A stretch of 64,000 nucleotides of DNA from Gemmatimonadota bacterium (GCA_039589395.1 JBDHHK010000002.1:1337-65336); one strand, 5' to 3'. Shown: positions 1 to 64,000, counted from the first letter of the stretch. The notes: generated from the sequence alone by a model not told the origin. Program-made: numbers and translations.

Positions 1-444
1 GGTGTTGCGGGACACGCCGGGCTCTTCAGTACCGCTCCTGATCTGGCTCGGTTCGCGCAATGGATTCTCACCACCTACCACGCTAGCGTTGACTCATCCG
101 ATATGGTGCCCATCGATCCGACAACGGTTCGTTTCTTCGTCACCAGGCAGCCGGGGCCCGAGGGCTCAACGCGGGCGCTCGGTTGGGACACTCCATCAGC
201 CGATGGAAGTTCGGCCGGAACGTTGTTGTCACGAAGAAGTTTCGGCCACACCGGCTTCACGGGCACCAGCATTTGGATCGACCCCGAGCGGGACCTGTTC
301 ATAATCCTCCTCACCAACCGCGTACATCCTACCCGCGAAAACAGCGCCATGGGATGGGTTAGGCCGCAGGTGGCTGATGCAGTTGTGAGGGCGGTAGGCG
401 GACGGGCGGACGGGCGGACGGGCGGACGGGCGGACCCAGAATAA
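1..444 (+). CDS. Serine hydrolase / beta-lactamase-family protein, C-terminal part (5' truncated by window)
   Basis: Frame 1 reads GVAGHAGLFSTAPDLARFAQ...FGHTGFTGTSIWIDPERDLFIILLTNRVHP, typical AmpC-like esterase C-terminus. Confidence 0.85.
   Translation, partial: GVAGHAGLFSTAPDLARFAQWILTTYHASVDSSDMVPIDPTTVRFFVTRQPGPEGSTRALGWDTPSADGSSAGTLLSRRSFGHTGFTGTSIWIDPERDLFIILLTNRVHPTRENSAMGWVRPQVADAVVRAVGGRADGRTGGRADPE
389..435 (+). repeat. Octamer tandem repeat (GGCGGACG) x~5 in the last codons of the serine hydrolase
   Basis: Copies at 397, 405, 413, 421, 429 (last one partial), degenerate copy at ~389. Confidence 0.9.
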
Positions 445-624
445 CCTACCGCCCTTCCGCCGGGTAGTGGGGTGCTGGGTTGGGTACCGCCGTGCGGGGA
501 TGTGCGGTGTGGGGTACCGCCCACTGGTGCTCGGAAGTCGTTTCACAGCAAGGCGTTATGTCGCCACAACGTTGACAGCCGAACCTGTGCCTCCTATGTT
601 GCATCGCTTGAACGGAGGAAAAGC

Positions 625-993
625 GTGAGCACCACTCAGAAACCTGAGACAGTCGCAAGCATCGCACTCACCGATTCTGCGATCGATCAGGTCAGACAAT
701 TCATGGTGCAGGAAAAGGTTGCAATCGACACGGCAGGTTTGCGCGTGTCAGCCACGCCGGGCGGCTGCTCGGGATTCAGATACTGGCTTAACATCGAAGA
801 ACACGCCCTCCCCGACGATCATGTCGTTGAACAAGACGGGCTCCGCGTCTTCCTAGATGCATCGAGTGCCAGACATCTGAGTGGAGCCGAAATCGACTTC
901 ATTTCGACTGTCGATGCCTCAGGCTTCAAAATTCAGAACCCGAACGAACTGAGCGACTGCGGCTGCGATTGCAGCGAAGAATGTCCTGCCTGA
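625..993 (+). CDS. HesB/IscA/ErpA family Fe-S cluster carrier
   Basis: GTG start after GGAGG; LTDSA..., GLRV...GGCSGF, F.I.NPN...CGC motifs. Confidence 0.85.
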   Translation: MSTTQKPETVASIALTDSAIDQVRQFMVQEKVAIDTAGLRVSATPGGCSGFRYWLNIEEHALPDDHVVEQDGLRVFLDASSARHLSGAEIDFISTVDASGFKIQNPNELSDCGCDCSEECPA

Positions 994-1020
994 CCACCTC
1001 CAACAGTTACGTGGGTAACG

Positions 1021-1047
1021 AGGGGCCTGCCGTTTCAGCAGGCCCCT
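1021..1047 (+). terminator. GC-rich hairpin, possible terminator after IscA-like gene
   Basis: aggggcctgc-cgtttca-gcaggcccct inverted repeat; weak U tract. Confidence 0.5.
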
Positions 1048-1072
1048 TGGCACATCCTTTTCGGTCTTTAAA

Positions 1073-2509
1073 GTGACTGGAATAGACCTGGTTGTGATGG
1101 CTGCCTATTTCGCGGCGGTCCTGGCCATCGGTGGCTATTTCACGCGCGAGCAGAAGGACGCCGCTGACTACTTCTTGGGCGGCCACTCGTTGCCATGGTG
1201 GGTGGTAATGCTCTCCATCGTTGCTACGGAGACATCGGCGCTAACCGTCATATCGATTCCCGGCGTCGGCGCGCGTGGAGACCTGACCTTTCTTCAACTC
1301 CCCTTGGGCTACTTGATAGGACGAGTCGGTGTGTCGATCTGGCTCTTGCCGGGCTACTTCCGTGGTGAGCAAGAAACAGCATACGCACGGCTCGAGTCGC
1401 GTTTCGGCGCATCGACACGGAAATCCGCCTCGGCCGTGTTCATGTGCATCAGAGCGCTCGGAGACAGTGTCCGCGTCTTCGCAACGGCCATCCCTCTCCA
1501 CATCGTTACCGACCTGTCGATCTTTTGGTGTGTAATTATCGTCGCAGCGGCGACCTTGACGTACACATGGGCGGGCGGCATTAAGGCGGTGATTTGGGTA
1601 GATGCCATGCAGATGGCCCTCTACGTGATCGCCGGATTCGCGGCAATCGTGGTAGCGGCGAAACTCGCCGGAGGGTTCGGCACAACTCTCAGTTCGGCGT
1701 TTGCCGAAGGCAAGCTCAGGGCGATTGACTGGCAGTTTTCGTTTTCCCAGACCTATACCTTTGCCGGCGGAGTTTTTGGCGGTGCGCTGTTATCGGCCGC
1801 CTCTCACGGTACGGACCATCTGATCGTACAGCGTTTGCTGGCAACCCGGGCTCTAGGAGAAGCGCGCAAGGCACTTGTCGGTTCGGGCATCTTGGTGATC
1901 GTTCAATTCGCGATATTTCTACTCGTCGGAACGTTCCTTTGGGCAGCCGGCGCCGATGATGGCACGTTGGCAGGAGACGAGATCTTCGCGTCGTTCGTAG
2001 TAGATCGCCTGCCGGTGGGCCTTTCCGGGCTGGTGATTGCCGGAATATTTGCTGCAGCCATGAGTACGGTCAGTTCGTCGTTGAATTCACTCGCCTCCGC
2101 CGCGACACATGATTTCTATGCGCCTCTGACCGGCCGTACCGATGCGCGTCATCTTTTGAGAGTTGGGCGGTGGGCGACGCTGGGATGGGCGCTGGTTCTC
2201 GTAGGCGGTGCGCTTTCGTTTGGGTCGCCAGATCAGCCAGTGGTGGAACTTGCACTGTCCATCACCTCGATCACCTACGGAGGTTTGCTCGGCGTCTTCA
2301 TCCTTGGCGAACTATCTGGCCGTGTACGGCAGCTGGATGCGATTACCGCCATAGCCGTGGCAACACTCACGATGCTGGTAGTCGTGTTTGGCAAACCCGG
2401 TCCATTCGCGAGTTTGGCATGGCCGTGGTACGTACCGATGGGGACATTGATCGCGGTGGGCACCGGTATACTCAGTTCTAGAATCGTCCGAGGAGAAAGT
2501 CGAGCTTGA
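1073..2509 (+). CDS. Sodium:solute symporter (SSS), probably amino-sugar uptake
   Basis: DYFLGG..LPWW..SIVATETS, AAAMSTVSSSLNS motifs; many TM segments; coupled to sugar kinase. Confidence 0.9.
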   Translation: MTGIDLVVMAAYFAAVLAIGGYFTREQKDAADYFLGGHSLPWWVVMLSIVATETSALTVISIPGVGARGDLTFLQLPLGYLIGRVGVSIWLLPGYFRGEQETAYARLESRFGASTRKSASAVFMCIRALGDSVRVFATAIPLHIVTDLSIFWCVIIVAAATLTYTWAGGIKAVIWVDAMQMALYVIAGFAAIVVAAKLAGGFGTTLSSAFAEGKLRAIDWQFSFSQTYTFAGGVFGGALLSAASHGTDHLIVQRLLATRALGEARKALVGSGILVIVQFAIFLLVGTFLWAAGADDGTLAGDEIFASFVVDRLPVGLSGLVIAGIFAAAMSTVSSSLNSLASAATHDFYAPLTGRTDARHLLRVGRWATLGWALVLVGGALSFGSPDQPVVELALSITSITYGGLLGVFILGELSGRVRQLDAITAIAVATLTMLVVVFGKPGPFASLAWPWYVPMGTLIAVGTGILSSRIVRGESRA

Positions 2510-3417
2510 GCTGGCTGATCGGTGCTGACGTCGGTGCTTCCCATATCGAAGCCGCAATAGCAGAGGTGGATGCGCACCCAAAAAGCCGCGTCCGCCGAGC
2601 CGGCACCATCGTCAAACCTGGACGAATCGAACAGGCGGCAGAAACAATTGCAGCGACTATCGGCGTGCTGACCCAGGACATCGGGGTTGCCGGAGCTCCG
2701 GACTGTCTCGTCGTTGGAGCAGCAGGCACGCACACGGAGGTTCTGAGCTCTGACTTGGGAGAGTCCCTCCGCGGCTTCTTTGCTGACACTCAGATCCACA
2801 TTACCACCGACGGCGCGATAGCCCTCGAGGCAGCATTTGGCGACAGACCCGGCATAGTAGTGAGCGCTGGCTCGGGGTCAATCGCGTACGCGAGAACTCC
2901 GGGCAAAGATATTCGACGAGTGGGCGGATTGGGCCCCGAATTGGCAGACGAGGGCAGTGGCTATGCCATTGGGCGGGCTGGTCTTCGGGCCGCCGCTCGC
3001 GCAGCGGACGGCCGCCCTCCGAACACCACTCTAGCCAATTCGATCCAGATAGCCGTCGGTGTAACGAACCTGGACGAGTTGGTTGACTGGGCGTGGGAAG
3101 CGGATCGCCCAGCAGTTGCGAGACTGGCGGAGACGGTATGTAGCGATGCAATGGCCGGGGACGAGACGGCGCAGACAATCGTCAGATCAGCGGCAAACGA
3201 TCTCGGTGCACTCGTTCTCTCGCTGGCAGCACACTTCGGCGAAGGTTCGAGCATAGACGTAGCATTCAGCGGAGGAGTACTCGATCCGGAGTCGCCCGTA
3301 AAATACGAGCTGATCGGTAGACTCAGAGAAAGGCTCCCGGCCGCAAAAGTTCTCGAAATGACGGTCGATCCGGTGTTGGGCGCTCTCTCAATGGCGAGCC
3401 GACTGACTCGGGATTAG
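2506..3417 (+). CDS. BadF/BadG/BcrA/BcrD family N-acetylglucosamine/MurNAc kinase
   Basis: IGADVGAS, AGSGSIA, RVGGLG..LADEGSGY.IG, FSGGV motifs. Confidence 0.85.
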   Translation: MSWLIGADVGASHIEAAIAEVDAHPKSRVRRAGTIVKPGRIEQAAETIAATIGVLTQDIGVAGAPDCLVVGAAGTHTEVLSSDLGESLRGFFADTQIHITTDGAIALEAAFGDRPGIVVSAGSGSIAYARTPGKDIRRVGGLGPELADEGSGYAIGRAGLRAAARAADGRPPNTTLANSIQIAVGVTNLDELVDWAWEADRPAVARLAETVCSDAMAGDETAQTIVRSAANDLGALVLSLAAHFGEGSSIDVAFSGGVLDPESPVKYELIGRLRERLPAAKVLEMTVDPVLGALSMASRLTRD

Positions 3418-3420
3418 GAT

Positions 3421-3440
3421 CTAGGTGTGCTAGCGCCTAG
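3421..3440. terminator. Hairpin between convergent genes
   Basis: ctaggtgtgctagcgcctag imperfect palindrome. Confidence 0.35.
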
Positions 3441-4205
3441 CTACGGAGTGATCCAAGCGTCGAAGTAGGATGCAATCGGATTGCCATTTGCGTCTAGTGC
3501 GGGATAAAACCTGAATTGTCGCATCCTATCCCGAAACTCCCGCCTGTATGACGCATCGGGAATGCTCGGCTCAACCTCAATACGAGTGACCCGACCTCGT
3601 TCATCGATCCAGAATCGGACCTTGAACTCCTGGCCCTTGACGGACGACGGAGCCTCAGGCGGCAGCAACATCTGGCGCGATCGTGGTGCGTACGCGTCCC
3701 CCCCCGCCCCACCGGTTCCCGGCCCCGCACCGCTGCCAACTCCAGTACCCTGTCCAGATCCCACTCCGCCCCCACTGCCAGTGCCTGCCCCATCTCCACC
3801 CCCAGTGCCGGGCCCGCGGCCAATAGCCTGAGCGGGAATCACTTGCCCGGTGGGTCGAGTTGTGCGAATCTGCCGGGTTTCGGTCGGGATCTCCTTGAGG
3901 GCAGGCCTGGGAATCGGAAGTTCGACTGCTCGCGTCCGGGTGTCCTCGGTCCGCGCCGGACTGGAGTACGTCACGTACGGCTGCAGCTCCACATACCTCA
4001 CTTCGGACCCGCCGCCACCGCCCCCACCACCCGCTGGTCCAAGTCCACCCGCCGCACGGAATTCCCCTTCGGCTACCTGTCTACCAGTCCAGACAGCGAA
4101 AAGTACCAGCAGGCCGTGAAAGGCCAACGAGGTCACCGTACCGCCAAGCGCAGATTGGCGAGTCCTGGGAAGACGTAGCTCAGGTACTTGGGGCTGGCGA
4201 GACAT
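3441..4205 (-). CDS. Gly-rich TonB-like membrane protein (N-terminal TM, divergent TonB C-terminal domain)
   Basis: SLAFHGLL TM with TonB-type His, polyGly and GxG linkers, C-terminal VRFWIDERGRV...FRFYPA; last gene of ton cluster. Confidence 0.65.
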   Translation of the reverse strand: MSRQPQVPELRLPRTRQSALGGTVTSLAFHGLLVLFAVWTGRQVAEGEFRAAGGLGPAGGGGGGGGSEVRYVELQPYVTYSSPARTEDTRTRAVELPIPRPALKEIPTETRQIRTTRPTGQVIPAQAIGRGPGTGGGDGAGTGSGGGVGSGQGTGVGSGAGPGTGGAGGDAYAPRSRQMLLPPEAPSSVKGQEFKVRFWIDERGRVTRIEVEPSIPDASYRREFRDRMRQFRFYPALDANGNPIASYFDAWITP

Positions 4206-4291
4206 ACTGGTCTATAATACACCAAACGGGCGCGAGAGCCCCATTGTTTCGGCCCCCACGCCCGCTTGCTTACCTATCGGTCAATCGGACC

Positions 4292-4723
4292 TCAGCCGTC
4301 TCCTTCTGTTGCTTCTTCCCTTGGCGTGAGTCCGATGACCTGGACACCGGCACCTCTTGCGATGTCCATAACGTCCATCAGATCCTGATACACACGGTTA
4401 CGAGCCGCCTTGATAAACAAAAGCTTTGCAGGACGCTCGTCATAGATCGCGTGAAGCTCCGCATCCAGCGCTGCCCTCGAAACCGGCTCGCTGTTGATGG
4501 CGAGTGAATTGTCCGCCAACATCTCCAACACGATCTGATCGCCAGCACCTTCTTCTGACTGTTCCCTCGTCTCAACAGGAGGTACCTGCGTGTCCATAGC
4601 CTTCCGCTGAAGTGGCACCTGCATCATGAAAATGATGAGGAGCACCAGCAGAATGTCTATCATCGGTACGACATTAGGCTCGTTCTGTACTCCGCCTTCT
4701 TCTCCACCGACTGCCATACCCAT
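4292..4723 (-). CDS. exbD: ExbD/TolR family biopolymer transporter
   Basis: PNVVPMIDILLVLLIIFM TM motif with conserved Asp. Confidence 0.9.
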   Translation of the reverse strand: MGMAVGGEEGGVQNEPNVVPMIDILLVLLIIFMMQVPLQRKAMDTQVPPVETREQSEEGAGDQIVLEMLADNSLAINSEPVSRAALDAELHAIYDERPAKLLFIKAARNRVYQDLMDVMDIARGAGVQVIGLTPREEATEGDG

Positions 4724-4726
4724 GGT

Positions 4727-5236
4727 TTAGTCCCCCCCTCGTCGACTGCCCAGAGCGGCGCCCTCGCTCTGCTCTTCAGCGATATTCGCGAGCACGCGCA
4801 CGCCAGCGACCCGACAGATCTCAACTGCGTCCTGGATCGTGCCATATGGCAGTTCGTTGTGAGCTCTCATATAGAGAATCTTGTCTATCGTACGAGCCGT
4901 GTAGATCCTCGTGAGATAATCTTGAAGCACCGCCTCTTGATCGCAGGCGTCGTCTCCAAACCTGCAGATGACACCGGTTTCGCCGGTACCCGGGTCGAGA
5001 TAATAACGACCCCTCGTATCGATACCCAGTACGACGTCACCGTCTTCTTCTGCACGATTCTCAACTTCTTTGGCATACGGCATCGTTGCCTGCATACCCG
5101 CGGAGATGATTGGCGTCACGATCATGAAGATGATGAGCAACACCAGCATCACGTCGATCATAGGAACAACGTTTGGTCGATTCTCCGCGTTCGACTTTGT
5201 ACTTACTCCACCTACTTCATCAGCCTTGTCAGCCAT
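4727..5236 (-). CDS. exbD: ExbD/TolR family biopolymer transporter (second copy, with insertion)
   Basis: PNVVPMIDVMLVLLIIFMIVTP motif. Confidence 0.9.
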   Translation of the reverse strand: MADKADEVGGVSTKSNAENRPNVVPMIDVMLVLLIIFMIVTPIISAGMQATMPYAKEVENRAEEDGDVVLGIDTRGRYYLDPGTGETGVICRFGDDACDQEAVLQDYLTRIYTARTIDKILYMRAHNELPYGTIQDAVEICRVAGVRVLANIAEEQSEGAALGSRRGGD

Positions 5237-5276
5237 CGGAGCGACCTCCCTCTTTCTTAGGCGTGAAGTGGATCAC

Positions 5277-6017
5277 CTAAGCCTGTGGCTCAGTGGGGGC
5301 CGCCTGCTGTGCCTTGAACTCTTTCGTGAAGATCGAGCGACCAAACTCACTGCCGACGCTCTTGATCAGATAGTCAATGAGTTCTTTCGACGTGTATACG
5401 ATCTCAACCGTGATGTTGTCGATACGTGTCTGGAAATAGTTGTAGAGCCAGACAGCGGGAATCGCTACAGCAAGACCGAAAGCGGTGGTGATCAGCGCCT
5501 CAGCGATACCTGCCGAGATTGCACCCAATCCGCCGGAGCCCGTCAAAGCCATACCCGTGAACGCGTTCACAACACCCATCGTGGTACCCAGAAGACCCAC
5601 AAACGGAGCCGTCGCACCAACCGTCGCGAGGATTCCCATTCCGCGCTTGAGTTCGGACAACACGATCAGACTCTGACGCTCAACAGCACGCTCAGCAGAG
5701 TTGATGTCGCCAGTGGTAACAGTAGCCCTGTCTTTGAGCAGGGGCTTGACCTCGGACAATGCCTCGCCCAGCACGGTGGCGACGGATGATTTCTTCGTGT
5801 TTTCAGCAAGCTCAATCGCATCGTCCAACTGCTCCTCCTGCAGGAACCGCGCAAACTCAGGCGCGAACTTCTTAGTTGCTCTACGGCTGCGAGCAAACCG
5901 ATACCATTTTGAGGCGCCAACCGCCAGCGAAAAGACCGACATGACACCCAACAAGATGATGATGAACCGCGCAAACGCACCCGCCTCATGCCAAAGTTGT
6001 AGTAAGGATACTTCCAT
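5277..6017 (-). CDS. exbB: MotA/TolQ/ExbB proton channel protein
   Basis: LATVGATAPFVGLLGT, GIAEALITTAFGLAVAIPA motifs. Confidence 0.92.
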   Translation of the reverse strand: MEVSLLQLWHEAGAFARFIIILLGVMSVFSLAVGASKWYRFARSRRATKKFAPEFARFLQEEQLDDAIELAENTKKSSVATVLGEALSEVKPLLKDRATVTTGDINSAERAVERQSLIVLSELKRGMGILATVGATAPFVGLLGTTMGVVNAFTGMALTGSGGLGAISAGIAEALITTAFGLAVAIPAVWLYNYFQTRIDNITVEIVYTSKELIDYLIKSVGSEFGRSIFTKEFKAQQAAPTEPQA

Positions 6018-6085
6018 TTTAAAACAGGCCTCCGAGTATGGGTTGTTTTAGATCACTCGTACAACGTTCAATGAGCGATCTGGGC

Positions 6086-6787
6086 TTACAGCCCCCCGAT
6101 CAACGTGAACTGAACTGGTAACTGAATGAGGACGCGTACCGCTTGTCCGCGCACGCGACCGGGCCGGAAAATGCACCGGCGTAACAACTGCATCGCTGGT
6201 CCATCAAACGCGCGTTGTGTCGATTGAATCACTTCAACTGACTGTCGTTCGATGCGACCTGTAGTGTCCACAACTCCCTGCATCACCACCACACCCTCCA
6301 CTCCCGCCTGTTGCATCATCCGCGGATACTCTGGTGGTGGACACGAGATTCGCTCCGGCGGTTCGTCAACGACGGCTTCAGTGAACACCTGGGCGAGATC
6401 AACGGGGCCTTCTTCCTCAACGCCCTCGAAGATCCCTTCCTCAACGCCCACACCACTGAAATCGCGCGGGTCGAACTGCTGGCTCAGGTCGACTGGCGGA
6501 ATTCCAGTCGGAACTGCGATTGGCGCCGCGAGGGTCCTGAAGCCCTTCGGTGGCGGTAGGTCAAGAACTTCCGGCGGAGGAGGAGCTTCCTCTTCCGGCT
6601 GCTCCTGAATGAACACCATCTGCGTGTCCGCCACGATCTCTTCTGCTTCTTCGGGCCCACCCATCGTCGCAACAACTGCGGCATAGATGAAACCCGTGTG
6701 GATCGCGAGGGACAGTGTCGAACCTGAGAAGGCTTGTTTGAACCTCCCCTCTCTGTTCGGATTCGACTCCATCAGGTTGTCAAACAC
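6086..6787 (-). CDS. tonB: Energy transducer TonB
   Basis: GTG start after GGAGGT; SLAIH TM, Pro-rich linker, PEYP..GVEGVV...VDTTG...FRPG C-terminal domain. Confidence 0.88.
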   Translation of the reverse strand: MFDNLMESNPNREGRFKQAFSGSTLSLAIHTGFIYAAVVATMGGPEEAEEIVADTQMVFIQEQPEEEAPPPPEVLDLPPPKGFRTLAAPIAVPTGIPPVDLSQQFDPRDFSGVGVEEGIFEGVEEEGPVDLAQVFTEAVVDEPPERISCPPPEYPRMMQQAGVEGVVVMQGVVDTTGRIERQSVEVIQSTQRAFDGPAMQLLRRCIFRPGRVRGQAVRVLIQLPVQFTLIGGL

Positions 6788-7000
6788 GAGTACACCTCCG
6801 ACTTGGTATGGCGTCGTACCATCTCGCACCGGGAATGGTGCTGTAACATCTTACACCGGCGGCCGCAATCATGACTGGCAGCTCGGTGGTATAAGCATTA
6901 CAAAACGATTACAAACGAGTGACGTAGTGCTTGCGTAGGATAGGCTTCCCCCTTTTTGTGGAATGATAGCGGGGGAAAATACACGATATGTTGCTCGCCG

Positions 7001-8479
7001 CTAGACCTCGTTTTCGATCGGAAACCTAACAGTCATTGTGGTTCCCTTACCGCGTTTACTCTTCGCCTCGATAGAACCACCATGCGCCTCTGCAATCCAC
7101 TTACAGATTGCCATTCCTAGGCCGGCGCCGGAGCGTTGGCCTTTGCGACTTCTGGCTGGATCAGCTCGCCAGAACCTCTGAAACACATGCTCCAACTCTG
7201 CGATGGACATACCAACACCAGTATCGACCACTCGGATGACCAGCTGCCCGTCTTCCGTATTCGAATCTATTGTGACGTGTCCACCCGGCTGATTGTACTT
7301 GATCGCGTTTGTGAGCAAGTTCATGAGCAACTGGCGAACTCGGCTACGGTCGACGGTTACCATTTGCGAATCGGCAGGAACCTCGACCTCTACATTCACT
7401 AACGCGCCTTCCTCCAGTATACTCGCGGTCTCGGCGACCTCGCCCAATATCTCGCGAAGGTCTACAGGCTCCATGTGCAACCCTGCCCGACCCTCGTCTG
7501 TCCGAGCCAGCATAAGTAGGGAATCGACCAACTCTGTCATGCGGTTTACTTCAACCAGGGTCTCCTCGAGGACCTCCAACACGTCATCTGTCGCTTTGGG
7601 ATGAGTAATAGCACGCTCGATACCGGCGCGCAGCACCGTGAGAGGTGTTTTTAGTTCATGACTTGCATCCGCAGTGAACCTGCGCAACGCGAAGAAGCTG
7701 CTCTCGAGTCGTCCGAGCATGGCGTTCAACGTGGTCGTCAAACGCGACAGCTCGTCTCTCGTGCGAGGTACCGCCAATCTGCGGTGCAGACTTCTCCCGT
7801 CGGAAATCGCCTCAACCTCGTCAACGATCAGATCGACCGGATTGAGCGTGCGCCCGGCCAACAAGTATGCTATCCAGGTCGATGCAGCCACAACGAGCGC
7901 TGCGACTGTGATCATGACAGACAATAACCGATCCAGATGTGACCTGACTTCGGAATTCGGAACGCCAACCACCACTGCAGAGACATCCGGCGTCTCGATC
8001 GGGTTGACATAGAACCGGACCGTGCCCACCGGCCGGTCTAAGTCTGCAATACCAAAGTTCACGCCAGCATCTAGTGCGCGGCGTGCCGCCCAGGCGAAGA
8101 GGTTTTGCGTGGGCACATCGTGGGCCGCCGCACGCGCGTTAGCGAAACTCTGCACCCGCGCCGGATCCGAGCTAAGTAGCAGCACGTAGTCGGATACGCC
8201 GGCAATTGCCGCCGCGACACCCGGGTCGAGGCGGTACGCAACAGGGAAATCCGCGTCTGACGGGACTCGGGTAGTATCCACTCTGGACATCGAGTCAATC
8301 GAGAGGCGGGCTCCGCTGAGGATCGCCCCAATTAGGTCCGCCTCGATCTGCAGCCGCTCCTCAATACGTTCGCTGATCCAAGTGCGCTCGACGACATAGA
8401 CGGAGACCGCGAAGACACCAAGCGTGGCGCCCATGGCAAGGGCATACCAAGTTGCCAACCGCCCGCGGATTGTCTGCAT
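7001..8479 (-). CDS. HAMP-domain sensor histidine kinase (OmpR-type pair)
   Basis: Two TMs, HAMP, ADASHELKTPL H-box, NAIKY, DTGVG, GAGLG boxes. Confidence 0.92.
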   Translation of the reverse strand: MQTIRGRLATWYALAMGATLGVFAVSVYVVERTWISERIEERLQIEADLIGAILSGARLSIDSMSRVDTTRVPSDADFPVAYRLDPGVAAAIAGVSDYVLLLSSDPARVQSFANARAAAHDVPTQNLFAWAARRALDAGVNFGIADLDRPVGTVRFYVNPIETPDVSAVVVGVPNSEVRSHLDRLLSVMITVAALVVAASTWIAYLLAGRTLNPVDLIVDEVEAISDGRSLHRRLAVPRTRDELSRLTTTLNAMLGRLESSFFALRRFTADASHELKTPLTVLRAGIERAITHPKATDDVLEVLEETLVEVNRMTELVDSLLMLARTDEGRAGLHMEPVDLREILGEVAETASILEEGALVNVEVEVPADSQMVTVDRSRVRQLLMNLLTNAIKYNQPGGHVTIDSNTEDGQLVIRVVDTGVGMSIAELEHVFQRFWRADPARSRKGQRSGAGLGMAICKWIAEAHGGSIEAKSKRGKGTTMTVRFPIENEV

Positions 8480-8480
8480 T

Positions 8481-9149
8481 TCACGCCTTTAGTAGATACC
8501 CAACACCTCGAACGGTGTGGATCAACTTCTGCTCGAAACCCTGATCCAACTTCTTACGCAGCCTATTGATCACCACGTCCACGACGTTCGTTCCAGGATC
8601 AAAATGGTAATCCCATGCGTACTCGGTTATGAGCGTGCGCGTCATGACGCGACCATTGTTTCGAACCAGGTATTCAAGAACGGCGTATTCTTTTGGCGTG
8701 AGGTCTAGATGAGTGTCACCCCTTCGTACCTCATGAAGGTTGGTGTCGATCTCGAGATCCGCCACCTGCAGCATGGGAGAAGCCATCCCCTTGGGACGTC
8801 TACACAACGCTTCAACGCGCGCCAACAACTCCTCGAACGCAAAAGGCTTAGTCACATAATCATCAGCGCCTGTACGTAGTGCTTGCACCTTCGATTCCAC
8901 CGCATCCTGGGCGGTGAGGACAAGTACCGGTGTAGTGTCACCTCTGTCCCGCAGGGTGCGCAGCACCTCGATTCCCGACATTCCGGGGAGCCGCAAGTCG
9001 AGAACCAGTACGTCGTACTCTGAACTCGAGGCCCGCTGCAAAGCCTCCAACCCGTCATCAACCAGATCAACATGGTTCAACTGCTCCTCGAGCCCGCGTT
9101 TCACGTATTGCCCGACCGTGCGGTCGTCTTCGACCACTAGAACCTTCAT
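8481..9149 (-). CDS. OmpR/CusR family response regulator
   Basis: VVEDD, LDLRLP, GADDYVTKPF, winged helix IHTVRGVGY. Confidence 0.95.
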   Translation of the reverse strand: MKVLVVEDDRTVGQYVKRGLEEQLNHVDLVDDGLEALQRASSSEYDVLVLDLRLPGMSGIEVLRTLRDRGDTTPVLVLTAQDAVESKVQALRTGADDYVTKPFAFEELLARVEALCRRPKGMASPMLQVADLEIDTNLHEVRRGDTHLDLTPKEYAVLEYLVRNNGRVMTRTLITEYAWDYHFDPGTNVVDVVINRLRKKLDQGFEQKLIHTVRGVGYLLKA

Positions 9150-10732
9150 GTGCCACGCTCAGGTTTTGCCACCGGTAGGTGGACAGTGAACGTCGATCCC
9201 TGACCGATCGTTGAATCGGCCCTGATCACCCCACCATGTTGCTGCACGATTCCGTAACAGATTGAGAGACCGAGCCCAGTTCCCCTACCTGGCTGTTTTG
9301 TGGTATAGAATGGCTCAAATATCTTCGGAAGATCGTCGCGCGGGATTCCCATACCGGTGTCCTCAAAGACCACTGCAACACCGCCAGAACCGTCATCAGC
9401 AAACCTGGTGGTCACCGTCAGCATCCCGGTTCCTTCCATAGCGTCGATGGAGTTGAGCATCAGTCCAAGAAACACCTGTATCAGTTGTTCGCGATTGGCA
9501 GTGATCTCGGGTAGATCGTCGCCGAGTTGGCGGACCAGGTCGATCCGTTTGAACCGATCGTGGTGTTTCACAAGGAACAAAGCATCTTCGACTATTGGAT
9601 TGACCGGTTCAGGCCGCATTACACGAGATTTCGGTCGAGAAAAGTCCAGCAAACCGTCGACAATCGCCTTGCAGCGAGCGAGCTCCGAATCGATGATCCT
9701 GAGGTACTCCTCCATCGCGGGCCGAACTTCCGGGGCCAGTTCGTCACTCCGGACAGTCACGGCCTCGACGCAAGCACCAATCGTGGCTAGTGGATTGTTG
9801 AGCTCATGCATCACTCCGGCGGCCAGTTGGCCGATCGCCGCAAGCTTCTCCGCGTGAGCCACTTGTCCCTGTGCCATCTTCCAGTCTGTCAGGTCTTCGC
9901 CGATGGTGATAACGTGCGTAATGTCGTCATCATACAGCCGCATCGGAACCTTGGTGATGCGGTAGTGACGTTGCTCGCCACTGGCCGATGACTCGGCTTC
10001 CAATTGCTCGATCTTCCCGGTGTGAAACACCGAGTCGAACTCCTCTTGCAGCAGCCCTCTGGGCTGACGGTTGAGGACATCGAACACGTGCCTGCCGAGT
10101 GCTTCATCTCTTTCGATTCCTTGAGCACCAACCTCCCGTTTGCGGTTCCAGGCCTGGATCGTGTATTCGCGGTCGATCACGTACAGACCCACAGGGAGTG
10201 AGTCGATGATCTTGGATGTGAATCTCCGCTGCAATTCTGTTTCGCGGGTCTTCAGTGCCACTTCGCTGGCGAGGTCCTCAGAAAGCTCAGCCGAAGCCAG
10301 CAGTGGCGAGAGCACGTTTGCGGTAATGCCGATAACCTCTCGAAACATTGCAGAGTGTGGGGAATCGGGAACGGTAGCCTCGAGAAGCCCCAGCCTCTCA
10401 CCTTCGTGCACCAGTGGGATTCGCGTCGTCACTCCACCACGTACTTGCTCATCGAAGCCTGACTGGCCCACCCACTCCTTAACCTTCTCTTCATGGCCGC
10501 TCGCGGGTTTCGCCCCTCCTTCGGCGCTCACCGCCCTATATGCGGTTCCGTCAGCCGTCCGAATCCAGATCCAGCATGCTTCACTTCTCAGTCCGCGGCA
10601 CAATGCGCCAACCACGCCAACCAGGGCCTCTTTGGATCCACCACCCCACGCGAGGTGCGACGTGATGTCGCGGATGATTCGTATGCAAGCAAGGTCGAGG
10701 AGTTTAGAGTCAGTCATCTCGTGTGAGCTCAA
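9146..10732 (-). CDS. Cytoplasmic GAF/PAS sensor histidine kinase (NtrB-like)
   Basis: PAS region, EKLAAIGQLAAGVMHELNNPL, FEPFYTTK..GTGLGL. Confidence 0.9.
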   Translation of the reverse strand: MSSHEMTDSKLLDLACIRIIRDITSHLAWGGGSKEALVGVVGALCRGLRSEACWIWIRTADGTAYRAVSAEGGAKPASGHEEKVKEWVGQSGFDEQVRGGVTTRIPLVHEGERLGLLEATVPDSPHSAMFREVIGITANVLSPLLASAELSEDLASEVALKTRETELQRRFTSKIIDSLPVGLYVIDREYTIQAWNRKREVGAQGIERDEALGRHVFDVLNRQPRGLLQEEFDSVFHTGKIEQLEAESSASGEQRHYRITKVPMRLYDDDITHVITIGEDLTDWKMAQGQVAHAEKLAAIGQLAAGVMHELNNPLATIGACVEAVTVRSDELAPEVRPAMEEYLRIIDSELARCKAIVDGLLDFSRPKSRVMRPEPVNPIVEDALFLVKHHDRFKRIDLVRQLGDDLPEITANREQLIQVFLGLMLNSIDAMEGTGMLTVTTRFADDGSGGVAVVFEDTGMGIPRDDLPKIFEPFYTTKQPGRGTGLGLSICYGIVQQHGGVIRADSTIGQGSTFTVHLPVAKPERGT

Positions 10733-10788
10733 CGTGAAATCGGTGTCGGAACAGAATTCTACACCACTCCGTCAAACGATACCAACAT

Positions 10789-11037
10789 TCACTCTTCCCG
10801 TTTCGACTGTTGCGCGGCGATAGAATCGAGCACTGTCGCCTTGAGTGACAGCCGCTCAGCCTGGTACCGCAACAAAGCCGCAACGGCTTTGAGGAGTTTG
10901 GGTGGTACAGGTCGACTGCCTCGCCTGTACCGCCGCAACGCGGACTGCGAAACGCCGAGTGCACTAGCTATCGACTTTACAGTTAGGTTCGCCGAACGAA
11001 TGGATGCGTCCAGCGCCCGCCTGGCTTTCTTCGTCAT
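10789..11037 (-). CDS. Small XRE-like helix-turn-helix protein
   Basis: LTVKSIASALGVSQSALRRYRRGSRPVP HTH pattern. Confidence 0.7.
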   Translation of the reverse strand: MTKKARRALDASIRSANLTVKSIASALGVSQSALRRYRRGSRPVPPKLLKAVAALLRYQAERLSLKATVLDSIAAQQSKREE

Positions 11038-11160
11038 TCTTTCCCGATGAAATAACGGTGAAGTGCAGGAAGTTAGACCCCGACACTATGTCACGCAAAT
11101 CGTGACGACCACTAGAGATCGTCGTTCTTGGTTGGGGTGAACAGATACAGCGGCGGGGAA

Positions 11161-11233
11161 TGGAGCGGATGGGATTCGAACCCACGACCCCCTGCGTGCA
11201 AGGCAGGTGCTCTCCCATCTGAGCTACCGCCCC
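11161..11233 (-). tRNA. tRNA-Ala(TGC), CCA not encoded
   Basis: Reverse complement GGGGCGGTAGCTCAGATGGGAGAGCACCTGCCTTGCACGCAGGGGGTCGTGGGTTCGAATCCCATCCGCTCCA folds as cloverleaf, anticodon TGC, G3:U70. Confidence 0.97.
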
Positions 11234-11278
11234 CAGAGTTAGACACTGTAACGACTTACGGGCCGTTCGGGAAGGGCC
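11196..11278. repeat. Copy 1 of ~82 bp imperfect direct repeat (tRNA-Ala 5' half plus upstream DNA)
   Basis: Matches 12432-12513 with few mismatches. Confidence 0.9.
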
Positions 11279-12431
11279 AGTATGCGTGGTGTCTATGTTC
11301 ATTGTCTATGTTTCCTTCGTGTTTCCTTCGCCCGCGACTGGAGCGCCTTCTTCTTCATTCTCGCGCCCCGCCTATAGGGCAGAAGAGAAAGGAACATCAT
11401 GCCTGCTTCTCCCTGACCTCAGGGCAAGTGGTCCGTGCTCTCCGACGTTCAGCCAGAGGCGTGTCTCTGCCTCCATCGCGAAACCTCCGCCCGAATTGAC
11501 TCCCGCCACCAGAAGGCTGATTGACAATTGACTGCACGCGGATACGTTTGATGCGATCCTGCATCCCCCCACGGAGACGACCATGCGCCGCTTCGTACTC
11601 GCAGCATTCGCCTTGACATCGCTGGCCGCGTGTGCGCGCTCCTCCTCACCTGCCGACCCCTCTCGCTTGAGTGGCCCTCTTGGAGCCGAAGAGATCTCAT
11701 CGGTCCCTGTCAGCACCGCGTACGAGGCAATCCAGACGCTTCGCCCACAGTGGCTTCGGAGAAGGGAGACGCTCTCCCTCATGGATCCCAATTCCGGCTA
11801 CCCAGCAGTGGTAGTCGACAACATACAGCGGGGTGAACTTGACCTCCTGCGAAACATTCGGGCCGAGGTTGTGGCCGAGATTCGGTACGTCAACGCTCGC
11901 GATGCGACAACCCGGTACGGAACTGGATTCCGAGGTGGTGCCATTGAGGTGACGACGTTGCCCACGCCGTGGCGAGACACCACCGAAATACGCCAGCGGC
12001 GCCGCAGCACCGGTGCAGTGCATCGATAAGACCCGCGTACAATTCGAAGACACGAAGGGCATAAGCCTCTCTCGCACGTGAAAGCCCTCTCCATGTGCTA
12101 CCGACAAAAGCCACCGCTGCACCAACCAGCGCACCGAGACCGGAAGCTGATACCATGCAGGGGGCTCGTTGGGCTAACCGTTTCCACCCCTCCACCCGGC
12201 CTGCGACCGGGCGGTTTCTTTTTTCCCCTATAGAGTGGGTGTGAAAAGAAGAAACAGAGGTAGGACTCAATAGTGAGTCCTATCCATCTGTTTCTGGAAT
12301 GAGTGTCTATGTAAGTATCTATGTTCGGGCGCAAAACACACCCAATAGCGGGTATTGGGCTTTCACAGGGTGAAAAGCTACGTCATTGATCTTCTATGGT
12401 GGTGCGAAAAAGGGGAAGGTTCTGGGCGTGG
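11279..12431. mobile_element. Putative integrase-less mini-island / remnant integrated at tRNA-Ala
   Basis: Bounded by the direct repeat ending in the anticodon loop; paired TGTCTATGT motifs near both ends. Confidence 0.55.
11583..12029 (+). CDS. Small lipoprotein resembling a stand-alone TonB-dependent receptor plug-like domain
   Basis: Lipobox LAAC; AYEAIQTLRPQWL, EIRYVNARDATTRYG...GAIEVTT plug-like motif. Confidence 0.7.
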   Translation: MRRFVLAAFALTSLAACARSSSPADPSRLSGPLGAEEISSVPVSTAYEAIQTLRPQWLRRRETLSLMDPNSGYPAVVVDNIQRGELDLLRNIRAEVVAEIRYVNARDATTRYGTGFRGGAIEVTTLPTPWRDTTEIRQRRRSTGAVHR

Positions 12432-12469
12432 GTGCAAGGCAGGTGCTCTCCCAACTGAGCTACCGCCCC
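12432..12469 (-). pseudogene. tRNA-Ala 5' half fragment (within repeat copy 2, 12432-12513)
   Basis: GGGGCGGTAGCTCAGTTGGGAGAGCACCTGCCTTGCAC then unrelated sequence; no T arm. Confidence 0.85.
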
Positions 12470-12593
12470 CAGAGGTAGGCACTGTAACGACTACGGGCCG
12501 TTCGGGAAGGGCCCGGGGGCGGGGTGTGCGGATTAAGCCACACCCTTCGGTTACATTAGTTGGTCACCCCACCTCCTCTGGAGACAATGGTAC

Positions 12594-14018
12594 ATGAGTG
12601 AGAACAAACGCGAGATCCCGCTTGGTGTAGCAATAATCCCTGTCATCTTCCTCGTCGGCGCCCTGGGCATCACGATCGGTGGTTTTGGCCAGGAGGCACA
12701 TATCCCGCTCATCTGTGCAGCCGCGGTGGCCGCTGGAGTTGCGGCGACATATGGCTACGGCTGGAAGGAAATCCTTGACGGGATGGTCCATGGCATCAAC
12801 TTGGCCATGAGCGCTCTCCTGATCCTAATGGTCATCGGCACCATGATCGGGACATGGATCTTGGGCGGAGTGGTGCCGTCGATGATCTACTACGGTCTCC
12901 AGGTGCTTTCTCCCGGGATCTTTCTTGCGGCAACTATGGTGATATGCGCGATCGTGTCACTCGGTACCGGTTCGTCATGGTCGACAGCAGGCACGGTCGG
13001 GGTAGCACTCATAGGTGTCGGAATGGCACTGGGCATTCCAAACACCATGACGGCCGGCGCGATCATCTCCGGGGCGTATTTCGGCGACAAGATGTCGCCA
13101 CTCTCAGATACAACGAATTTGGCTCCGGCGATGGCAGGGACAGACGTCTTCTCGCATGTCCGGCACATGGTGTATACCGCAGCCCCAGCATTCGTGATCG
13201 CGCTGATTCTGTTCGCAATAATCGGCATTCGCTTTGCGGGAGGATCTTTCGACGCACAGCAGATAGACGCCATGTTGTCGGGGATGAGATCGGCATTCAC
13301 GATCCACCCTCTTTTGCTGCTCCCACCTGCCCTGGTCATTGTGATGGTGGTGAAAAAGATTCCACCACTGCCGGCACTTCTTGGCGGCACCCTCATCGGC
13401 GGAGTCTGCGCCATGATCGCGCAATCGAGTTCATTGGCCGACGTCATCAACGCTGCTAACAACGGATTCGAATCTTCCACGGGAATTTTCGCGGTCGACG
13501 AGTTGCTTTCCGGAGGTGGGCTCCAAAGTATGATGAACACCGTAGCTCTGATCATATGTGCGTTGTCATTCGGCGGCATTATGGAGAAGACCAAGATGCT
13601 CGAAGTGATCGCACGATCGCTGCTGCGGTTGGTCGATTCCACGGGTTCGCTCATATTGACCACCGTGCTGAGCTGCATGGGTATGAACGCGGTCGCCTCC
13701 GACCAGTACATGGCGATCGTAATCCCTGGAAGAATGTTCAAGAAGGCCTACGACAAACGGAAGCTCGCTCCAGTCAACTTGTCGCGTGCACTCGAGGCCT
13801 CGGGTACCATGACCTCGCCGCTGATACCCTGGAACACCTGTGGCGCATTCATGGGCACCACACTCGGCGTGAACGCCTTGGCCTATGCCCCGTTCGCGTT
13901 CATGAACTTGCTGGTTCCGCTCATCACAATCGTCTATGGCTTTACGGGTATTACGATGACTAAGGTCACTGAAGGGAACTCGGGGGAGGATGCGGAGCAG
14001 GATTCAGTGAAGGCATAA
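12594..14018 (+). CDS. nhaC: Na+/H+ antiporter NhaC family
   Basis: GSSWSTAGTVGVA, SGAYFGDKMSPLSDTTNLA, SPLIPWN motifs. Confidence 0.92.
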   Translation: MSENKREIPLGVAIIPVIFLVGALGITIGGFGQEAHIPLICAAAVAAGVAATYGYGWKEILDGMVHGINLAMSALLILMVIGTMIGTWILGGVVPSMIYYGLQVLSPGIFLAATMVICAIVSLGTGSSWSTAGTVGVALIGVGMALGIPNTMTAGAIISGAYFGDKMSPLSDTTNLAPAMAGTDVFSHVRHMVYTAAPAFVIALILFAIIGIRFAGGSFDAQQIDAMLSGMRSAFTIHPLLLLPPALVIVMVVKKIPPLPALLGGTLIGGVCAMIAQSSSLADVINAANNGFESSTGIFAVDELLSGGGLQSMMNTVALIICALSFGGIMEKTKMLEVIARSLLRLVDSTGSLILTTVLSCMGMNAVASDQYMAIVIPGRMFKKAYDKRKLAPVNLSRALEASGTMTSPLIPWNTCGAFMGTTLGVNALAYAPFAFMNLLVPLITIVYGFTGITMTKVTEGNSGEDAEQDSVKA

Positions 14019-14157
14019 TCGCATCCAACGCGTGTCAAAGCCTGATCCCGTAACCTGGATCACCACCGAGTCGTCGAGCCTGACGCTCGATGATGGTGCC
14101 AGGGTGACGGTGCTGGACGAGATAGCTCAGTTCCCGCCGTTGCTGCGAGCTGCGTAC

Positions 14158-16803
14158 TCACTGCATTCGCACTACCCAAACCTGCATGTGGGTCGGAAGC
14201 TGAGTATCGGAAGGACCACTGACCCAAATCGCCGTGCTCGGCCGGTTGTCTCCCGACAGCAGCGTGTAGTAGGTCGATCCGGCTCGTACATTGGCGGTCT
14301 CGTTAAATGCTCTGAAGTCGGCATCCTTCGGCGTCAAGCGTAGAGCCTCGATCAACCCGAATTCGCCGTCTGGAAGCACGAACGAGCCGTAGAAGATGTC
14401 ATACAAATCCCAACTGGTCATTTGGAGGACCGGATTGGCCCCACCTATTCGGTCGTCCACATAGAGCATGGCGGCCCATTGCGCCAACAGAGTCTCGATG
14501 GACTCTCCCAGCAGTTGTTCAAGCAACGCAAAACCATTGCTCGTGCCTCGGACTATGTCCTGGTGGAAGCCTTCTTCCCCTCCCAAATAATTCGGGCCGT
14601 ATTGGTCGGACAGCCAGCGCAGCAGTGACCAGGGGACACCATATGCCTCCCTACCTTCGTAGCAGGGGCCTCCGTTGTTGTTATCCAGCCATGTGCACTC
14701 GTGCGGCGCCTCGTCCAGGTGGATGTCGGAATCGGTATCTGTGGGTGCCCAGCCAAAATACAGACCCATGTCGACAACCTGATCGGAATACCAATCGAAC
14801 GACGTCGTGTCGTCCCAGTTTACAGCAACCTCGAGCCGGAGATTCTGCCCAGGCGTTCTACCCTCGACCGCGTGACCGACGACCTCTTCACCCAGTGTAG
14901 CCTGCCCTTCTGCGATCCAGATAGACGGGAAACTACCGCCGGCGGAAGCGCGTCCGCTGATCTGGATCACGTGCACCAACTCGTGCGCCGAAATCGCGGG
15001 TGACCAGCCGAGAGCATCCTCTACGGAAATGGCGTCGCCGAAATCACCGTTGGGATCAGGCGTCTCACCGTAGAAGTATTCACCCTCGTTACTGCCCTCG
15101 TTTGACGGCGTGCGAGCGGAAAAATCACAACTCGTCACAAAACCAAGCGAACCGCGTTCGTTTACTCTCTTGGTGATGACCATGACTATACGGCCATTGT
15201 TGTCGGTGTCGGACGGATCTCCAAAATGAGCGGTGGCTGCGGTGTAGACGAGGTCGTCAAACTGTTGGCTGAGAGTGGTAAAATCAGTCGATGAATACCC
15301 CGAAGATGGGTTCTCGACGTCTTCGAGCCAGATTCCCTTCGTTCCTACAGCCATTACAACGGTTGTCACAGAATCGTAGTCGTTGCAGGTACCTTCGCCC
15401 GTAGTCACTCTAATTGCGATTGTGTCTCCAACCGCGACCGTGGAGTCGACAGCAACAGCTCCTAGGGCACTGCTCCGCTGCGGCCCGGACCATTCCGTAC
15501 GAATTCGTTCGAAGTTTTCCCGATCGAACGCTCGGATTCTTGCCTCCACAGCACGGTGGCGGCTGATGCGTTCTTGGCGTGCTCGATCGACCACACGCCG
15601 ACTCCTTCTCGAGGAAACATCGACGTACGAACTGAAGAACCCAGGTGAGGGCGAGGCACCCGCAGGGATGATGGACGAGAGCTTGATAGGGGTGACGGTA
15701 CTCACCGCCTCCGACGTAGACTGAACCCCTATCAGGTACTGCTCGGATACCGCTGCCTCATCAAACTGGAGACAGAAATCGCTGGGATCCTGCGCTATTT
15801 GCTGCTCACCGACCGCAAGGTCGAGAAATGAAGCGGGGGTGAGGCCGATAGACACGGGTGCAGAGGGTATGCCTCCAACCGTCACTTTTACGTCGACATC
15901 CCCAGACGGTCTACAAGCATCGGGAATCGTGATATCGAGCTGGGTAGCCGTAGCGGAGTTGACCACACCAGTGACGTCGCCCACCGTCACGTTATTGTTT
16001 GCTGGAACGGCATCGAACCCCGAACCCGTGAGCGTCGCAGTTCCTCCAAGTTGTAGTGTGGTTGGCGAAACCGACGTTATCTGCAGATCGTGCACTGTCG
16101 CGGTGAACACGACGGGGCTCCCAACCACTCCAGTAAGGCTCGCAAACGCCGTGTCTTGTCCGATGGTTGATCCAACAGTCCAGCCGGTCACAGCGTCCCC
16201 TTCGGCATTGGTGAACGCTATGGTCGAGTCTGTTGAGCCTCTTCCAGTAGGGAGGGTGAATGTAACGACCTGCCCGGAGACTCCGTTTGCGTATTCGTCT
16301 CTAACCTTCACCGCGATGACTTCCGGTACCCTCGTCCCCATGTACGCGAACTGATCGTCACCCGACACCATGGATATCACAAACGGGATATCGGCGGACC
16401 CAGTAGCATTGAAGACGAGAGAGATGTTGGAGGCGCCGGCGACTGCTGCCGTCACTTGCTGGGTGACACCGGCCACGGTTCCCAAGGTCCAGTTGGTTGA
16501 AGCCTGTCCCGCAGCGTCAGTGGTTGCTGAGGAGCTCGACACAGTACCACTTCCAGGCGCCGCGGTGAACGAGACACTGACGCCCAACATCCCGTTTCCA
16601 GACTGGTCATTGATCTGAACGACAAGAGGCGCCGCGAGTGGTTGCCCCACCGTACCGCTCTGACCGTTGCCTGATGCCGCAACGGCCTGCGTAGCTCTGG
16701 GTTCTACCGGCGGAGGATCGGTAGTGCCTTCACCACCACATCCCAAGTAGACACCTGCAACCGCCACCGGAATAGCAGAGAGACGAGCCAGAGAGCGCAG
16801 CAT
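14158..16803 (-). CDS. Lipoprotein with two Big-like domains, IPT/TIG domain and HExxH zinc peptidase domain
   Basis: Lipobox VYLGC; SGNGQSGTVG..L..PLVV repeats; ITSVSP TIG start; AHELVH..Q and WIAEGQA. Confidence 0.75.
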   Translation of the reverse strand: MLRSLARLSAIPVAVAGVYLGCGGEGTTDPPPVEPRATQAVAASGNGQSGTVGQPLAAPLVVQINDQSGNGMLGVSVSFTAAPGSGTVSSSSATTDAAGQASTNWTLGTVAGVTQQVTAAVAGASNISLVFNATGSADIPFVISMVSGDDQFAYMGTRVPEVIAVKVRDEYANGVSGQVVTFTLPTGRGSTDSTIAFTNAEGDAVTGWTVGSTIGQDTAFASLTGVVGSPVVFTATVHDLQITSVSPTTLQLGGTATLTGSGFDAVPANNNVTVGDVTGVVNSATATQLDITIPDACRPSGDVDVKVTVGGIPSAPVSIGLTPASFLDLAVGEQQIAQDPSDFCLQFDEAAVSEQYLIGVQSTSEAVSTVTPIKLSSIIPAGASPSPGFFSSYVDVSSRRSRRVVDRARQERISRHRAVEARIRAFDRENFERIRTEWSGPQRSSALGAVAVDSTVAVGDTIAIRVTTGEGTCNDYDSVTTVVMAVGTKGIWLEDVENPSSGYSSTDFTTLSQQFDDLVYTAATAHFGDPSDTDNNGRIVMVITKRVNERGSLGFVTSCDFSARTPSNEGSNEGEYFYGETPDPNGDFGDAISVEDALGWSPAISAHELVHVIQISGRASAGGSFPSIWIAEGQATLGEEVVGHAVEGRTPGQNLRLEVAVNWDDTTSFDWYSDQVVDMGLYFGWAPTDTDSDIHLDEAPHECTWLDNNNGGPCYEGREAYGVPWSLLRWLSDQYGPNYLGGEEGFHQDIVRGTSNGFALLEQLLGESIETLLAQWAAMLYVDDRIGGANPVLQMTSWDLYDIFYGSFVLPDGEFGLIEALRLTPKDADFRAFNETANVRAGSTYYTLLSGDNRPSTAIWVSGPSDTQLPTHMQVWVVRMQ

Positions 16804-16912
16804 GAGCGACCCTTTCCGAACAGAATCAGATATTGGTTTTCCTCTGAGCGCCAAGCAAGGCAGAAGGCAACGAAGTTCCAATCTGCGATGGCCGCTTGCT
16901 GTTGACGCTGAG

Positions 16913-17500
16913 TTACGTGCCCCTCACGACTCCAAAGCTCTGCACACGCAGCTCATCTCCGTTCAAGGGCCCAGCAATCCACACCTTTGCGCCAGCCATA
17001 TTTTGCAGTTGAGCAGGCACGGCGGTCAACATGAGCGCATTCGCGCGATCCAGCCACAGTTCGCCGTCGCGAAGCTCCAAAACGCCGAGGTATGCAGGGG
17101 CCGAATTCACAGAGATGACGTCGTACTCGTACACATCGATGGCCTGTTCGGGAATTCCCTGCGGATTTGGAACCTCGCTCCCGGCGATGGACACCTCGAC
17201 CCCTGAAAGCATGCCGAGTTCGTTGTGGAATTTGCCTACGAGTGCTATATGTGAGGCTTCAGCGCCCTCGCCAACACTCAAGACTACTTGTGTCGATGGA
17301 TCGGCGCCAACAACTCGCACGACACCTTCGGCGGTTGCGTTGACAACGTCCGCGCCCTCACTGCCTTCCGCGGCTCGCATTTCCGGATGGGCGTGGTCGG
17401 CATCGTGATCGTGATCATGATCATCTTGCGTTTGTTCGCTGCCATCACCACCGCAGGCCGCCACGGCTAAGCCCAATGCGAGCAGAATCGAGTAACGCAT
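16913..17500 (-). CDS. Hypothetical lipoprotein with His/Asp-rich linker
   Basis: GGAGG RBS, lipobox VAAC, DDHDHDHDADHAH. Confidence 0.7.
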   Translation of the reverse strand: MRYSILLALGLAVAACGGDGSEQTQDDHDHDHDADHAHPEMRAAEGSEGADVVNATAEGVVRVVGADPSTQVVLSVGEGAEASHIALVGKFHNELGMLSGVEVSIAGSEVPNPQGIPEQAIDVYEYDVISVNSAPAYLGVLELRDGELWLDRANALMLTAVPAQLQNMAGAKVWIAGPLNGDELRVQSFGVVRGT

Positions 17501-17508
17501 TGCTCCTC

Positions 17509-20187
17509 CTATTGAACCCGCACGATCCAGAGGATCGGCGTCATTCCCGTACTTGCCAATACATCGTCTCCGCCGTCGCGGACGCGGATTGCGAGCGCGG
17601 GACGCGACCCCGCCGCACTTACGATAGTATACGCGTGACTGCCGCCCCGGACTGAGCGGGAATCGGAAAACGCGCCGAAGGCTCGATCGGCGGGTTCAAG
17701 ACCGGCGGTCGCAGCGACTTCCGATAGTACGTGCGGTAGATCCCAACTCGTCATCGACAACTCGGCTGGCACTCCTGGGGACCAGTCGTCCATATACAAC
17801 ATCGCTCCCCACTGCGCGAACAGCGTGTCGAAGTTCATCTGGGTAACTGCTTCGACATTCGCGACTCCGAGCATTCCTGGGTTGGCGCTGATGATGTCCT
17901 TGTGGAAAGCCGAAGGATCCGCGGAATAGAAACGATCGGTCAGATAGCGTAGCATCGACCAACTCGCTCCGTAAAAGCTCGATTGATCACAGACTCCGAT
18001 GTTTCCTGAGAAGTTACCGAACAGCGTGCAGTCCTCAGGCGCATTTGCTACCTTCGTGCCGCCGTTCCCACCAAAGTAGTACCCCAGCTTCGTCAACCCC
18101 TGCCAGTACCAATAGGGCGGACCAGCTCTGGCGACTGACCCGTCGTAGTTGTTGCCTGCGCTATTTCCAGTATAGGCGTGTCCAACAACCTCCTCCGCGA
18201 ATGTCGCCTGCCCCTCAGCGATCCAGGATGCCGGGAACGTGCCACCGGATAGCAACACAGTCCTGCGGCTGATCTGGATATTGTGTGTGAATTCGTGGGC
18301 GATCAGCACCGGCAGGAAGTTGACAACACTCTGACGCGTGTAGGTACCATCCGGTACATACCCGTAGAAGATCTCGCCTTCGTCGCTGTAGGCACAGCTC
18401 GAACGATCAACCAGGTCTCCGCTGTAAACAAAGCCCGCGGCATCCATGGCGTTCACTTCCTTGGTGAGCACGATGATGATCTTCGAGTTATTGTCGATGT
18501 CGGATGGCACATCAAAGAATGCCGTCGCGAACGGATATATGAAATCATCGAACAAGGTGCTCGCACTGTCGATGTCACCTTGGGTGAGCGGATCCCCTGT
18601 AGGATTGGCATCGTCCGTGTACCAGATTCCTTTCGACCCTACCTTTTGAACCGTGGCTGTGATCTCGGTGAATTCACTGCAACTGGATCCCGGTACGCGG
18701 AACTGGCGCTGGTGTCCGAGTGTGTCCGTCGGTGCCATTGCCGCAGCGGCGAGCGGATTGTCGCTCATCGGCCTGCCGCTCAAGTACCTAATTCCGGGAT
18801 TGTTTGCGGGATCTAAGGCGCGCCGCTCGTAAGCACGGATTTCCGCCTCGCGCGTAGCTTGCCGTTCTCTGAGTGCGGAAAGCTCAGCGTCAAAAGCTGG
18901 TGGCCGCGTGGCCGCTGACCTGCTCGGGCGCGGTACCATCGCCGGCGGTGCAGATGAAACACCCGCTACACTCGTCATCATGAATGGCACAACCTGCGAC
19001 GGAACCTCTGCAGACGCACCAACGCCGATCAGGTATTCCTCATTAGGCACCGCGGATGCCGCAAATTGAAGACAGAAATCGGCGGGATCGTCGATAATCG
19101 TCTGCTCACCGACCGAGAGTGCCAGTTGCGCCGACATCGGTTCGAGCTTGTGGTCGGCGTAGGTATCATTGAATGCTCCTACCGACACCATCACATCCAC
19201 CAACCGTTCCGGCCGGCAATCGAACGTTGGTACGGTGATATTCATCGAGAATTCATTCGCAACGCTGGTCACCGTCGCCGCCCTGCCATCCACCATTACA
19301 CTGTTGTTTCCGGGGGTGAGGTTAAAGCCAGTTCCCGTGATCGTAGCGGAGGCACCCTCTACCAGTGGATCGGGCGATACGCCGGTCACAGTGAGCGTCG
19401 ACGCGGTTGCCGATAGTGCAATGGGACTGCCAGTCAGTCCGGTGGCACTAGCCTGCGCAGTGTTTGCACCAACTGCGGGGCCCAGCGTCCAGGTGGCTTG
19501 AGCATTGCCGTCCGTACCAGTCGTGTCGGAAGCCGTAATCGAACCGCCCCCTGACAGGACCGAGAAGTCGACCGCCTCTCCGTCGACACCGTTGTCGTAC
19601 TGGTCGGCCACCTTCACAACGATCGGATTGGATAACGGCGTGTTTGGGAAACCACTCTGTGCGTCGCCGGAAACGAGTGTCACGGAGACAGCCACATCAG
19701 CTGTTGCGGTTGCGGTGAAGACCGCCGAGGTGCCGATGCCCGTTACGGACGCGGTTACCTCCTGATCACCCGCGGTCGTCCCGAGTGTCCACACTGTAGT
19801 CGCACGACCGTCGCTGCCCGTTGAGGTACTACTCGGCGTGACGCTCCCACCATCGAATGACTCCGAGAGCGCCGCTGCCGCTCCTGCCATGACGCTCCCA
19901 CTGCTGGATGACACCGCATACGTCACCTCTACTCCCGCCATTGGGTTACCAGATTGGTCATCCACCTGAACAACGAGTTCGTTCGCCAACGCCGTGCCGA
20001 CCGTCGCCGTCTGTCCACCACCACCGGCAGCCACGATCGTGGTGGGAGTAGGTGTGTCTCCTCCATTCCCGTTCCCATTGCCGGGCGTGTTGTCGTCCAG
20101 AGGACACTCGGAGGCAGTTAGAACAACGGCGAACGCCCCGACTGTAATGATGCGAAGCAGTTGATTGCGAGCGGGCAAAGTAGTCAT
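17509..20187 (-). CDS. Paralogous Big/TIG/HExxH zinc peptidase, likely exported
   Basis: Same architecture as 14158-16803; AHEFTH..Q, WIAEGQA; start could be 20220. Confidence 0.75.
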   Translation of the reverse strand: MTTLPARNQLLRIITVGAFAVVLTASECPLDDNTPGNGNGNGGDTPTPTTIVAAGGGGQTATVGTALANELVVQVDDQSGNPMAGVEVTYAVSSSSGSVMAGAAAALSESFDGGSVTPSSTSTGSDGRATTVWTLGTTAGDQEVTASVTGIGTSAVFTATATADVAVSVTLVSGDAQSGFPNTPLSNPIVVKVADQYDNGVDGEAVDFSVLSGGGSITASDTTGTDGNAQATWTLGPAVGANTAQASATGLTGSPIALSATASTLTVTGVSPDPLVEGASATITGTGFNLTPGNNSVMVDGRAATVTSVANEFSMNITVPTFDCRPERLVDVMVSVGAFNDTYADHKLEPMSAQLALSVGEQTIIDDPADFCLQFAASAVPNEEYLIGVGASAEVPSQVVPFMMTSVAGVSSAPPAMVPRPSRSAATRPPAFDAELSALRERQATREAEIRAYERRALDPANNPGIRYLSGRPMSDNPLAAAAMAPTDTLGHQRQFRVPGSSCSEFTEITATVQKVGSKGIWYTDDANPTGDPLTQGDIDSASTLFDDFIYPFATAFFDVPSDIDNNSKIIIVLTKEVNAMDAAGFVYSGDLVDRSSCAYSDEGEIFYGYVPDGTYTRQSVVNFLPVLIAHEFTHNIQISRRTVLLSGGTFPASWIAEGQATFAEEVVGHAYTGNSAGNNYDGSVARAGPPYWYWQGLTKLGYYFGGNGGTKVANAPEDCTLFGNFSGNIGVCDQSSFYGASWSMLRYLTDRFYSADPSAFHKDIISANPGMLGVANVEAVTQMNFDTLFAQWGAMLYMDDWSPGVPAELSMTSWDLPHVLSEVAATAGLEPADRAFGAFSDSRSVRGGSHAYTIVSAAGSRPALAIRVRDGGDDVLASTGMTPILWIVRVQ

Positions 20188-20357
20188 ATAAGTACCGCTT
20201 TGGCTGGTTAGTGTTGCCATAAAGGTATCCTAGACAATAATCGAAACGCAACTACCTAGTATGATTGGCAAAGACCCGTTCCGACCTTACACCACCTCAC
20301 ATTGGGAAGCATAATGCAGACAGCAGCGTGCTTTGGGTTGTCGAACTCCTGGAGGTG

Positions 20358-20864
20358 ATGGCACGGATGAATGGACGGCTATTCGAAATCGGCCTGATCG
20401 TCTCAACAGTGTTCGCCGCTTGCGGTCGCGGTGCACCTGACACTGCAACACCACGAGAAGGCGTTGTTTTGGCAGCTGATAGTACGTCTGAAGTCGTTTC
20501 CGATAGCGGACCTGCGGCCGCGCTTTTGGGTGATTGGGTCTTGCAGGGCGTTCCACCACAGAGGATGCCAGGTCTGCACATCACGCTAACGGTGGACTCG
20601 GTATCGGGCGCTCGATACTTCGGTAGGCTGAGCAATTACTTCTCGGGAAATGTCGGCCAAGATCCACGGGCGTATGAGGCTTACGGCGATTCAGTTAGGG
20701 CAGGCGGAATCGTGTCGTTTTCCCTTCTGAGAGTGGACAGCGACATGCTCGGAATGCAGATGAACGGCAGATTAGCTGTCGACACGATAGCACTAGATAT
20801 ATTCGTGCTCGGTCCAGATACAATCAGCGCCGGCGCGCGCCGATGGATCCTGGTGCGGCGATGA
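20358..20864 (+). CDS. Hypothetical lipoprotein
   Basis: GGAGG RBS; lipobox FAAC; beta-rich mature domain. Confidence 0.55.
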   Translation: MARMNGRLFEIGLIVSTVFAACGRGAPDTATPREGVVLAADSTSEVVSDSGPAAALLGDWVLQGVPPQRMPGLHITLTVDSVSGARYFGRLSNYFSGNVGQDPRAYEAYGDSVRAGGIVSFSLLRVDSDMLGMQMNGRLAVDTIALDIFVLGPDTISAGARRWILVRR

Positions 20865-20892
20865 TAAGCGGTCAGCAACCCGATCCACACCC

Positions 20893-21279
20893 CTATTGAG
20901 ACAGACGCAACTCGTAACCAGCGGGCGGGCGGATACGACGATCGAGGCCCGAAACCTCGAGGATCTCAACTAGGTAGGCAGCTCTTGCGCCTGGGTCAGA
21001 AACCAAAATCCGCGCCAACGGTCCAGACGTGAGCGATCCGGTCACTACGCAGTACAGGTCGGAATCGCTTACGCGGTACGAGAACGCCTGGCATCCCGGA
21101 CATGTTGCGCTGACCTCCCCAAACTCCCGTGGTGACGGCGTCCGCACCCTGAACAGGATGGCGCCATCCCCGCTACTGGGAGTGGCCAGTTCGATAGAGA
21201 GCTCGCCGGCTGTCGGGCCATCACAGGCTGGCGTCACCAGCGCCAACAGAACCAAAACGAAAAGACCCCTGAACCTCAT
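20893..21279 (-). CDS. Small beta-rich lipoprotein (cohesin-like candidate)
   Basis: Signal ending VTPAC; ATGA overlap with upstream protease; cohesin call is inference. Confidence 0.6.
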   Translation of the reverse strand: MRFRGLFVLVLLALVTPACDGPTAGELSIELATPSSGDGAILFRVRTPSPREFGEVSATCPGCQAFSYRVSDSDLYCVVTGSLTSGPLARILVSDPGARAAYLVEILEVSGLDRRIRPPAGYELRLSQ

Positions 21280-23786
21280 GGGCGCCGCCCCCCTTCACCC
21301 ACACCCGGTTTTTCAACCGAACTCACTATTGCGGGAGATTGGGCTGCCCGGAGCAAAGCTGTCATCGCCTCTTCAGTCACCACTCCGGCTGTAGCTTCCA
21401 CCCAACCGAGGAAATCACCTACATCCAATCCAGAATTCCTGTTGCCGAGTAAGTCGAGGTAAACCAAGTCCTGTTCGCTCAACGGTGTTCCTGCGCCCAC
21501 CAGATGTTCCAGGACTTCCGTGGCTATCAAGCGGGGGGCAAGCACCGAGAGTTCAAGTGTGTCAACGACGGCCTGCGAGCCTGACGAAACGCCGATCTCC
21601 AATGTGAAGTCCCCTGTCTGTTCGGGTAAGCCCGAAACGAGACCACCGGCACTCAAAGCCAAGCCTAAAGGGAATGTTCCCGAGGTCACTCTCCAAACGT
21701 TGGCTCCGACCCCTCCGTTCGCGGTCAGCAGAAAAGAGAAATTGGTACCCATCGTCGCCGATGGAAACGAATCATCCGCAACAACGAGTGGAGCTGCAAA
21801 TCTCGCGTCGAGATTGAACGGATGGGTCATCTGCAACACCAGGGTGTCGCCTGTCGCGGTGGTGTCGGGTCCATGCCAGCCCTCGAACACGTGCCCCACA
21901 GAATCAACTTTCGCCGTCAAGGTCACCACCGAATCAGCCCCAAGGAAAACTCCGTTCAATAGATCCATTGGAGCATCCGGCTGCACCGAGCCGGCGCCCG
22001 AACCCGAGTACGACGCCTTCAACTCGTAATCAGCGGCGACGACAGCAACGATCGTGTCGCCTGTCGATGATGCGGTGAACACATGCGATCTCGGCTGACC
22101 GTTGGACCACGACACCCACTCAAATCGACGACGACCCGCGTCGGCCACCTGCATCGAATCGATTTCGAGCGCGTAGTCACCACCTGCTGTCAGGAACCCG
22201 TCGAAGCGGTTGTACTCGACGCCGTCCAGGCGGAATACTGCATTCGTGTCGGTGGCAGCAATCAACGCGGCCGACTCGAATCCGACCTTGAGCCGAATCG
22301 GTCCAAAGTCGGCAACTTGAGTGATGGAGTCCAATTCGACGAAGGACATCAACCCGCTGTTGGAATAGCTCGACGGTTCGGTGTTCCTCCCGAAAAACCG
22401 GTTGTTCAGGCGACCTGGAAACGGATCGCCGTCATCCCCGCGGTTCGACCCCGACAACAGATCATCGCGACCATCCGCCTGCTCGAGCGCAACAGCATAA
22501 GGGGCGTAGCCATTCACATTGTTTCCGCGCAATCGAGCCAGAGTCGAGTCAACGTGCCAGATGAGCAGCCCTACCTCGTTCAACATCGAATCGGAACCGA
22601 TGCGCTGACGATTCTCCAGCAGGAAATACTCATTCGTGTTTGGAATCGGCAGTACGTACGTTGTGTCCGAAGTGACAACCGGGTTCATCGTGAGTGTGGC
22701 ATCGCGCTCGATCAACACCTCTGTCACCCATCCCAGCTGTCCCTTTGAGAACGCGTTGAGGTGCGTCGGCCGATAAGCCGTCTGTTGGCTGCCGGAGCCC
22801 ATGAGCCCCCAACGGCCTATCCCGGAACCATCACCAATGGTGTCATAAAGGTCCGCCAGCCCGAACAGGTGTCCGGTCTCGTGAGCGACCACACCCATTG
22901 CCTGCGGCTCACCGCTCGTGCAGCCGGCGTCGCCACCCTGCCCTCCCTGAACGATGTAGTCGCGAAGCTTCACGAAGTCGCCCGTTGCCACCGAGAGATC
23001 ATTGGTAGGGTACGGGCCGGCGAAAAATCTGTGCGCCCAGATGCTGTTGGCGGCCTCGCCATTCACTGCCTTGCATGAGCCGTCAACCTTTGGGTGGATC
23101 AACACAACGGCGTCGACGAATCCGTCATCATCGCCGCTGTTGGGGTTTCCATCCGGCCCATCGTTGTCAAACTGGCCAAAGTCCACGCTATCGTCCCATA
23201 CTGCAGCAATGTCACGCATCAAGGTACCCACTCCGCTCAGCCCGTTGTTCGAGCCCTCATAGATGGAGTCGGCATCCGGTACGTACGCCCAGTCGTATAC
23301 GGTGCCATATACATTGACCGAGTCGTTCGATACCTCTCTGTAATAGGTGAAGACGCTGTACGGAGGCGCCGGATCCGTACCGTACAGTCGATCACGTAAG
23401 ACGTCGTGAGGAACGGCGGAGGCAATCGCCGCTGAATCGGTGTTCGAGAACAAAATGAGAAAGACCGGCATAAACACATCTCCGGTCATGACTCCATTTT
23501 CACCGTGAGCCGCTTGCGTCAGAAACCTGCCCTCAACTGGCCTGCTGCGTCGACGATTCCTCTCCGACGCTACCCGCAACCCTCGTCTGATCCAACCGTT
23601 GTCCGGCGAGAACCGGAACGCATTGGGATCGGATCGCACCAGCTCATAGAAGCTCGGCGGTGGCGTGGCACCAAATCTACGCCCGAGTTCCTCTACGTCA
23701 GTTTGCGCAAGTAAGGATAAAGGCGCCAGCAAAAATGCCACCAGAAATGTGGCAACGGCGCCTGGACTACTCAGTAGACGGTTCAT
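21276..23786 (-). CDS. M6 family (immune inhibitor A-like) metalloprotease with Ig-like domain and C-terminal dockerin-like module
   Basis: Signal peptide; DFGQFDNDGPDG, IWAH, HETGHLFGLADLY, WGLMGSG, EYFLLENRQ, GLLIWHVD. Confidence 0.88.
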   Translation of the reverse strand: MNRLLSSPGAVATFLVAFLLAPLSLLAQTDVEELGRRFGATPPPSFYELVRSDPNAFRFSPDNGWIRRGLRVASERNRRRSRPVEGRFLTQAAHGENGVMTGDVFMPVFLILFSNTDSAAIASAVPHDVLRDRLYGTDPAPPYSVFTYYREVSNDSVNVYGTVYDWAYVPDADSIYEGSNNGLSGVGTLMRDIAAVWDDSVDFGQFDNDGPDGNPNSGDDDGFVDAVVLIHPKVDGSCKAVNGEAANSIWAHRFFAGPYPTNDLSVATGDFVKLRDYIVQGGQGGDAGCTSGEPQAMGVVAHETGHLFGLADLYDTIGDGSGIGRWGLMGSGSQQTAYRPTHLNAFSKGQLGWVTEVLIERDATLTMNPVVTSDTTYVLPIPNTNEYFLLENRQRIGSDSMLNEVGLLIWHVDSTLARLRGNNVNGYAPYAVALEQADGRDDLLSGSNRGDDGDPFPGRLNNRFFGRNTEPSSYSNSGLMSFVELDSITQVADFGPIRLKVGFESAALIAATDTNAVFRLDGVEYNRFDGFLTAGGDYALEIDSMQVADAGRRRFEWVSWSNGQPRSHVFTASSTGDTIVAVVAADYELKASYSGSGAGSVQPDAPMDLLNGVFLGADSVVTLTAKVDSVGHVFEGWHGPDTTATGDTLVLQMTHPFNLDARFAAPLVVADDSFPSATMGTNFSFLLTANGGVGANVWRVTSGTFPLGLALSAGGLVSGLPEQTGDFTLEIGVSSGSQAVVDTLELSVLAPRLIATEVLEHLVGAGTPLSEQDLVYLDLLGNRNSGLDVGDFLGWVEATAGVVTEEAMTALLRAAQSPAIVSSVEKPGVGEGGRRP

Positions 23787-23993
23787 ATACAGTCGAATAT
23801 AATCGCGACCAAGTTCCAGGAGTTGAGCCAGCGTCCATACTCCGTTTCTCCACTATTGCCTAACACATTGCCGTTGGCTCACTTAGAGGGGTTTCGTAGA
23901 CTGCTAGGTAACCGGTACAGGGCTTGTGTGTTCCTCGATGGACCTGTACTATCGATTGGGGTAATATCATTGTAGGAAATCAAGGACTACACC

Positions 23994-25220
23994 ATGTCAT
24001 CAGTTGGCCAACGAGAAGCGGACGTTCAGACCATGCAACAGGCTCAGTTGCTGGCGAAATGCGCGGGATATACTGAAGCTCGAGAGGTGCAGAAGCTGGG
24101 GTTGTATCCCTACTTCAAGCCCATCTCAAAGGCCGAAGATACGGTCGTTGTGATCGAGGGCCGCGAACGAGTCATGATGGGCTCTAACAACTACTTGAGC
24201 CTCACACATCACCCGATGGTTCTCGAAGCAGCTCGGCGTGCGCTCGAGACGTTCGGCTCAGGATGTACCGGAAGCCGCTTCTTGAATGGTACGCTAGCAC
24301 TCCATGAAGAACTCGAGAGTCGCCTTGCTGAACACTTCGGAAAAGAGTCCGTACTGGTGTTTTCCACCGGATACCAAGCCAACCTCGGATTGGTACAAGG
24401 GCTTATCGGCAGAGGTGATGTAGTGCTCGTTGACAAACTCGACCATGCGTCAATAATCGACGGCGCAAAGCTCTCTTACGGAGAGACGTCGAGATTCAAT
24501 CACGGAGATCTAAGACACCTCGAGCACAAGTTGCAGAAGTTCTCGGACCATGCCACGATGATCATCGTTGATGGCGTCTACAGCATGGAAGGAGATATTG
24601 CCGACGTACCAGGATTGGTCGACCTCGCACAGCGATATGGCGCGGTACTCGCAGTGGACGACGCGCATTCGGTGGGCGTTCTTGGCCCCCACGGTGACGG
24701 GACCGCAGCACACTTTGGGCTGGTACAAGAAGCAGACATCGTCGTGGGAACATTCTCCAAATCGCTCGCTTCAATCGGTGGGTTTGTTGGTGCATCGGAA
24801 AGTGTTATCCACTATCTGAAGCACCACAGTAGGCCACTCATTTTCACCGCATCACTGCCACCGTCGAACACGGCAGGAGTCCTCGCGGCCTTGGACGTCA
24901 TGATTGCGGAACCAGAGCGGCGCGAGATGCTTTGGAGGAACGCCCGACGCTTCCAGGAGGGCTGCCGGAGCCTGGGCTTCGACATTGGTCCGACCGAGAC
25001 GCCGATTGTGCCGGTGCTGATTGGGACGTTGCACAACACCTTTGCTTTTTGGCGGGCACTCTTTGACGCCGGAGTGTTCACAAACCCTGTCGTGCCTCCT
25101 GCGGTTCCGCCAGACCAATGCCGCTTGAGAGCGAGCCTCATGGCTACTCATACGGCGGAGCAAATTGATTTCGCACTCGAAACATTTGGTACATTGGGCA
25201 AGAAGATGGGGGTGATTTGA
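23994..25220 (+). CDS. spt: Serine palmitoyltransferase (AOS family, PLP dependent)
   Basis: GLYPYF, GSNNYL, GSRFLNGT, DHASIID, DDAH, GTFSKS; operon context. Confidence 0.8.
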   Translation: MSSVGQREADVQTMQQAQLLAKCAGYTEAREVQKLGLYPYFKPISKAEDTVVVIEGRERVMMGSNNYLSLTHHPMVLEAARRALETFGSGCTGSRFLNGTLALHEELESRLAEHFGKESVLVFSTGYQANLGLVQGLIGRGDVVLVDKLDHASIIDGAKLSYGETSRFNHGDLRHLEHKLQKFSDHATMIIVDGVYSMEGDIADVPGLVDLAQRYGAVLAVDDAHSVGVLGPHGDGTAAHFGLVQEADIVVGTFSKSLASIGGFVGASESVIHYLKHHSRPLIFTASLPPSNTAGVLAALDVMIAEPERREMLWRNARRFQEGCRSLGFDIGPTETPIVPVLIGTLHNTFAFWRALFDAGVFTNPVVPPAVPPDQCRLRASLMATHTAEQIDFALETFGTLGKKMGVI

Positions 25221-26425
25221 GTTCAGACGTGGTCGTGCGGCCGGTAGAATCGGCCACCGACCTCAAACGGTTCATAGCTTTTCCCTACGCACTTCATCGG
25301 GGGGATCCAATGTGGGTCCCTCCGTTGCGTATGGAGGTGCGAAAGCTGCTGTCGAAGAAAAAAAACCCATTCTTCAAGCGCAACGAAGCAGAGTATTTCC
25401 TTGCGACCCGCAGGATGGATGGCCAGGCTGAAACTCATTACCGACCGTCCAGACCGCCATTTCGCCCATCCGCACTTCCCAGCTCACGACGCGACGGTGA
25501 AAAGTGGGAGATTCTGGGTCGAATTGCCGCGATCAAGAATGTCGCGCACAATGAAGCACACGAAGACACTGTCGGGTTCTTTGGATTCTTCGAATGTGTT
25601 CACGACGATGCGGTCGCTTTGGCCTTGTTGGATAGGGCCGGCGAATGGTTGGCAAGCAAGGGTCTGACGACTATGCGGGGCCCCACGTCATTCTCGACAA
25701 ATGATGAATGCGGTTTATTGGTGGATGGGTTCAACACGCCACCCACCATCATGAACCCACACAACCCCAGCTACTACGTAGGCCTGATCGAACACGCAGG
25801 ATTCAGCAAGGCGATGGATCTGTACCAATACCAGACCGTCAATCCCCGACTGCCCGAGAAGCTCGTTGACCGTGTGAAAAAGGTGCTCGAGCACAAGAAC
25901 ATCACGTTGCGAACGCTCGACATGAAACATTTCGACGAAGAGATTGAGCGCATCAAGGCGATCTACAACAGCGCTTGGGAGAAGAACTGGGGCTTCGTTC
26001 CCATGTCGGATGACGAGATCGATCACCTGGCGGCTCAGCTGAAGCCGGTGGTCGAGCCAGAACTGGTGATGTTCGTGGAACAGGAAGGCAAGCCAATAGG
26101 TTTTGCGGCGGTTCTGCCAGATTATAACGTTGCTCTGAAAAGAAACCCGTCCGGCCGTTTGTTTCCCGGCATCGTCAAAGTCTTGCTCGCCGCGAGGAAG
26201 ATCAAGCGCATCAGGATCCTGCTCTTGGGCCTGCTGCAGGAATATCGCGGCATAGGTGCCGACGTTGTCATGTATCACTGGATTTGGGAGACAGGATACC
26301 GCTTGGGACACCGCTGGGCCGAAGCTGGATGGATCCTCGAGAACAACGTCCCGATGAACAACGCCATTCAGCGGCTGGGCTTCGAGCACTACAAGACACT
26401 GCGGATTTACGACCGACCACTGTGA
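25217..26425 (+). CDS. GNAT-fold protein, bacterial ceramide synthase (bCerS)-like
   Basis: WVPPL, GRIAA, GFFGFFE, GLLVDGF..PP..MNPHNP.YY, NWGFVP, WILENN..MN motifs; TTGA overlap with spt. Confidence 0.75.
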   Translation: MSSDVVVRPVESATDLKRFIAFPYALHRGDPMWVPPLRMEVRKLLSKKKNPFFKRNEAEYFLATRRMDGQAETHYRPSRPPFRPSALPSSRRDGEKWEILGRIAAIKNVAHNEAHEDTVGFFGFFECVHDDAVALALLDRAGEWLASKGLTTMRGPTSFSTNDECGLLVDGFNTPPTIMNPHNPSYYVGLIEHAGFSKAMDLYQYQTVNPRLPEKLVDRVKKVLEHKNITLRTLDMKHFDEEIERIKAIYNSAWEKNWGFVPMSDDEIDHLAAQLKPVVEPELVMFVEQEGKPIGFAAVLPDYNVALKRNPSGRLFPGIVKVLLAARKIKRIRILLLGLLQEYRGIGADVVMYHWIWETGYRLGHRWAEAGWILENNVPMNNAIQRLGFEHYKTLRIYDRPL

Positions 26426-27408
26426 GAGTACTCGTCACCGGCGCCACCGGGTTTGTCGGATCACACCTAGCCAGAGGCCTGCTCGAGCGTGGTGACGAGG
26501 TGGTCTGTCTCGTGCGTGATGTGGAGAGGGCGCGGCGGCTACTGGGGGAAACACCACTCGAGTTGGTGCGTGGCAACCTCAACGACCGGGAAACACTGCG
26601 ATCCGCATGTCAGGACGCTGATGTCGTATTTCATTCCGCCGGACTCACAACGGCCCGCAACCGCGACGGATTCTTCTCCGTAAACGCCGATGCCACCCAA
26701 CGTCTCGTTGAGGCCGTAGCCGATACGGCTACCGGGCTCTCCCGTTTTGTTTACATAAGTTCCCAAGCTGCTGCAGGACCATCCACGAAAGGGCGACCCA
26801 GAACTGAGAGCGACGTTCCTATTCCGGTCAGCAACTACGGTGCTAGTAAGCTCGCGGGCGAGGAGAGAGTGCGCGAGAGCGGGCTTCCATGGACAATTGT
26901 GCGCCCTTGCGCCGTTTATGGGCCGGGAGATCGAGCGTTTCTCACAGTTTTCAAGCTCGTGAAGTTGGGTGTTATGCCAGTGCTCGGCAGTGCTGAACAA
27001 GAACTCTCAATGGTACATATCGCTGACCTCGTAAAGTCTCTCCTATCTGTGGTGACGTCCACAACTGAGTCACATACGTATTTCGTGAGTCATCCGGAAG
27101 TTGTTACCGCAAGTACCCTCTGCAGACACATAAGTTCTGCGCTGTCGCCGGGCACGCCCAAGAACGCGTTGGTATTCGGTCTCCCCGCTTGGGCAACCAA
27201 GGGTATACTCGCAGTGACCCACACCGCAGCCGGACTAGTTGGAAGATCGACGTTTTTGTCACCCGACAAGGGAAATGAATACCTCGCTGAGGCATGGGTC
27301 TGTTCGCCGAACAAGCTATTAGATGCCACCGGATGGCGTGCTGAAAAAACTGCTGAGGAAGGTGTGCGAGACACCGCAAGGTGGTATAGCGAGAACGGTT
27401 GGTTATGA
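26422..27408 (+). CDS. NAD-dependent epimerase/dehydratase (SDR), ceramide reductase (CerR) candidate
   Basis: VLVTGATGFVG, YGASK, RPCAVYGPGD; GTGA overlap with previous gene. Confidence 0.8.
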   Translation: MRVLVTGATGFVGSHLARGLLERGDEVVCLVRDVERARRLLGETPLELVRGNLNDRETLRSACQDADVVFHSAGLTTARNRDGFFSVNADATQRLVEAVADTATGLSRFVYISSQAAAGPSTKGRPRTESDVPIPVSNYGASKLAGEERVRESGLPWTIVRPCAVYGPGDRAFLTVFKLVKLGVMPVLGSAEQELSMVHIADLVKSLLSVVTSTTESHTYFVSHPEVVTASTLCRHISSALSPGTPKNALVFGLPAWATKGILAVTHTAAGLVGRSTFLSPDKGNEYLAEAWVCSPNKLLDATGWRAEKTAEEGVRDTARWYSENGWL

Positions 27409-28268
27409 GGCCGGTCGACAGACTGGTCGCCGCTTACCTGATATTCACAACGATCCTCATTCTGCTCAGGTGGCAGTCCTCCTCCCCCGAGAGCTTTCTG
27501 TTGCTGGGGATGCACGTGCTCGTCGGGTTGCTGATATACCTATTCACGAAAGCCGGAGAACAGGACAATTACAGCACCGGCCGGGTACTGCGCGAACTCT
27601 ACCCTCTGTTACTACTGCCAACCCTTTACACAGAACTCGGCATCTTCACAATGCAACGCGAGTTGAGCAGTACGTTTGACAGGGACACGGTGATTCAGGG
27701 CTGGGATGCAGCGGTTTTCGGTGGGCAGATTTCTTTCGACTGGATCCGCAACTCTCCTTCGGTGTTCTGGTCCGGGGTCCTGCATCTCGCTTACTTACTG
27801 TACTACCCGATCGTGCTTGCGGGGCCGGCTCTCCTCCTGCTACGACGCGAAGCCGGTCGCGCACGCAACGTGCTGTTCGCAACGATACTGGCTTTCGTTG
27901 TGTGTTATGTCGTCTTCGCTCTCTACCCCGTTGCCGGGCCAAACTACAGTTTCGAGCAGCCGACCGGTCCGGTGAGAGACGTCTGGAGCGCCCGGTTGGT
28001 CTACGGGATACTTGGTACCGGCTCATCTTTCGGTACTGCGTTCCCTTCGTCGCACGTCGCAGCGGCCGTCGCAGCAAACGTCTTACTCTGGCGGGAATGG
28101 CGTGCGCTGGCGCTCATCATTTTGGCCCCAACGATCCTGCTCGTTGTCGGTACAGTGTACTGCCAGATGCACTATGGGATTGATGCCACCACCGGGTTCG
28201 CCATCGGAGCCGCTGCCGGGTGGGTCGGGCTTTCGGTGGCTCGCAGGCAAGAGGTGGCCAGAATCTAG
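27405..28268 (+). CDS. PAP2-superfamily membrane enzyme (Aur1/IPC synthase-like)
   Basis: Multi-TM; YP..GP, AFPSSH, HYGID motifs; ATGA overlap. Confidence 0.75.
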   Translation: MRPVDRLVAAYLIFTTILILLRWQSSSPESFLLLGMHVLVGLLIYLFTKAGEQDNYSTGRVLRELYPLLLLPTLYTELGIFTMQRELSSTFDRDTVIQGWDAAVFGGQISFDWIRNSPSVFWSGVLHLAYLLYYPIVLAGPALLLLRREAGRARNVLFATILAFVVCYVVFALYPVAGPNYSFEQPTGPVRDVWSARLVYGILGTGSSFGTAFPSSHVAAAVAANVLLWREWRALALIILAPTILLVVGTVYCQMHYGIDATTGFAIGAAAGWVGLSVARRQEVARI

Positions 28269-30115
28269 GATCGCCCCGCGCGTTCGAGAATCCGCCGTTT
28301 CTTGCCCTTGGTGACCATATCTGTCAACACAACTTCCTTCGCCAAGCCGGTGACAAAAGAGTATCCGCGAGCATCTGCAACGAGCCAACGTTGCCACTCG
28401 AGCATATCCAACGCCCCTTCCGCCTCCTGTGTCGACATTTCTCCCGCTCGAGCCAGATTTTCCGTCGGTTCGTTTCCACCTAGAACCGCCACAGCAGCCA
28501 GCATCTCTTGCCCGTGTTCGGCGAGTCCGCGAAACCGCAACCGTAGCGAGGCCGCCACCGTCTGGGGCAAGTCGCCGGGCATGGTCTGATCGAGAGTCCG
28601 GGCCTTTTCGGGCCACGGTTTGCCATGCTTGTCATCGGTTATCTCGAGTCCAGCTTTGACCGCGCGGACCAACTCGACCGCTAAGAAGGGGTTGCCAGCA
28701 GTATCAGCCACCACTCTGCGCGTCAGTCGCTCACTTGCCTGTTCGTCGTAATCCGGAAACGCCCAAGACACGAGCTCTGCCACGTGGGATTCCACGAAGC
28801 TGCCCGTTACCACCAACTCACCGGGTATGTCTCGTCCCAGCCTTTGGCACAACGAGTCAGCGGACACTGATGGAACGGACAGTACGGTGAGCAAGACACA
28901 AATAGGAGCCCCTCCGGCACGCTGCACAATTGACCCAAGAGCCTCGAGCGCTGGTTGTTCCGCCTTTAACGCGTCATCCAGTACCAACAGCACCGGCCTG
29001 ACTTCCGCAATGGCCGCAACAGCCTGGCTGAACGGTTCGCCGGCTACAGAACTCGGCCGAGTCTGCTTCACGGCCGGGAACTTCACGTGAAGATCGGGCT
29101 CGACTTCTGCTAGCGCGGCCAGAACCTGCGGCGCAGCGCCAGCTAGTTCCGGCACATCCAGGCCCCCTTTGAGCATTGCGGACCATATACCACTCGCGCT
29201 CTCGCCGTCGAGAGCCCTGGCAAAAGCAACTACCGCTCCGTCCAAGCGAGCGCGAGCCGCCAGTTCATCGGCGACGCGTGTTTTGCCGGTGCCTGGATCA
29301 CCCCTCAATACGATCATCGCGGGATTACCCGCTAGAGTGTGCCGCCAGACATCTACGCATGTGGCGAGAGCCAAACGTCCAGTTCCTATCACCGGCAAAA
29401 CGTCGTCAGCGGCCGCTTCCGACGCCCTCGCGCCAGGAACCAATGGTTCGGTCCGAATTCGTTCGGCAAGTTCCTCCGTTGCCGTACTGGGCGCCATATC
29501 GAGTTCGCGCTCGAGCTGATCCCGAAACCGCTGATATGCCTTTAGAGCTAGCGCACGTTTGCCCTCTAGCGCATAAGCCGTCATCAGTGCCCGGGCAGCA
29601 GGCTCGTGTAGCGACTCGATCCCGAGGGCGTTTTCGGCAAACTGTCGCCCCGTCGTGAGGTGCCCGTCTGCGAGGCAACGGTCCGAATTGCCCATCAGTT
29701 GGTCGAGAATCCGTGCACGGAGGTTTTCGCGTTCCGCGGCCATCCAGTCCTCGAAAGCCGGTGCGTCTGGTACGGTGAATCCGTCCAGGAAAACCCCCGG
29801 ATTCGATACGCTCGTAGGGTCATCGATGTCCACTAGAATTGCGCCTGGGGTTATCTGAACGTTGTCACCATCAGTGCGGAGCGCTTCGCCCACTACGCGG
29901 CGAATCACGCGGAGAGCTTCGTTCAAAGAGTGCCTTGCCTTGTATTCCTCTTTGTCCGGCCACAACAGGCCTACGAGGTGATCCCGTGTGCGTGCCCTCG
30001 AGGACCGCGCTAGGTATACGAGGAGAGCGAGGTGTTTCCGCCAGAGCAACTCTTGTGGCGGATCTGAGCCGTCCACATGTACGTGGGGCGGACCCAATAC
30101 ATCGAGTTCAATCAC
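28265..30115 (-). CDS. SARP/BTAD-domain regulator with AAA ATPase domain
   Basis: LDVLGP, ALLVYLA, LLWP, F.DWM, BTAD region, Walker A GDPGTGKT, GNPF. Confidence 0.85.
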   Translation of the reverse strand: MIELDVLGPPHVHVDGSDPPQELLWRKHLALLVYLARSSRARTRDHLVGLLWPDKEEYKARHSLNEALRVIRRVVGEALRTDGDNVQITPGAILVDIDDPTSVSNPGVFLDGFTVPDAPAFEDWMAAERENLRARILDQLMGNSDRCLADGHLTTGRQFAENALGIESLHEPAARALMTAYALEGKRALALKAYQRFRDQLERELDMAPSTATEELAERIRTEPLVPGARASEAAADDVLPVIGTGRLALATCVDVWRHTLAGNPAMIVLRGDPGTGKTRVADELAARARLDGAVVAFARALDGESASGIWSAMLKGGLDVPELAGAAPQVLAALAEVEPDLHVKFPAVKQTRPSSVAGEPFSQAVAAIAEVRPVLLVLDDALKAEQPALEALGSIVQRAGGAPICVLLTVLSVPSVSADSLCQRLGRDIPGELVVTGSFVESHVAELVSWAFPDYDEQASERLTRRVVADTAGNPFLAVELVRAVKAGLEITDDKHGKPWPEKARTLDQTMPGDLPQTVAASLRLRFRGLAEHGQEMLAAVAVLGGNEPTENLARAGEMSTQEAEGALDMLEWQRWLVADARGYSFVTGLAKEVVLTDMVTKGKKRRILERAGRS

Positions 30116-30156
30116 GGGATCCTATTGTCCAGCTGTTTGGACGGTCAATCCAGCCG

Positions 30157-30633
30157 CTACTGGGGCTCAATGGTGAGTGTACCCAACATCCCCATCGCCT
30201 CTTGCGGTACAGAGAAGTAGGTGTACGTGCCAGTTGGAGCACTCACGAAGTCCATCTCAAATGCGTCTCCTGACTCGATGACGATGCGACCGTTCATAGG
30301 TCCCAGCTTGCCTTCAGCTGGCATTACAGCGTCAATTATGACACTCGCGCCGTCGGGAATACTGTCGGCATAGAACGCCACATTGTGCGGGAACCCGCTG
30401 CCGTTCACCCACCTGACGGTGTCACCGACCTTGATGGTGAGTTCTGACGGTTCGTACCGAAACCCTACATTCACGGTACCCACCATCTGTACCTCGTGGA
30501 CGACGCCGGTCTTCTCGCCAAACGAAGTGCTTGCAGCCAACACGGCTGCCGATGGCTGTGCGCGTTGGACTATCGGCTCGTCGTCACCGCAAGCCATGCA
30601 GAACAAAAGTATCATCAAACCCGCTCTCAGCAT
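30157..30633 (-). CDS. Plastocyanin/azurin-like cupredoxin lipoprotein with substituted copper ligands
   Basis: GGAGG RBS; lipobox CMAC; YEPSELTIKVGDTVRWVN..PHNVAF; YTYFSVPQEAMGM. Confidence 0.8.
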   Translation of the reverse strand: MLRAGLMILLFCMACGDDEPIVQRAQPSAAVLAASTSFGEKTGVVHEVQMVGTVNVGFRYEPSELTIKVGDTVRWVNGSGFPHNVAFYADSIPDGASVIIDAVMPAEGKLGPMNGRIVIESGDAFEMDFVSAPTGTYTYFSVPQEAMGMLGTLTIEPQ

Positions 30634-30810
30634 CAAAAACTCCCTCCGCAGAATTGCGTTCGGCACATCGGTCTGAAGAATGTACGGAGCGAATGCCGCT
30701 ATGGAAGGGTCGTCCCAAGGTATATTGCGTTCTGACCCGAATCTGTGAACTTGAAAGCGCAAACCGAACGTCACACTGTCAATAATACGAGAAACCTGAA
30801 GCCATAGCAC

Positions 30811-31641
30811 TTGACAATGCCCAACCCTCCCGAATGCAAGTCTCTTGGCAAACACTGTCGAGAGGTAGCAATAACGATCCGAATCTCAGACGTCACTGAG
30901 GAAAGCCAGACACTTCAGGACGCGTCGGTTACGTGGATCACAGGCCATACAGAACGCATCTCGTACGGCAGAGCATACCTGAAGGACGACGAAATTCGCG
31001 TCGACGCAACGATTCATGTGCCCTGCAAGCACCTCCGGACTCCAGACGGAGATCCCGCCGTCAAGCCGGACGGAATGCCTGTGCCGAGCCGTAACGGAAC
31101 TCGTCCAGAGGTCAGATGCGCGATTCACGGGTTTCGAGGCTCCGTGCCTCGCTGCACTCAGTCGAACTACGAAGAACGATCCGGGGTTCAGTTGACGGAC
31201 GGCAGGTTCGCCGTGTATTACAAGGGCAAGCACCGCACCATGGATCTGAGGGTCAAGCGATCGGCGAGGCGCAATCACCAGCTGATTCAGTCAGATAACC
31301 CGTGCCTGACGGCTCCCTGTTACACCGGGGACAACAGACGCGGCGCAGCCTGCTGCAGGGACTTCAACCTCGAGTTGGCACTGCCGAAGACTCAGGAACA
31401 CAAGGAAGCATTACTCAGGGCCCGGGCGGCGCCCTATCTGTGCAAGGTCAAACGAGATGATGACGACACAATGGAGTGCGAAGTAATTAGCGCCTGCGGC
31501 TATCTCAACGACGATGACATTACATGTGTCCTACATGACAGGACGCTGCCCAACGGACAACGGGCCAAGCCTTCTCTCTGCTATGACTGGCCCACACTCG
31601 AAGAAGACGAGACCGGGCACGGAGGGTGTAGACTCATATAG
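30811..31641 (+). CDS. Cys-rich protein with two YkgJ-like (Zn/Fe-chelating) modules
   Basis: C..C...ACC, CGYL...CVLH...KPSLCYDWP in C-half; PCKHL...CAIH...PRC in N-half. Confidence 0.6.
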   Translation: MTMPNPPECKSLGKHCREVAITIRISDVTEESQTLQDASVTWITGHTERISYGRAYLKDDEIRVDATIHVPCKHLRTPDGDPAVKPDGMPVPSRNGTRPEVRCAIHGFRGSVPRCTQSNYEERSGVQLTDGRFAVYYKGKHRTMDLRVKRSARRNHQLIQSDNPCLTAPCYTGDNRRGAACCRDFNLELALPKTQEHKEALLRARAAPYLCKVKRDDDDTMECEVISACGYLNDDDITCVLHDRTLPNGQRAKPSLCYDWPTLEEDETGHGGCRLI

Positions 31642-31650
31642 GGTGAGCCA

Positions 31651-34560
31651 ATGGATACCTCGAGCATTGAGGAACTCAGGACCGCGATTGGCGATCGTTA
31701 CGACATAGAGGGTTTCCTCGCCGAGGGCGGAATGGGTGCGGTGTACACCGCCAGGAACCGTTCTCTGGGATCGCGCGTTGCCGTAAAGATCCTCCCTCAG
31801 GAAGTTGCCGCTAGCGCTGTGAGGTTGGCACGCTTCAAACGAGAGGCGGCACTCGCAGCCAACTTGTCGCATCCCCATATAGTGCCCGTTTTCGAGTTTG
31901 ATGCGTCCGAAGGCTTTGCATACCTCGTCATGCCCTTGGTCGAGGGCGTCACCCTCGCAGAACTCATCGCTAGAAAGGGCCGGCTCGACTACGCCACTGT
32001 CCACAAGCTCATCTGCCAGGTCGGTGGAGCTTTGGGATTCGCCCACAGCAGGAACGTCGTCCATCGCGACATCAAACCCGCCAACATTCTACTGGAGGAG
32101 GCAACGGGTCGCTGGCTGCTCACAGACTTCGGCGTGGCACACGTCACCGATCCCGGAGACACAGAGATCACCCGAACGGGAGCAGTAATCGGTACGCCAG
32201 CGTACATGACTCCTGAACAACGGTGGGGCGGACCGGTTGACGGTCGGTCGGATCTCTACTCGCTAGCCGTTGTGGTGTATCAAGCACTTTGTGGCACCGC
32301 GATCGACCGGCTGTCTGACGAACTCGCACGCAGTTTGGTGGATATTCAGGAGTCGATCAGAAAGGCAGTCCCGCAGCTCAGTCAAGAACGCGCGAAAGCG
32401 TTGAGCCAGCCTCTCTCGAACGTAAGGGAGGAACGCCCTGAAACGGCGGAAGCATGGATCGAAGCGTTAGAAGTCGAGACAAGGCGTCCCCCGATACTAA
32501 AAGCCATCGGATTGGTTGTGCTGATGATGGTCGCGTTTGTGGCTGGATGGCTCGCGTTTCGGCCGGAAAGTGGTGCGGTTGTGCCAACTCTTCCCGCCGT
32601 GGCGGTTCTTCCGTTCCAGATTGAAGTCCGCGGCGACACCAACGAACTCGCTGCTGTGCTACCACAAGCATTCGATTGGCAGCTCCAGTATCTGCCCGAT
32701 CACCGAGTTCTCGGTGCCGGAGTGCGTAATGAAGTCATGAACCGGTACGGAGACGCAATACCACCCCTCGATACACTGCTCAGTATTGCGGAGCAGTTCG
32801 GTGCCACTCTCGCCATCCAGGGTCGTGTAGCCTCCAGTGGGACCAACATCACCATCAGTGTTCTGGTGCACGATGTCGCTGATGGACGGCTGGTCGCAGA
32901 CGCTGATTCCACCGGCCCGGCGGACAGCCTGGACGCTTTGGTCTCTGGCATTGTGATCAAAGCGTTTGCAGAACGCATGGCTCGTGAGGTAACTGGGTGG
33001 TCCAGCTCGTTGCCACGCGGACTGGACGCGATCAACGCATACGTTCGAGGCGACCGAGACTTTCGCCGTGGCTCCTACCAGGCGGCGGTCGACCGACTCG
33101 ACCAGGTGATTCAACTCGACTCGACGTTCGCGCCGGCATACTTCAAGAGGATGCTCAGCCTGATGCTGGGCCTCAGGCCCACACAGTACTCGACCCAGCT
33201 ATGGAGCGCGTTCGAGGCGGCAAACGAATACGGAGTTGGCCTCGATCCAGTCTCACAGCAACTCCTCGCAGGATACGAGCTACTGCTTCGCGAAGGAGAT
33301 GTGCTAGGTGCCGAACAAGCCCTGTTGGATATCGTGGAGCGCTATCCTCGCGCATTGGAAGCATGGTTTCTGCTCGGATACGTGCAATTCAATCTTCGAG
33401 CAATCCTCGGTACGTCTCTAGGTGAGGCCCGCCGCGCATTCATGCAAGCAGTTGATCGGGATTCCAGCTTTGCATCGGCTTTGTGGCACCTGGCGTTGAT
33501 CTCCGTGCTCGAAAACAACGACAACGCTGCTCGTGACTATCTCGGGCGCTTCCTTGCAGTGGACAGCACGTCGCTGCAAGCCGAGATCGCGCAGACGTAC
33601 GACTCACTGCTCTTTCGCGGTACGGGATCAGCAGCACGGGTGCTGGGATCGCTCGACGAACGTTCAACGGGGGTGCTCGAGGTGATGAGCCTCGGAACCG
33701 GAGAACTCCGACCTCCGCCTGGAGTTCGGCCTATCGCGCGGGAGGCTCTGAACGCGTTCTGGAACAACGCCGTATCGAGGGACGAGCGGCGCATGGCGTT
33801 TCGGATGAAGATGTCTTATCTGGTCGCTCGAGGCCTCATCGCTTCGGCTGACTCGCTACTCAGGGAAGCCGCGCAGATGAGAGTTCCCGGCGACGAGCTG
33901 GACCGGTGGTTGGTGTTGAGCGCAGTAACGCCTATTCCTGACCTTGCAGGTACGGAGGCCACTTCGATGGCCGTTACAAGGTTGGAGTCCGCCGATGAAG
34001 ACCGAGCAGAAGCATTGTGGTTGGTGGCTCGCTGGCATCTCAACGAAAACTACGATTCGGCGAGGCCGTTCGTAGATGCTATCGGCGCAATGGCCGCGGA
34101 TGCAACAAACAGCACTCCTTTGGCCCGCAGTCTGGCGGCGGACCTCGAAGCGCGCCGATACATCGCCGAAGGCGATACAACGCGGGCTCTATCCACATGG
34201 GAATTGGCCACTAGTCGGTTTAGCGTCGATCAGCTGATGTTTGGGCTCACCGCCTCTCTGTGGCACATCAGGATGGATCGCGCTGCTGCGGCCCTAGAAT
34301 CAGGACAGCCTGAAGTCACTCTTCGAATCGCCGACGAGTTCGATCGTATGGCGGCAATCGTGGATCAAGTGGCTTGGCCCGATATGCTCCGACTCAAGGC
34401 AGAGGCCGCGCGGATAACCGACAACCTCGGACTGACCCGCAGAACCTACCAGGAACTGGCTGAGCTATTGGAAGATGCCAACGGCCCCGGAGTATCGCTG
34501 AGAGCGCAGGCTGAGAGTGCCTTAGCGGATTTGAGCGGAAGCCAGACGGAAAGAATGTGA
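31651..34560 (+). CDS. Membrane Ser/Thr protein kinase with periplasmic TolB-N-like and TPR domains
   Basis: EGGMGAVY, VAVK, HRDIKPANIL, DFG, GTPAYM; TM; VAVLPF; TPR-like helices. Confidence 0.92.
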   Translation: MDTSSIEELRTAIGDRYDIEGFLAEGGMGAVYTARNRSLGSRVAVKILPQEVAASAVRLARFKREAALAANLSHPHIVPVFEFDASEGFAYLVMPLVEGVTLAELIARKGRLDYATVHKLICQVGGALGFAHSRNVVHRDIKPANILLEEATGRWLLTDFGVAHVTDPGDTEITRTGAVIGTPAYMTPEQRWGGPVDGRSDLYSLAVVVYQALCGTAIDRLSDELARSLVDIQESIRKAVPQLSQERAKALSQPLSNVREERPETAEAWIEALEVETRRPPILKAIGLVVLMMVAFVAGWLAFRPESGAVVPTLPAVAVLPFQIEVRGDTNELAAVLPQAFDWQLQYLPDHRVLGAGVRNEVMNRYGDAIPPLDTLLSIAEQFGATLAIQGRVASSGTNITISVLVHDVADGRLVADADSTGPADSLDALVSGIVIKAFAERMAREVTGWSSSLPRGLDAINAYVRGDRDFRRGSYQAAVDRLDQVIQLDSTFAPAYFKRMLSLMLGLRPTQYSTQLWSAFEAANEYGVGLDPVSQQLLAGYELLLREGDVLGAEQALLDIVERYPRALEAWFLLGYVQFNLRAILGTSLGEARRAFMQAVDRDSSFASALWHLALISVLENNDNAARDYLGRFLAVDSTSLQAEIAQTYDSLLFRGTGSAARVLGSLDERSTGVLEVMSLGTGELRPPPGVRPIAREALNAFWNNAVSRDERRMAFRMKMSYLVARGLIASADSLLREAAQMRVPGDELDRWLVLSAVTPIPDLAGTEATSMAVTRLESADEDRAEALWLVARWHLNENYDSARPFVDAIGAMAADATNSTPLARSLAADLEARRYIAEGDTTRALSTWELATSRFSVDQLMFGLTASLWHIRMDRAAAALESGQPEVTLRIADEFDRMAAIVDQVAWPDMLRLKAEAARITDNLGLTRRTYQELAELLEDANGPGVSLRAQAESALADLSGSQTERM

Positions 34561-34621
34561 GCGGCAGAAAGCGACGCGGTAGTTGTGGGCTTTGAAAGCA
34601 TAACGCCGCGGCTCCGTACGT

Positions 34622-35386
34622 CTACGGTATGTGCGTGATCTCCATTTCCCCGGCAACCGCTGCGCCCGACGCGGTCCTTGCTGGATAGAATGACCAACCT
34701 AGCAGTGTCTCCCGTAAGGCATCCCGGTATGCGCGGTCTCTAATCGGAGGTTCCACTTCGACCTTAGTAACGCGCCCGCGGGCGTCCACCCAGAAGTGGA
34801 TAGTGAGCTCCTGCCCGCGCAACTGTCGAGGAACCGTAACGATCGGGAAAGTGATGGACCGCGGTTCAGGCGCATAGACGTACGGCTGATTGCCGCCAGT
34901 CCCGGGGCCCACATGGCTGCCGATTCCGGTACCGAGCCCCGTTCCTCGCCCACCGCCGGAGCCCGGCCCTCTGCCAGGCCCACCACCCGTACCACGGTCG
35001 CTTCCAACAGCGGACACCCGCGCAATCGTTTGTGTTGGACGCTGCAGGTTGAGTCTCAACTCCGGTAACGGGATTTGCCTGACGCTAGGCTGCTCCGGGT
35101 TGAACCTCAGCTGTTCCGTCGCGGACGGGCGCGGAGCGGCGAGAGCGGTCGGCTCGTACGTTGGGAGTTCTACGTACGTGATCCGCTCGGCGCCTCCCCC
35201 ACCTCCACCTCCAGCTGGACCTGGCCCGCCGCCCGTTCCAAACACATTTTCGAAGAAGCCCGTCTCGGCTCCAACTATAAGCAGTACCAATAAGGAGTGT
35301 AAAAGAACGGACACAAATGCCCAGCGCCCCCTCTCGGCGCGTGCCTTCGGGACACGGAATTCTGGTACGACCGCGGGACGCGACAT
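34622..35386 (-). CDS. Gly-rich TonB-like membrane protein (paralog of 3441-4205)
   Basis: SVLLH TM, GPAGGGGGGG..YVEL, FWVDARGRVTKVEVEP...FYPA. Confidence 0.65.
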   Translation of the reverse strand: MSRPAVVPEFRVPKARAERGRWAFVSVLLHSLLVLLIVGAETGFFENVFGTGGGPGPAGGGGGGGAERITYVELPTYEPTALAAPRPSATEQLRFNPEQPSVRQIPLPELRLNLQRPTQTIARVSAVGSDRGTGGGPGRGPGSGGGRGTGLGTGIGSHVGPGTGGNQPYVYAPEPRSITFPIVTVPRQLRGQELTIHFWVDARGRVTKVEVEPPIRDRAYRDALRETLLGWSFYPARTASGAAVAGEMEITHIP

Positions 35387-35455
35387 AACCCCGGTATCTC
35401 GCTCAGTCCTCGAGCTCGGACAATCGTACCTGGTTTCGCATGGTTCTGTCCCTGG

Positions 35456-37558
35456 CTAACGGCGCCGGATTTGCTCCCTGAGTATGTCGAAGACCTCCGG
35501 TTCTAGAGCATAAACCCGTTCAAACGCGGCAACTGTATATCCCTCTGTGGCTCCAACTGCATCCAGGAAGGCGCGTCTATATGGGGCTGCCAAGGTTGGA
35601 GCATAGAACTGGAGAATGAGGCTACCGCACCGAACCGCAGCGGTCCTCTGCAAGTCTTCCAATGCTTGGTCGTCTTCAGCAAAATCGGCGAGGTCACGGT
35701 CGTCAATGAGCAGAAAACAGAGTTCCTTGAGAAATGCAAACACCGTCCCATTTGGGCTGTCGGCATCAAGAGGTACCTGCACCGAGACCGTCTGATCCGT
35801 CGCCACGTATTCATCCATGTCGACGATGCGGCCCTCGGGACCGAGTGGAGGAGAGGGCACCACGAGGCCGGCAGTGAGGCGTCGCCTCGAAAGGTACGAC
35901 CCGAGCTGTGGAGCAAACGCCGAGTCCCATACAGACTGCACAGCGGAGTATCGAGTCTCCAACTGCTCGTCCATCCGCCCCCAGTAGTCGCGGTAGAACA
36001 CCTCCCATTCATTTTCAGCTACATCGATGATTTCGCGCAGCACACGCCGGTCGTGACCGGTAACGAACGTCTGGTTCGCCACAACCATACCAAACCGCAC
36101 GTCGCCACCACCAATCCCGGCTCTGTCTGGCCTTCCTCTTGCCACGGCTCGAAGTGCTTCGAGCATACGCATCGGAGTCGCCCGAGGAAAATACAACGGG
36201 ATGAAATGCACCATGTCGGTGTTGTTTCTGACTTCCTCGACAGAGCGACGCAAATCAGATGCGATAGAGTCGAGTTTCGTCGGATAGATGCCTAATTCCT
36301 GCTTTGCCTCCCTGATGTGCCGCGCATAGTCAGCGCTGTACAATCCCAGCGGTCCTGGTTCATCGGCCGCTGCTACCGCGAGCACGTGGTACCAGAGATC
36401 CACCTGAGGTTTGCTCTCGACCGACCAACTCGTGAGCGGTGGCGGCTCGTCACTGTCCATTCCCGGGGCAATCCGCAGACGAACGTCCAGCGAGTCAAGC
36501 ACCTCGGACTCCAGCCTGTAGGCCTCCTCGAACGCCGCTTCCGCATCGAGCCCAGGGTCCTCGATTCCCGCAGCCCGCAAATACACGCCGCGGAATTCGG
36601 CGGCAAGCTCCGGCGAATTGTGTTCGAGAAGACGCGACCCGCATCGGACCGCGGCACGCATCAGCGAGCCCGGACCCGCACCGCCGCCCGCAGATCCCAG
36701 AGCGTTGCCGGCAACGGAATAGCACATCTCACGCACAGCAGAGAAGAGACTCGCCCGCGGGTCGTTCCACGGAGGAGCCCAGACTGCGATTGCGTGAACG
36801 GTTCTTTGAAACGCACTTCCCGCAAACATGCGGCCCTCGAGCCCTAATGCCGGAGCGATGTATATCCGTCCGCTGTCGAGCTGTTCTTCAGCGCGGAATT
36901 CGGCGATCGCAGGCCCTACTTCGGTATCCCAGCGGCGGCGCATCACCGCTAGGTAGGTGGCGTCACCCGCGGCGGTCTGCTCCCTATAGTCGGAATAGAA
37001 GAGATCCCACTCAGATCCGAGGAGCTCTACGAATTCTCGCAACCATCGGCGCTGCCCACGTTCACGAAGCCGAGCCTCGAGGAGGCGCATTCCGGCACGC
37101 GTATCTCGCCCTGCGATCGTTGAATCCCGGGTGCGTTGCTCGGCGACTGCCATTAACGCCTGAAGCATTCGTTCGCGAGAAGCCATGGGAAAGTACAGTG
37201 GCACGAAATGAAACAGTTCGAATGCTCGATCTTTCTCGAATTCCTCACGCAACTTCTCGGCACGCTCGTCCAGGGGCGTGGGATGGATGCCCAGTTCTTG
37301 CTTGGCTGCCCGAACCCGTTCCAGATAGCCTACATCGTACATCGTTGGCTCATCTGTCTCGCCGAAGCCAAGAACCGCCAGTCCGTGATACCACAAATCC
37401 ACGCGAGGCTCAGACAGCAATGACCAACCACCGTTGAGATCAGTGGTGCCTTCCTGAGCAAACGCCGCGCGCGGCTCCGCAACCACCGCCGCGCAAAATA
37501 GGATTACGAGCACTCCCAACAACCGTCTATTCATTGTAAGTCCATGCTGTGACGTCAC
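35456..37558 (-). CDS. Exported hypothetical protein made of two ~320 aa internal repeats
   Basis: Signal peptide; duplicated PxVDLWYH, AKQELGI.PT.LD, HF.PLYFP, LG.EGR, AAVRCGS motifs. Confidence 0.75.
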   Translation of the reverse strand: MTSQHGLTMNRRLLGVLVILFCAAVVAEPRAAFAQEGTTDLNGGWSLLSEPRVDLWYHGLAVLGFGETDEPTMYDVGYLERVRAAKQELGIHPTPLDERAEKLREEFEKDRAFELFHFVPLYFPMASRERMLQALMAVAEQRTRDSTIAGRDTRAGMRLLEARLRERGQRRWLREFVELLGSEWDLFYSDYREQTAAGDATYLAVMRRRWDTEVGPAIAEFRAEEQLDSGRIYIAPALGLEGRMFAGSAFQRTVHAIAVWAPPWNDPRASLFSAVREMCYSVAGNALGSAGGGAGPGSLMRAAVRCGSRLLEHNSPELAAEFRGVYLRAAGIEDPGLDAEAAFEEAYRLESEVLDSLDVRLRIAPGMDSDEPPPLTSWSVESKPQVDLWYHVLAVAAADEPGPLGLYSADYARHIREAKQELGIYPTKLDSIASDLRRSVEEVRNNTDMVHFIPLYFPRATPMRMLEALRAVARGRPDRAGIGGGDVRFGMVVANQTFVTGHDRRVLREIIDVAENEWEVFYRDYWGRMDEQLETRYSAVQSVWDSAFAPQLGSYLSRRRLTAGLVVPSPPLGPEGRIVDMDEYVATDQTVSVQVPLDADSPNGTVFAFLKELCFLLIDDRDLADFAEDDQALEDLQRTAAVRCGSLILQFYAPTLAAPYRRAFLDAVGATEGYTVAAFERVYALEPEVFDILREQIRRR

Positions 37559-37762
37559 TTAATGACAACCCTCTCTGTGGTATTCGGTTGCGTTGTTGCG
37601 TGTTTCTACGGTTCCACCACCGAACTGCACCTAATAGCTGGCGCTTCCGAACGGGCGCCGTCAAAACTCGTTCATCTCAGTACCTTACACAGTAACCCCG
37701 AACGAGGTCCAACCACCCGGACGTGTTTGATCTAAACGTGCCTGGCCTCGCCGGGTGGCACG

Positions 37763-38218
37763 TCAACCCTTCTTTTTGCCAGCAATCCACTTGTCAACCG
37801 ACAGCTCCGATCGACCAAACAAGGCCAGCGCCGCCAAGCCAGCTATGTACAACACGTTAATCTCATATCCTGGCATGCCGAATTGCGGACCGGCGTCTGT
37901 CATTCCCGTGATATTCATAAAGTTGAACCCGGCTGGTAGATGCACTTTGAAGAGTGCGACCAGCATGTTCGTAATTAGCAATATTGACACGATTGGCACC
38001 AACGCGCCAACGATCAGCGCGATCCCGCCGAAAAACTCTAGTGCGCCAACCACCCAGGCCAAAACCACCGGAGCAGGAACCCCCAGGCTTTCCAGCATGC
38101 CGACGAACATATTGTGCCCGTCGCCGCTGAACAGCTTCGGGAAACCATGGTAAACGAATCCGAAGCCGACTGCCAATCTCAGCGGTAGCGATCCCCACCC
38201 TTTCACCCATTGTTGCAT
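37763..38218 (-). CDS. DoxX family membrane protein
   Basis: LRLAVG..F..HGFPK, EFFGG, GYE, SVD motifs. Confidence 0.9.
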   Translation of the reverse strand: MQQWVKGWGSLPLRLAVGFGFVYHGFPKLFSGDGHNMFVGMLESLGVPAPVVLAWVVGALEFFGGIALIVGALVPIVSILLITNMLVALFKVHLPAGFNFMNITGMTDAGPQFGMPGYEINVLYIAGLAALALFGRSELSVDKWIAGKKKG

Positions 38219-38375
38219 CTCTTACCTCGCATCTCATAGAACAAAGGCATTTCGTTACTTGTTTAGTGTCTTACGGATGCCCGAGATTACACCCCAGTGA
38301 GGTAGCAAAAACCGTATGCTGCCCACCTCACACCTTGCCGCTGATGCCGGTTATCCCTCCAATGCCGCGAATCCC

Positions 38376-38413
38376 CACTCTGCGCTTTCACTCTGGACTC
38401 TGCACTCTGCACA
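38376..38413. repeat. Heptamer tandem repeat (CACTCTG)
   Basis: CACTCTG at 38376, 38389, 38403; GACTCTG at 38396. Confidence 0.75.
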
Positions 38414-38423
38414 CCAACCCGTG

Positions 38424-38448
38424 TGCAAACATCAGCGACTGATTCGTC
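38424..38448 (+). promoter_or_regulatory. Candidate ECF sigma promoter
   Basis: TGCAAA-N15-CGTC upstream of the vWA-ECF-anti-sigma cluster. Confidence 0.4.
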
Positions 38449-38481
38449 CTGTCCAATAGAACAACCAACTGGGAGGACAAA

Positions 38482-40710
38482 ATGCGATCGTTGAAGACAC
38501 TTGCAGCGGCGCTACTCATTGCGGCTCCGGTTGCCGCACAGGGCTGGATCGAGCCGCTGCCGGGCAATCGTCAGAATGCCGTCCGCAAACTGCGTTCATC
38601 TGTCTCTGTGACAGTCACCGGGCGTGTGGCGTTAGTCGAGGTCGAAGAGTGGTTCGAGAATCGCGGGGTCGGGCTCGGCGAGGGTGACTATTTGTATCCA
38701 ATGCCGGGGGAGGCCGTGTTCAGCAATTTCTCACTGTTCCAAGGCGATCAGGAATTGCGCGGCGAGACAATGGACGCAGCTCGCGCCAGGTCGATCTACG
38801 AAGAGATAGTGCGGAAGAAGCGCGATCCCGCACTCATCGAGCTGGTTGGGCATGGGCTCATTAGGGCGCGGGTGTTTCCCATAAACGCCGGTGAGACCAG
38901 GAAAATCACCCTCCGCTTCACTCAGGTTTTGTCACGTGCTGGGGACGCTCTGCAATTCCAATATGCTGCCGGCGGCGTGACTCAGATGGACGTGCCTTTG
39001 AGCGAGGGTATTCGATCTCCTATGCGAGGTGAAACCCAAGCGCCTTTGAGTTTTCGGCTCGTCGCGGACAGCGGCGGTCTCTTCCGCGATCCCTTCTCGC
39101 CGACCCACGAAGTCCGTGTGGAGCGTAGTGACAATGGACGCCTTACCGTGCGACCAGTGGAAGAGCTGCACGGTGATTTCTCGATATTCCTGCCGTTCGC
39201 CCGTGACGTAGTGGGCATCACGCTTGCGGCCCATAGAACCGCCGGGGAAGATGGCTACTTCATGTTGACACTGTCTCCTGGGGAAGCCAGAGGGGCTACC
39301 CTACCGCGGGATGTTACAGCAGTTGTTGACGTATCTGGCTCCATGTCGGGCGAAAAACTCGATCAGGCGAAGGCTGCGCTTCGGCAATTAGTCTCTTCAC
39401 TCGGGGAGCGCGATCGCTTTCGGCTAGTTGCTTTCAGCAACCGTGTGCGAGCTCACCGTCGCGATTGGACACGTGTTACAGATGCTCAGATCAGAAACGC
39501 ACGCGCATGGATTGAAAATCTCTCCGCAGACGGCGGTACGAACATAGAGGGAGCCCTCGCAGAAGCTTTCCGTCTCGAATCGATTGAGGGTCGCATACCG
39601 ATGGTGATCTTTCTGACTGACGGTTTGCCGTCAGTGGGCGAGAATAATCCGGAGCGGCTGGCAGCACTCGCCGAGGACGACAGAGGGGACTCGAGGGTGT
39701 TCGCATTTGGCGTAGGTTACGACGTGAACACGTACCTGCTCGACAGGCTGTCCGATGCAGGTCGTGGTGCGACACAATATGTGGGCCCAGGGGAAGATGT
39801 CGAAGACGCGATCGGTCAGCTCGCGGCGAAAATTCAGCATCCCGTACTCGCCGACCTACAGCTTGCGAGGGCCCCGCTGGAACTCACTGAGGTGTATCCT
39901 GAGCGGCTGCCTGACCTGTTCGCGGGAGAGGACTTGGTGATCTTCGGACGCTACGAAGCTCCTAGTAGGGACATCACAGGTAGCCTGGCGGTATCGGGAC
40001 ACCGCAACAACAGAACAGAACGTTACGATGCAGAGGTTCGGTTTCCAGAACACAGCGGTGCAAATGACTTCATCCCCAGGCTGTGGGCATCGCGTAAACT
40101 CGGATACCTAACACAATCGGTCAGGCTCAACGGACCGAACGAAGAGTTGATCGAGGAGATCCGCGAGACTGCGTTGCGGTTCGGTCTGCTCAGCGAATAC
40201 ACATCTTACCTGGTGCAGGAACCCGAGGAAGTCGCAAATCGCGACAGACGCGCAGTCAGCGTCGGCGGGGTGCCGGCACTCGCAACACCTGCTGCTAGTC
40301 CGACGAGTCAGGCTTCGGGAGCCGGAGCAGTCATGGCGGCTGAACAGGCCCGAGTGCGGCGCGATGTCAGCACTGCATTCGATCTAGACGAAGCCGACAA
40401 GAAGGGTCTGGCCGGCCGCGCCGGGGGACCGAACGCGCGTCACGTGGCCGGTCGACTATTCATCGAGATTGACGGGCTGTGGACCGACCTGGCACACCAA
40501 GACTCGCTCGAAGTCATCGAGATAGAACAGTTCTCCGAAGCGTACTTCAAGGTGTTAGAGCGTCTACCAGAGCTAGAGGGATACTTGAAGGAATTCGGGA
40601 TGGTGTTAGTGGCCGGGAAGAACGTGAGCTTGAGAATCGGTGAAAGAGGCGAAGAGCGGCTGTCGCCCCTGAGGATTGGGCGTTTGGTGAGAGAGTTTAG
40701 AGGACATTAG
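38482..40710 (+). CDS. Exported VIT + von Willebrand A domain protein
   Basis: Signal peptide; AR.IYEEIV..RDPAL.E VIT motif; MIDAS DVSGSM, GGTN, LTDG; RLWA.R. Confidence 0.9.
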   Translation: MRSLKTLAAALLIAAPVAAQGWIEPLPGNRQNAVRKLRSSVSVTVTGRVALVEVEEWFENRGVGLGEGDYLYPMPGEAVFSNFSLFQGDQELRGETMDAARARSIYEEIVRKKRDPALIELVGHGLIRARVFPINAGETRKITLRFTQVLSRAGDALQFQYAAGGVTQMDVPLSEGIRSPMRGETQAPLSFRLVADSGGLFRDPFSPTHEVRVERSDNGRLTVRPVEELHGDFSIFLPFARDVVGITLAAHRTAGEDGYFMLTLSPGEARGATLPRDVTAVVDVSGSMSGEKLDQAKAALRQLVSSLGERDRFRLVAFSNRVRAHRRDWTRVTDAQIRNARAWIENLSADGGTNIEGALAEAFRLESIEGRIPMVIFLTDGLPSVGENNPERLAALAEDDRGDSRVFAFGVGYDVNTYLLDRLSDAGRGATQYVGPGEDVEDAIGQLAAKIQHPVLADLQLARAPLELTEVYPERLPDLFAGEDLVIFGRYEAPSRDITGSLAVSGHRNNRTERYDAEVRFPEHSGANDFIPRLWASRKLGYLTQSVRLNGPNEELIEEIRETALRFGLLSEYTSYLVQEPEEVANRDRRAVSVGGVPALATPAASPTSQASGAGAVMAAEQARVRRDVSTAFDLDEADKKGLAGRAGGPNARHVAGRLFIEIDGLWTDLAHQDSLEVIEIEQFSEAYFKVLERLPELEGYLKEFGMVLVAGKNVSLRIGERGEERLSPLRIGRLVREFRGH

Positions 40711-40730
40711 CGGCATATGCTTGATCTGCG

Positions 40731-40765
40731 GCATAGGCGGCATGGGATCGCCATACCGCCTATGC
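40731..40765. other. Strong intergenic hairpin built from GCGGCAT repeats
   Basis: gcataggcggcatgg-gatcg-ccataccgcctatgc; no U tract. Confidence 0.6.
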
Positions 40766-40790
40766 AACCGTTATTAGCTATCTTGGCACA

Positions 40791-41300
40791 ATGAGCATTG
40801 ACTGGGCAACCGTTTACACCGAGACCTACTCTGATTTGGTCCGCTTTCTTCACCGCAAGGTGTGGGATGCCGACAGGGCTCAGGATTTGGCACAGGAGGT
40901 GTTCGTGAAGGCGCTCGGTTCAAATCCGGACAACCCGCGGGCGTGGCTGTTTACAGTAGCAAACAACCTTGCGCGAGATGAGGCACGAGCAGCAGTGAGA
41001 CAGAAGAAGCACTTGGTCCTGATAAAGGGAGAGGCAGAGGCGAGACAGGAAACCGCGCCGCAGGCGGCCGAAGAAGTTGAACGAAACGAGAAGATGGAGG
41101 TCGTGCGCAGAGCGCTGGAGATGTTGAGCGAGAAGGACAGAACAGTGCTGTTGTTATGGGACGCGGGGTTCAACTACGACGAGATCGCCGAACAGACAGG
41201 CCTCTCAAAGGGTGCCATCGGGACAACGCTTGCCCGGGCACGCGCCAGATTGGTCGAAGCGCACGGGCGATTGGAGGACAAAGATGCCGCATCTGGATGA
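40791..41300 (+). CDS. ECF RNA polymerase sigma factor
   Basis: AQDLAQEVF, AWLFTVANN, region 4 Y.EIA...G...TLARAR. Confidence 0.92.
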   Translation: MSIDWATVYTETYSDLVRFLHRKVWDADRAQDLAQEVFVKALGSNPDNPRAWLFTVANNLARDEARAAVRQKKHLVLIKGEAEARQETAPQAAEEVERNEKMEVVRRALEMLSEKDRTVLLLWDAGFNYDEIAEQTGLSKGAIGTTLARARARLVEAHGRLEDKDAASG

Positions 41301-42507
41301 AGGATTGCTGCACACGTATTTGGACGGTGCACTGTCGCGTGAAGCAGACAAAGCGGCCGAAGCGTTCGAATCCAGGCAGGATGTCGAGCGACATCTGAAC
41401 GAATGCGCCGAGTGCCGCACGGCACTTGAAGACGCTCGGCAACTGCGGGAAGAATCCGCCAGGATTTTGTCAGCAGCAGGGCCCGGACGCGTGTCGATGC
41501 CGTCGTTCGAGGAGCTGCAGGCGAGAGCGGAGTCAGCCAGTTCAACTCTAAAGCAGCAAGCAGACACGGGCGTAGAGTCGCAGCGGCGAAGGTTGCTACG
41601 AATGAGGTCGCTTGCGTGGGCTGCAACCGTGGTGCTGGCCGCGACCGTGGGCTGGTATGCACGAACAGCGGTACTCACCTCAACACCGGATCAGTCCGTT
41701 TCGGAGAGTGAAACGGACGCTCAACTAACAATCCAAATTCCGCAAACTCACGATCTTGCCACCGCGGGAGATTCAGAACAGCAGGCGCCACGGCGCTCGA
41801 GAGCCGCGGTTGAGGAGGAGGGTTTGTTGGGCGCGGAGGCAGAGGAGGGAGCTGTGCGTGCGCTAGGTGAGCGCACAGCCACCATTGAAGCGGTGCAGCC
41901 GCCATCCAACCCACCTGCCGATACGGTTGCCGTCCGGAGAACTGTGGTTGCCGAACGCTCGGACGCACTTGGACCACCAAAGGGAGCTTCGGATACGGTT
42001 TCCATGCCTGATATCGTGAGGGTTGACTCGGGAGACAGAGTCGCGGCAACGGTCAACCAGCCCAAGGATCGTGACAGGATGGAATCGCCCCAGCCTCGAC
42101 AGGTCAGTGTGGTAAGTTCGGCACCGACAATGGCGCAGGTGACGGGCGGTCGCGGTGGAGGAGACGAATCTGAATGGACGAACGTAGACAAAGCGTCGGC
42201 TGAGGCGATTCTCCAACAGTCGGTTCCGAGAATCGAAGGGCTCACCGTGCTTGGATACGCAGCCCTGGTCGCCGCTGAAGGGCGTGTTGTGAGAATTCTC
42301 CAAGCGCTCGACTCAGGCAACGTGGTCGAACTTTTGGTGATGCGCGGCATCTCTGAGGATCTATCAACCGCGGACAAAAAGCGCGTCGAACCTACAGATG
42401 GACTCAACAGTCTCGTCGTTGTGCGAGACAATCTGAGTATTCGCCTTTCAGCTCCGGTGACCACCGATTCGCTGAGGGTATTGGGGCAGCAGATCGTGTC
42501 CCGATGA
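41284..42507 (+). CDS. Zinc-binding anti-sigma factor (ZAS) with TM and periplasmic region
   Basis: HLDEG..YLDG, HLNECAEC, TM LAWAATVVLA; overlaps sigma gene. Confidence 0.8.
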   Translation: MPHLDEGLLHTYLDGALSREADKAAEAFESRQDVERHLNECAECRTALEDARQLREESARILSAAGPGRVSMPSFEELQARAESASSTLKQQADTGVESQRRRLLRMRSLAWAATVVLAATVGWYARTAVLTSTPDQSVSESETDAQLTIQIPQTHDLATAGDSEQQAPRRSRAAVEEEGLLGAEAEEGAVRALGERTATIEAVQPPSNPPADTVAVRRTVVAERSDALGPPKGASDTVSMPDIVRVDSGDRVAATVNQPKDRDRMESPQPRQVSVVSSAPTMAQVTGGRGGGDESEWTNVDKASAEAILQQSVPRIEGLTVLGYAALVAAEGRVVRILQALDSGNVVELLVMRGISEDLSTADKKRVEPTDGLNSLVVVRDNLSIRLSAPVTTDSLRVLGQQIVSR

Positions 42508-42643
42508 GCCGGCATCGGTACCCGCTTTTCTGCCGCTAATCCGCTCAAAACGTCCTAGCGGCCGGTTGTCGTTGGGCGTATCTTCCCTTCGCAACCACGA
42601 TCGAGAAAAAACCGCAGCTAGCGAGCCACGGAGAGAGGTCGGA

Positions 42644-43750
42644 TTGTCTACTCGATATAGCGTCCCCGGAACCAATAAGGTGTTGGTTGTAATCCATGAC
42701 GATGAAGCGCGAACCGCAGTAGAGAACTTCCTCGCGGAGAACGGATACGCTGTCGAGGTAGTTGACCAAGGATCGGATGCGCTCACCGCGTTGTATGAGG
42801 GCGAGGCTGGTATCGCTCTAGTCGACATAGACCTACCTCATATGAAGGGTGCCGAATTGGTCACGAAGGCACTCGAGGCCGATCCCAACCTGGCGATAGT
42901 CGTTATTACTGAACCTGATGATGCCACTAACGCGGCGATATGCTTGCAGCGTGGGGCTCTCGACTACCTGACCAAGCCAGTCGATCTGGCTAGAGTAAAG
43001 GCGGCAGTTGACCGCGCATTGCGGCACGTAAATACCGAGCTCCAGTCTCAAGAGATCTCCGCATGGCTGAAGCACGAACTCGTCGAGAGAACACAGGAGC
43101 TGGAACGACAACGTCAGAAGCTCGAGCAGGTGAACATAGCCACGCTTGAAGCTCTGCTGAACGCACTCGAGGCCAAGTACCCGGACTTCGTGGGTCACTC
43201 TGTCAGGGTCGCAGATCTTTCCGCATCTATCGCTGCCGAACTCGGCCTTGATGACGACGACGTCGAAGCGGTCAGAGCAGCCGGTCGCCTTCACGATATC
43301 GGAAGAGTAGGCATTCGCGACGCTGTCCTCAGCAAGAAAGGCCCACTCACACATACAGAGCAGGAACATGTAAAAGAGCAGGTTGTGATTGGGTTCCAGA
43401 TACTATCACCGCTGGAGCACCTGGGCTCCGTCAGGGAGTACGTGCGAAGTCATCACGAACACTGGGATGGAAGTGGCTATCCAGACGGCCTGAAGGGTGA
43501 AGACATTCCAATTGGAGCAAGGATTCTTTGTGCGGCTGAAATATTCGATGCCATCACCAGCCCGCGACCATACCAAGAACCGATGACTCCGGAGCGCGCA
43601 ATGGACTTGATGTACCGTCTCGCGGGAGAAACCCTAGATCGCCGGGTTGTGGATGCTATGGCGCAGACGGTGAAGCGACACCGCACACTCATTTTTATGA
43701 GTGATGGCCCCACCCACCAGCCAACCGAAGTGCCTCCGGACGCGGAATAG
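42644..43750 (+). CDS. Response regulator with HD-GYP domain
   Basis: REC domain, GHS.RV, LHDIG, HHEHWDGSGYP; start uncertain (42566 or 42644). Confidence 0.88.
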   Translation: MSTRYSVPGTNKVLVVIHDDEARTAVENFLAENGYAVEVVDQGSDALTALYEGEAGIALVDIDLPHMKGAELVTKALEADPNLAIVVITEPDDATNAAICLQRGALDYLTKPVDLARVKAAVDRALRHVNTELQSQEISAWLKHELVERTQELERQRQKLEQVNIATLEALLNALEAKYPDFVGHSVRVADLSASIAAELGLDDDDVEAVRAAGRLHDIGRVGIRDAVLSKKGPLTHTEQEHVKEQVVIGFQILSPLEHLGSVREYVRSHHEHWDGSGYPDGLKGEDIPIGARILCAAEIFDAITSPRPYQEPMTPERAMDLMYRLAGETLDRRVVDAMAQTVKRHRTLIFMSDGPTHQPTEVPPDAE

Positions 43751-43843
43751 AAAGACCCTGACAGTTCCTAGCGTGTTTTCCGTTCCAATCCTCGGTAATG
43801 CTACCGTGGAGTACTTGCAGCAGTTGTTCTTCGAGCACCTTCC

Positions 43844-44770
43844 ATGAATCAGACCCTGGTCGTCTTGGCGGCCGGCCTATCGACCCGTTACGGTGGCAAC
43901 AAACAGCTGGCATCGGTAGGCCCAAGTGACGAAGTACTGCTCGACTATGCCGTTTACGACGCCGCGCGGGCTGGATTCACCGGTGTGACGTTTGTGATCC
44001 GCCAGGAGCTCGAACGGGACTTTCAGGAGCACGTTGCCCTGAGGTTTGGTACCGATTTGCAGGTCAACTTTGCTTATCAAGAGTTGTTGGATCTGCCAGA
44101 GAAGTTCGAACTGCCCGACAATCGCGTCAAACCATGGGGCACGGCTCACGCGATACTGGCCGTTAGAAAAATGGTCGGAGAGCCATTCGTTGTCATCAAT
44201 GCCGACGACTTCTATGGTAGATCGGCGTACGTATCGTTGCACGATTTCCTCGAGCACGAGCAAGGCTCTAACGCACCGCAGTTTGCGATGATCGGCTACA
44301 CGCTTCGAGAAACTCTCTCGGAGTTCGGAGGAGTGTCACGCGGTATCTGTAAGTGCGATGACCGAGGTTTCCTCGAACAGCTCGTGGAAGTGAAAGAAAT
44401 CGACGTAATCAACGGAAAGATCTCCGGAGTCACCACAGCCGGAGAAGGTTATTCCTTGCAGGGTCACGAAACCGTGTCGATGAACATCTGGGCGCTTTCG
44501 CCCGCTGTCTTTCCGATCTTGGAGAAGCAATTTGCAGGATTCCTGTGCGAGCACGGTGCCGACCCAGATGCCGAGTTTTTGATAAGTAGTGCCCTCAACC
44601 AACAGGTTACGGCGAGTATTGCACGGTTGAAGGTGATTGCGGCCGCCGAAAACTGGTTTGGAATGACATTCCAAGCAGACAGGCCAAACGTAATCCGCAA
44701 AATCGCGTCGTTGGTCGAGCACGGCGTGTATCCGGAAAGCCTAACCTCCTGGTTTCAGGGGAATCGATGA
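43844..44770 (+). CDS. Sugar nucleotidyltransferase
   Basis: LAAGLSTRYGG.K, KPWGTAHA, INADDFYG, SMN.W, WFGMT. Confidence 0.88.
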   Translation: MNQTLVVLAAGLSTRYGGNKQLASVGPSDEVLLDYAVYDAARAGFTGVTFVIRQELERDFQEHVALRFGTDLQVNFAYQELLDLPEKFELPDNRVKPWGTAHAILAVRKMVGEPFVVINADDFYGRSAYVSLHDFLEHEQGSNAPQFAMIGYTLRETLSEFGGVSRGICKCDDRGFLEQLVEVKEIDVINGKISGVTTAGEGYSLQGHETVSMNIWALSPAVFPILEKQFAGFLCEHGADPDAEFLISSALNQQVTASIARLKVIAAAENWFGMTFQADRPNVIRKIASLVEHGVYPESLTSWFQGNR

Positions 44771-44780
44771 GATTGAACCG

Positions 44781-46547
44781 ATGCAGTTGACGGGAATCGA
44801 CTGGGCTGTAATTGCCTCTTATGGGATCGTGGTACTGGTTGTCGGCGTTCTGTTCGCCCGCAGAGCCGGAAAAGGCACGCACGAGTTCTTCCTTTCAGGT
44901 CGGAAGCTACCTTGGTGGGCACTTGGTACCTCGATGGTAGCCACGACATTTTCGACTGACACACCCAACCTCGTAACCGATCTCGTTCGCACCGGTGGAG
45001 TGAGCCAGAACTGGCTCTGGTGGGCATTCCTAATCACGGCAATGTGCACCGCTTTTTTCTACGCAAAGCTGTGGCGGCGATCAGGTGTGTTCACCGACGT
45101 TGGCTTCTACGAACTCCGCTATTCCGGAAAGCCAGCTGCGTTCTTGCGAGGATTCCGCGCGATCTATCTGGGCATCTTCTTCAATGTGATGATAATGGCC
45201 ACCGTGACCTTGGCAGCCATCAAAATCGGCGGTGTCCTTCTAGGTATCGACAAATACACAACGATCCTGATTGCCGGAACTGTAACGGTCATCTACTCGG
45301 CTACGTCAGGCCTATGGGGCGTCGTCGTGACCGATATGCTTCTTTTTGTGATCGCGATGATCGGGTCAATCTCAGCAGCACACTATGCTCTTGCGTTGCC
45401 AGAGGTGGGAGGGTTCGCCGGCTTGATTTCACATCCGGCGTTGGAAGGCAAGCTCTCGATGCTCCCAGATTTTTCTGACTGGCGGACTGCGGCCACGGTT
45501 CTGATCATTCCGATCGCCGTACAGTGGTGGAGCACCTGGTACCCTGGGTCAGAACCGGGTGGTGGCGGGTACGTCGCTCAACGCATCCTAGCGGCGCGGA
45601 GTGAAAAGGAATCGGTGGGGGCAACCCTACTATTCAACATCGCCCACTATGCACTTCGACCGTGGCCGTGGATCATCGTTGCGTTGGCTTCAATGATCGT
45701 GTACCCGAACCTGGGAACAATCGTCGAGCGGTTCCCACACCTGGATCCGTCGATCGTACGTCACGATCTCGCGTATCCTGCAATGCTGGTATTCCTGCCG
45801 CATGGGCTTCTCGGGCTGGTGGTCGCTTCACTGGCTGCGGCGTACATGTCCACGATCAGTACGCAGTTGAATTGGGGCTCCTCCTACGTAGTTGACGACG
45901 TCTACCGAAGGTTCATTGCGCCGGACAAGGACGAACATCACTACGTAACCGTGGGCAGGATGTCGACGATCGTGCTCATTGTCCTGGCCAGCGCGATCTC
46001 GTTATGGCTGGAAAACGCTTACCAGGCGTTTCAGATCCTGCTACAGATCGGCGCCGGTACCGGCTTGATCTTCCTACTTCGGTGGTTCTGGTGGAGAATC
46101 AATGCCTGGAGCGAGATCTCGGCGATGATCATCTCGTTCTGTGTCGCGGTGTACTTTCAGTTCATTCACGAAACGTTTGGATTCAACGCGCTCCATCCCT
46201 CGGTGATGCTAATATCAGGTATCGCCATGACCACCGTTGTATGGCTAGTGGTGACACTCCTGACGTCGCCCACAGATCGTGAGACCCTGCAGTCGTTCTA
46301 CGACAGAATCCATCCATTTGGACGAGGCTGGAGCAGCGTCGTGAACATCAAGCCAAGGGATAAGAACGAGAGCCTATCGGCCGCATTGTTGTGTTGGTTC
46401 CTGGGCTGTGTGGTGGTGTATGGAAGCCTATTCGGCACGGGGTTTTTCATCTACGGCGACGCGATGCCGGGAACGGGATGCACGCTGTTGGTTGGGCTGG
46501 CGGTTTGGGGACTGTTCAAGGCATTGCCGAGGGTCGGGTTCAGGTAG
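44781..46547 (+). CDS. Sodium:solute symporter (SSS)
   Basis: FFLSGRKLPWW..GTSMVATTF, GY.AQR, AAYMST. Confidence 0.92.
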   Translation: MQLTGIDWAVIASYGIVVLVVGVLFARRAGKGTHEFFLSGRKLPWWALGTSMVATTFSTDTPNLVTDLVRTGGVSQNWLWWAFLITAMCTAFFYAKLWRRSGVFTDVGFYELRYSGKPAAFLRGFRAIYLGIFFNVMIMATVTLAAIKIGGVLLGIDKYTTILIAGTVTVIYSATSGLWGVVVTDMLLFVIAMIGSISAAHYALALPEVGGFAGLISHPALEGKLSMLPDFSDWRTAATVLIIPIAVQWWSTWYPGSEPGGGGYVAQRILAARSEKESVGATLLFNIAHYALRPWPWIIVALASMIVYPNLGTIVERFPHLDPSIVRHDLAYPAMLVFLPHGLLGLVVASLAAAYMSTISTQLNWGSSYVVDDVYRRFIAPDKDEHHYVTVGRMSTIVLIVLASAISLWLENAYQAFQILLQIGAGTGLIFLLRWFWWRINAWSEISAMIISFCVAVYFQFIHETFGFNALHPSVMLISGIAMTTVVWLVVTLLTSPTDRETLQSFYDRIHPFGRGWSSVVNIKPRDKNESLSAALLCWFLGCVVVYGSLFGTGFFIYGDAMPGTGCTLLVGLAVWGLFKALPRVGFR

Positions 46548-46593
46548 GGATTGAAGCGCGAATATCCAATAACGAATTGGGATGCTTGGACGT

Positions 46594-47793
46594 TCAGAAT
46601 TCCCTCACACGTGCCCCACCGCCAGGGCGCGCTAGGAAAAGTGCATCACTGAGGTCGACTGCCAGGTCTCGCGTCGAATAGAACCGCTCCTTCAAGGCCG
46701 TTAGCACCTCGTCTACGGTTTGCATCGTGCACAGTGCTATGGCGCATCCCCCGAAGCCCGCTCCGGTGAGTCGAGCACCCTCCGCGCCAGCGTCGGTGGC
46801 AATCTCCACCAATTCGTCCAGTTCGGGACCACTCACCTCGAAGTTTTCGCGGAGGCTTCTATGCGATTCCGACATCAAGCGTCCAAACGTCTCGGTATCG
46901 CAGTCGCGCATCGCACGTTCTGCCCGCAACACGCGGACGGCTTCTGACACCACATGCATGAAGCGCTTATCGAGCGTCCCGTGGAGCGCTGTCTGTGCGG
47001 CTGTCAGGATTTGTTCAACCTGCACAGTTGCCAGCAGCTTGGGATAGGAATCCACTTCGTCAATCATCCCGAGCTCGCCAACCACCATCACCAACGCATC
47101 CCTGCACTGCCGGGTGCGCTGATTGTACGCTTCTTTCGCTGCACCAGATTTTTTGGCTTCAACTAAGCTGTTAGCGACAACGAATCGCCACTCGTCGGGT
47201 ACATAAGTGGTTTTGAGAGTAATTGGGTTGAACCCTATCTTGCTGGCGTGCCCCTCTTTAGCGGCGACGCATATAGCCTGATCCATGCCGCCGCCACGAG
47301 TTCCCACGTAGCGTTCTGAATCAGCCAACAGTTCCAAAAATTCACTTCGGGCCAAAGCGATTCCGTTTGACTCTACGAGTGCAAGGGCGGTGGCAACAAC
47401 GAGAGCTGAGGAGGAACTGAGACCTGCCGCTACTGGGATATCGGAGCGTAGCACAGCATCAAAACCGATCAGGTCGGGGATCACTTCAAATAGGCCCTGT
47501 GCTGCGGCCTTCACATAGTTGCCCCACTCACCTTCTGCGTATGGGGCAATCGACGATGACATTGTAAACTCGATCGGCTCATATCGTTCATCGAAGTTGT
47601 AGACCTTGATCACTTTTTCGCTACTTGCACGAATTGCCATGCTGATCCGGCGATCGAGCGCCATCGGAAACACAGCGAGCCCGTTGTAGTCAATATGTTC
47701 ACCGATCAAGTTGATGCGCCCAGGCGCGGTTACCATGTGGGTGGGGTCAGCAAACCCGTATTGCTTGTTGAAGACGCGCCTGAGGTCATCCAT
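46594..47793 (-). CDS. galK: Galactokinase
   Basis: APGRINLIGEHIDY, PVAAGLSSS, GGMDQ, GARLTGAGFGG. Confidence 0.92.
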   Translation of the reverse strand: MDDLRRVFNKQYGFADPTHMVTAPGRINLIGEHIDYNGLAVFPMALDRRISMAIRASSEKVIKVYNFDERYEPIEFTMSSSIAPYAEGEWGNYVKAAAQGLFEVIPDLIGFDAVLRSDIPVAAGLSSSSALVVATALALVESNGIALARSEFLELLADSERYVGTRGGGMDQAICVAAKEGHASKIGFNPITLKTTYVPDEWRFVVANSLVEAKKSGAAKEAYNQRTRQCRDALVMVVGELGMIDEVDSYPKLLATVQVEQILTAAQTALHGTLDKRFMHVVSEAVRVLRAERAMRDCDTETFGRLMSESHRSLRENFEVSGPELDELVEIATDAGAEGARLTGAGFGGCAIALCTMQTVDEVLTALKERFYSTRDLAVDLSDALFLARPGGGARVREF

Positions 47794-47883
47794 CTACTCT
47801 CCTCCGAGATGTTGCGCCATTTGGTTTCGTCGGAAGGATTACCGAATGGTGCGTCGGAAAGCTAGGTCGTGACCCTACCATCC

Positions 47884-47922
47884 GTTGGACGTTCGATGTT
47901 CCTTGTTGGAGGTTGGACGTTC
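47884..47922. repeat. Heptamer tandem repeat GTT(G/C)GA(C/T)
   Basis: GTTGGAC GTTCGAT GTTCCTT GTTGGAG GTTGGAC GTTC. Confidence 0.8.
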
Positions 47923-47985
47923 ACCCGTCATCATTCCTGACACCGAAATGGTGCAGCGGATCGACCGGATTGAAGGGATAGGACA

Positions 47986-49929
47986 ATGACCGAAGAAGTG
48001 CGCTCAGAATTAGGAACAGAACCCTCCTCCCGCCCCCTGCCGAGCACGATTGGGACGCTAGAAGGATCGCGAAAACTCGAGCGGGTACCGACCGTGATCG
48101 TGATCGATCACAGTGATCTTGCGATGCTTCTAGCGCACCGAGTGATCGAAGCAATTGAACGCGAGACGGCAAAGAAGGGCCATTGCGTGCTTGGACTGGC
48201 CACCGGCAGCACCCCAATAGGGATCTATCGTGAGTTGATCCGCAGGTATCAAAGAGGAGAAGTGGACTTCTCGAACGTCATTACCTTCAATCTCGACGAG
48301 TACTTCCCGATGGCGCCGGACAGCATCCACAGCTATCGGCGCTACATGATGGAAAACCTCTTCTCGCATGTGAATATCGATCCGGCGAATATCCAAATTC
48401 CCAACGGCAACCTCGATAGAAAGAACCTGAGCGCCCACTGCGAAGAGTACGAAGAAGCGATACGAGCAGCGGGAGGGATCGACTTCCAAATACTCGGCAT
48501 CGGTCGGTCGGGACACATCGGCTTCAACGAGCCCGGTTCATCACCGGATTCACGCACCGGCTTGATCACGCTCGACACGGTTACTAGAAGGGATGCCGCG
48601 GCGGACTTCTTTGGCGAATCGAACGTGCCAATCGAAGCAATCACTATGGGCATCGCAACGATTCTCGAGTCGCGCCGGATCGCTCTGGTAGCAACTGGTG
48701 AACATAAGGCGGAGATCGTCAAACGCGCTGTTGAGGGTGAAATATCACCCGACGTCTCGGCCACCTATTTGCAAGAACACTCTGCCGCCACCGTGTATCT
48801 GGACCCCCCGGCGGCCGCCGAATTGACGCGGGTAAAAACACCCTGGGTACTCCAGAGTGTTAAGTGGTCACCTCCAGTTACAGAACGAGCAGTTGTATGG
48901 CTAGCTGAGCGGAGTGATAAGGCGATTCTCAAACTTTCTTCCGCTGACTACCGTGACAACCATCTGAGCCCGCTTCTCGCCAAGTACACGAAGTCCGGCC
49001 AAATAAACGGGGAGATATTCAACAGGCTCACTCGGAAGATCCGTGGCCGAAACAAACTAGCCAAAGGCAAGCGCGCGCTCGTGTTTTCGCCTCACCCCGA
49101 TGATGACGTGATCTCCATGGGTGGTGTCCTTAGAAAGCTCTGGGAGAACGAAAACGAGATTACCGTTGCATATATGACGAGCGGAAACATCGCGGTTTTC
49201 GATCACGATGTTTGCAGGCACCTCAGCTTTGTGGAACGCGCAGCAGACGTACTTGGCCTGGACAAACAGCAGGCCGGCGTCAAACGACACGAGATCGAGG
49301 ACCGGTTCAAGGACAAAAAACCAGGTGAGGTGGACTCGGAGACAGCTTTGAGCGTAAAAAGGTTCATTCGCGAATCGGAGGCGATCTCGGCGATTGCGTC
49401 TCTTGGGCTCCCACCATCTGCTGCGTGTTTTTTGAACCTCCCGTTTTATCGAACTGGCGAAGTACGCAAGCGCCCAATCGACGAAGAGGATATCGAGATT
49501 ATCCACTCGCTGATCGAAGAGAAACGCCCAGAGATCGTGTTCGCGGCGGGAGACTTGTCGGACCCTCATGGCACACACCGGGTCTGCAAGGAAGCGGTCG
49601 AAAGGGCCCTAGCCAGATACGGCGGCGATCGACCCGAGGTCTGGTATTACCGCGGTTCTTGGCAGGAGTGGTCGATTGTGGACGCAGACGTGTTGGTGCC
49701 TCTCTCTCAAGAAGAGCTGAGAGCGAAGATACTTGCGATCTTCAAACATCAGTCACAAAAAGACGTTGCGCTGTTTCCCGGTGGGCAAGATGATCGTGAG
49801 TTCTGGGAGAGGGTAGAGGCGCGAAACCTCGAAACTGCGGCAGGAGCGGACAGGCTGGGCCTGGCCGAATACTATGCAATGGAGGCGTACAAGGTCGAGC
49901 TGCCCGGGTCTGATCGACCAGCGTTTTAG
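47986..49929 (+). CDS. nagB: Glucosamine-6-phosphate deaminase, long form fused to PIG-L/LmbE-like domain
   Basis: LGLATGSTP, FNLDEY, GIG.SGHIGFNEPG; C-terminal SPHPDDD, DPHGTH, HQSQ. Confidence 0.92.
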   Translation: MTEEVRSELGTEPSSRPLPSTIGTLEGSRKLERVPTVIVIDHSDLAMLLAHRVIEAIERETAKKGHCVLGLATGSTPIGIYRELIRRYQRGEVDFSNVITFNLDEYFPMAPDSIHSYRRYMMENLFSHVNIDPANIQIPNGNLDRKNLSAHCEEYEEAIRAAGGIDFQILGIGRSGHIGFNEPGSSPDSRTGLITLDTVTRRDAAADFFGESNVPIEAITMGIATILESRRIALVATGEHKAEIVKRAVEGEISPDVSATYLQEHSAATVYLDPPAAAELTRVKTPWVLQSVKWSPPVTERAVVWLAERSDKAILKLSSADYRDNHLSPLLAKYTKSGQINGEIFNRLTRKIRGRNKLAKGKRALVFSPHPDDDVISMGGVLRKLWENENEITVAYMTSGNIAVFDHDVCRHLSFVERAADVLGLDKQQAGVKRHEIEDRFKDKKPGEVDSETALSVKRFIRESEAISAIASLGLPPSAACFLNLPFYRTGEVRKRPIDEEDIEIIHSLIEEKRPEIVFAAGDLSDPHGTHRVCKEAVERALARYGGDRPEVWYYRGSWQEWSIVDADVLVPLSQEELRAKILAIFKHQSQKDVALFPGGQDDREFWERVEARNLETAAGADRLGLAEYYAMEAYKVELPGSDRPAF

Positions 49930-51005
49930 CTAACTGCCGTTCGCTTGACCTTGATAAGCTCCGCGATAACAGAAACAGCTATCTCAGCCGGTGTGTCCGC
50001 GCCGATGTCGAGACCGATCGGGGTCCTAACTCGGGCCAATGCATCTTCTTGTACACCGGCTGCTTCCAACGCCCTGAAGATCACCGCGCGTTTGCGCTTG
50101 CTCCCCAACATGCCGATGTACTTCGCCGGTGATTCCGCAATGTGTTCGACGATTAACGCGTCGAAGTTGTGTCCGCGGGTCGTGGCCAACAGATAGTCGT
50201 CCTCATCGAACGACAGCTCGTCGAACATCGTCCGAAAATCTTCCACGCGGACCTCGTTCGCCCAAGGTATCCGCTGCGGATTCGCAAATTCTTCGCGGTC
50301 GTCGTATACAACCACGTGAAAACCAACCGCGCTCGCTATCTTGGCGATTTCCACACCCACATGTCCCGCACCGAAGATCACCACTCTTGGCTCGCGCGCT
50401 ATCGACTCGATCAACACGCCGGCCTCTTCATCAAAATAGGTCGAGCGTCCACGACTCGCGGCTTTCTCAGAGGAAACAGGAATTTCGAAATCACCTACCT
50501 TGAGCACCTTGTCACTGTCTCCCTGCCCTCCTGCACCTCTACTATCTTGCGGCCCCCCCCTCGCGCCAAACGTCACTGCCTTTTTCGGCTCCTTTGCCCA
50601 ATCGACGTCTGTAAACACAAACACAGGCACCCGGTCAGCGATCGCTGATGCCACCCGAGCATACAGCTCGAGCATTTGCTCTTCGGCCACTATCGGCTCT
50701 AGAAAGAACTCAGCTGTGCCTCCACAGGATAGTCCGAGGTCACCTGCTGAATCCGCCGTCAAGGTGTGGCTGACGAATCTGGGTTCACCAGACTCTGCCA
50801 CCTCGAGCGAAGCCTGGACAACGTCTGCCTCGATGCATCCGCCTCCGATGGTGCCCCACAAACGCCCGTCAATCGACACAACCATCTTCGCGTCGCTCGC
50901 CATCGGGCAAGATCCACGCTGACGCGATACGGATGCTATCGCGCCTGCGACCCCGGAATCGGCCAGCAGACGAGCGGAATCCCAAACTGCGTGTCGGTCG
51001 TCCAT
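49926..51005 (-). CDS. xdhC: XdhC/CoxI family molybdenum hydroxylase maturation factor
   Basis: GTIGGGC.E, CGG, FGAGHV, YIGMLGSKRK, PIGLDIGADTPAEIAVS. Confidence 0.9.
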   Translation of the reverse strand: MDDRHAVWDSARLLADSGVAGAIASVSRQRGSCPMASDAKMVVSIDGRLWGTIGGGCIEADVVQASLEVAESGEPRFVSHTLTADSAGDLGLSCGGTAEFFLEPIVAEEQMLELYARVASAIADRVPVFVFTDVDWAKEPKKAVTFGARGGPQDSRGAGGQGDSDKVLKVGDFEIPVSSEKAASRGRSTYFDEEAGVLIESIAREPRVVIFGAGHVGVEIAKIASAVGFHVVVYDDREEFANPQRIPWANEVRVEDFRTMFDELSFDEDDYLLATTRGHNFDALIVEHIAESPAKYIGMLGSKRKRAVIFRALEAAGVQEDALARVRTPIGLDIGADTPAEIAVSVIAELIKVKRTAVS

Positions 51006-51045
51006 TGCTAGAAGCTACTGTAGGAGTCGGCGGAGGGGCAGAGGG

Positions 51046-51828
51046 TTACGGACGGTGTAGCCACCGCGCGAGGTTGCCACCTATCAGTAGCGCACGGTCG
51101 TCCTCGCTGATATCGGTCAAATCGAGTTTGGCGATCGCGGCATCAGGGATCCTGAGAGGCATGCCCGTGCCCAGCGTGAATCGTTCGATCCCAACGGTCT
51201 CCAACAACAGGTTCAGGTGGTTCTCCGGAGAACCCCACACCCAAGAGAAATCCCAGAGCAGCCGCGCCGCCTCTCCTGGCGTCAGTCCGAAGTGAACCTC
51301 TTCGATCCAGCTACGGTCTGCATTGGTGACAATGAAGCGCGCTTCTGTATCAGATCGAATCAGGGTCCGTAGAGCCGCAGCTGGCAGGTCAGCCGTGGAG
51401 TCTGCCGGGTAGCGTTGGCGAAGATCTTCAAACCTCACCGTGAATAGCAGTGGCAAGCCAACCGACCCAGCGGCGGCAACCAAGACCCGCATATCACCAC
51501 CGCTTGGATCCAAACCCAGGTGCATTGGATAGGCCCTGATAGCGCCGGCACCGAGCTCCGCCGCGTAGTTGAGTTCATCCTCCCAATTCGGGAGATTGGG
51601 ATGGACCGTCAGAACCGGCACCAGGCGGTCGCGGTGAGCCGCGATAGATGTTTCGAGTCTGGAGTTCGCGGGAGCAGGATCGCGGTACAGAAATGATGGC
51701 AGGTGTCCTACCCAGGCCGACTCGATGCCCAGCCGATCCATTTGTGACAGCAGCCATGTTGGGGTCGCTGCATCAATGCAGCGATACGGGTAATCGCCAA
51801 CAAACGCCGATACGTCGGTAACGGTCAC
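51046..51828 (-). CDS. Amidohydrolase-2-like TIM-barrel protein with degenerate metal ligands
   Basis: MDRLGI, ERFTLGTGMP, LIGGN.ARWL; N-terminal DxHxH replaced by DVSAF. Confidence 0.65.
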   Translation of the reverse strand: MTVTDVSAFVGDYPYRCIDAATPTWLLSQMDRLGIESAWVGHLPSFLYRDPAPANSRLETSIAAHRDRLVPVLTVHPNLPNWEDELNYAAELGAGAIRAYPMHLGLDPSGGDMRVLVAAAGSVGLPLLFTVRFEDLRQRYPADSTADLPAAALRTLIRSDTEARFIVTNADRSWIEEVHFGLTPGEAARLLWDFSWVWGSPENHLNLLLETVGIERFTLGTGMPLRIPDAAIAKLDLTDISEDDRALLIGGNLARWLHRP

Positions 51829-51914
51829 GGACTACAGCCTCCGTTGAGCAGCGCAAGGCCCAGCACGGCGCCCTGCAAAGCACCCAACAATGCAAGAACG
51901 GTGAGCGCACTCAT
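51825..51914 (-). CDS. Possible 29 aa hydrophobic peptide (MSALTVLALLGALQGAVLGLALLNGGCSP)
   Basis: ATG to TGA, GTGA overlap with downstream start; not in ORF track. Confidence 0.35.
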   Translation of the reverse strand: MSALTVLALLGALQGAVLGLALLNGGCSP

Positions 51915-51929
51915 CTCAGCAAGAATATG

Positions 51930-53489
51930 CTAGCGTCCAGAACTCACGACACGCAGGCTGTAGTCTCCCAAGCTGGACATGCTGTGCGCGCTCGTGACAA
52001 TGCGGTATGTCCCGTCTTCGGGCAGGGTGAGAGTTAGCCGCGAGTCGAGGCCATCACCGCCGTCGTCGTTGGTGCGCGGCTCGATCAGGCCCGGACCAAC
52101 GACGTAGAGATAACTGTCAAAGTCATCGGACATGAGATCGATCGTGTAGGTTTCGCCGCGTCGACCCGCTAGAGCCCAAACCTGTCCAATACGACCGTCG
52201 TCGACAATCGGATCCGAATCGGACAGCCAGCCGCTCATTGTACCACCGATCTCTACAACTCGGTCGTCGGTGGGTAGATCGTTCATTCCAACTGATTCCT
52301 CTACCCGGATGGCGTACGGTCCCTCGCCCGTGCTCAATGCGGACACAATCACAAGGTAGGTGCCATCCATCGGGAACGTAAAAGTGATTCTCGAGTCGAG
52401 ATTGCCGGCACCATCGTCGTCGGTGATGGGATCAGATAGACCCGGACCTATCAGATACAGGAAGCAATCAAATTCCTCGGAGGTGAGCTCAATCGTGAGC
52501 GTGGTACCCTGCTGCCCTTCCAGTGCCCACGCCTGGCCTCTACGTCCTGACTCGACCACAGGATCGCTGGAAGTGAGAGAGCCGCGTGCTTCTTCGCCAA
52601 CACTGAGAATCCGACCTGCCGTAGGCAGGTCGCGCATATCTGTTGGCTCTTCCACGCGGAGGGAATACGCGCCGGTGGAGCCTCCACTAAGAGTACTCGC
52701 TACCACGACATAAGTGCCGTCTTCAGGAAACGACAAGGTCAGCTGCGAATCTAGGTCTCCTGCGCCGTCGTCGTCGGAAAGAACCTCACCGAGTCCGGGG
52801 CCAACTATGTAGAGGTAACAATCAAAGTCTTCGGAAACGAGAGTGACGGTGACCGATTCGCCTGCCTGCCCGTCCAGATGCCATGCTTCGGCCTTCTTAG
52901 AATCCGGGCCGATCGCCGGGCTGGATGCAGTAAGAGATCCATACACCTCGTCGCCTAGAGCCACGGTACGCCCGTCAATGGGTAAGTCCAGAAGAACCGC
53001 TGGGTTCATCCCTCCACACGGATATCCCGCAGTCGGCCCTGGTGTCTCCGATACTCGCAACACGTAGGGGCCAGTCTCGCGCTGCCCGTTTGAACTGGCA
53101 ACTACGCGAAATGTTCCGGTCTCCAGAAACGTAAGAGTGAGACGCGCGTAACAAGCTCCGCCCGAATCATCGTCGCTGAGGGTTTGTTCGAATCCGGGAC
53201 CTGAAACGTAAATGAACGGATCAAAGTCGTCTGCGATAAGATCGATGGTTACCGACTCGCCGGGCCGGCCATCAATGGTCCATGCCTCCATATACGAGTC
53301 GTCTGGAGCCCGGATGTCCGAGCTAGAGAGTGCACTGGTCACCTCAGTCCCAACGGTCAGATCGCCCTCGACAGCAATCAACTCCAGCACCGACCCCAAG
53401 CGCTGGGCGCGCACGGCAACCGATGGAAAGATGAGACATAGAACGGCTGTCGCAGCGATGTACGAAGAACTACGTGCGGTAGCGCGCAT
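51930..53489 (-). CDS. Exported protein of four PPC-like (pre-peptidase C-terminal) repeats, no catalytic domain
   Basis: Four copies of W...G..G...TI.L.S.DFD.YLY..GPG....DDD. Confidence 0.8.
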   Translation of the reverse strand: MRATARSSSYIAATAVLCLIFPSVAVRAQRLGSVLELIAVEGDLTVGTEVTSALSSSDIRAPDDSYMEAWTIDGRPGESVTIDLIADDFDPFIYVSGPGFEQTLSDDDSGGACYARLTLTFLETGTFRVVASSNGQRETGPYVLRVSETPGPTAGYPCGGMNPAVLLDLPIDGRTVALGDEVYGSLTASSPAIGPDSKKAEAWHLDGQAGESVTVTLVSEDFDCYLYIVGPGLGEVLSDDDGAGDLDSQLTLSFPEDGTYVVVASTLSGGSTGAYSLRVEEPTDMRDLPTAGRILSVGEEARGSLTSSDPVVESGRRGQAWALEGQQGTTLTIELTSEEFDCFLYLIGPGLSDPITDDDGAGNLDSRITFTFPMDGTYLVIVSALSTGEGPYAIRVEESVGMNDLPTDDRVVEIGGTMSGWLSDSDPIVDDGRIGQVWALAGRRGETYTIDLMSDDFDSYLYVVGPGLIEPRTNDDGGDGLDSRLTLTLPEDGTYRIVTSAHSMSSLGDYSLRVVSSGR

Positions 53490-54215
53490 GAAAATCACCT
53501 CGAGAACGACCTGTAGTGCACCATAAACAGCCAACACGGCTTCGGGATCGAGCAAGCCCGGAAGGGATGGGCACGCTCTTCCAGCAATCTACGGAGCCCG
53601 CGATAGAGCGGCAATGACAAACAAAGCCGCGGCAATTCACCTGTCCGTGAATCGTAGAACGATTCCAAACTTCGTGATTTGATTTTACCGAGTCCCGCTA
53701 TGTCGTTGACCACAAGTTTCTTTCTCGCTCCCCTGTGGTGCGTCACAGCACCGAAAGCGCCCGCACCAACCCCACCCCACTACGGGCTCCCGAGCACTAT
53801 GATGACTTCTTCGAACTCATCGAGGATCCCGACAGAGCACGACGCTATATGAGTGGGGCCTGCAGACGCATTTGATCATGTAAACGCCTCTCCATATCCC
53901 ACCCATATCTTGTGCCACTTCCCACTTCAGACTAAATTGTGGTAAGAAAGTACTAGTTTGACTAATATCTTCAACAAACTTGCTCGACTCCGTCGGGCGC
54001 AGAAGGACGAGGAACATAGATGTCCAGCATCACACGCCACGAGCCAACGCCCAACAGTCGCGAAATTGCTAGTAGGAACGAAGCGGTGCCGGATCGTGAA
54101 AAGTTGCGCGCGTGGTTCACAGCCACTCTGGCCATACGAACAGACTACTCGGATATGAAGGCCGAGGCTGTAAGAGAGTTTCACGACCAACCCATGCTGA
54201 GCGAGGTATAGAAGA

Positions 54216-54983
54216 GTGGCGTTGCGGAAGATCGTCTATATCGACGAAGAAAAATGCGATGGGTGTGGTATCTGCATTCCGTCGTGCGCCGAGGGCGCAC
54301 TGCAGGTGATCGACGGAAAAGCGAAACTGCTGGGTGAAAAGTTGTGTGACGGTTTGGGAGCGTGTCTTGGCGAGTGTCCGCAGGATGCAATCACTGTCGA
54401 AGCACGTGAAGCTGATGATTTTGATGAAGAGGCTGTGAAGGTTCACCTTGGAAAGCAAGGAGCAGGTCAAGCGACGGAACAGGCCGAGTCCACACCGACC
54501 CCCATTTTTGGAGCAGGTGGCGGATGCCCGGGCGCTCGTGTACTGCAGTTCGATCGCAGTACCGATAGAGTTTCTTCAGCCAGCGAGGTACCGGTCCAAA
54601 AGACACAACTGCGACAGTGGCCAGTGCAGATGCACCTTTTACCTCCCACGGCGCCCTTCCTCGAGGGAGCGGATGTTTTGCTTGCTGCCGACTGTTCGGC
54701 TTTCGCACTCGGGAACTTCCATGACAAGCATTTAAAGGGCCGAGCTCTTGCGATTGCCTGCCCGAAGCTGGATCAAGGGCAAGAAATGTATCTTGCAAAG
54801 CTGATCACGATGATCGATGAGGCTAGGATCAACACCCTGAATGTCATGACCATGGAGGTGCCGTGTTGTAGCGGTTTGGTCGGCCTTGCCAAGGAAGCCG
54901 CGTCTCGAGCGTCGCGCAAGGTACCGGTCAGACAGACAGTGGTCGGAGTGCGCGGGGACATTCTCGCAGACGAGTGGGTCTAG
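54216..54983 (+). CDS. 4Fe-4S dicluster ferredoxin-domain protein (type often linked to hcp)
   Basis: CDGCGICIPSC, CDGLGACLGECP, GGCPG, L.QWPVQ, AADC, CPKLD, MEVPCC. Confidence 0.88.
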   Translation: MALRKIVYIDEEKCDGCGICIPSCAEGALQVIDGKAKLLGEKLCDGLGACLGECPQDAITVEAREADDFDEEAVKVHLGKQGAGQATEQAESTPTPIFGAGGGCPGARVLQFDRSTDRVSSASEVPVQKTQLRQWPVQMHLLPPTAPFLEGADVLLAADCSAFALGNFHDKHLKGRALAIACPKLDQGQEMYLAKLITMIDEARINTLNVMTMEVPCCSGLVGLAKEAASRASRKVPVRQTVVGVRGDILADEWV

Positions 54984-55048
54984 CGCAGACGTCCCTGTCC
55001 AAAGTATCCTACTGGGGCAGGAATGCGCATATGAAATAGGGAGAAGGC

Positions 55049-55459
55049 GTGAATATCACGATTTCTGAAGCAGCGAGTTTGGCAATACATGCCCTCGCAT
55101 ATTTGGCGAGCCAAAATGACACGAAGCCGATTTCGACCGGGAAGGTAGCCGAGTCATTTGGATTCTCTGAGGCCCACCTCAGCAAGGTATTCCAGCGGCT
55201 GAACAAATCTGGGTTCCTCAGGTCGGTGAGAGGACCTCAGGGCGGCTTTGTGTTGGCCAAGGAACCTGACTCGATCACGTTGCTGGACATCTACGAGGCA
55301 ATCGACGGCCCGATCTCTCGGCACGGGCCATGTTTGCTGCATAAGACAGAATGTGAGTTCGGTGATTGTGTGTTCGGCAATCTGCTCGAGAGCATTCCCA
55401 AGCAGATCGAAGGCCATCTATCCAGCACAACGCTGGGAAATATAGCCAAGAAGAGATGA
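55049..55459 (+). CDS. Rrf2 family transcriptional regulator
   Basis: S.RGP.GGF.L, ITLLDIYEAIDG, three Cys (CLL...C...C). Confidence 0.92.
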   Translation: MNITISEAASLAIHALAYLASQNDTKPISTGKVAESFGFSEAHLSKVFQRLNKSGFLRSVRGPQGGFVLAKEPDSITLLDIYEAIDGPISRHGPCLLHKTECEFGDCVFGNLLESIPKQIEGHLSSTTLGNIAKKR

Positions 55460-55476
55460 GCATGCGGGTGCGCCCG

Positions 55477-56043
55477 CTAACGTGCGGGCGCGATTAGCTC
55501 CTCCAGCTTGGCGACGGCTCGTTGACCCATGCGTAAGAACTGGTCCGAGCCATCGTACATTTCCCTCAGGTCCCTGCAGTGAAACGGACCACGAGATTGC
55601 CACCAATCCCAATACTCGTCTCTTCGCGGATTGGCAAATTCTCTCATTGCCGATCGGTCTTCGTGCATCTTCCGCGCGGCAATTCCGATGGCCATCATCG
55701 ATCCCGTGAAAAATCCGCACAGATCGCCTTTGCCAAATCCGCCACTGAAGACAGCTGCAGCTCCTAATCGCTCCTCAGGCTCTTCTAGGTATCGCAACCC
55801 GACTGCCAAAGCACATTCGGCACAACCGTAGCCATGCCCAGCAAAGTTCGTCATGTCTTGCGCCATGACGGAGGAATCGATCACTCCCTGCTCCGCCGGC
55901 GTATACTCACTCCAGAAACCTGGTTTGTCTTGCGCTATCAGCCGCTTCCCGATTGTCGGCAATCCCAAGCATCCAACTGCCAGGGGTGAAATGGTGTTGA
56001 TGAATCGGCGCCTACTGAGTCCACACACTTTCTCCGTCCTCAT
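55477..56043 (-). CDS. C-GCAxxG-C-C family redox protein with Tat signal
   Basis: SRRRF twin-arginine; CAE, GG...CG..TG, CRDL. Confidence 0.75.
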   Translation of the reverse strand: MRTEKVCGLSRRRFINTISPLAVGCLGLPTIGKRLIAQDKPGFWSEYTPAEQGVIDSSVMAQDMTNFAGHGYGCAECALAVGLRYLEEPEERLGAAAVFSGGFGKGDLCGFFTGSMMAIGIAARKMHEDRSAMREFANPRRDEYWDWWQSRGPFHCRDLREMYDGSDQFLRMGQRAVAKLEELIAPAR

Positions 56044-56232
56044 CTGTGTTGCCCTCTCGTTTCGACCGTAGCGGTGGTCATGGACGGTCCTGTGTGTCCA
56101 TCCACCCAGATCTCATCAAAAGCAAACAGGCGGTGAGTACGGATCATGTCAAGCGATCCGACGTCTTCACACCTCCCACTCTTGAGGTTCGACAGGCATC
56201 TTTGTCGACAGTTAACCAAACCTGGAGAGCAA

Positions 56233-57288
56233 GTGCGTACTCTTTCGAAGTTGTTGATGGTGCTATCTCTGACGTCGACGCCGCAATTCCCGGTCGCGGC
56301 GCAACACCCACCCAGCTTCAGCGTCGGCAATATCACAGCCGCTGCTGGACAGGTAGAATCGGGTTTCCTGGAAGTCCCAGCGGGAGTCGACGAGGGCACG
56401 CGGATCCCGGTCACCGTGCTTCACGGTACCGATAGCGGTCCGGTGCTCGCACTCGTCGCCGGCACTCATGGTTACGAGTACCCACCGATCACCGCGCTAC
56501 AAAACGTACGAACTGAACTGAATCCCTCGGGCCTATCGGGATCGGTGGTTTTGGTGCATGTGGCGAACATGCCGTCGTTTCTCAAACGCACCATCTACTA
56601 CAGCCCAGTGGACGGGAAAAACCTCAACAGAGCATACCCCGGAAACCCAGACGGAACAGTGAGCGAGCGGATAGCATATATCATCACGACAGAGGTGATC
56701 CAACGCGCCGACTTTTTAGTGGACATGCACTGCGGCGACGGCAACGAGGCATTGAGGCCATACCTGTACATGCCGGTAACAGGCGACGCTGAATTGGACG
56801 AGGCAGTCAGAGGCATGGCGTTGGCATTCGGCATCGACCACATCGTGATCGACCCGGCACGTGCCGACGGCGGCCCATCGGTTTACACCGACAAGACGGC
56901 GCTCGATCGGGGTATACCTGCCATCACGACAGAGACTGGCCAACTTGGCTCGAACGATCCAGTATGGGTGGAGATGGCCGAGCGAGGTGTGTGGAACCTA
57001 CTGCGACACCTCGACATGATTGAAGGAACCGTTGAGCAGGCTGGTGAGGTAGTGTGGCTGGAGAACTATCAGGTGGTGACGAGTCCGGCAACGGGAATAT
57101 TCCGACCCTCTGTGCGAGATGGTTACGCTATTGCGGCGGGAGGCATGCTGGGCGTCCTCGTGGACTTCTTTGGCGATCCCATTGAAAGGATCACGGCACC
57201 GTTTGCTGGAGTGGTAAACTACGTGATCGGTACTCCACCGGTAACCGAGGGTGAGCCTGTCGCGATGCTGAGCCGGATCAGGCGCTGA
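56233..57288 (+). CDS. Succinylglutamate desuccinylase/aspartoacylase (M14) family protein, exported
   Basis: GTHGYE, NLNRAYPG, DMHCG, TE.G; C-terminal biotinyl-like hairpin; start uncertain. Confidence 0.88.
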   Translation: MRTLSKLLMVLSLTSTPQFPVAAQHPPSFSVGNITAAAGQVESGFLEVPAGVDEGTRIPVTVLHGTDSGPVLALVAGTHGYEYPPITALQNVRTELNPSGLSGSVVLVHVANMPSFLKRTIYYSPVDGKNLNRAYPGNPDGTVSERIAYIITTEVIQRADFLVDMHCGDGNEALRPYLYMPVTGDAELDEAVRGMALAFGIDHIVIDPARADGGPSVYTDKTALDRGIPAITTETGQLGSNDPVWVEMAERGVWNLLRHLDMIEGTVEQAGEVVWLENYQVVTSPATGIFRPSVRDGYAIAAGGMLGVLVDFFGDPIERITAPFAGVVNYVIGTPPVTEGEPVAMLSRIRR

Positions 57289-57307
57289 CTGTTCGAGAAG
57301 ATGTCAA

Positions 57308-58900
57308 ATGGAGAAAGCTATGCTCAAAAGGCGGATGGGATGGTTTGCTAAGGTTCTCGCTGTGATGGCTGCCGCGTTCCCTTCGCCTGCCGCCGCACAG
57401 ACTGCGCAAGGTAGTCAGTCCGAATTTGATGTGGTTGAAGCTACGATTGCTGAAATCCACGCCGCTATGAACGCCGGCGAGTTGACTGCCCGCGAGCTGG
57501 TACAGTTCTACCTTGCCCGAATTGAAGCGTACGATAAGCAAGGGCCCGCAATCAACGCTATCATCTCCATCAACCCGAAGGCCGTTGCTCGCGCTGCAGA
57601 ACTGGACAGCATCTTTGCCGAATCAGGTATGGTGGGACCCTTGCACGGGATTCCAGTGATCGTGAAGGACAACTACGACACACACGACATGCCGACGACG
57701 GCCGGCTCACTATCGCTTGCCGGCTCAATTCCGCCTGATGATGCATTTCAGGTGCGACGTATCCGGGAAGCGGGAGCAATCGTTCTCGCGAAGTCGAATA
57801 TGGCCGAGTTCGCATTCTCCCCGTACGAGACAGTTGGCTCGATGTTACCCGGCTACACACGCAATCCCTACGCGCTGAATCGTGTAACTGCCGGATCGAG
57901 TGGAGGAACCGCCGCGGCGGTCGCAGCCAGCTGCGGCGCCGTTGGTTTGGGCACCGACACCGGCAACTCGATCAGAGGACCATCTTCCCACAACGCACTG
58001 GTCGGAATTCGTTCCACAATGGGGCTGACGAGTAGGGATGGGATAATCCCGCTGTATCTCGATCACGACATAGGTGGACCAATGGCTCGAACGGTCGCAG
58101 ACGCCGTCGCGGTATTCGACGTAATCACCGGATACGATCCAGCCGACCCGGTCACTGCCGAGAGCAGAGGTCACGTCGCTGATGGCTACGGCGATGTGCT
58201 CGACCCGCACGCTTTGAACGGCGTCCGGCTCGGGGTAATGCGGCAGTGGTCAAACCGCGACGGGGCCGACCAGGAGGTCCTGGCACGATTCGAGGAGGCC
58301 TTGGATGACTTACGACGAGCAGGCGCATTGATTGTCGATTCAGTAATGATTCTCGAGATGGACGAACTGCGGCGCAGTGGTCTCTGGTGCAGCCGTTTCA
58401 AGTTTGACCTCAACGACTATCTCAGCAGCCTGGGTCCGGAAGCGGAGGTCAAGAGCCTAGATGATGTCCTGCAGTCGCGCGGATACCATCCCACCATCAG
58501 AGCCAGACTAGAGTATTTCCGGGACGTCGAAGGGCCGCCGAATGAGAACGACGGTTGCGTCCGGTCCATTGAGAACCGAACTCGCCTCCGCGCGGCAGTA
58601 CGTAGAGAACTCACGGCCCAAAACCTTGATGCGATGATCTTCCCAACGTGGGCAAACGCACCACGGTTGATAGGCGACCTGAGCAGCCCTCACGGCGATA
58701 ACAGCCAAGATCTCTCTCCCCACACCGGATTCCCGGCGATCACGGTGCCCATGGGTTACGTAAAGGGTACGTTGCCGGTCGGGCTACAGTTTTTCGGGGA
58801 TGCTTGGACTGAGCCCACGCTGATCGCCTTTGCGTTCGCGTACGAGCAGGCGACCAAGCACAGAATTCCCCCGGCGACAACACCGCCACTTCGAAACTGA
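57308..58900 (+). CDS. Amidase signature family protein with signal peptide
   Basis: GPLHGIP..VKDN, GSSGG, GTDTGNSIRGP. Confidence 0.92.
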   Translation: MEKAMLKRRMGWFAKVLAVMAAAFPSPAAAQTAQGSQSEFDVVEATIAEIHAAMNAGELTARELVQFYLARIEAYDKQGPAINAIISINPKAVARAAELDSIFAESGMVGPLHGIPVIVKDNYDTHDMPTTAGSLSLAGSIPPDDAFQVRRIREAGAIVLAKSNMAEFAFSPYETVGSMLPGYTRNPYALNRVTAGSSGGTAAAVAASCGAVGLGTDTGNSIRGPSSHNALVGIRSTMGLTSRDGIIPLYLDHDIGGPMARTVADAVAVFDVITGYDPADPVTAESRGHVADGYGDVLDPHALNGVRLGVMRQWSNRDGADQEVLARFEEALDDLRRAGALIVDSVMILEMDELRRSGLWCSRFKFDLNDYLSSLGPEAEVKSLDDVLQSRGYHPTIRARLEYFRDVEGPPNENDGCVRSIENRTRLRAAVRRELTAQNLDAMIFPTWANAPRLIGDLSSPHGDNSQDLSPHTGFPAITVPMGYVKGTLPVGLQFFGDAWTEPTLIAFAFAYEQATKHRIPPATTPPLRN

Positions 58901-58979
58901 AGTTGCGAATATCTTGCCCTGCGAGCGATATATCAGACTTGCAGAATCCAGAAGTAACCAACAACCCGGAGGAGAAGCC

Positions 58980-60386
58980 GTGGGCGGAATGTTTGGCGTT
59001 GTCTCGAAAGACGATTGTGTATCTGACCTCTTCTACGGCACGGACTATCACTCTCACCTGGGGACGATGCGTGGCGGCCTCGTAGTCAAAAACGGCCAAG
59101 GATTCACGCGCTTCATTCACGACATCACAAACGCACAGTTTCGCAGCAAGTTCGAAGACGACCTGCCAGAACTGAAAGGCACGATGGGCATCGGAGTCAT
59201 CAGTGACTACGAGGACCAGCCGCTGATAATCGGATCACATCACGGTGTGTATGCAATCGTGACAGTGAGCAAGCTCGACAACCTCGACGAATTGGCGGCA
59301 GCCGCATTCAAGAAGCGAAATGCGCACTTCTCTGAGATGTCTGGCAACGAGATCAACCCGACCGAGCTTATCGCGAGCCTCATTGACGAAGGCGACACAA
59401 TCGAAGACGGCATTCGATATGCGCAGGAACAGATAGACGGATCCTGTTCGATTCTGCTGCTCACAGAGAAGGGGATCTACGCTGCTAGAGATCTTCTTGG
59501 TAGAACTCCGATCGTGCTCGCACAAAAGGAAGACGCCTACGCTGCAACTTTCGAGTCGTGCGCGCTTGCGAACTTGGACTATGAGGTCACCAAATACCTA
59601 GGTCCCGGCGAAGTAGTGCGTTTGAACCACGATGGTTTCGAACAGATGAAGCAGCCAGCCGATAGGCTGCAGATCTGTTCGTTCCTATGGGTTTACTACG
59701 GGTATCCCGCGTCGAACTACGAGAATACCAATGTGGAAGTGGTTCGAAACCGGTGCGGAGCCTGTTTAGCAAAGCGCGACAATGTGGAGGTTGATATCGT
59801 GGCCGGCATACCCGACTCGGGAACGGGGCACGGATTCGGGTATTCGATGGAAGCCGGCGTTCCATATCGTCGACCGTTCGTCAAGTACACGCCAACCTGG
59901 CCGCGGAGTTTCATGCCACAGGACCAGCGTGTTCGCGACACAGTGGCGCGGATGAAGCTGATACCTATTCGAGAGATCATAAAGGGCAACCGCCTACTGT
60001 TTTGCGAAGATTCGATCGTGCGCGGAACGCAGCTGCAGGACATCATTCGGAGGCTGTACGAATATGGCGCTCCGGAGGTGCACATGCGTCCTGCGTGTCC
60101 GCCGCTCATATTCAGCTGCAAATTCTTGAACTTCTCCCGCTCTGGATCCGTTATGGACCTAGCAGGACGAAAAGGCATCCAGGAACTGCAACCCGACGGT
60201 CCCTCTGACAGCGAGCTGGCCGACTACGCCAATCCCGACTCCGACCTCCACGGCGCAATGGTCGACCGCATCGGTAGGCGTTTGAGGCTCACAACGTTAC
60301 GGTATCAAAGGCTGGACGACCTTGTGGACGCCATCGGATTACCAAAGGAGCGACTCTGCACCTACTGCTGGGACGGCGCTGAGTAG
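58980..60386 (+). CDS. purF: Amidophosphoribosyltransferase-like protein lacking catalytic Cys1
   Basis: GTG start after GGAGG; N-terminus MGGMFG; GIPDSG, EDSIVRGT PRPP motif, CPP and CTYC Fe-S Cys. Confidence 0.85.
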   Translation: MGGMFGVVSKDDCVSDLFYGTDYHSHLGTMRGGLVVKNGQGFTRFIHDITNAQFRSKFEDDLPELKGTMGIGVISDYEDQPLIIGSHHGVYAIVTVSKLDNLDELAAAAFKKRNAHFSEMSGNEINPTELIASLIDEGDTIEDGIRYAQEQIDGSCSILLLTEKGIYAARDLLGRTPIVLAQKEDAYAATFESCALANLDYEVTKYLGPGEVVRLNHDGFEQMKQPADRLQICSFLWVYYGYPASNYENTNVEVVRNRCGACLAKRDNVEVDIVAGIPDSGTGHGFGYSMEAGVPYRRPFVKYTPTWPRSFMPQDQRVRDTVARMKLIPIREIIKGNRLLFCEDSIVRGTQLQDIIRRLYEYGAPEVHMRPACPPLIFSCKFLNFSRSGSVMDLAGRKGIQELQPDGPSDSELADYANPDSDLHGAMVDRIGRRLRLTTLRYQRLDDLVDAIGLPKERLCTYCWDGAE

Positions 60387-60578
60387 GCGGTCGCAGGTAG
60401 GCTCTTCAATTCAGACTACGGTCACGGCGCGTTTGGCAGAGTTGCAGAGTTATTTGGGTGCAGTTCTGCGCGCCTGCATCGCTCTGCCCCCGCACCGCTG
60501 CGTCTCTATAAACCCACCCCCTGCCCCACCGGCGCCAGTCAATTATCTTTTCTGCCCACACGATTTCCACGGAGAAGA

Positions 60579-61880
60579 ATGATGAGTCTTTTTTCAGATC
60601 GGACTGCGCTGATAGACACCGAAAACGCTTTCAAGGTCGGTCCCTACATCGCTCAGATCGAGAATGCGGGCCACAAGGTGATCAAGTGCAACCTTGGAGA
60701 ACCGGATTTCGCTCTCCCAAAACACATCCGTGAGGAAGTCAAACGTCAGATCGACAACGATCTCACTCACTACTGCGACCCGCAAGGCATACTTCCGCTC
60801 CGCGAGTCGATTGCGAAATACATGGGCGAGAGCAGAGGATTGGACCTCACGCCTGACCGTGTCGTCGTCTTTCCCGGGGCCAAACCACCGATCGGTTTTT
60901 GCCAACAGACCTATTGCAACCCAGGTGATGAGATCATCTACCCAAGCCCTGGATTCCCCATATACGAATCGTTCATCGGCTATGTGGGAGCGAAGCCAGT
61001 CCCGTTACACCTAGAGGAGGAAAAGGGGTTCGCCTTCAACGGTGATGACCTAGCGGGCCTGATCACCGATCGAACTAGACTCATCTTTATCTGCTTCCCA
61101 TCGAACCCCACTGGTGGCGTAGCGTCGAGGGAAGAACTCGAAGACATCGCCAGCGTGATCAGAGAAAAGGCGCCGGCGAATTGCAGGATTTATTCGGACG
61201 AGGTATACGAAAACATCCTGTTTGACGGCAGCGAGCACGTCTCTATCGGATCGTTCCCCGGGATGGAGGAGCGAACAATTCTCGTGTCGGGTGCCTCGAA
61301 ATCGTATTCGTGGACAGGCGGGCGTATTGGCTGGGCAGTTTTCCCGACTGCAGAAGAAGCGGCGATCTTCAAGAACCTGAACATCAACTACTTCTCGTGT
61401 ACGGCTGCTTACAACCAGATGGGCGTCAAGTTAGCCATTGAATCCCCGGAAAGTGGACCGGCGATTCAAGAGATGGTGACCGCTTTCGAGGAACGCCGTG
61501 ACCTGGTGGTGAGCGGATTGAACGCGATTGATGGAATCACCTGCCAGAATCCCAAGGGCGCATTCTATGTCTTCCCCAACATCGGCGGTGTGTGTGAATC
61601 GCTCGGGGCGATCGAGGCCCATAAGAACCTGCCCGACGACATCAGAGGCCAGTCCAGTCCCAGCACACTATTCCAGATGTTCCTGCTTTTCAAATACCAC
61701 GTGGCCACCATGGATAGGCGGTCGTTCGGGAAGATCGGAGATGAAGGCAAACACTTCCTCAGACTATCGATCGCGACGGGAATAGACGATTTGCGTGAGG
61801 GCGTGCGACTCATCGGAGAAGCTTCGAAAGACGGAGAAGGGTTTGCCGCGTACTTGAGTAGCGGAGATCCACTGTACTGA
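60579..61880 (+). CDS. Class I/II PLP-dependent aminotransferase (AspC-like)
   Basis: GEPDF, PSNPTG, SDEVY, SKSYSWTGGRIG, GAFYVFPN. Confidence 0.92.
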   Translation: MMSLFSDRTALIDTENAFKVGPYIAQIENAGHKVIKCNLGEPDFALPKHIREEVKRQIDNDLTHYCDPQGILPLRESIAKYMGESRGLDLTPDRVVVFPGAKPPIGFCQQTYCNPGDEIIYPSPGFPIYESFIGYVGAKPVPLHLEEEKGFAFNGDDLAGLITDRTRLIFICFPSNPTGGVASREELEDIASVIREKAPANCRIYSDEVYENILFDGSEHVSIGSFPGMEERTILVSGASKSYSWTGGRIGWAVFPTAEEAAIFKNLNINYFSCTAAYNQMGVKLAIESPESGPAIQEMVTAFEERRDLVVSGLNAIDGITCQNPKGAFYVFPNIGGVCESLGAIEAHKNLPDDIRGQSSPSTLFQMFLLFKYHVATMDRRSFGKIGDEGKHFLRLSIATGIDDLREGVRLIGEASKDGEGFAAYLSSGDPLY

Positions 61881-61965
61881 TCGCTGTTGCGAATTTCTCG
61901 GCGCGGTCCCCGTTACCGGTGGCCGCATGGCGACTCTGCCACCGAATATCGAAAGGAAAAGCCAA

Positions 61966-64000
61966 ATGGAATTCACACTCGGACCCCGGCGCGCGACGTA
62001 CGTCGATATCTCCGAGGAGTTGAAAGATGGCAAGGCTCCGTTTTCATCTGACGACCTCGCCGTCTTCGAGCAGCTCGATCTCATATACCGCACTCTCTGC
62101 GCGATTCTCTACAACTATGTACCAATGTCCGGGCACCCCGGCGGTTCGGTCTCTTCTGGTCGATTCGTCGAATGCATCCTGTATGACGCCATGGACTACG
62201 ACGTTTCCGACCCGGACAGGCAAGATGCCGACCTGATATCGTATGCAGCCGGTCATAAGGCGCTTGGTTTGTACGCCATGTGGGCACTTCGTAATGAGGT
62301 CATTCGAATCGGCGCTCCCGATATGCTTCCCTCTGATGTCAGATTGCAGCTGCGTCTAGAAGACTTGCTGGGTTTTCGCCGAAACCCCATCACGGACACT
62401 CCGCTCTTCCAGAAGTTTCAGTCGAAGGCACTCGATGGGCACCCGACGCCTGCGACGCCGTTCCTCAAGCTCTCGACCGGTGCATCTGGAGTAGGTGTTG
62501 CGACATCGTTGGGATTGGCCTACGGCGCCAAAGACTTCTACGGCGACAAGGCTCCGCGTCTGCACGTGGTAGAGGGAGAAGGTGGGCTTACACCTGGTCG
62601 AGCGTACGAGACCCTCGCGGCCGCCGGATCAGCGTCGCTCGAAAACGCGATACTCCATATTGACTGGAACCAGGCATCAATTGACTCCAACAATGTCTGC
62701 CGCGAAGGCGATACGCCTGGCGACTATGTGCAGTGGGATCCAAAGGAGCTCGCGTACCTACACGACTGGAATGTCATTTACGTGCCCGACGGAACTGACT
62801 TCCAACAGATTGTCGCCGCACAAAGAATGGCACCTAGGCTGCCGAACAGTCAGCCGACAGCGATCGTCTACAGAACGACAAAGGGCTGGCTGTACGGTAT
62901 CGAGGGCAAGGCCTCACACGGTGCCGGCCACGCCTTGTGCAGTGACGGCTTCCACCATGCGTTGGCACCGTTTGTTCACCAGATCGTCGGCGAGTTCCCC
63001 AGGTGCGAGAACGGTGAAAAGTGCTGCGGGGGTTCTGACAAGGCCACGGTTGAAGATTGCTACTGGCAAGCTCTTCAGATCATTCGCAAGAGCCTCGAAG
63101 AAAATACGACGGTCACTGAAGCGTTGGCGGGCCGCCTAATCGCGTCGCGCGATAGGCTGAACCAATCAAACAGGGAGCCACGCCCCAACGCACCGGCTGT
63201 AGACAAGCTCCACGAGACCGTTGCGGCAGCAGGAACAAGTACGCCCGACGAGCTCAAGCTGGAGGTCGGCTCGAAAACAACGATTCGTGGTGCGCTGGGC
63301 AATGCGCTCAACGTTCTCAACAAGGCTTCTAACGGAGCGATTCTAGCAGGTTCAGCCGACCTGCTGGGATCAACCAGTGTCAGCGCAGCTGCCAAAGGAT
63401 TTGCCGAGGGGTTCTATAACGCGAGCACCAACCCCGAAGCGAGGCTTTTGTCTATCGGTGGGATTTGTGAGGATGCGATGAGTGGTATACTCGCCGGAAT
63501 CTCAACTTACGGTCGCCATCTAGGAGCCGGTTCGTCGTATGGAGCTTTCATTGGCGCACTCGGGCACATCTCTTCTAGACTCCACGCAATCGGCTCACAG
63601 GCGCGTCAACATATTAAGACGGAACCATACAACCCGTACGTGCTGATCTGCGCACATGCAGGGCTCAAAACGGGCGAAGACGGTCCCACTCATGCCGATC
63701 CGCAGCCGTTACAGCTGCTTCAGGACAACTTCCCCGCCGGCACGGTCATAACCATGACGCCGTGGGATCCACAAGAAGTATGGCCGCTGTTGATCGCCGC
63801 TCTCGCCAAACGCCCCGCCGTTGTGGTCCCGTTTGTTACACGACCGAACGAGACTGTCATCGATCGCGAGGCTTTGGGCCTGGCTCCGCCCAGCGCAACC
63901 GCCAAGGGTGTTTATGCTCTGCGACAAGCCAACGGTAACGGCGATGGCGCAATCGTATTGCAGGGTAGCGAGGTAGCCTACGCCTTCGTGCAATCGGCGC
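61966..64000 (+). CDS. Divergent transketolase-family protein (3' truncated; absent from ORF track)
   Basis: Reads MEFTLGPRR...SGHPGGS...YAAGHKA...LDGHPTP...STGASG...EGEGGL...DWN...TTKGW...GEDGPTH. Confidence 0.85.
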   Translation, partial: MEFTLGPRRATYVDISEELKDGKAPFSSDDLAVFEQLDLIYRTLCAILYNYVPMSGHPGGSVSSGRFVECILYDAMDYDVSDPDRQDADLISYAAGHKALGLYAMWALRNEVIRIGAPDMLPSDVRLQLRLEDLLGFRRNPITDTPLFQKFQSKALDGHPTPATPFLKLSTGASGVGVATSLGLAYGAKDFYGDKAPRLHVVEGEGGLTPGRAYETLAAAGSASLENAILHIDWNQASIDSNNVCREGDTPGDYVQWDPKELAYLHDWNVIYVPDGTDFQQIVAAQRMAPRLPNSQPTAIVYRTTKGWLYGIEGKASHGAGHALCSDGFHHALAPFVHQIVGEFPRCENGEKCCGGSDKATVEDCYWQALQIIRKSLEENTTVTEALAGRLIASRDRLNQSNREPRPNAPAVDKLHETVAAAGTSTPDELKLEVGSKTTIRGALGNALNVLNKASNGAILAGSADLLGSTSVSAAAKGFAEGFYNASTNPEARLLSIGGICEDAMSGILAGISTYGRHLGAGSSYGAFIGALGHISSRLHAIGSQARQHIKTEPYNPYVLICAHAGLKTGEDGPTHADPQPLQLLQDNFPAGTVITMTPWDPQEVWPLLIAALAKRPAVVVPFVTRPNETVIDREALGLAPPSATAKGVYALRQANGNGDGAIVLQGSEVAYAFVQSA

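Follow-up and report, generated by a model that had tools for sequence, protein, structure and literature searches.

Two overlapping genes encode a metalloprotease and a small lipoprotein

The window, by which we mean the whole 64,000-nucleotide stretch of Gemmatimonadota DNA analyzed here, carries two overlapping genes on its minus strand, to which all coordinates below refer. The first (21276 to 23786) encodes a putative secreted M6-family zinc metalloprotease of 836 residues, the presumed cargo of the pair; the second (20893 to 21279) encodes a cohesin-like lipoprotein of 128 residues, the presumed anchor. The protease stop codon (TGA, 21276 to 21278) overlaps the lipoprotein start codon (ATG, 21277 to 21279) as ATGA (21276 to 21279), as a sequence-only reading of this DNA had noted, and the 4-nucleotide overlap is present again in 19 of 20 related loci. 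Such an overlap would couple translation of the two genes and may help match the amounts of their products. The last codons of the protease gene also hold the ribosome-binding site of the next gene, with GAAGGGGGG just upstream of the lipoprotein ATG.

The protease opens with a signal-peptide-like leader (residues 1 to 27; 23706 to 23786), read from the translation and with no predicted cleavage site. Pfam Peptidase_M6 (PF05547) matches the protein at an E value of 7.7e-21 (75 bits; cut-off, 22), and TIGR03296 scores 146.4 bits against a cut-off of 110.8; the TIGR03296 stretch defines the catalytic domain (residues 143 to 411; 22554 to 23360), within which the translation has HETGH, an HExxH motif, at residues 302 to 306 (22869 to 22883). 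The domain match together with this motif places the protein in peptidase family M6 (immune inhibitor A type), and the enzyme is active-looking. A He_PIG-like Ig domain (residues 666 to 744; 21555 to 21791) lies directly before the C-terminal tail; its match to PF05345 (E value, 1.6e-4) is slightly below the cut-off at 22.5 versus 24 bits, and homologues also carry PF05345.

A tail module with a single EF-hand-type loop

The tail (residues 748 to 801; 21384 to 21545) is a dockerin-like three-helix module delimited by AF2-predicted helices, VIA-align matches, conservation, and the predicted interface described below. The sequence-only reading placed its dockerin-like peptide at 21397 to 21530, in good agreement with where it falls (residues 755 to 796; about 21399 to 21524), but took the protease to end there; in fact 40 more residues (797 to 836) follow. 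These include a C-terminal extension (residues 802 to 836; 21279 to 21383), modeled as a fourth helix and a low-confidence end (helix at 79 to 90 and pLDDT of <50 at 97 to 110, in the numbering of the 110-residue tail), which is missing from the short paralogues. We considered and rejected a C-terminal sorting signal: no hydrophobic membrane-spanning stretch was seen in the tail, its model is a folded three-helix module, and about 35 residues follow it in the long form.

The module is conserved in 20 of 20 loci, with the motif L..LD..GN.N...D.GDF..W invariant or nearly so; its recurrence, with that of the gene overlap, is more than chance. Dockerin loops have 12 residues, with Asp or Asn at positions 1, 3, 5, 9, and 12. 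A 12-residue loop of this EF-hand/dockerin type, LGNRNSGLDVGD, occupies residues 780 to 791 (21414 to 21449) in the alignment and is a putative calcium site: it fits positions 3, 5, 9, and 12 (N, N, D, and D), and position 1 is a hydrophobic Leu, not Asp. Related loci show no variation in N at position 3 or in D at positions 9 and 12, nor in two Gly residues of the loop; at least 90% keep N at position 5, most have G at position 6, and position 8 carries a hydrophobic residue. L, V, I, Q, and Y all occur at position 1, two residues after an invariant Asp. No second calcium loop was found in the tail, where helix 1 is preceded by a linker from the Ig-like domain that has no acidic loop, so that the tail does not have the two tandem loop-helix segments of Dockerin PF00404. 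The alignment to a dockerin that had been made by eye can dispense with its 2-residue insertion, since the 12-residue loop fits without one.

The AF2 model of the tail is a helical module (pLDDT, 76.9). Dockerins make up 9 of its top 28 VIA-align rows, the best being 2ccl_B (Z, 3.9; rmsd, 2.8; 51 of 62 residues aligned), and they cover model residues 22 to 75, with 45 to 54 of the dockerins' 56 to 87 residues aligned at weak Z scores of 3.9 to 2.6. No VIA-align row reached a Z of ≥5, and Foldseek returned nothing below an E value of 1.9. Dockerins are the best structural matches of the tail, but the resemblance is weak.

The lipoprotein is predicted to adopt a cohesin-like fold

The lipoprotein begins with a putative signal peptide running to Cys19 and followed by Asp20 (21223 to 21279). 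This lipobox Cys, which comes after a hydrophobic stretch, is invariant in 20 of 20 homologues and is found in 174 of 178 family members; the window protein's own box, T-P-A-C, is atypical at −3. A signal peptide that ends in a lipobox Cys is the mark of a bacterial lipoprotein, and we treat lipidation as putative. A CPGC motif (residues 60 to 63; 21091 to 21102) lies at the turn before strand 64 to 69, the fourth DSSP strand; it is invariant in the 20 close loci, but only about one in two members of the wider family have it (94 of 178 for each Cys column; 86 of 174 with CxxC). The family comprises 976 cluster representatives at an E value of ≤1e-3.

That the protein is β-rich, as claimed earlier, agrees with its AF2 model, an all-β sandwich with a pLDDT of 89.1 (about 95 across the mature part, residues 20 to 128; 20896 to 21222). 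When the model was compared with 48,161 chains by VIA-align, the top 21 rows were cohesins, as were 14 of 14 chains with a Z of ≥8; the best were 2w1n_A (Z, 10.1; rmsd, 2.5; 100 residues aligned), 2vo8_A (Z, 10.0), and 2xdh_A (Z, 9.8). The cohesin rows aligned 95 to 109 residues at Z scores of 10.1 to 7.0 and rmsd of 2.0 to 4.2, and the first noncohesin appeared at a Z of 6.9. Foldseek likewise returned almost exclusively cohesins in its top 50 (E values, 5.8e-3 to 0.17; TM score, up to 0.63), none of them at an E value of ≤1e-3. At 109 mature residues the protein is shorter than typical cohesins, and the alignments begin about 15 to 20 residues into them. The model has the flattened jelly-roll β-sandwich of the cohesin type, so the cohesin-like sandwich proposed from sequence is borne out at the level of predicted structure.

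Neither module is recognized by sequence comparison

Membership of the Pfam Cohesin or Dockerin families was not borne out. Pfam Cohesin (PF00963) had no match on the lipoprotein at an E value of ≤1 and none in the whole genome at ≤10; the same model does pick up canonical cohesins elsewhere, at loci in 8 of 101 related genomes. Pfam Dockerin_1 (PF00404) had no match on the protease at an E value of ≤1 or on any of 21 tails at ≤10, and its three weak matches elsewhere in the window's genome fall below the cut-off. A Pfam scan of the 21 tails at an E value of ≤10 found nothing.

Profile searches of the PDB returned no match for the lipoprotein alignment and no cohesin or dockerin for the tail alignment, whose one weak match, to an S-layer protein (E value, 0.14), fell on the Ig-like part. 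When two lipoprotein alignments (A1 and A4, the latter comprising 7 of 14 loci) were compared by hhalign with 10 canonical cohesins drawn from the same bacterial family, the probabilities were 0.7% and 1.0%, and the tails scored 0.2% against 14 canonical dockerins of that family; because the profiles are small, these values are compatible with a distant relationship to cohesins. In the ESM Atlas, the nearest named cluster was "Cohesin domain-containing protein" at 0.83; this is below the level that counts, and we therefore take it as a lead only.

Tail and lipoprotein occur together across the phylum

We gathered related loci with the tail alignment and surveyed 101 genomes of the same family: 85 encode both modules, 1 only the tail, none only the lipoprotein, and 15 neither. 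The lipoprotein gene lies directly downstream of 104 of 127 tails, and 110 of 115 lipoprotein matches adjoin a tail gene. For 16 further tails, a homologous lipoprotein (6 detected by profile and 10 by jackhmmer at E values of ≤3.4e-33) is encoded immediately upstream of a short gene with a tail, and the one such gene that was scanned encodes an M6 protease. By hhalign, the lipoproteins encoded upstream are homologous to those encoded downstream (probability, 98.7%; E value, 3.8e-16). About 120 of 127 tails have an adjacent lipoprotein; for two (L148 and L151), no such lipoprotein was found in the stretch fetched. A sample of 151 genomes from the phylum shows the same family pattern, with lipoprotein matches in 67 and tail matches in 72. 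A further pair lies on a different contig of the window's genome. Linkage of the two modules is near-obligate, and the co-occurrence expected of a docking pair is present; gene adjacency by itself does not show binding.

The lipoprotein does not always accompany a protease. At 5 of 5 loci from two other Gemmatimonadota families, fn3, Calx-beta, or Cadherin-like proteins precede the tail and lipoprotein domain, the whole forming a single open frame in which Pfam finds no peptidase domain. A docking system "for proteolysis," as it had been described, is consequently too narrow a term, since the same cassette trails nonprotease cargo. Within the fused forms there is a signal-like segment. Two other proteins were set aside: P0045 (949 residues), an apparent fusion, looks like a frame error because an Arg-rich stretch separates its protease and lipoprotein parts and the tail and Ig-like domain are not readable there, and P0129 (4,047 residues; 18 short repeat matches) is a repeat artifact.

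These arrangements bear on whether the lipoprotein could be a dedicated inhibitor, immunity protein, or chaperone that acts on the catalytic domain of the M6 protease. Small β-rich partners are encoded beside secreted proteases in several systems (AprI/Inh with serralysins, emfourin with protealysin, and staphostatins with staphopains), and the window pair resembles such operons in that the gene for a small, β-rich, exported protein is coupled in translation to that of a secreted metalloprotease. The partner of an inhibitor pair goes with the catalytic domain, whereas this lipoprotein goes with the tail and also accompanies nonpeptidase cargo at all five loci of the other families, which argues against an inhibitor role; moreover, its predicted fold resembles cohesins and not those inhibitors, and its predicted contact is the tail. 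We consider an inhibitor, immunity, or chaperone function very unlikely.

A complex between tail and lipoprotein is predicted

Prediction of a complex between the tail and the lipoprotein gave an ipSAE of 0.81, versus 0.04 for the best of three controls. In a benchmark, 116 of 157 solved complexes reached the mark for a complex, as did 2 of 215 mismatched pairs; these counts are only approximate here because our run used its own alignments and included a calcium ion. At least 95% of contacts are shared between runs, with a partner pLDDT of 69 or more. Part of this score may stem from the model having learned solved cohesin-dockerin complexes.

In the predicted complex, tail helices 1 and 3 rest on four strands of one lipoprotein sheet. 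The lowest-error tail contacts are V63, G64, and L67 (110-residue tail numbering), which correspond to loop positions 10 and 11 and to helix 3, together with helix 1. The docking face of the lipoprotein consists of residues 39 to 44, 64 to 70, 76 to 81, and 107 to 116, and the contacted model strands span residues 38 to 46, 64 to 69, 74 to 83, and 103 to 111; we take these strands to be equivalent to the 8-3-6-5 face of cohesins. Type I dockerins are recognized through the same parts, namely helices 1 and 3 and positions 10 and 11 of the loop.

Conservation is no higher at the predicted interface than elsewhere (2.12 versus 1.98 bits; permutation P = 0.24). Covariation between tail and lipoprotein was likewise not enriched there (P = 0.40; 5 of the top 50 versus 3.05 expected), a test that is uninformative either way because its 88 unique pairs (Neff, 82) are too few sequences. 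If the two proteins did not bind directly, they could be cotranscribed for some other reason, their folds (a β-sandwich and a short helical bundle) could be generic, and the complex score could be a false pass, as it was for two mismatched pairs of the benchmark. The absence of detectable sequence homology to cohesins and dockerins, the weak tail match, and the lack of signal from interface conservation or covariation would all fit such a reading. It is nonetheless quite improbable in our judgment: each partner independently ranks one half of a known complex first among 48,161 chains, none of the three controls exceeded 0.04, and the modules show near-perfect linkage, two gene orders, and fusion into one frame.

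A proposed model for one-to-one tethering

We consider it likely that the two genes form a cassette of cargo and membrane hook, in which a dockerin-like tail docks into a cohesin-like lipoprotein and the protease is tethered one-to-one. The M6 protease would be exported by means of its N-terminal signal peptide; its C-terminal three-helix module, with one EF-hand-type loop, would serve as a dockerin-like plug, inserting into one sheet of the small β-sandwich lipoprotein, and binding may depend on calcium. Because the lipoprotein would be lipid anchored through Cys19, we propose that the protease is held at a membrane of this double-membraned bacterium. With a calcium-loop plug on the protease and a lipid-anchored socket beside it, the pair probably tethers the enzyme much as cellulosome parts are joined. 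The interpretation first drawn from the sequence is largely supported, although "cellulosome-like" overstates it: this is a one-to-one pair of cargo and anchor with no multienzyme scaffold.

In Escherichia coli lipoproteins, Asp at +2 marks retention in the inner membrane, and the window protein has Asp after its lipobox Cys, as do 70 of 174 family members. This residue would suit a pair that binds without being a static tether, the lipoprotein acting instead as an export, sorting, or maturation factor or as a latch until release, for example, at handover to an outer-membrane route. The fold matches and predicted complex serve such a reading equally well, and the internal signal-like segment of the fused forms hints at unusual biogenesis. 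Against it, the closest structural relatives are single-cohesin anchors, and no conserved transport component was found beside the pair among its neighbors in the window, where the flanking genes are divergent or convergent. Such a role for the bound pair seems unlikely.

Taken jointly, the observations allow a broader, tentative reading, which we regard as possible but rather doubtful as a whole: a phylum-wide Gemmatimonadota docking system missed by sequence methods, in which a one-loop C-terminal plug is borne by a variety of exported proteins (M6 proteases and giant fn3, Calx-beta, or cadherin-like proteins), each with its own lipid-anchored cohesin-fold socket. Plugs and sockets would come in cognate types, with the socket gene downstream of long proteases and upstream of short ones, and in some families would be fused around an internal lipoprotein signal. 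Such a fused plug and socket, if real, would have to be made in a way not yet described: signal peptidase II might cut internally and free cargo and anchor together, or the protein might dock on itself.

Comparison with known docking systems

A close parallel is provided by the OlpA and OlpC complexes of Clostridium thermocellum (3ul4 and 4dh2; type I dockerins), where one envelope-fixed cohesin-fold module takes one dockerin-bearing protein; in fold matches to these entries, the sandwich has Z scores of 8.9 and 8.4 and the tail 2.7 and 3.4. The Olp anchors have SLH-type wall-binding repeats and belong to a Gram-positive cell. The window pair differs in having a putative N-terminal lipid anchor on a 109-residue, single-domain protein from a double-membraned phylum, a plug with one loop instead of two and no Asp at position 1, a protease as cargo, translational coupling of the two genes, and no detectable sequence similarity.

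The best structural matches are noncellulosomal cohesins from Clostridium perfringens (2w1n, 2vo8, 2jh2, and 2o4e) and Archaeoglobus fulgidus (2xdh), which join secreted proteins outside cellulose degradation. By their entry titles, the C. perfringens cohesins are modules within large glycoside hydrolases and not lipoproteins; the cohesins of both organisms are also recognizable by sequence, whereas the lipoprotein family described here is not.

Cloacimonadota, another double-membraned uncultured lineage, offer a parallel in cargo: peptidases with signal peptides carry C-terminal dockerins, and the authors infer docking on cohesins for polypeptide degradation (PMC8542988). Their partner is a 3,755-residue multicohesin scaffoldin with a C-terminal sorting domain, and the domains are detectable with InterPro (PMC8542988), while the partner here is a single cryptic cohesin-like lipoprotein, one encoded per cargo.

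Our literature search found no paper on this pair; the listings returned dealt with cellulosomes and sequence-detectable modules. We regard the pair as a new, sequence-cryptic form of cohesin-dockerin anchoring, which it resembles in its predicted workings while sequence methods leave it unplaced.

Implications

If the pair binds, cohesin-dockerin joining reaches beyond the modules of cellulosomes that sequence can recognize: a phylum widespread in soil and water would have a minimal, cryptic cassette in which one plug meets one lipid-anchored socket. The lipoprotein family, now about 976 clusters of "hypothetical" proteins, would gain a name and a test, and small orthogonal plug-and-socket pairs would become available for protein display. 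The single-frame fused forms raise the question of what the cell does with a lipoprotein signal that lies within a longer protein. For the bacteria themselves, such docking would explain how secreted proteases and large adhesin-like proteins are retained at the envelope.

Overlapping genes for a protease and a lipoprotein

The gene at 21276-23786 (minus strand) encodes a secreted-looking, 836-aa M6 metalloprotease, identified from its translation and family matches (Pfam Peptidase_M6, E = 7.7e-21; TIGR03296, 146.4 bits against a cutoff of 110.8). Its HETGH motif occupies residues 302-306, and residues 666-744, weakly matching a He_PIG Ig-like domain, lie N-terminal to a dockerin-like helical tail. 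The protease stop codon, TGA, shares ATGA with the start codon of a 128-aa lipoprotein (20893-21279, minus strand), whose hydrophobic leader ends in Cys19; GAAGGGGGG lies immediately 5′ of this overlap. The unit appears to consist of these two genes, because the upstream neighbor is divergent and the downstream neighbor convergent. The sequence-only reading took tail and lipoprotein for a cohesin-dockerin-like pair that anchors the secreted protease to the membrane. We confirmed the tail it quoted (residues 755-796) and the ATGA overlap, but the protease does not end there: about 35 residues (802-836) come after the module, modeled as a fourth helix and then a low-confidence end.

A second pair of a large exported metalloprotease and a small lipoprotein adjoins the first (16913-20220, minus strand). 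Its 903-aa partner has Big_1 and TIG Ig-like domains, an HExxH region, and weak matches to MXAN_6640 and DUF2268; 9 nt beyond it comes a 195-aa ORF that resembles a lipoprotein and is rich in His and Asp at its N terminus. At 20265-20864 (plus strand), a 199-aa ORF that matched no family carries a lipobox-like VFAAC; it converges on the gene for the cohesin-like lipoprotein, with ∼29 nt between their ends.

A second cognate pair lies elsewhere in the same genome (contig C28:355-2528), where a 539-aa M6 protease (TIGR03296, 135.9 bits) stops right after the loop and helix; a lipoprotein gene lies directly upstream, and its product is diverged and lacks the CxGC motif.

Conservation and linkage of the two modules

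A search with one sequence located the lipoprotein in 78 genomes out of 101 from the same bacterial family. In the 20 best loci, its gene directly follows a long ORF that carries this tail, the two overlapping by 4 nt in 19; within the tail, L, LD, GN, D, GDF, and W do not vary among these loci, nor does the lipobox Cys. Close relatives conserve the lipoprotein's CPGC motif, but only about half of the family has it. Profile searches of the 101 genomes yielded 127 tail matches (86 genomes) and 115 lipoprotein matches (85 genomes). The co-occurrence expected of a docking pair was thus borne out: 85 genomes carry both modules, 1 the tail only, none the lipoprotein only, and 15 neither (G014 and G068, both unpublished, are counted here and in the single-sequence search).

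The lipoprotein lies directly downstream of 104 of the 127 tails, 9 to 306 nt from the tail match, and directly upstream of another 6, where a short gene bears the same tail; altogether, 110 of the 115 lipoprotein matches adjoin a tail gene. One further tail, in a tandem arrangement, is ambiguous. Among the 16 remaining unpaired tails, a homologous lipoprotein gene was found immediately upstream of 10 (jackhmmer, E ≤ 3.4e-33), and a lipoprotein match in a long overlapping frame for 1; another 3 are no more than 136 nt from the end of their contig, and the last 2 (loci L148 and L151) show no such lipoprotein in the stretch retrieved. At L151 (genome G091, contig C12), a 676-aa tail-bearing frame follows a lipoprotein that is cupredoxin-like by eye and not the usual partner. 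The upstream type accompanies 15 of 16 tail-bearing frames of 535 to 705 aa and is homologous to the downstream type (hhalign probability, 98.7%; E = 3.8e-16).

At E ≤ 1e-3, the lipoprotein family comprises 976 cluster representatives, almost all of them about 125 to 145 aa long. All 78 loci listed by a tail-motif scan of 185,579 species genomes belong to Gemmatimonadota. Of 151 genomes sampled across the phylum (the unpublished G138 among them), 67 yielded the lipoprotein and 72 the tail, and the two track by family: for example, 54 and 56, respectively, of 71 genomes in the family studied here, 8 and 8 of 16 in a second, and neither module in any of the 13 genomes of a third. The homologs are named "hypothetical protein" or "M6 family metalloprotease-like protein" in their source records, and no precomputed dockerin or cohesin domain is annotated on any of them.

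Predicted folds and complex

The lipoprotein model is an eight-strand sandwich (pLDDT 89.1). Foldseek returned nothing at E ≤ 1e-3, and its top 50 rows were almost all cohesins. Independent structural alignment against 48,161 representative chains supported the predicted cohesin-like fold: the top 21 rows, including all 14 chains with Z ≥ 8, are cohesins, led by 2w1n_A (Z 10.1; rmsd 2.5; 100 aligned), 2vo8_A (Z 10.0), and 2xdh_A (Z 9.8), and the first unrelated row has Z 6.9.

The tail model (pLDDT 76.9) has helices at 29-36, 45-54, 63-73, and 79-90, numbered within the 110-aa modeled piece. Foldseek found no significant match for it; among the 48,161 chains, its best match is a dockerin, 2ccl_B (Z 3.9; rmsd 2.8; 51 aligned of 62), and dockerins make up 9 of the top 28 rows, none of which reaches Z 5. 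This modeled resemblance may be regarded as a lead, whose only added weight comes from the cohesin-like model of the other partner. The first loop is absent from the tail. The remaining one, LGNRNSGLDVGD, matches the 12-residue loop consensus of EF hands and dockerins at positions 3, 5, 9, and 12 without a gap, so the two-residue insertion proposed earlier is unnecessary; positions 1 and 8 are hydrophobic, and most homologs have Gly at position 6.

We predicted the complex from the mature lipoprotein and the tail, each with a 20-row alignment, and one Ca ion. The scores (0.75, 0.82, and 0.81; median, 0.81) compare with 0.04 for the best of three controls, in line with the proposed pairing. Among solved complexes, 116 of 157 attain the score mark, as do 2 of 215 mismatched pairs; these rates are only rough here given our own alignments and ligand. 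At least 95% of contacts agreed between runs, with partner pLDDT of at least 69. Predicted contacts involve helix 1 (29-39) and the loop end with helix 3 (55-71) of the tail, with the lowest error at V63, G64, and L67, and residues 39-44, 64-70, 76-81, and 107-116, in four strands, of the lipoprotein. Type I dockerins are read in a similar manner, so the score may partly reflect memory of solved complexes. Neither interface conservation (p = 0.24) nor covariation over 88 pairs (p = 0.40) lent support.

Fused forms and other cargo

A much less likely alternative is that the lipoprotein is an inhibitor, immunity protein, or chaperone of the protease. At all five loci retrieved from four genomes of two other families of the class, one stop-free frame spans both the tail and the lipoprotein domain (L137:1591-7818, L138:1832-7897, L140:2786-6598, and L139:8498-12505 and 4633-5784). 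The fused modules are C-terminal in frames of 1,271 to 2,076 aa with fn3, Calx-beta, Cadherin-like, and LapA domains, in which Pfam detected no peptidase domain; one fused frame, of 384 aa, had no Pfam match. The lipoprotein part retains its Arg-rich, hydrophobic, Cys-bearing leader as a signal-like segment inside the frame. Only two of the five loci offer a plausible start codon internally. Because in these families the modules are fused and the cargo has changed, docking is favored over inhibition. Two Cys follow the tail helix in four of the five frames. A further apparent protease-lipoprotein fusion, the 949-aa database protein P0045, is probably a frame error: its linking stretch is rich in Arg, and neither the Ig-like domain nor the tail can be read there.

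Relation to cohesins and dockerins

Family membership, as part of the cohesin-dockerin proposal, did not hold at the sequence level. Neither lipoprotein nor protease matched the Pfam Cohesin and Dockerin_1 models, and the Cohesin model had no match anywhere in the genome. The same models do recognize canonical cohesins and dockerins elsewhere, in 8 and 9, respectively, of the 101 related genomes; profile-profile comparison with these canonical modules gave probabilities of 0.7%, 1.0%, and 0.2%. In genome G031 (contig C1, about 458.7-460.3 kb; loci L164, L169, L170, and L175), three Pfam-detectable cohesins cluster with a dockerin; thus, true modules coexist with the cryptic pair in this bacterial family. 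The texts returned by our full-text searches for such a pair dealt only with cellulosomes and with modules detectable by sequence. For Cloacimonadota, PMC8542988 describes peptidases that bear dockerins, together with a scaffoldin of multiple cohesins.

The residue at +2 from the putatively lipidated Cys is Asp in the lipoprotein and in 70 of 174 relatives. In E. coli, Asp at +2 signals inner-membrane retention, a rule that may not apply in this phylum; the protease could be tethered to the inner membrane, at the inner side of the outer membrane, or on the cell surface. The cohesin-like modeled fold of the lipoprotein, the predicted complex, and the linkage make a plug-and-socket anchor the best-supported explanation, and probably the correct one: the pair would work like cohesin and dockerin, yet by sequence is a demonstrable member of neither family.
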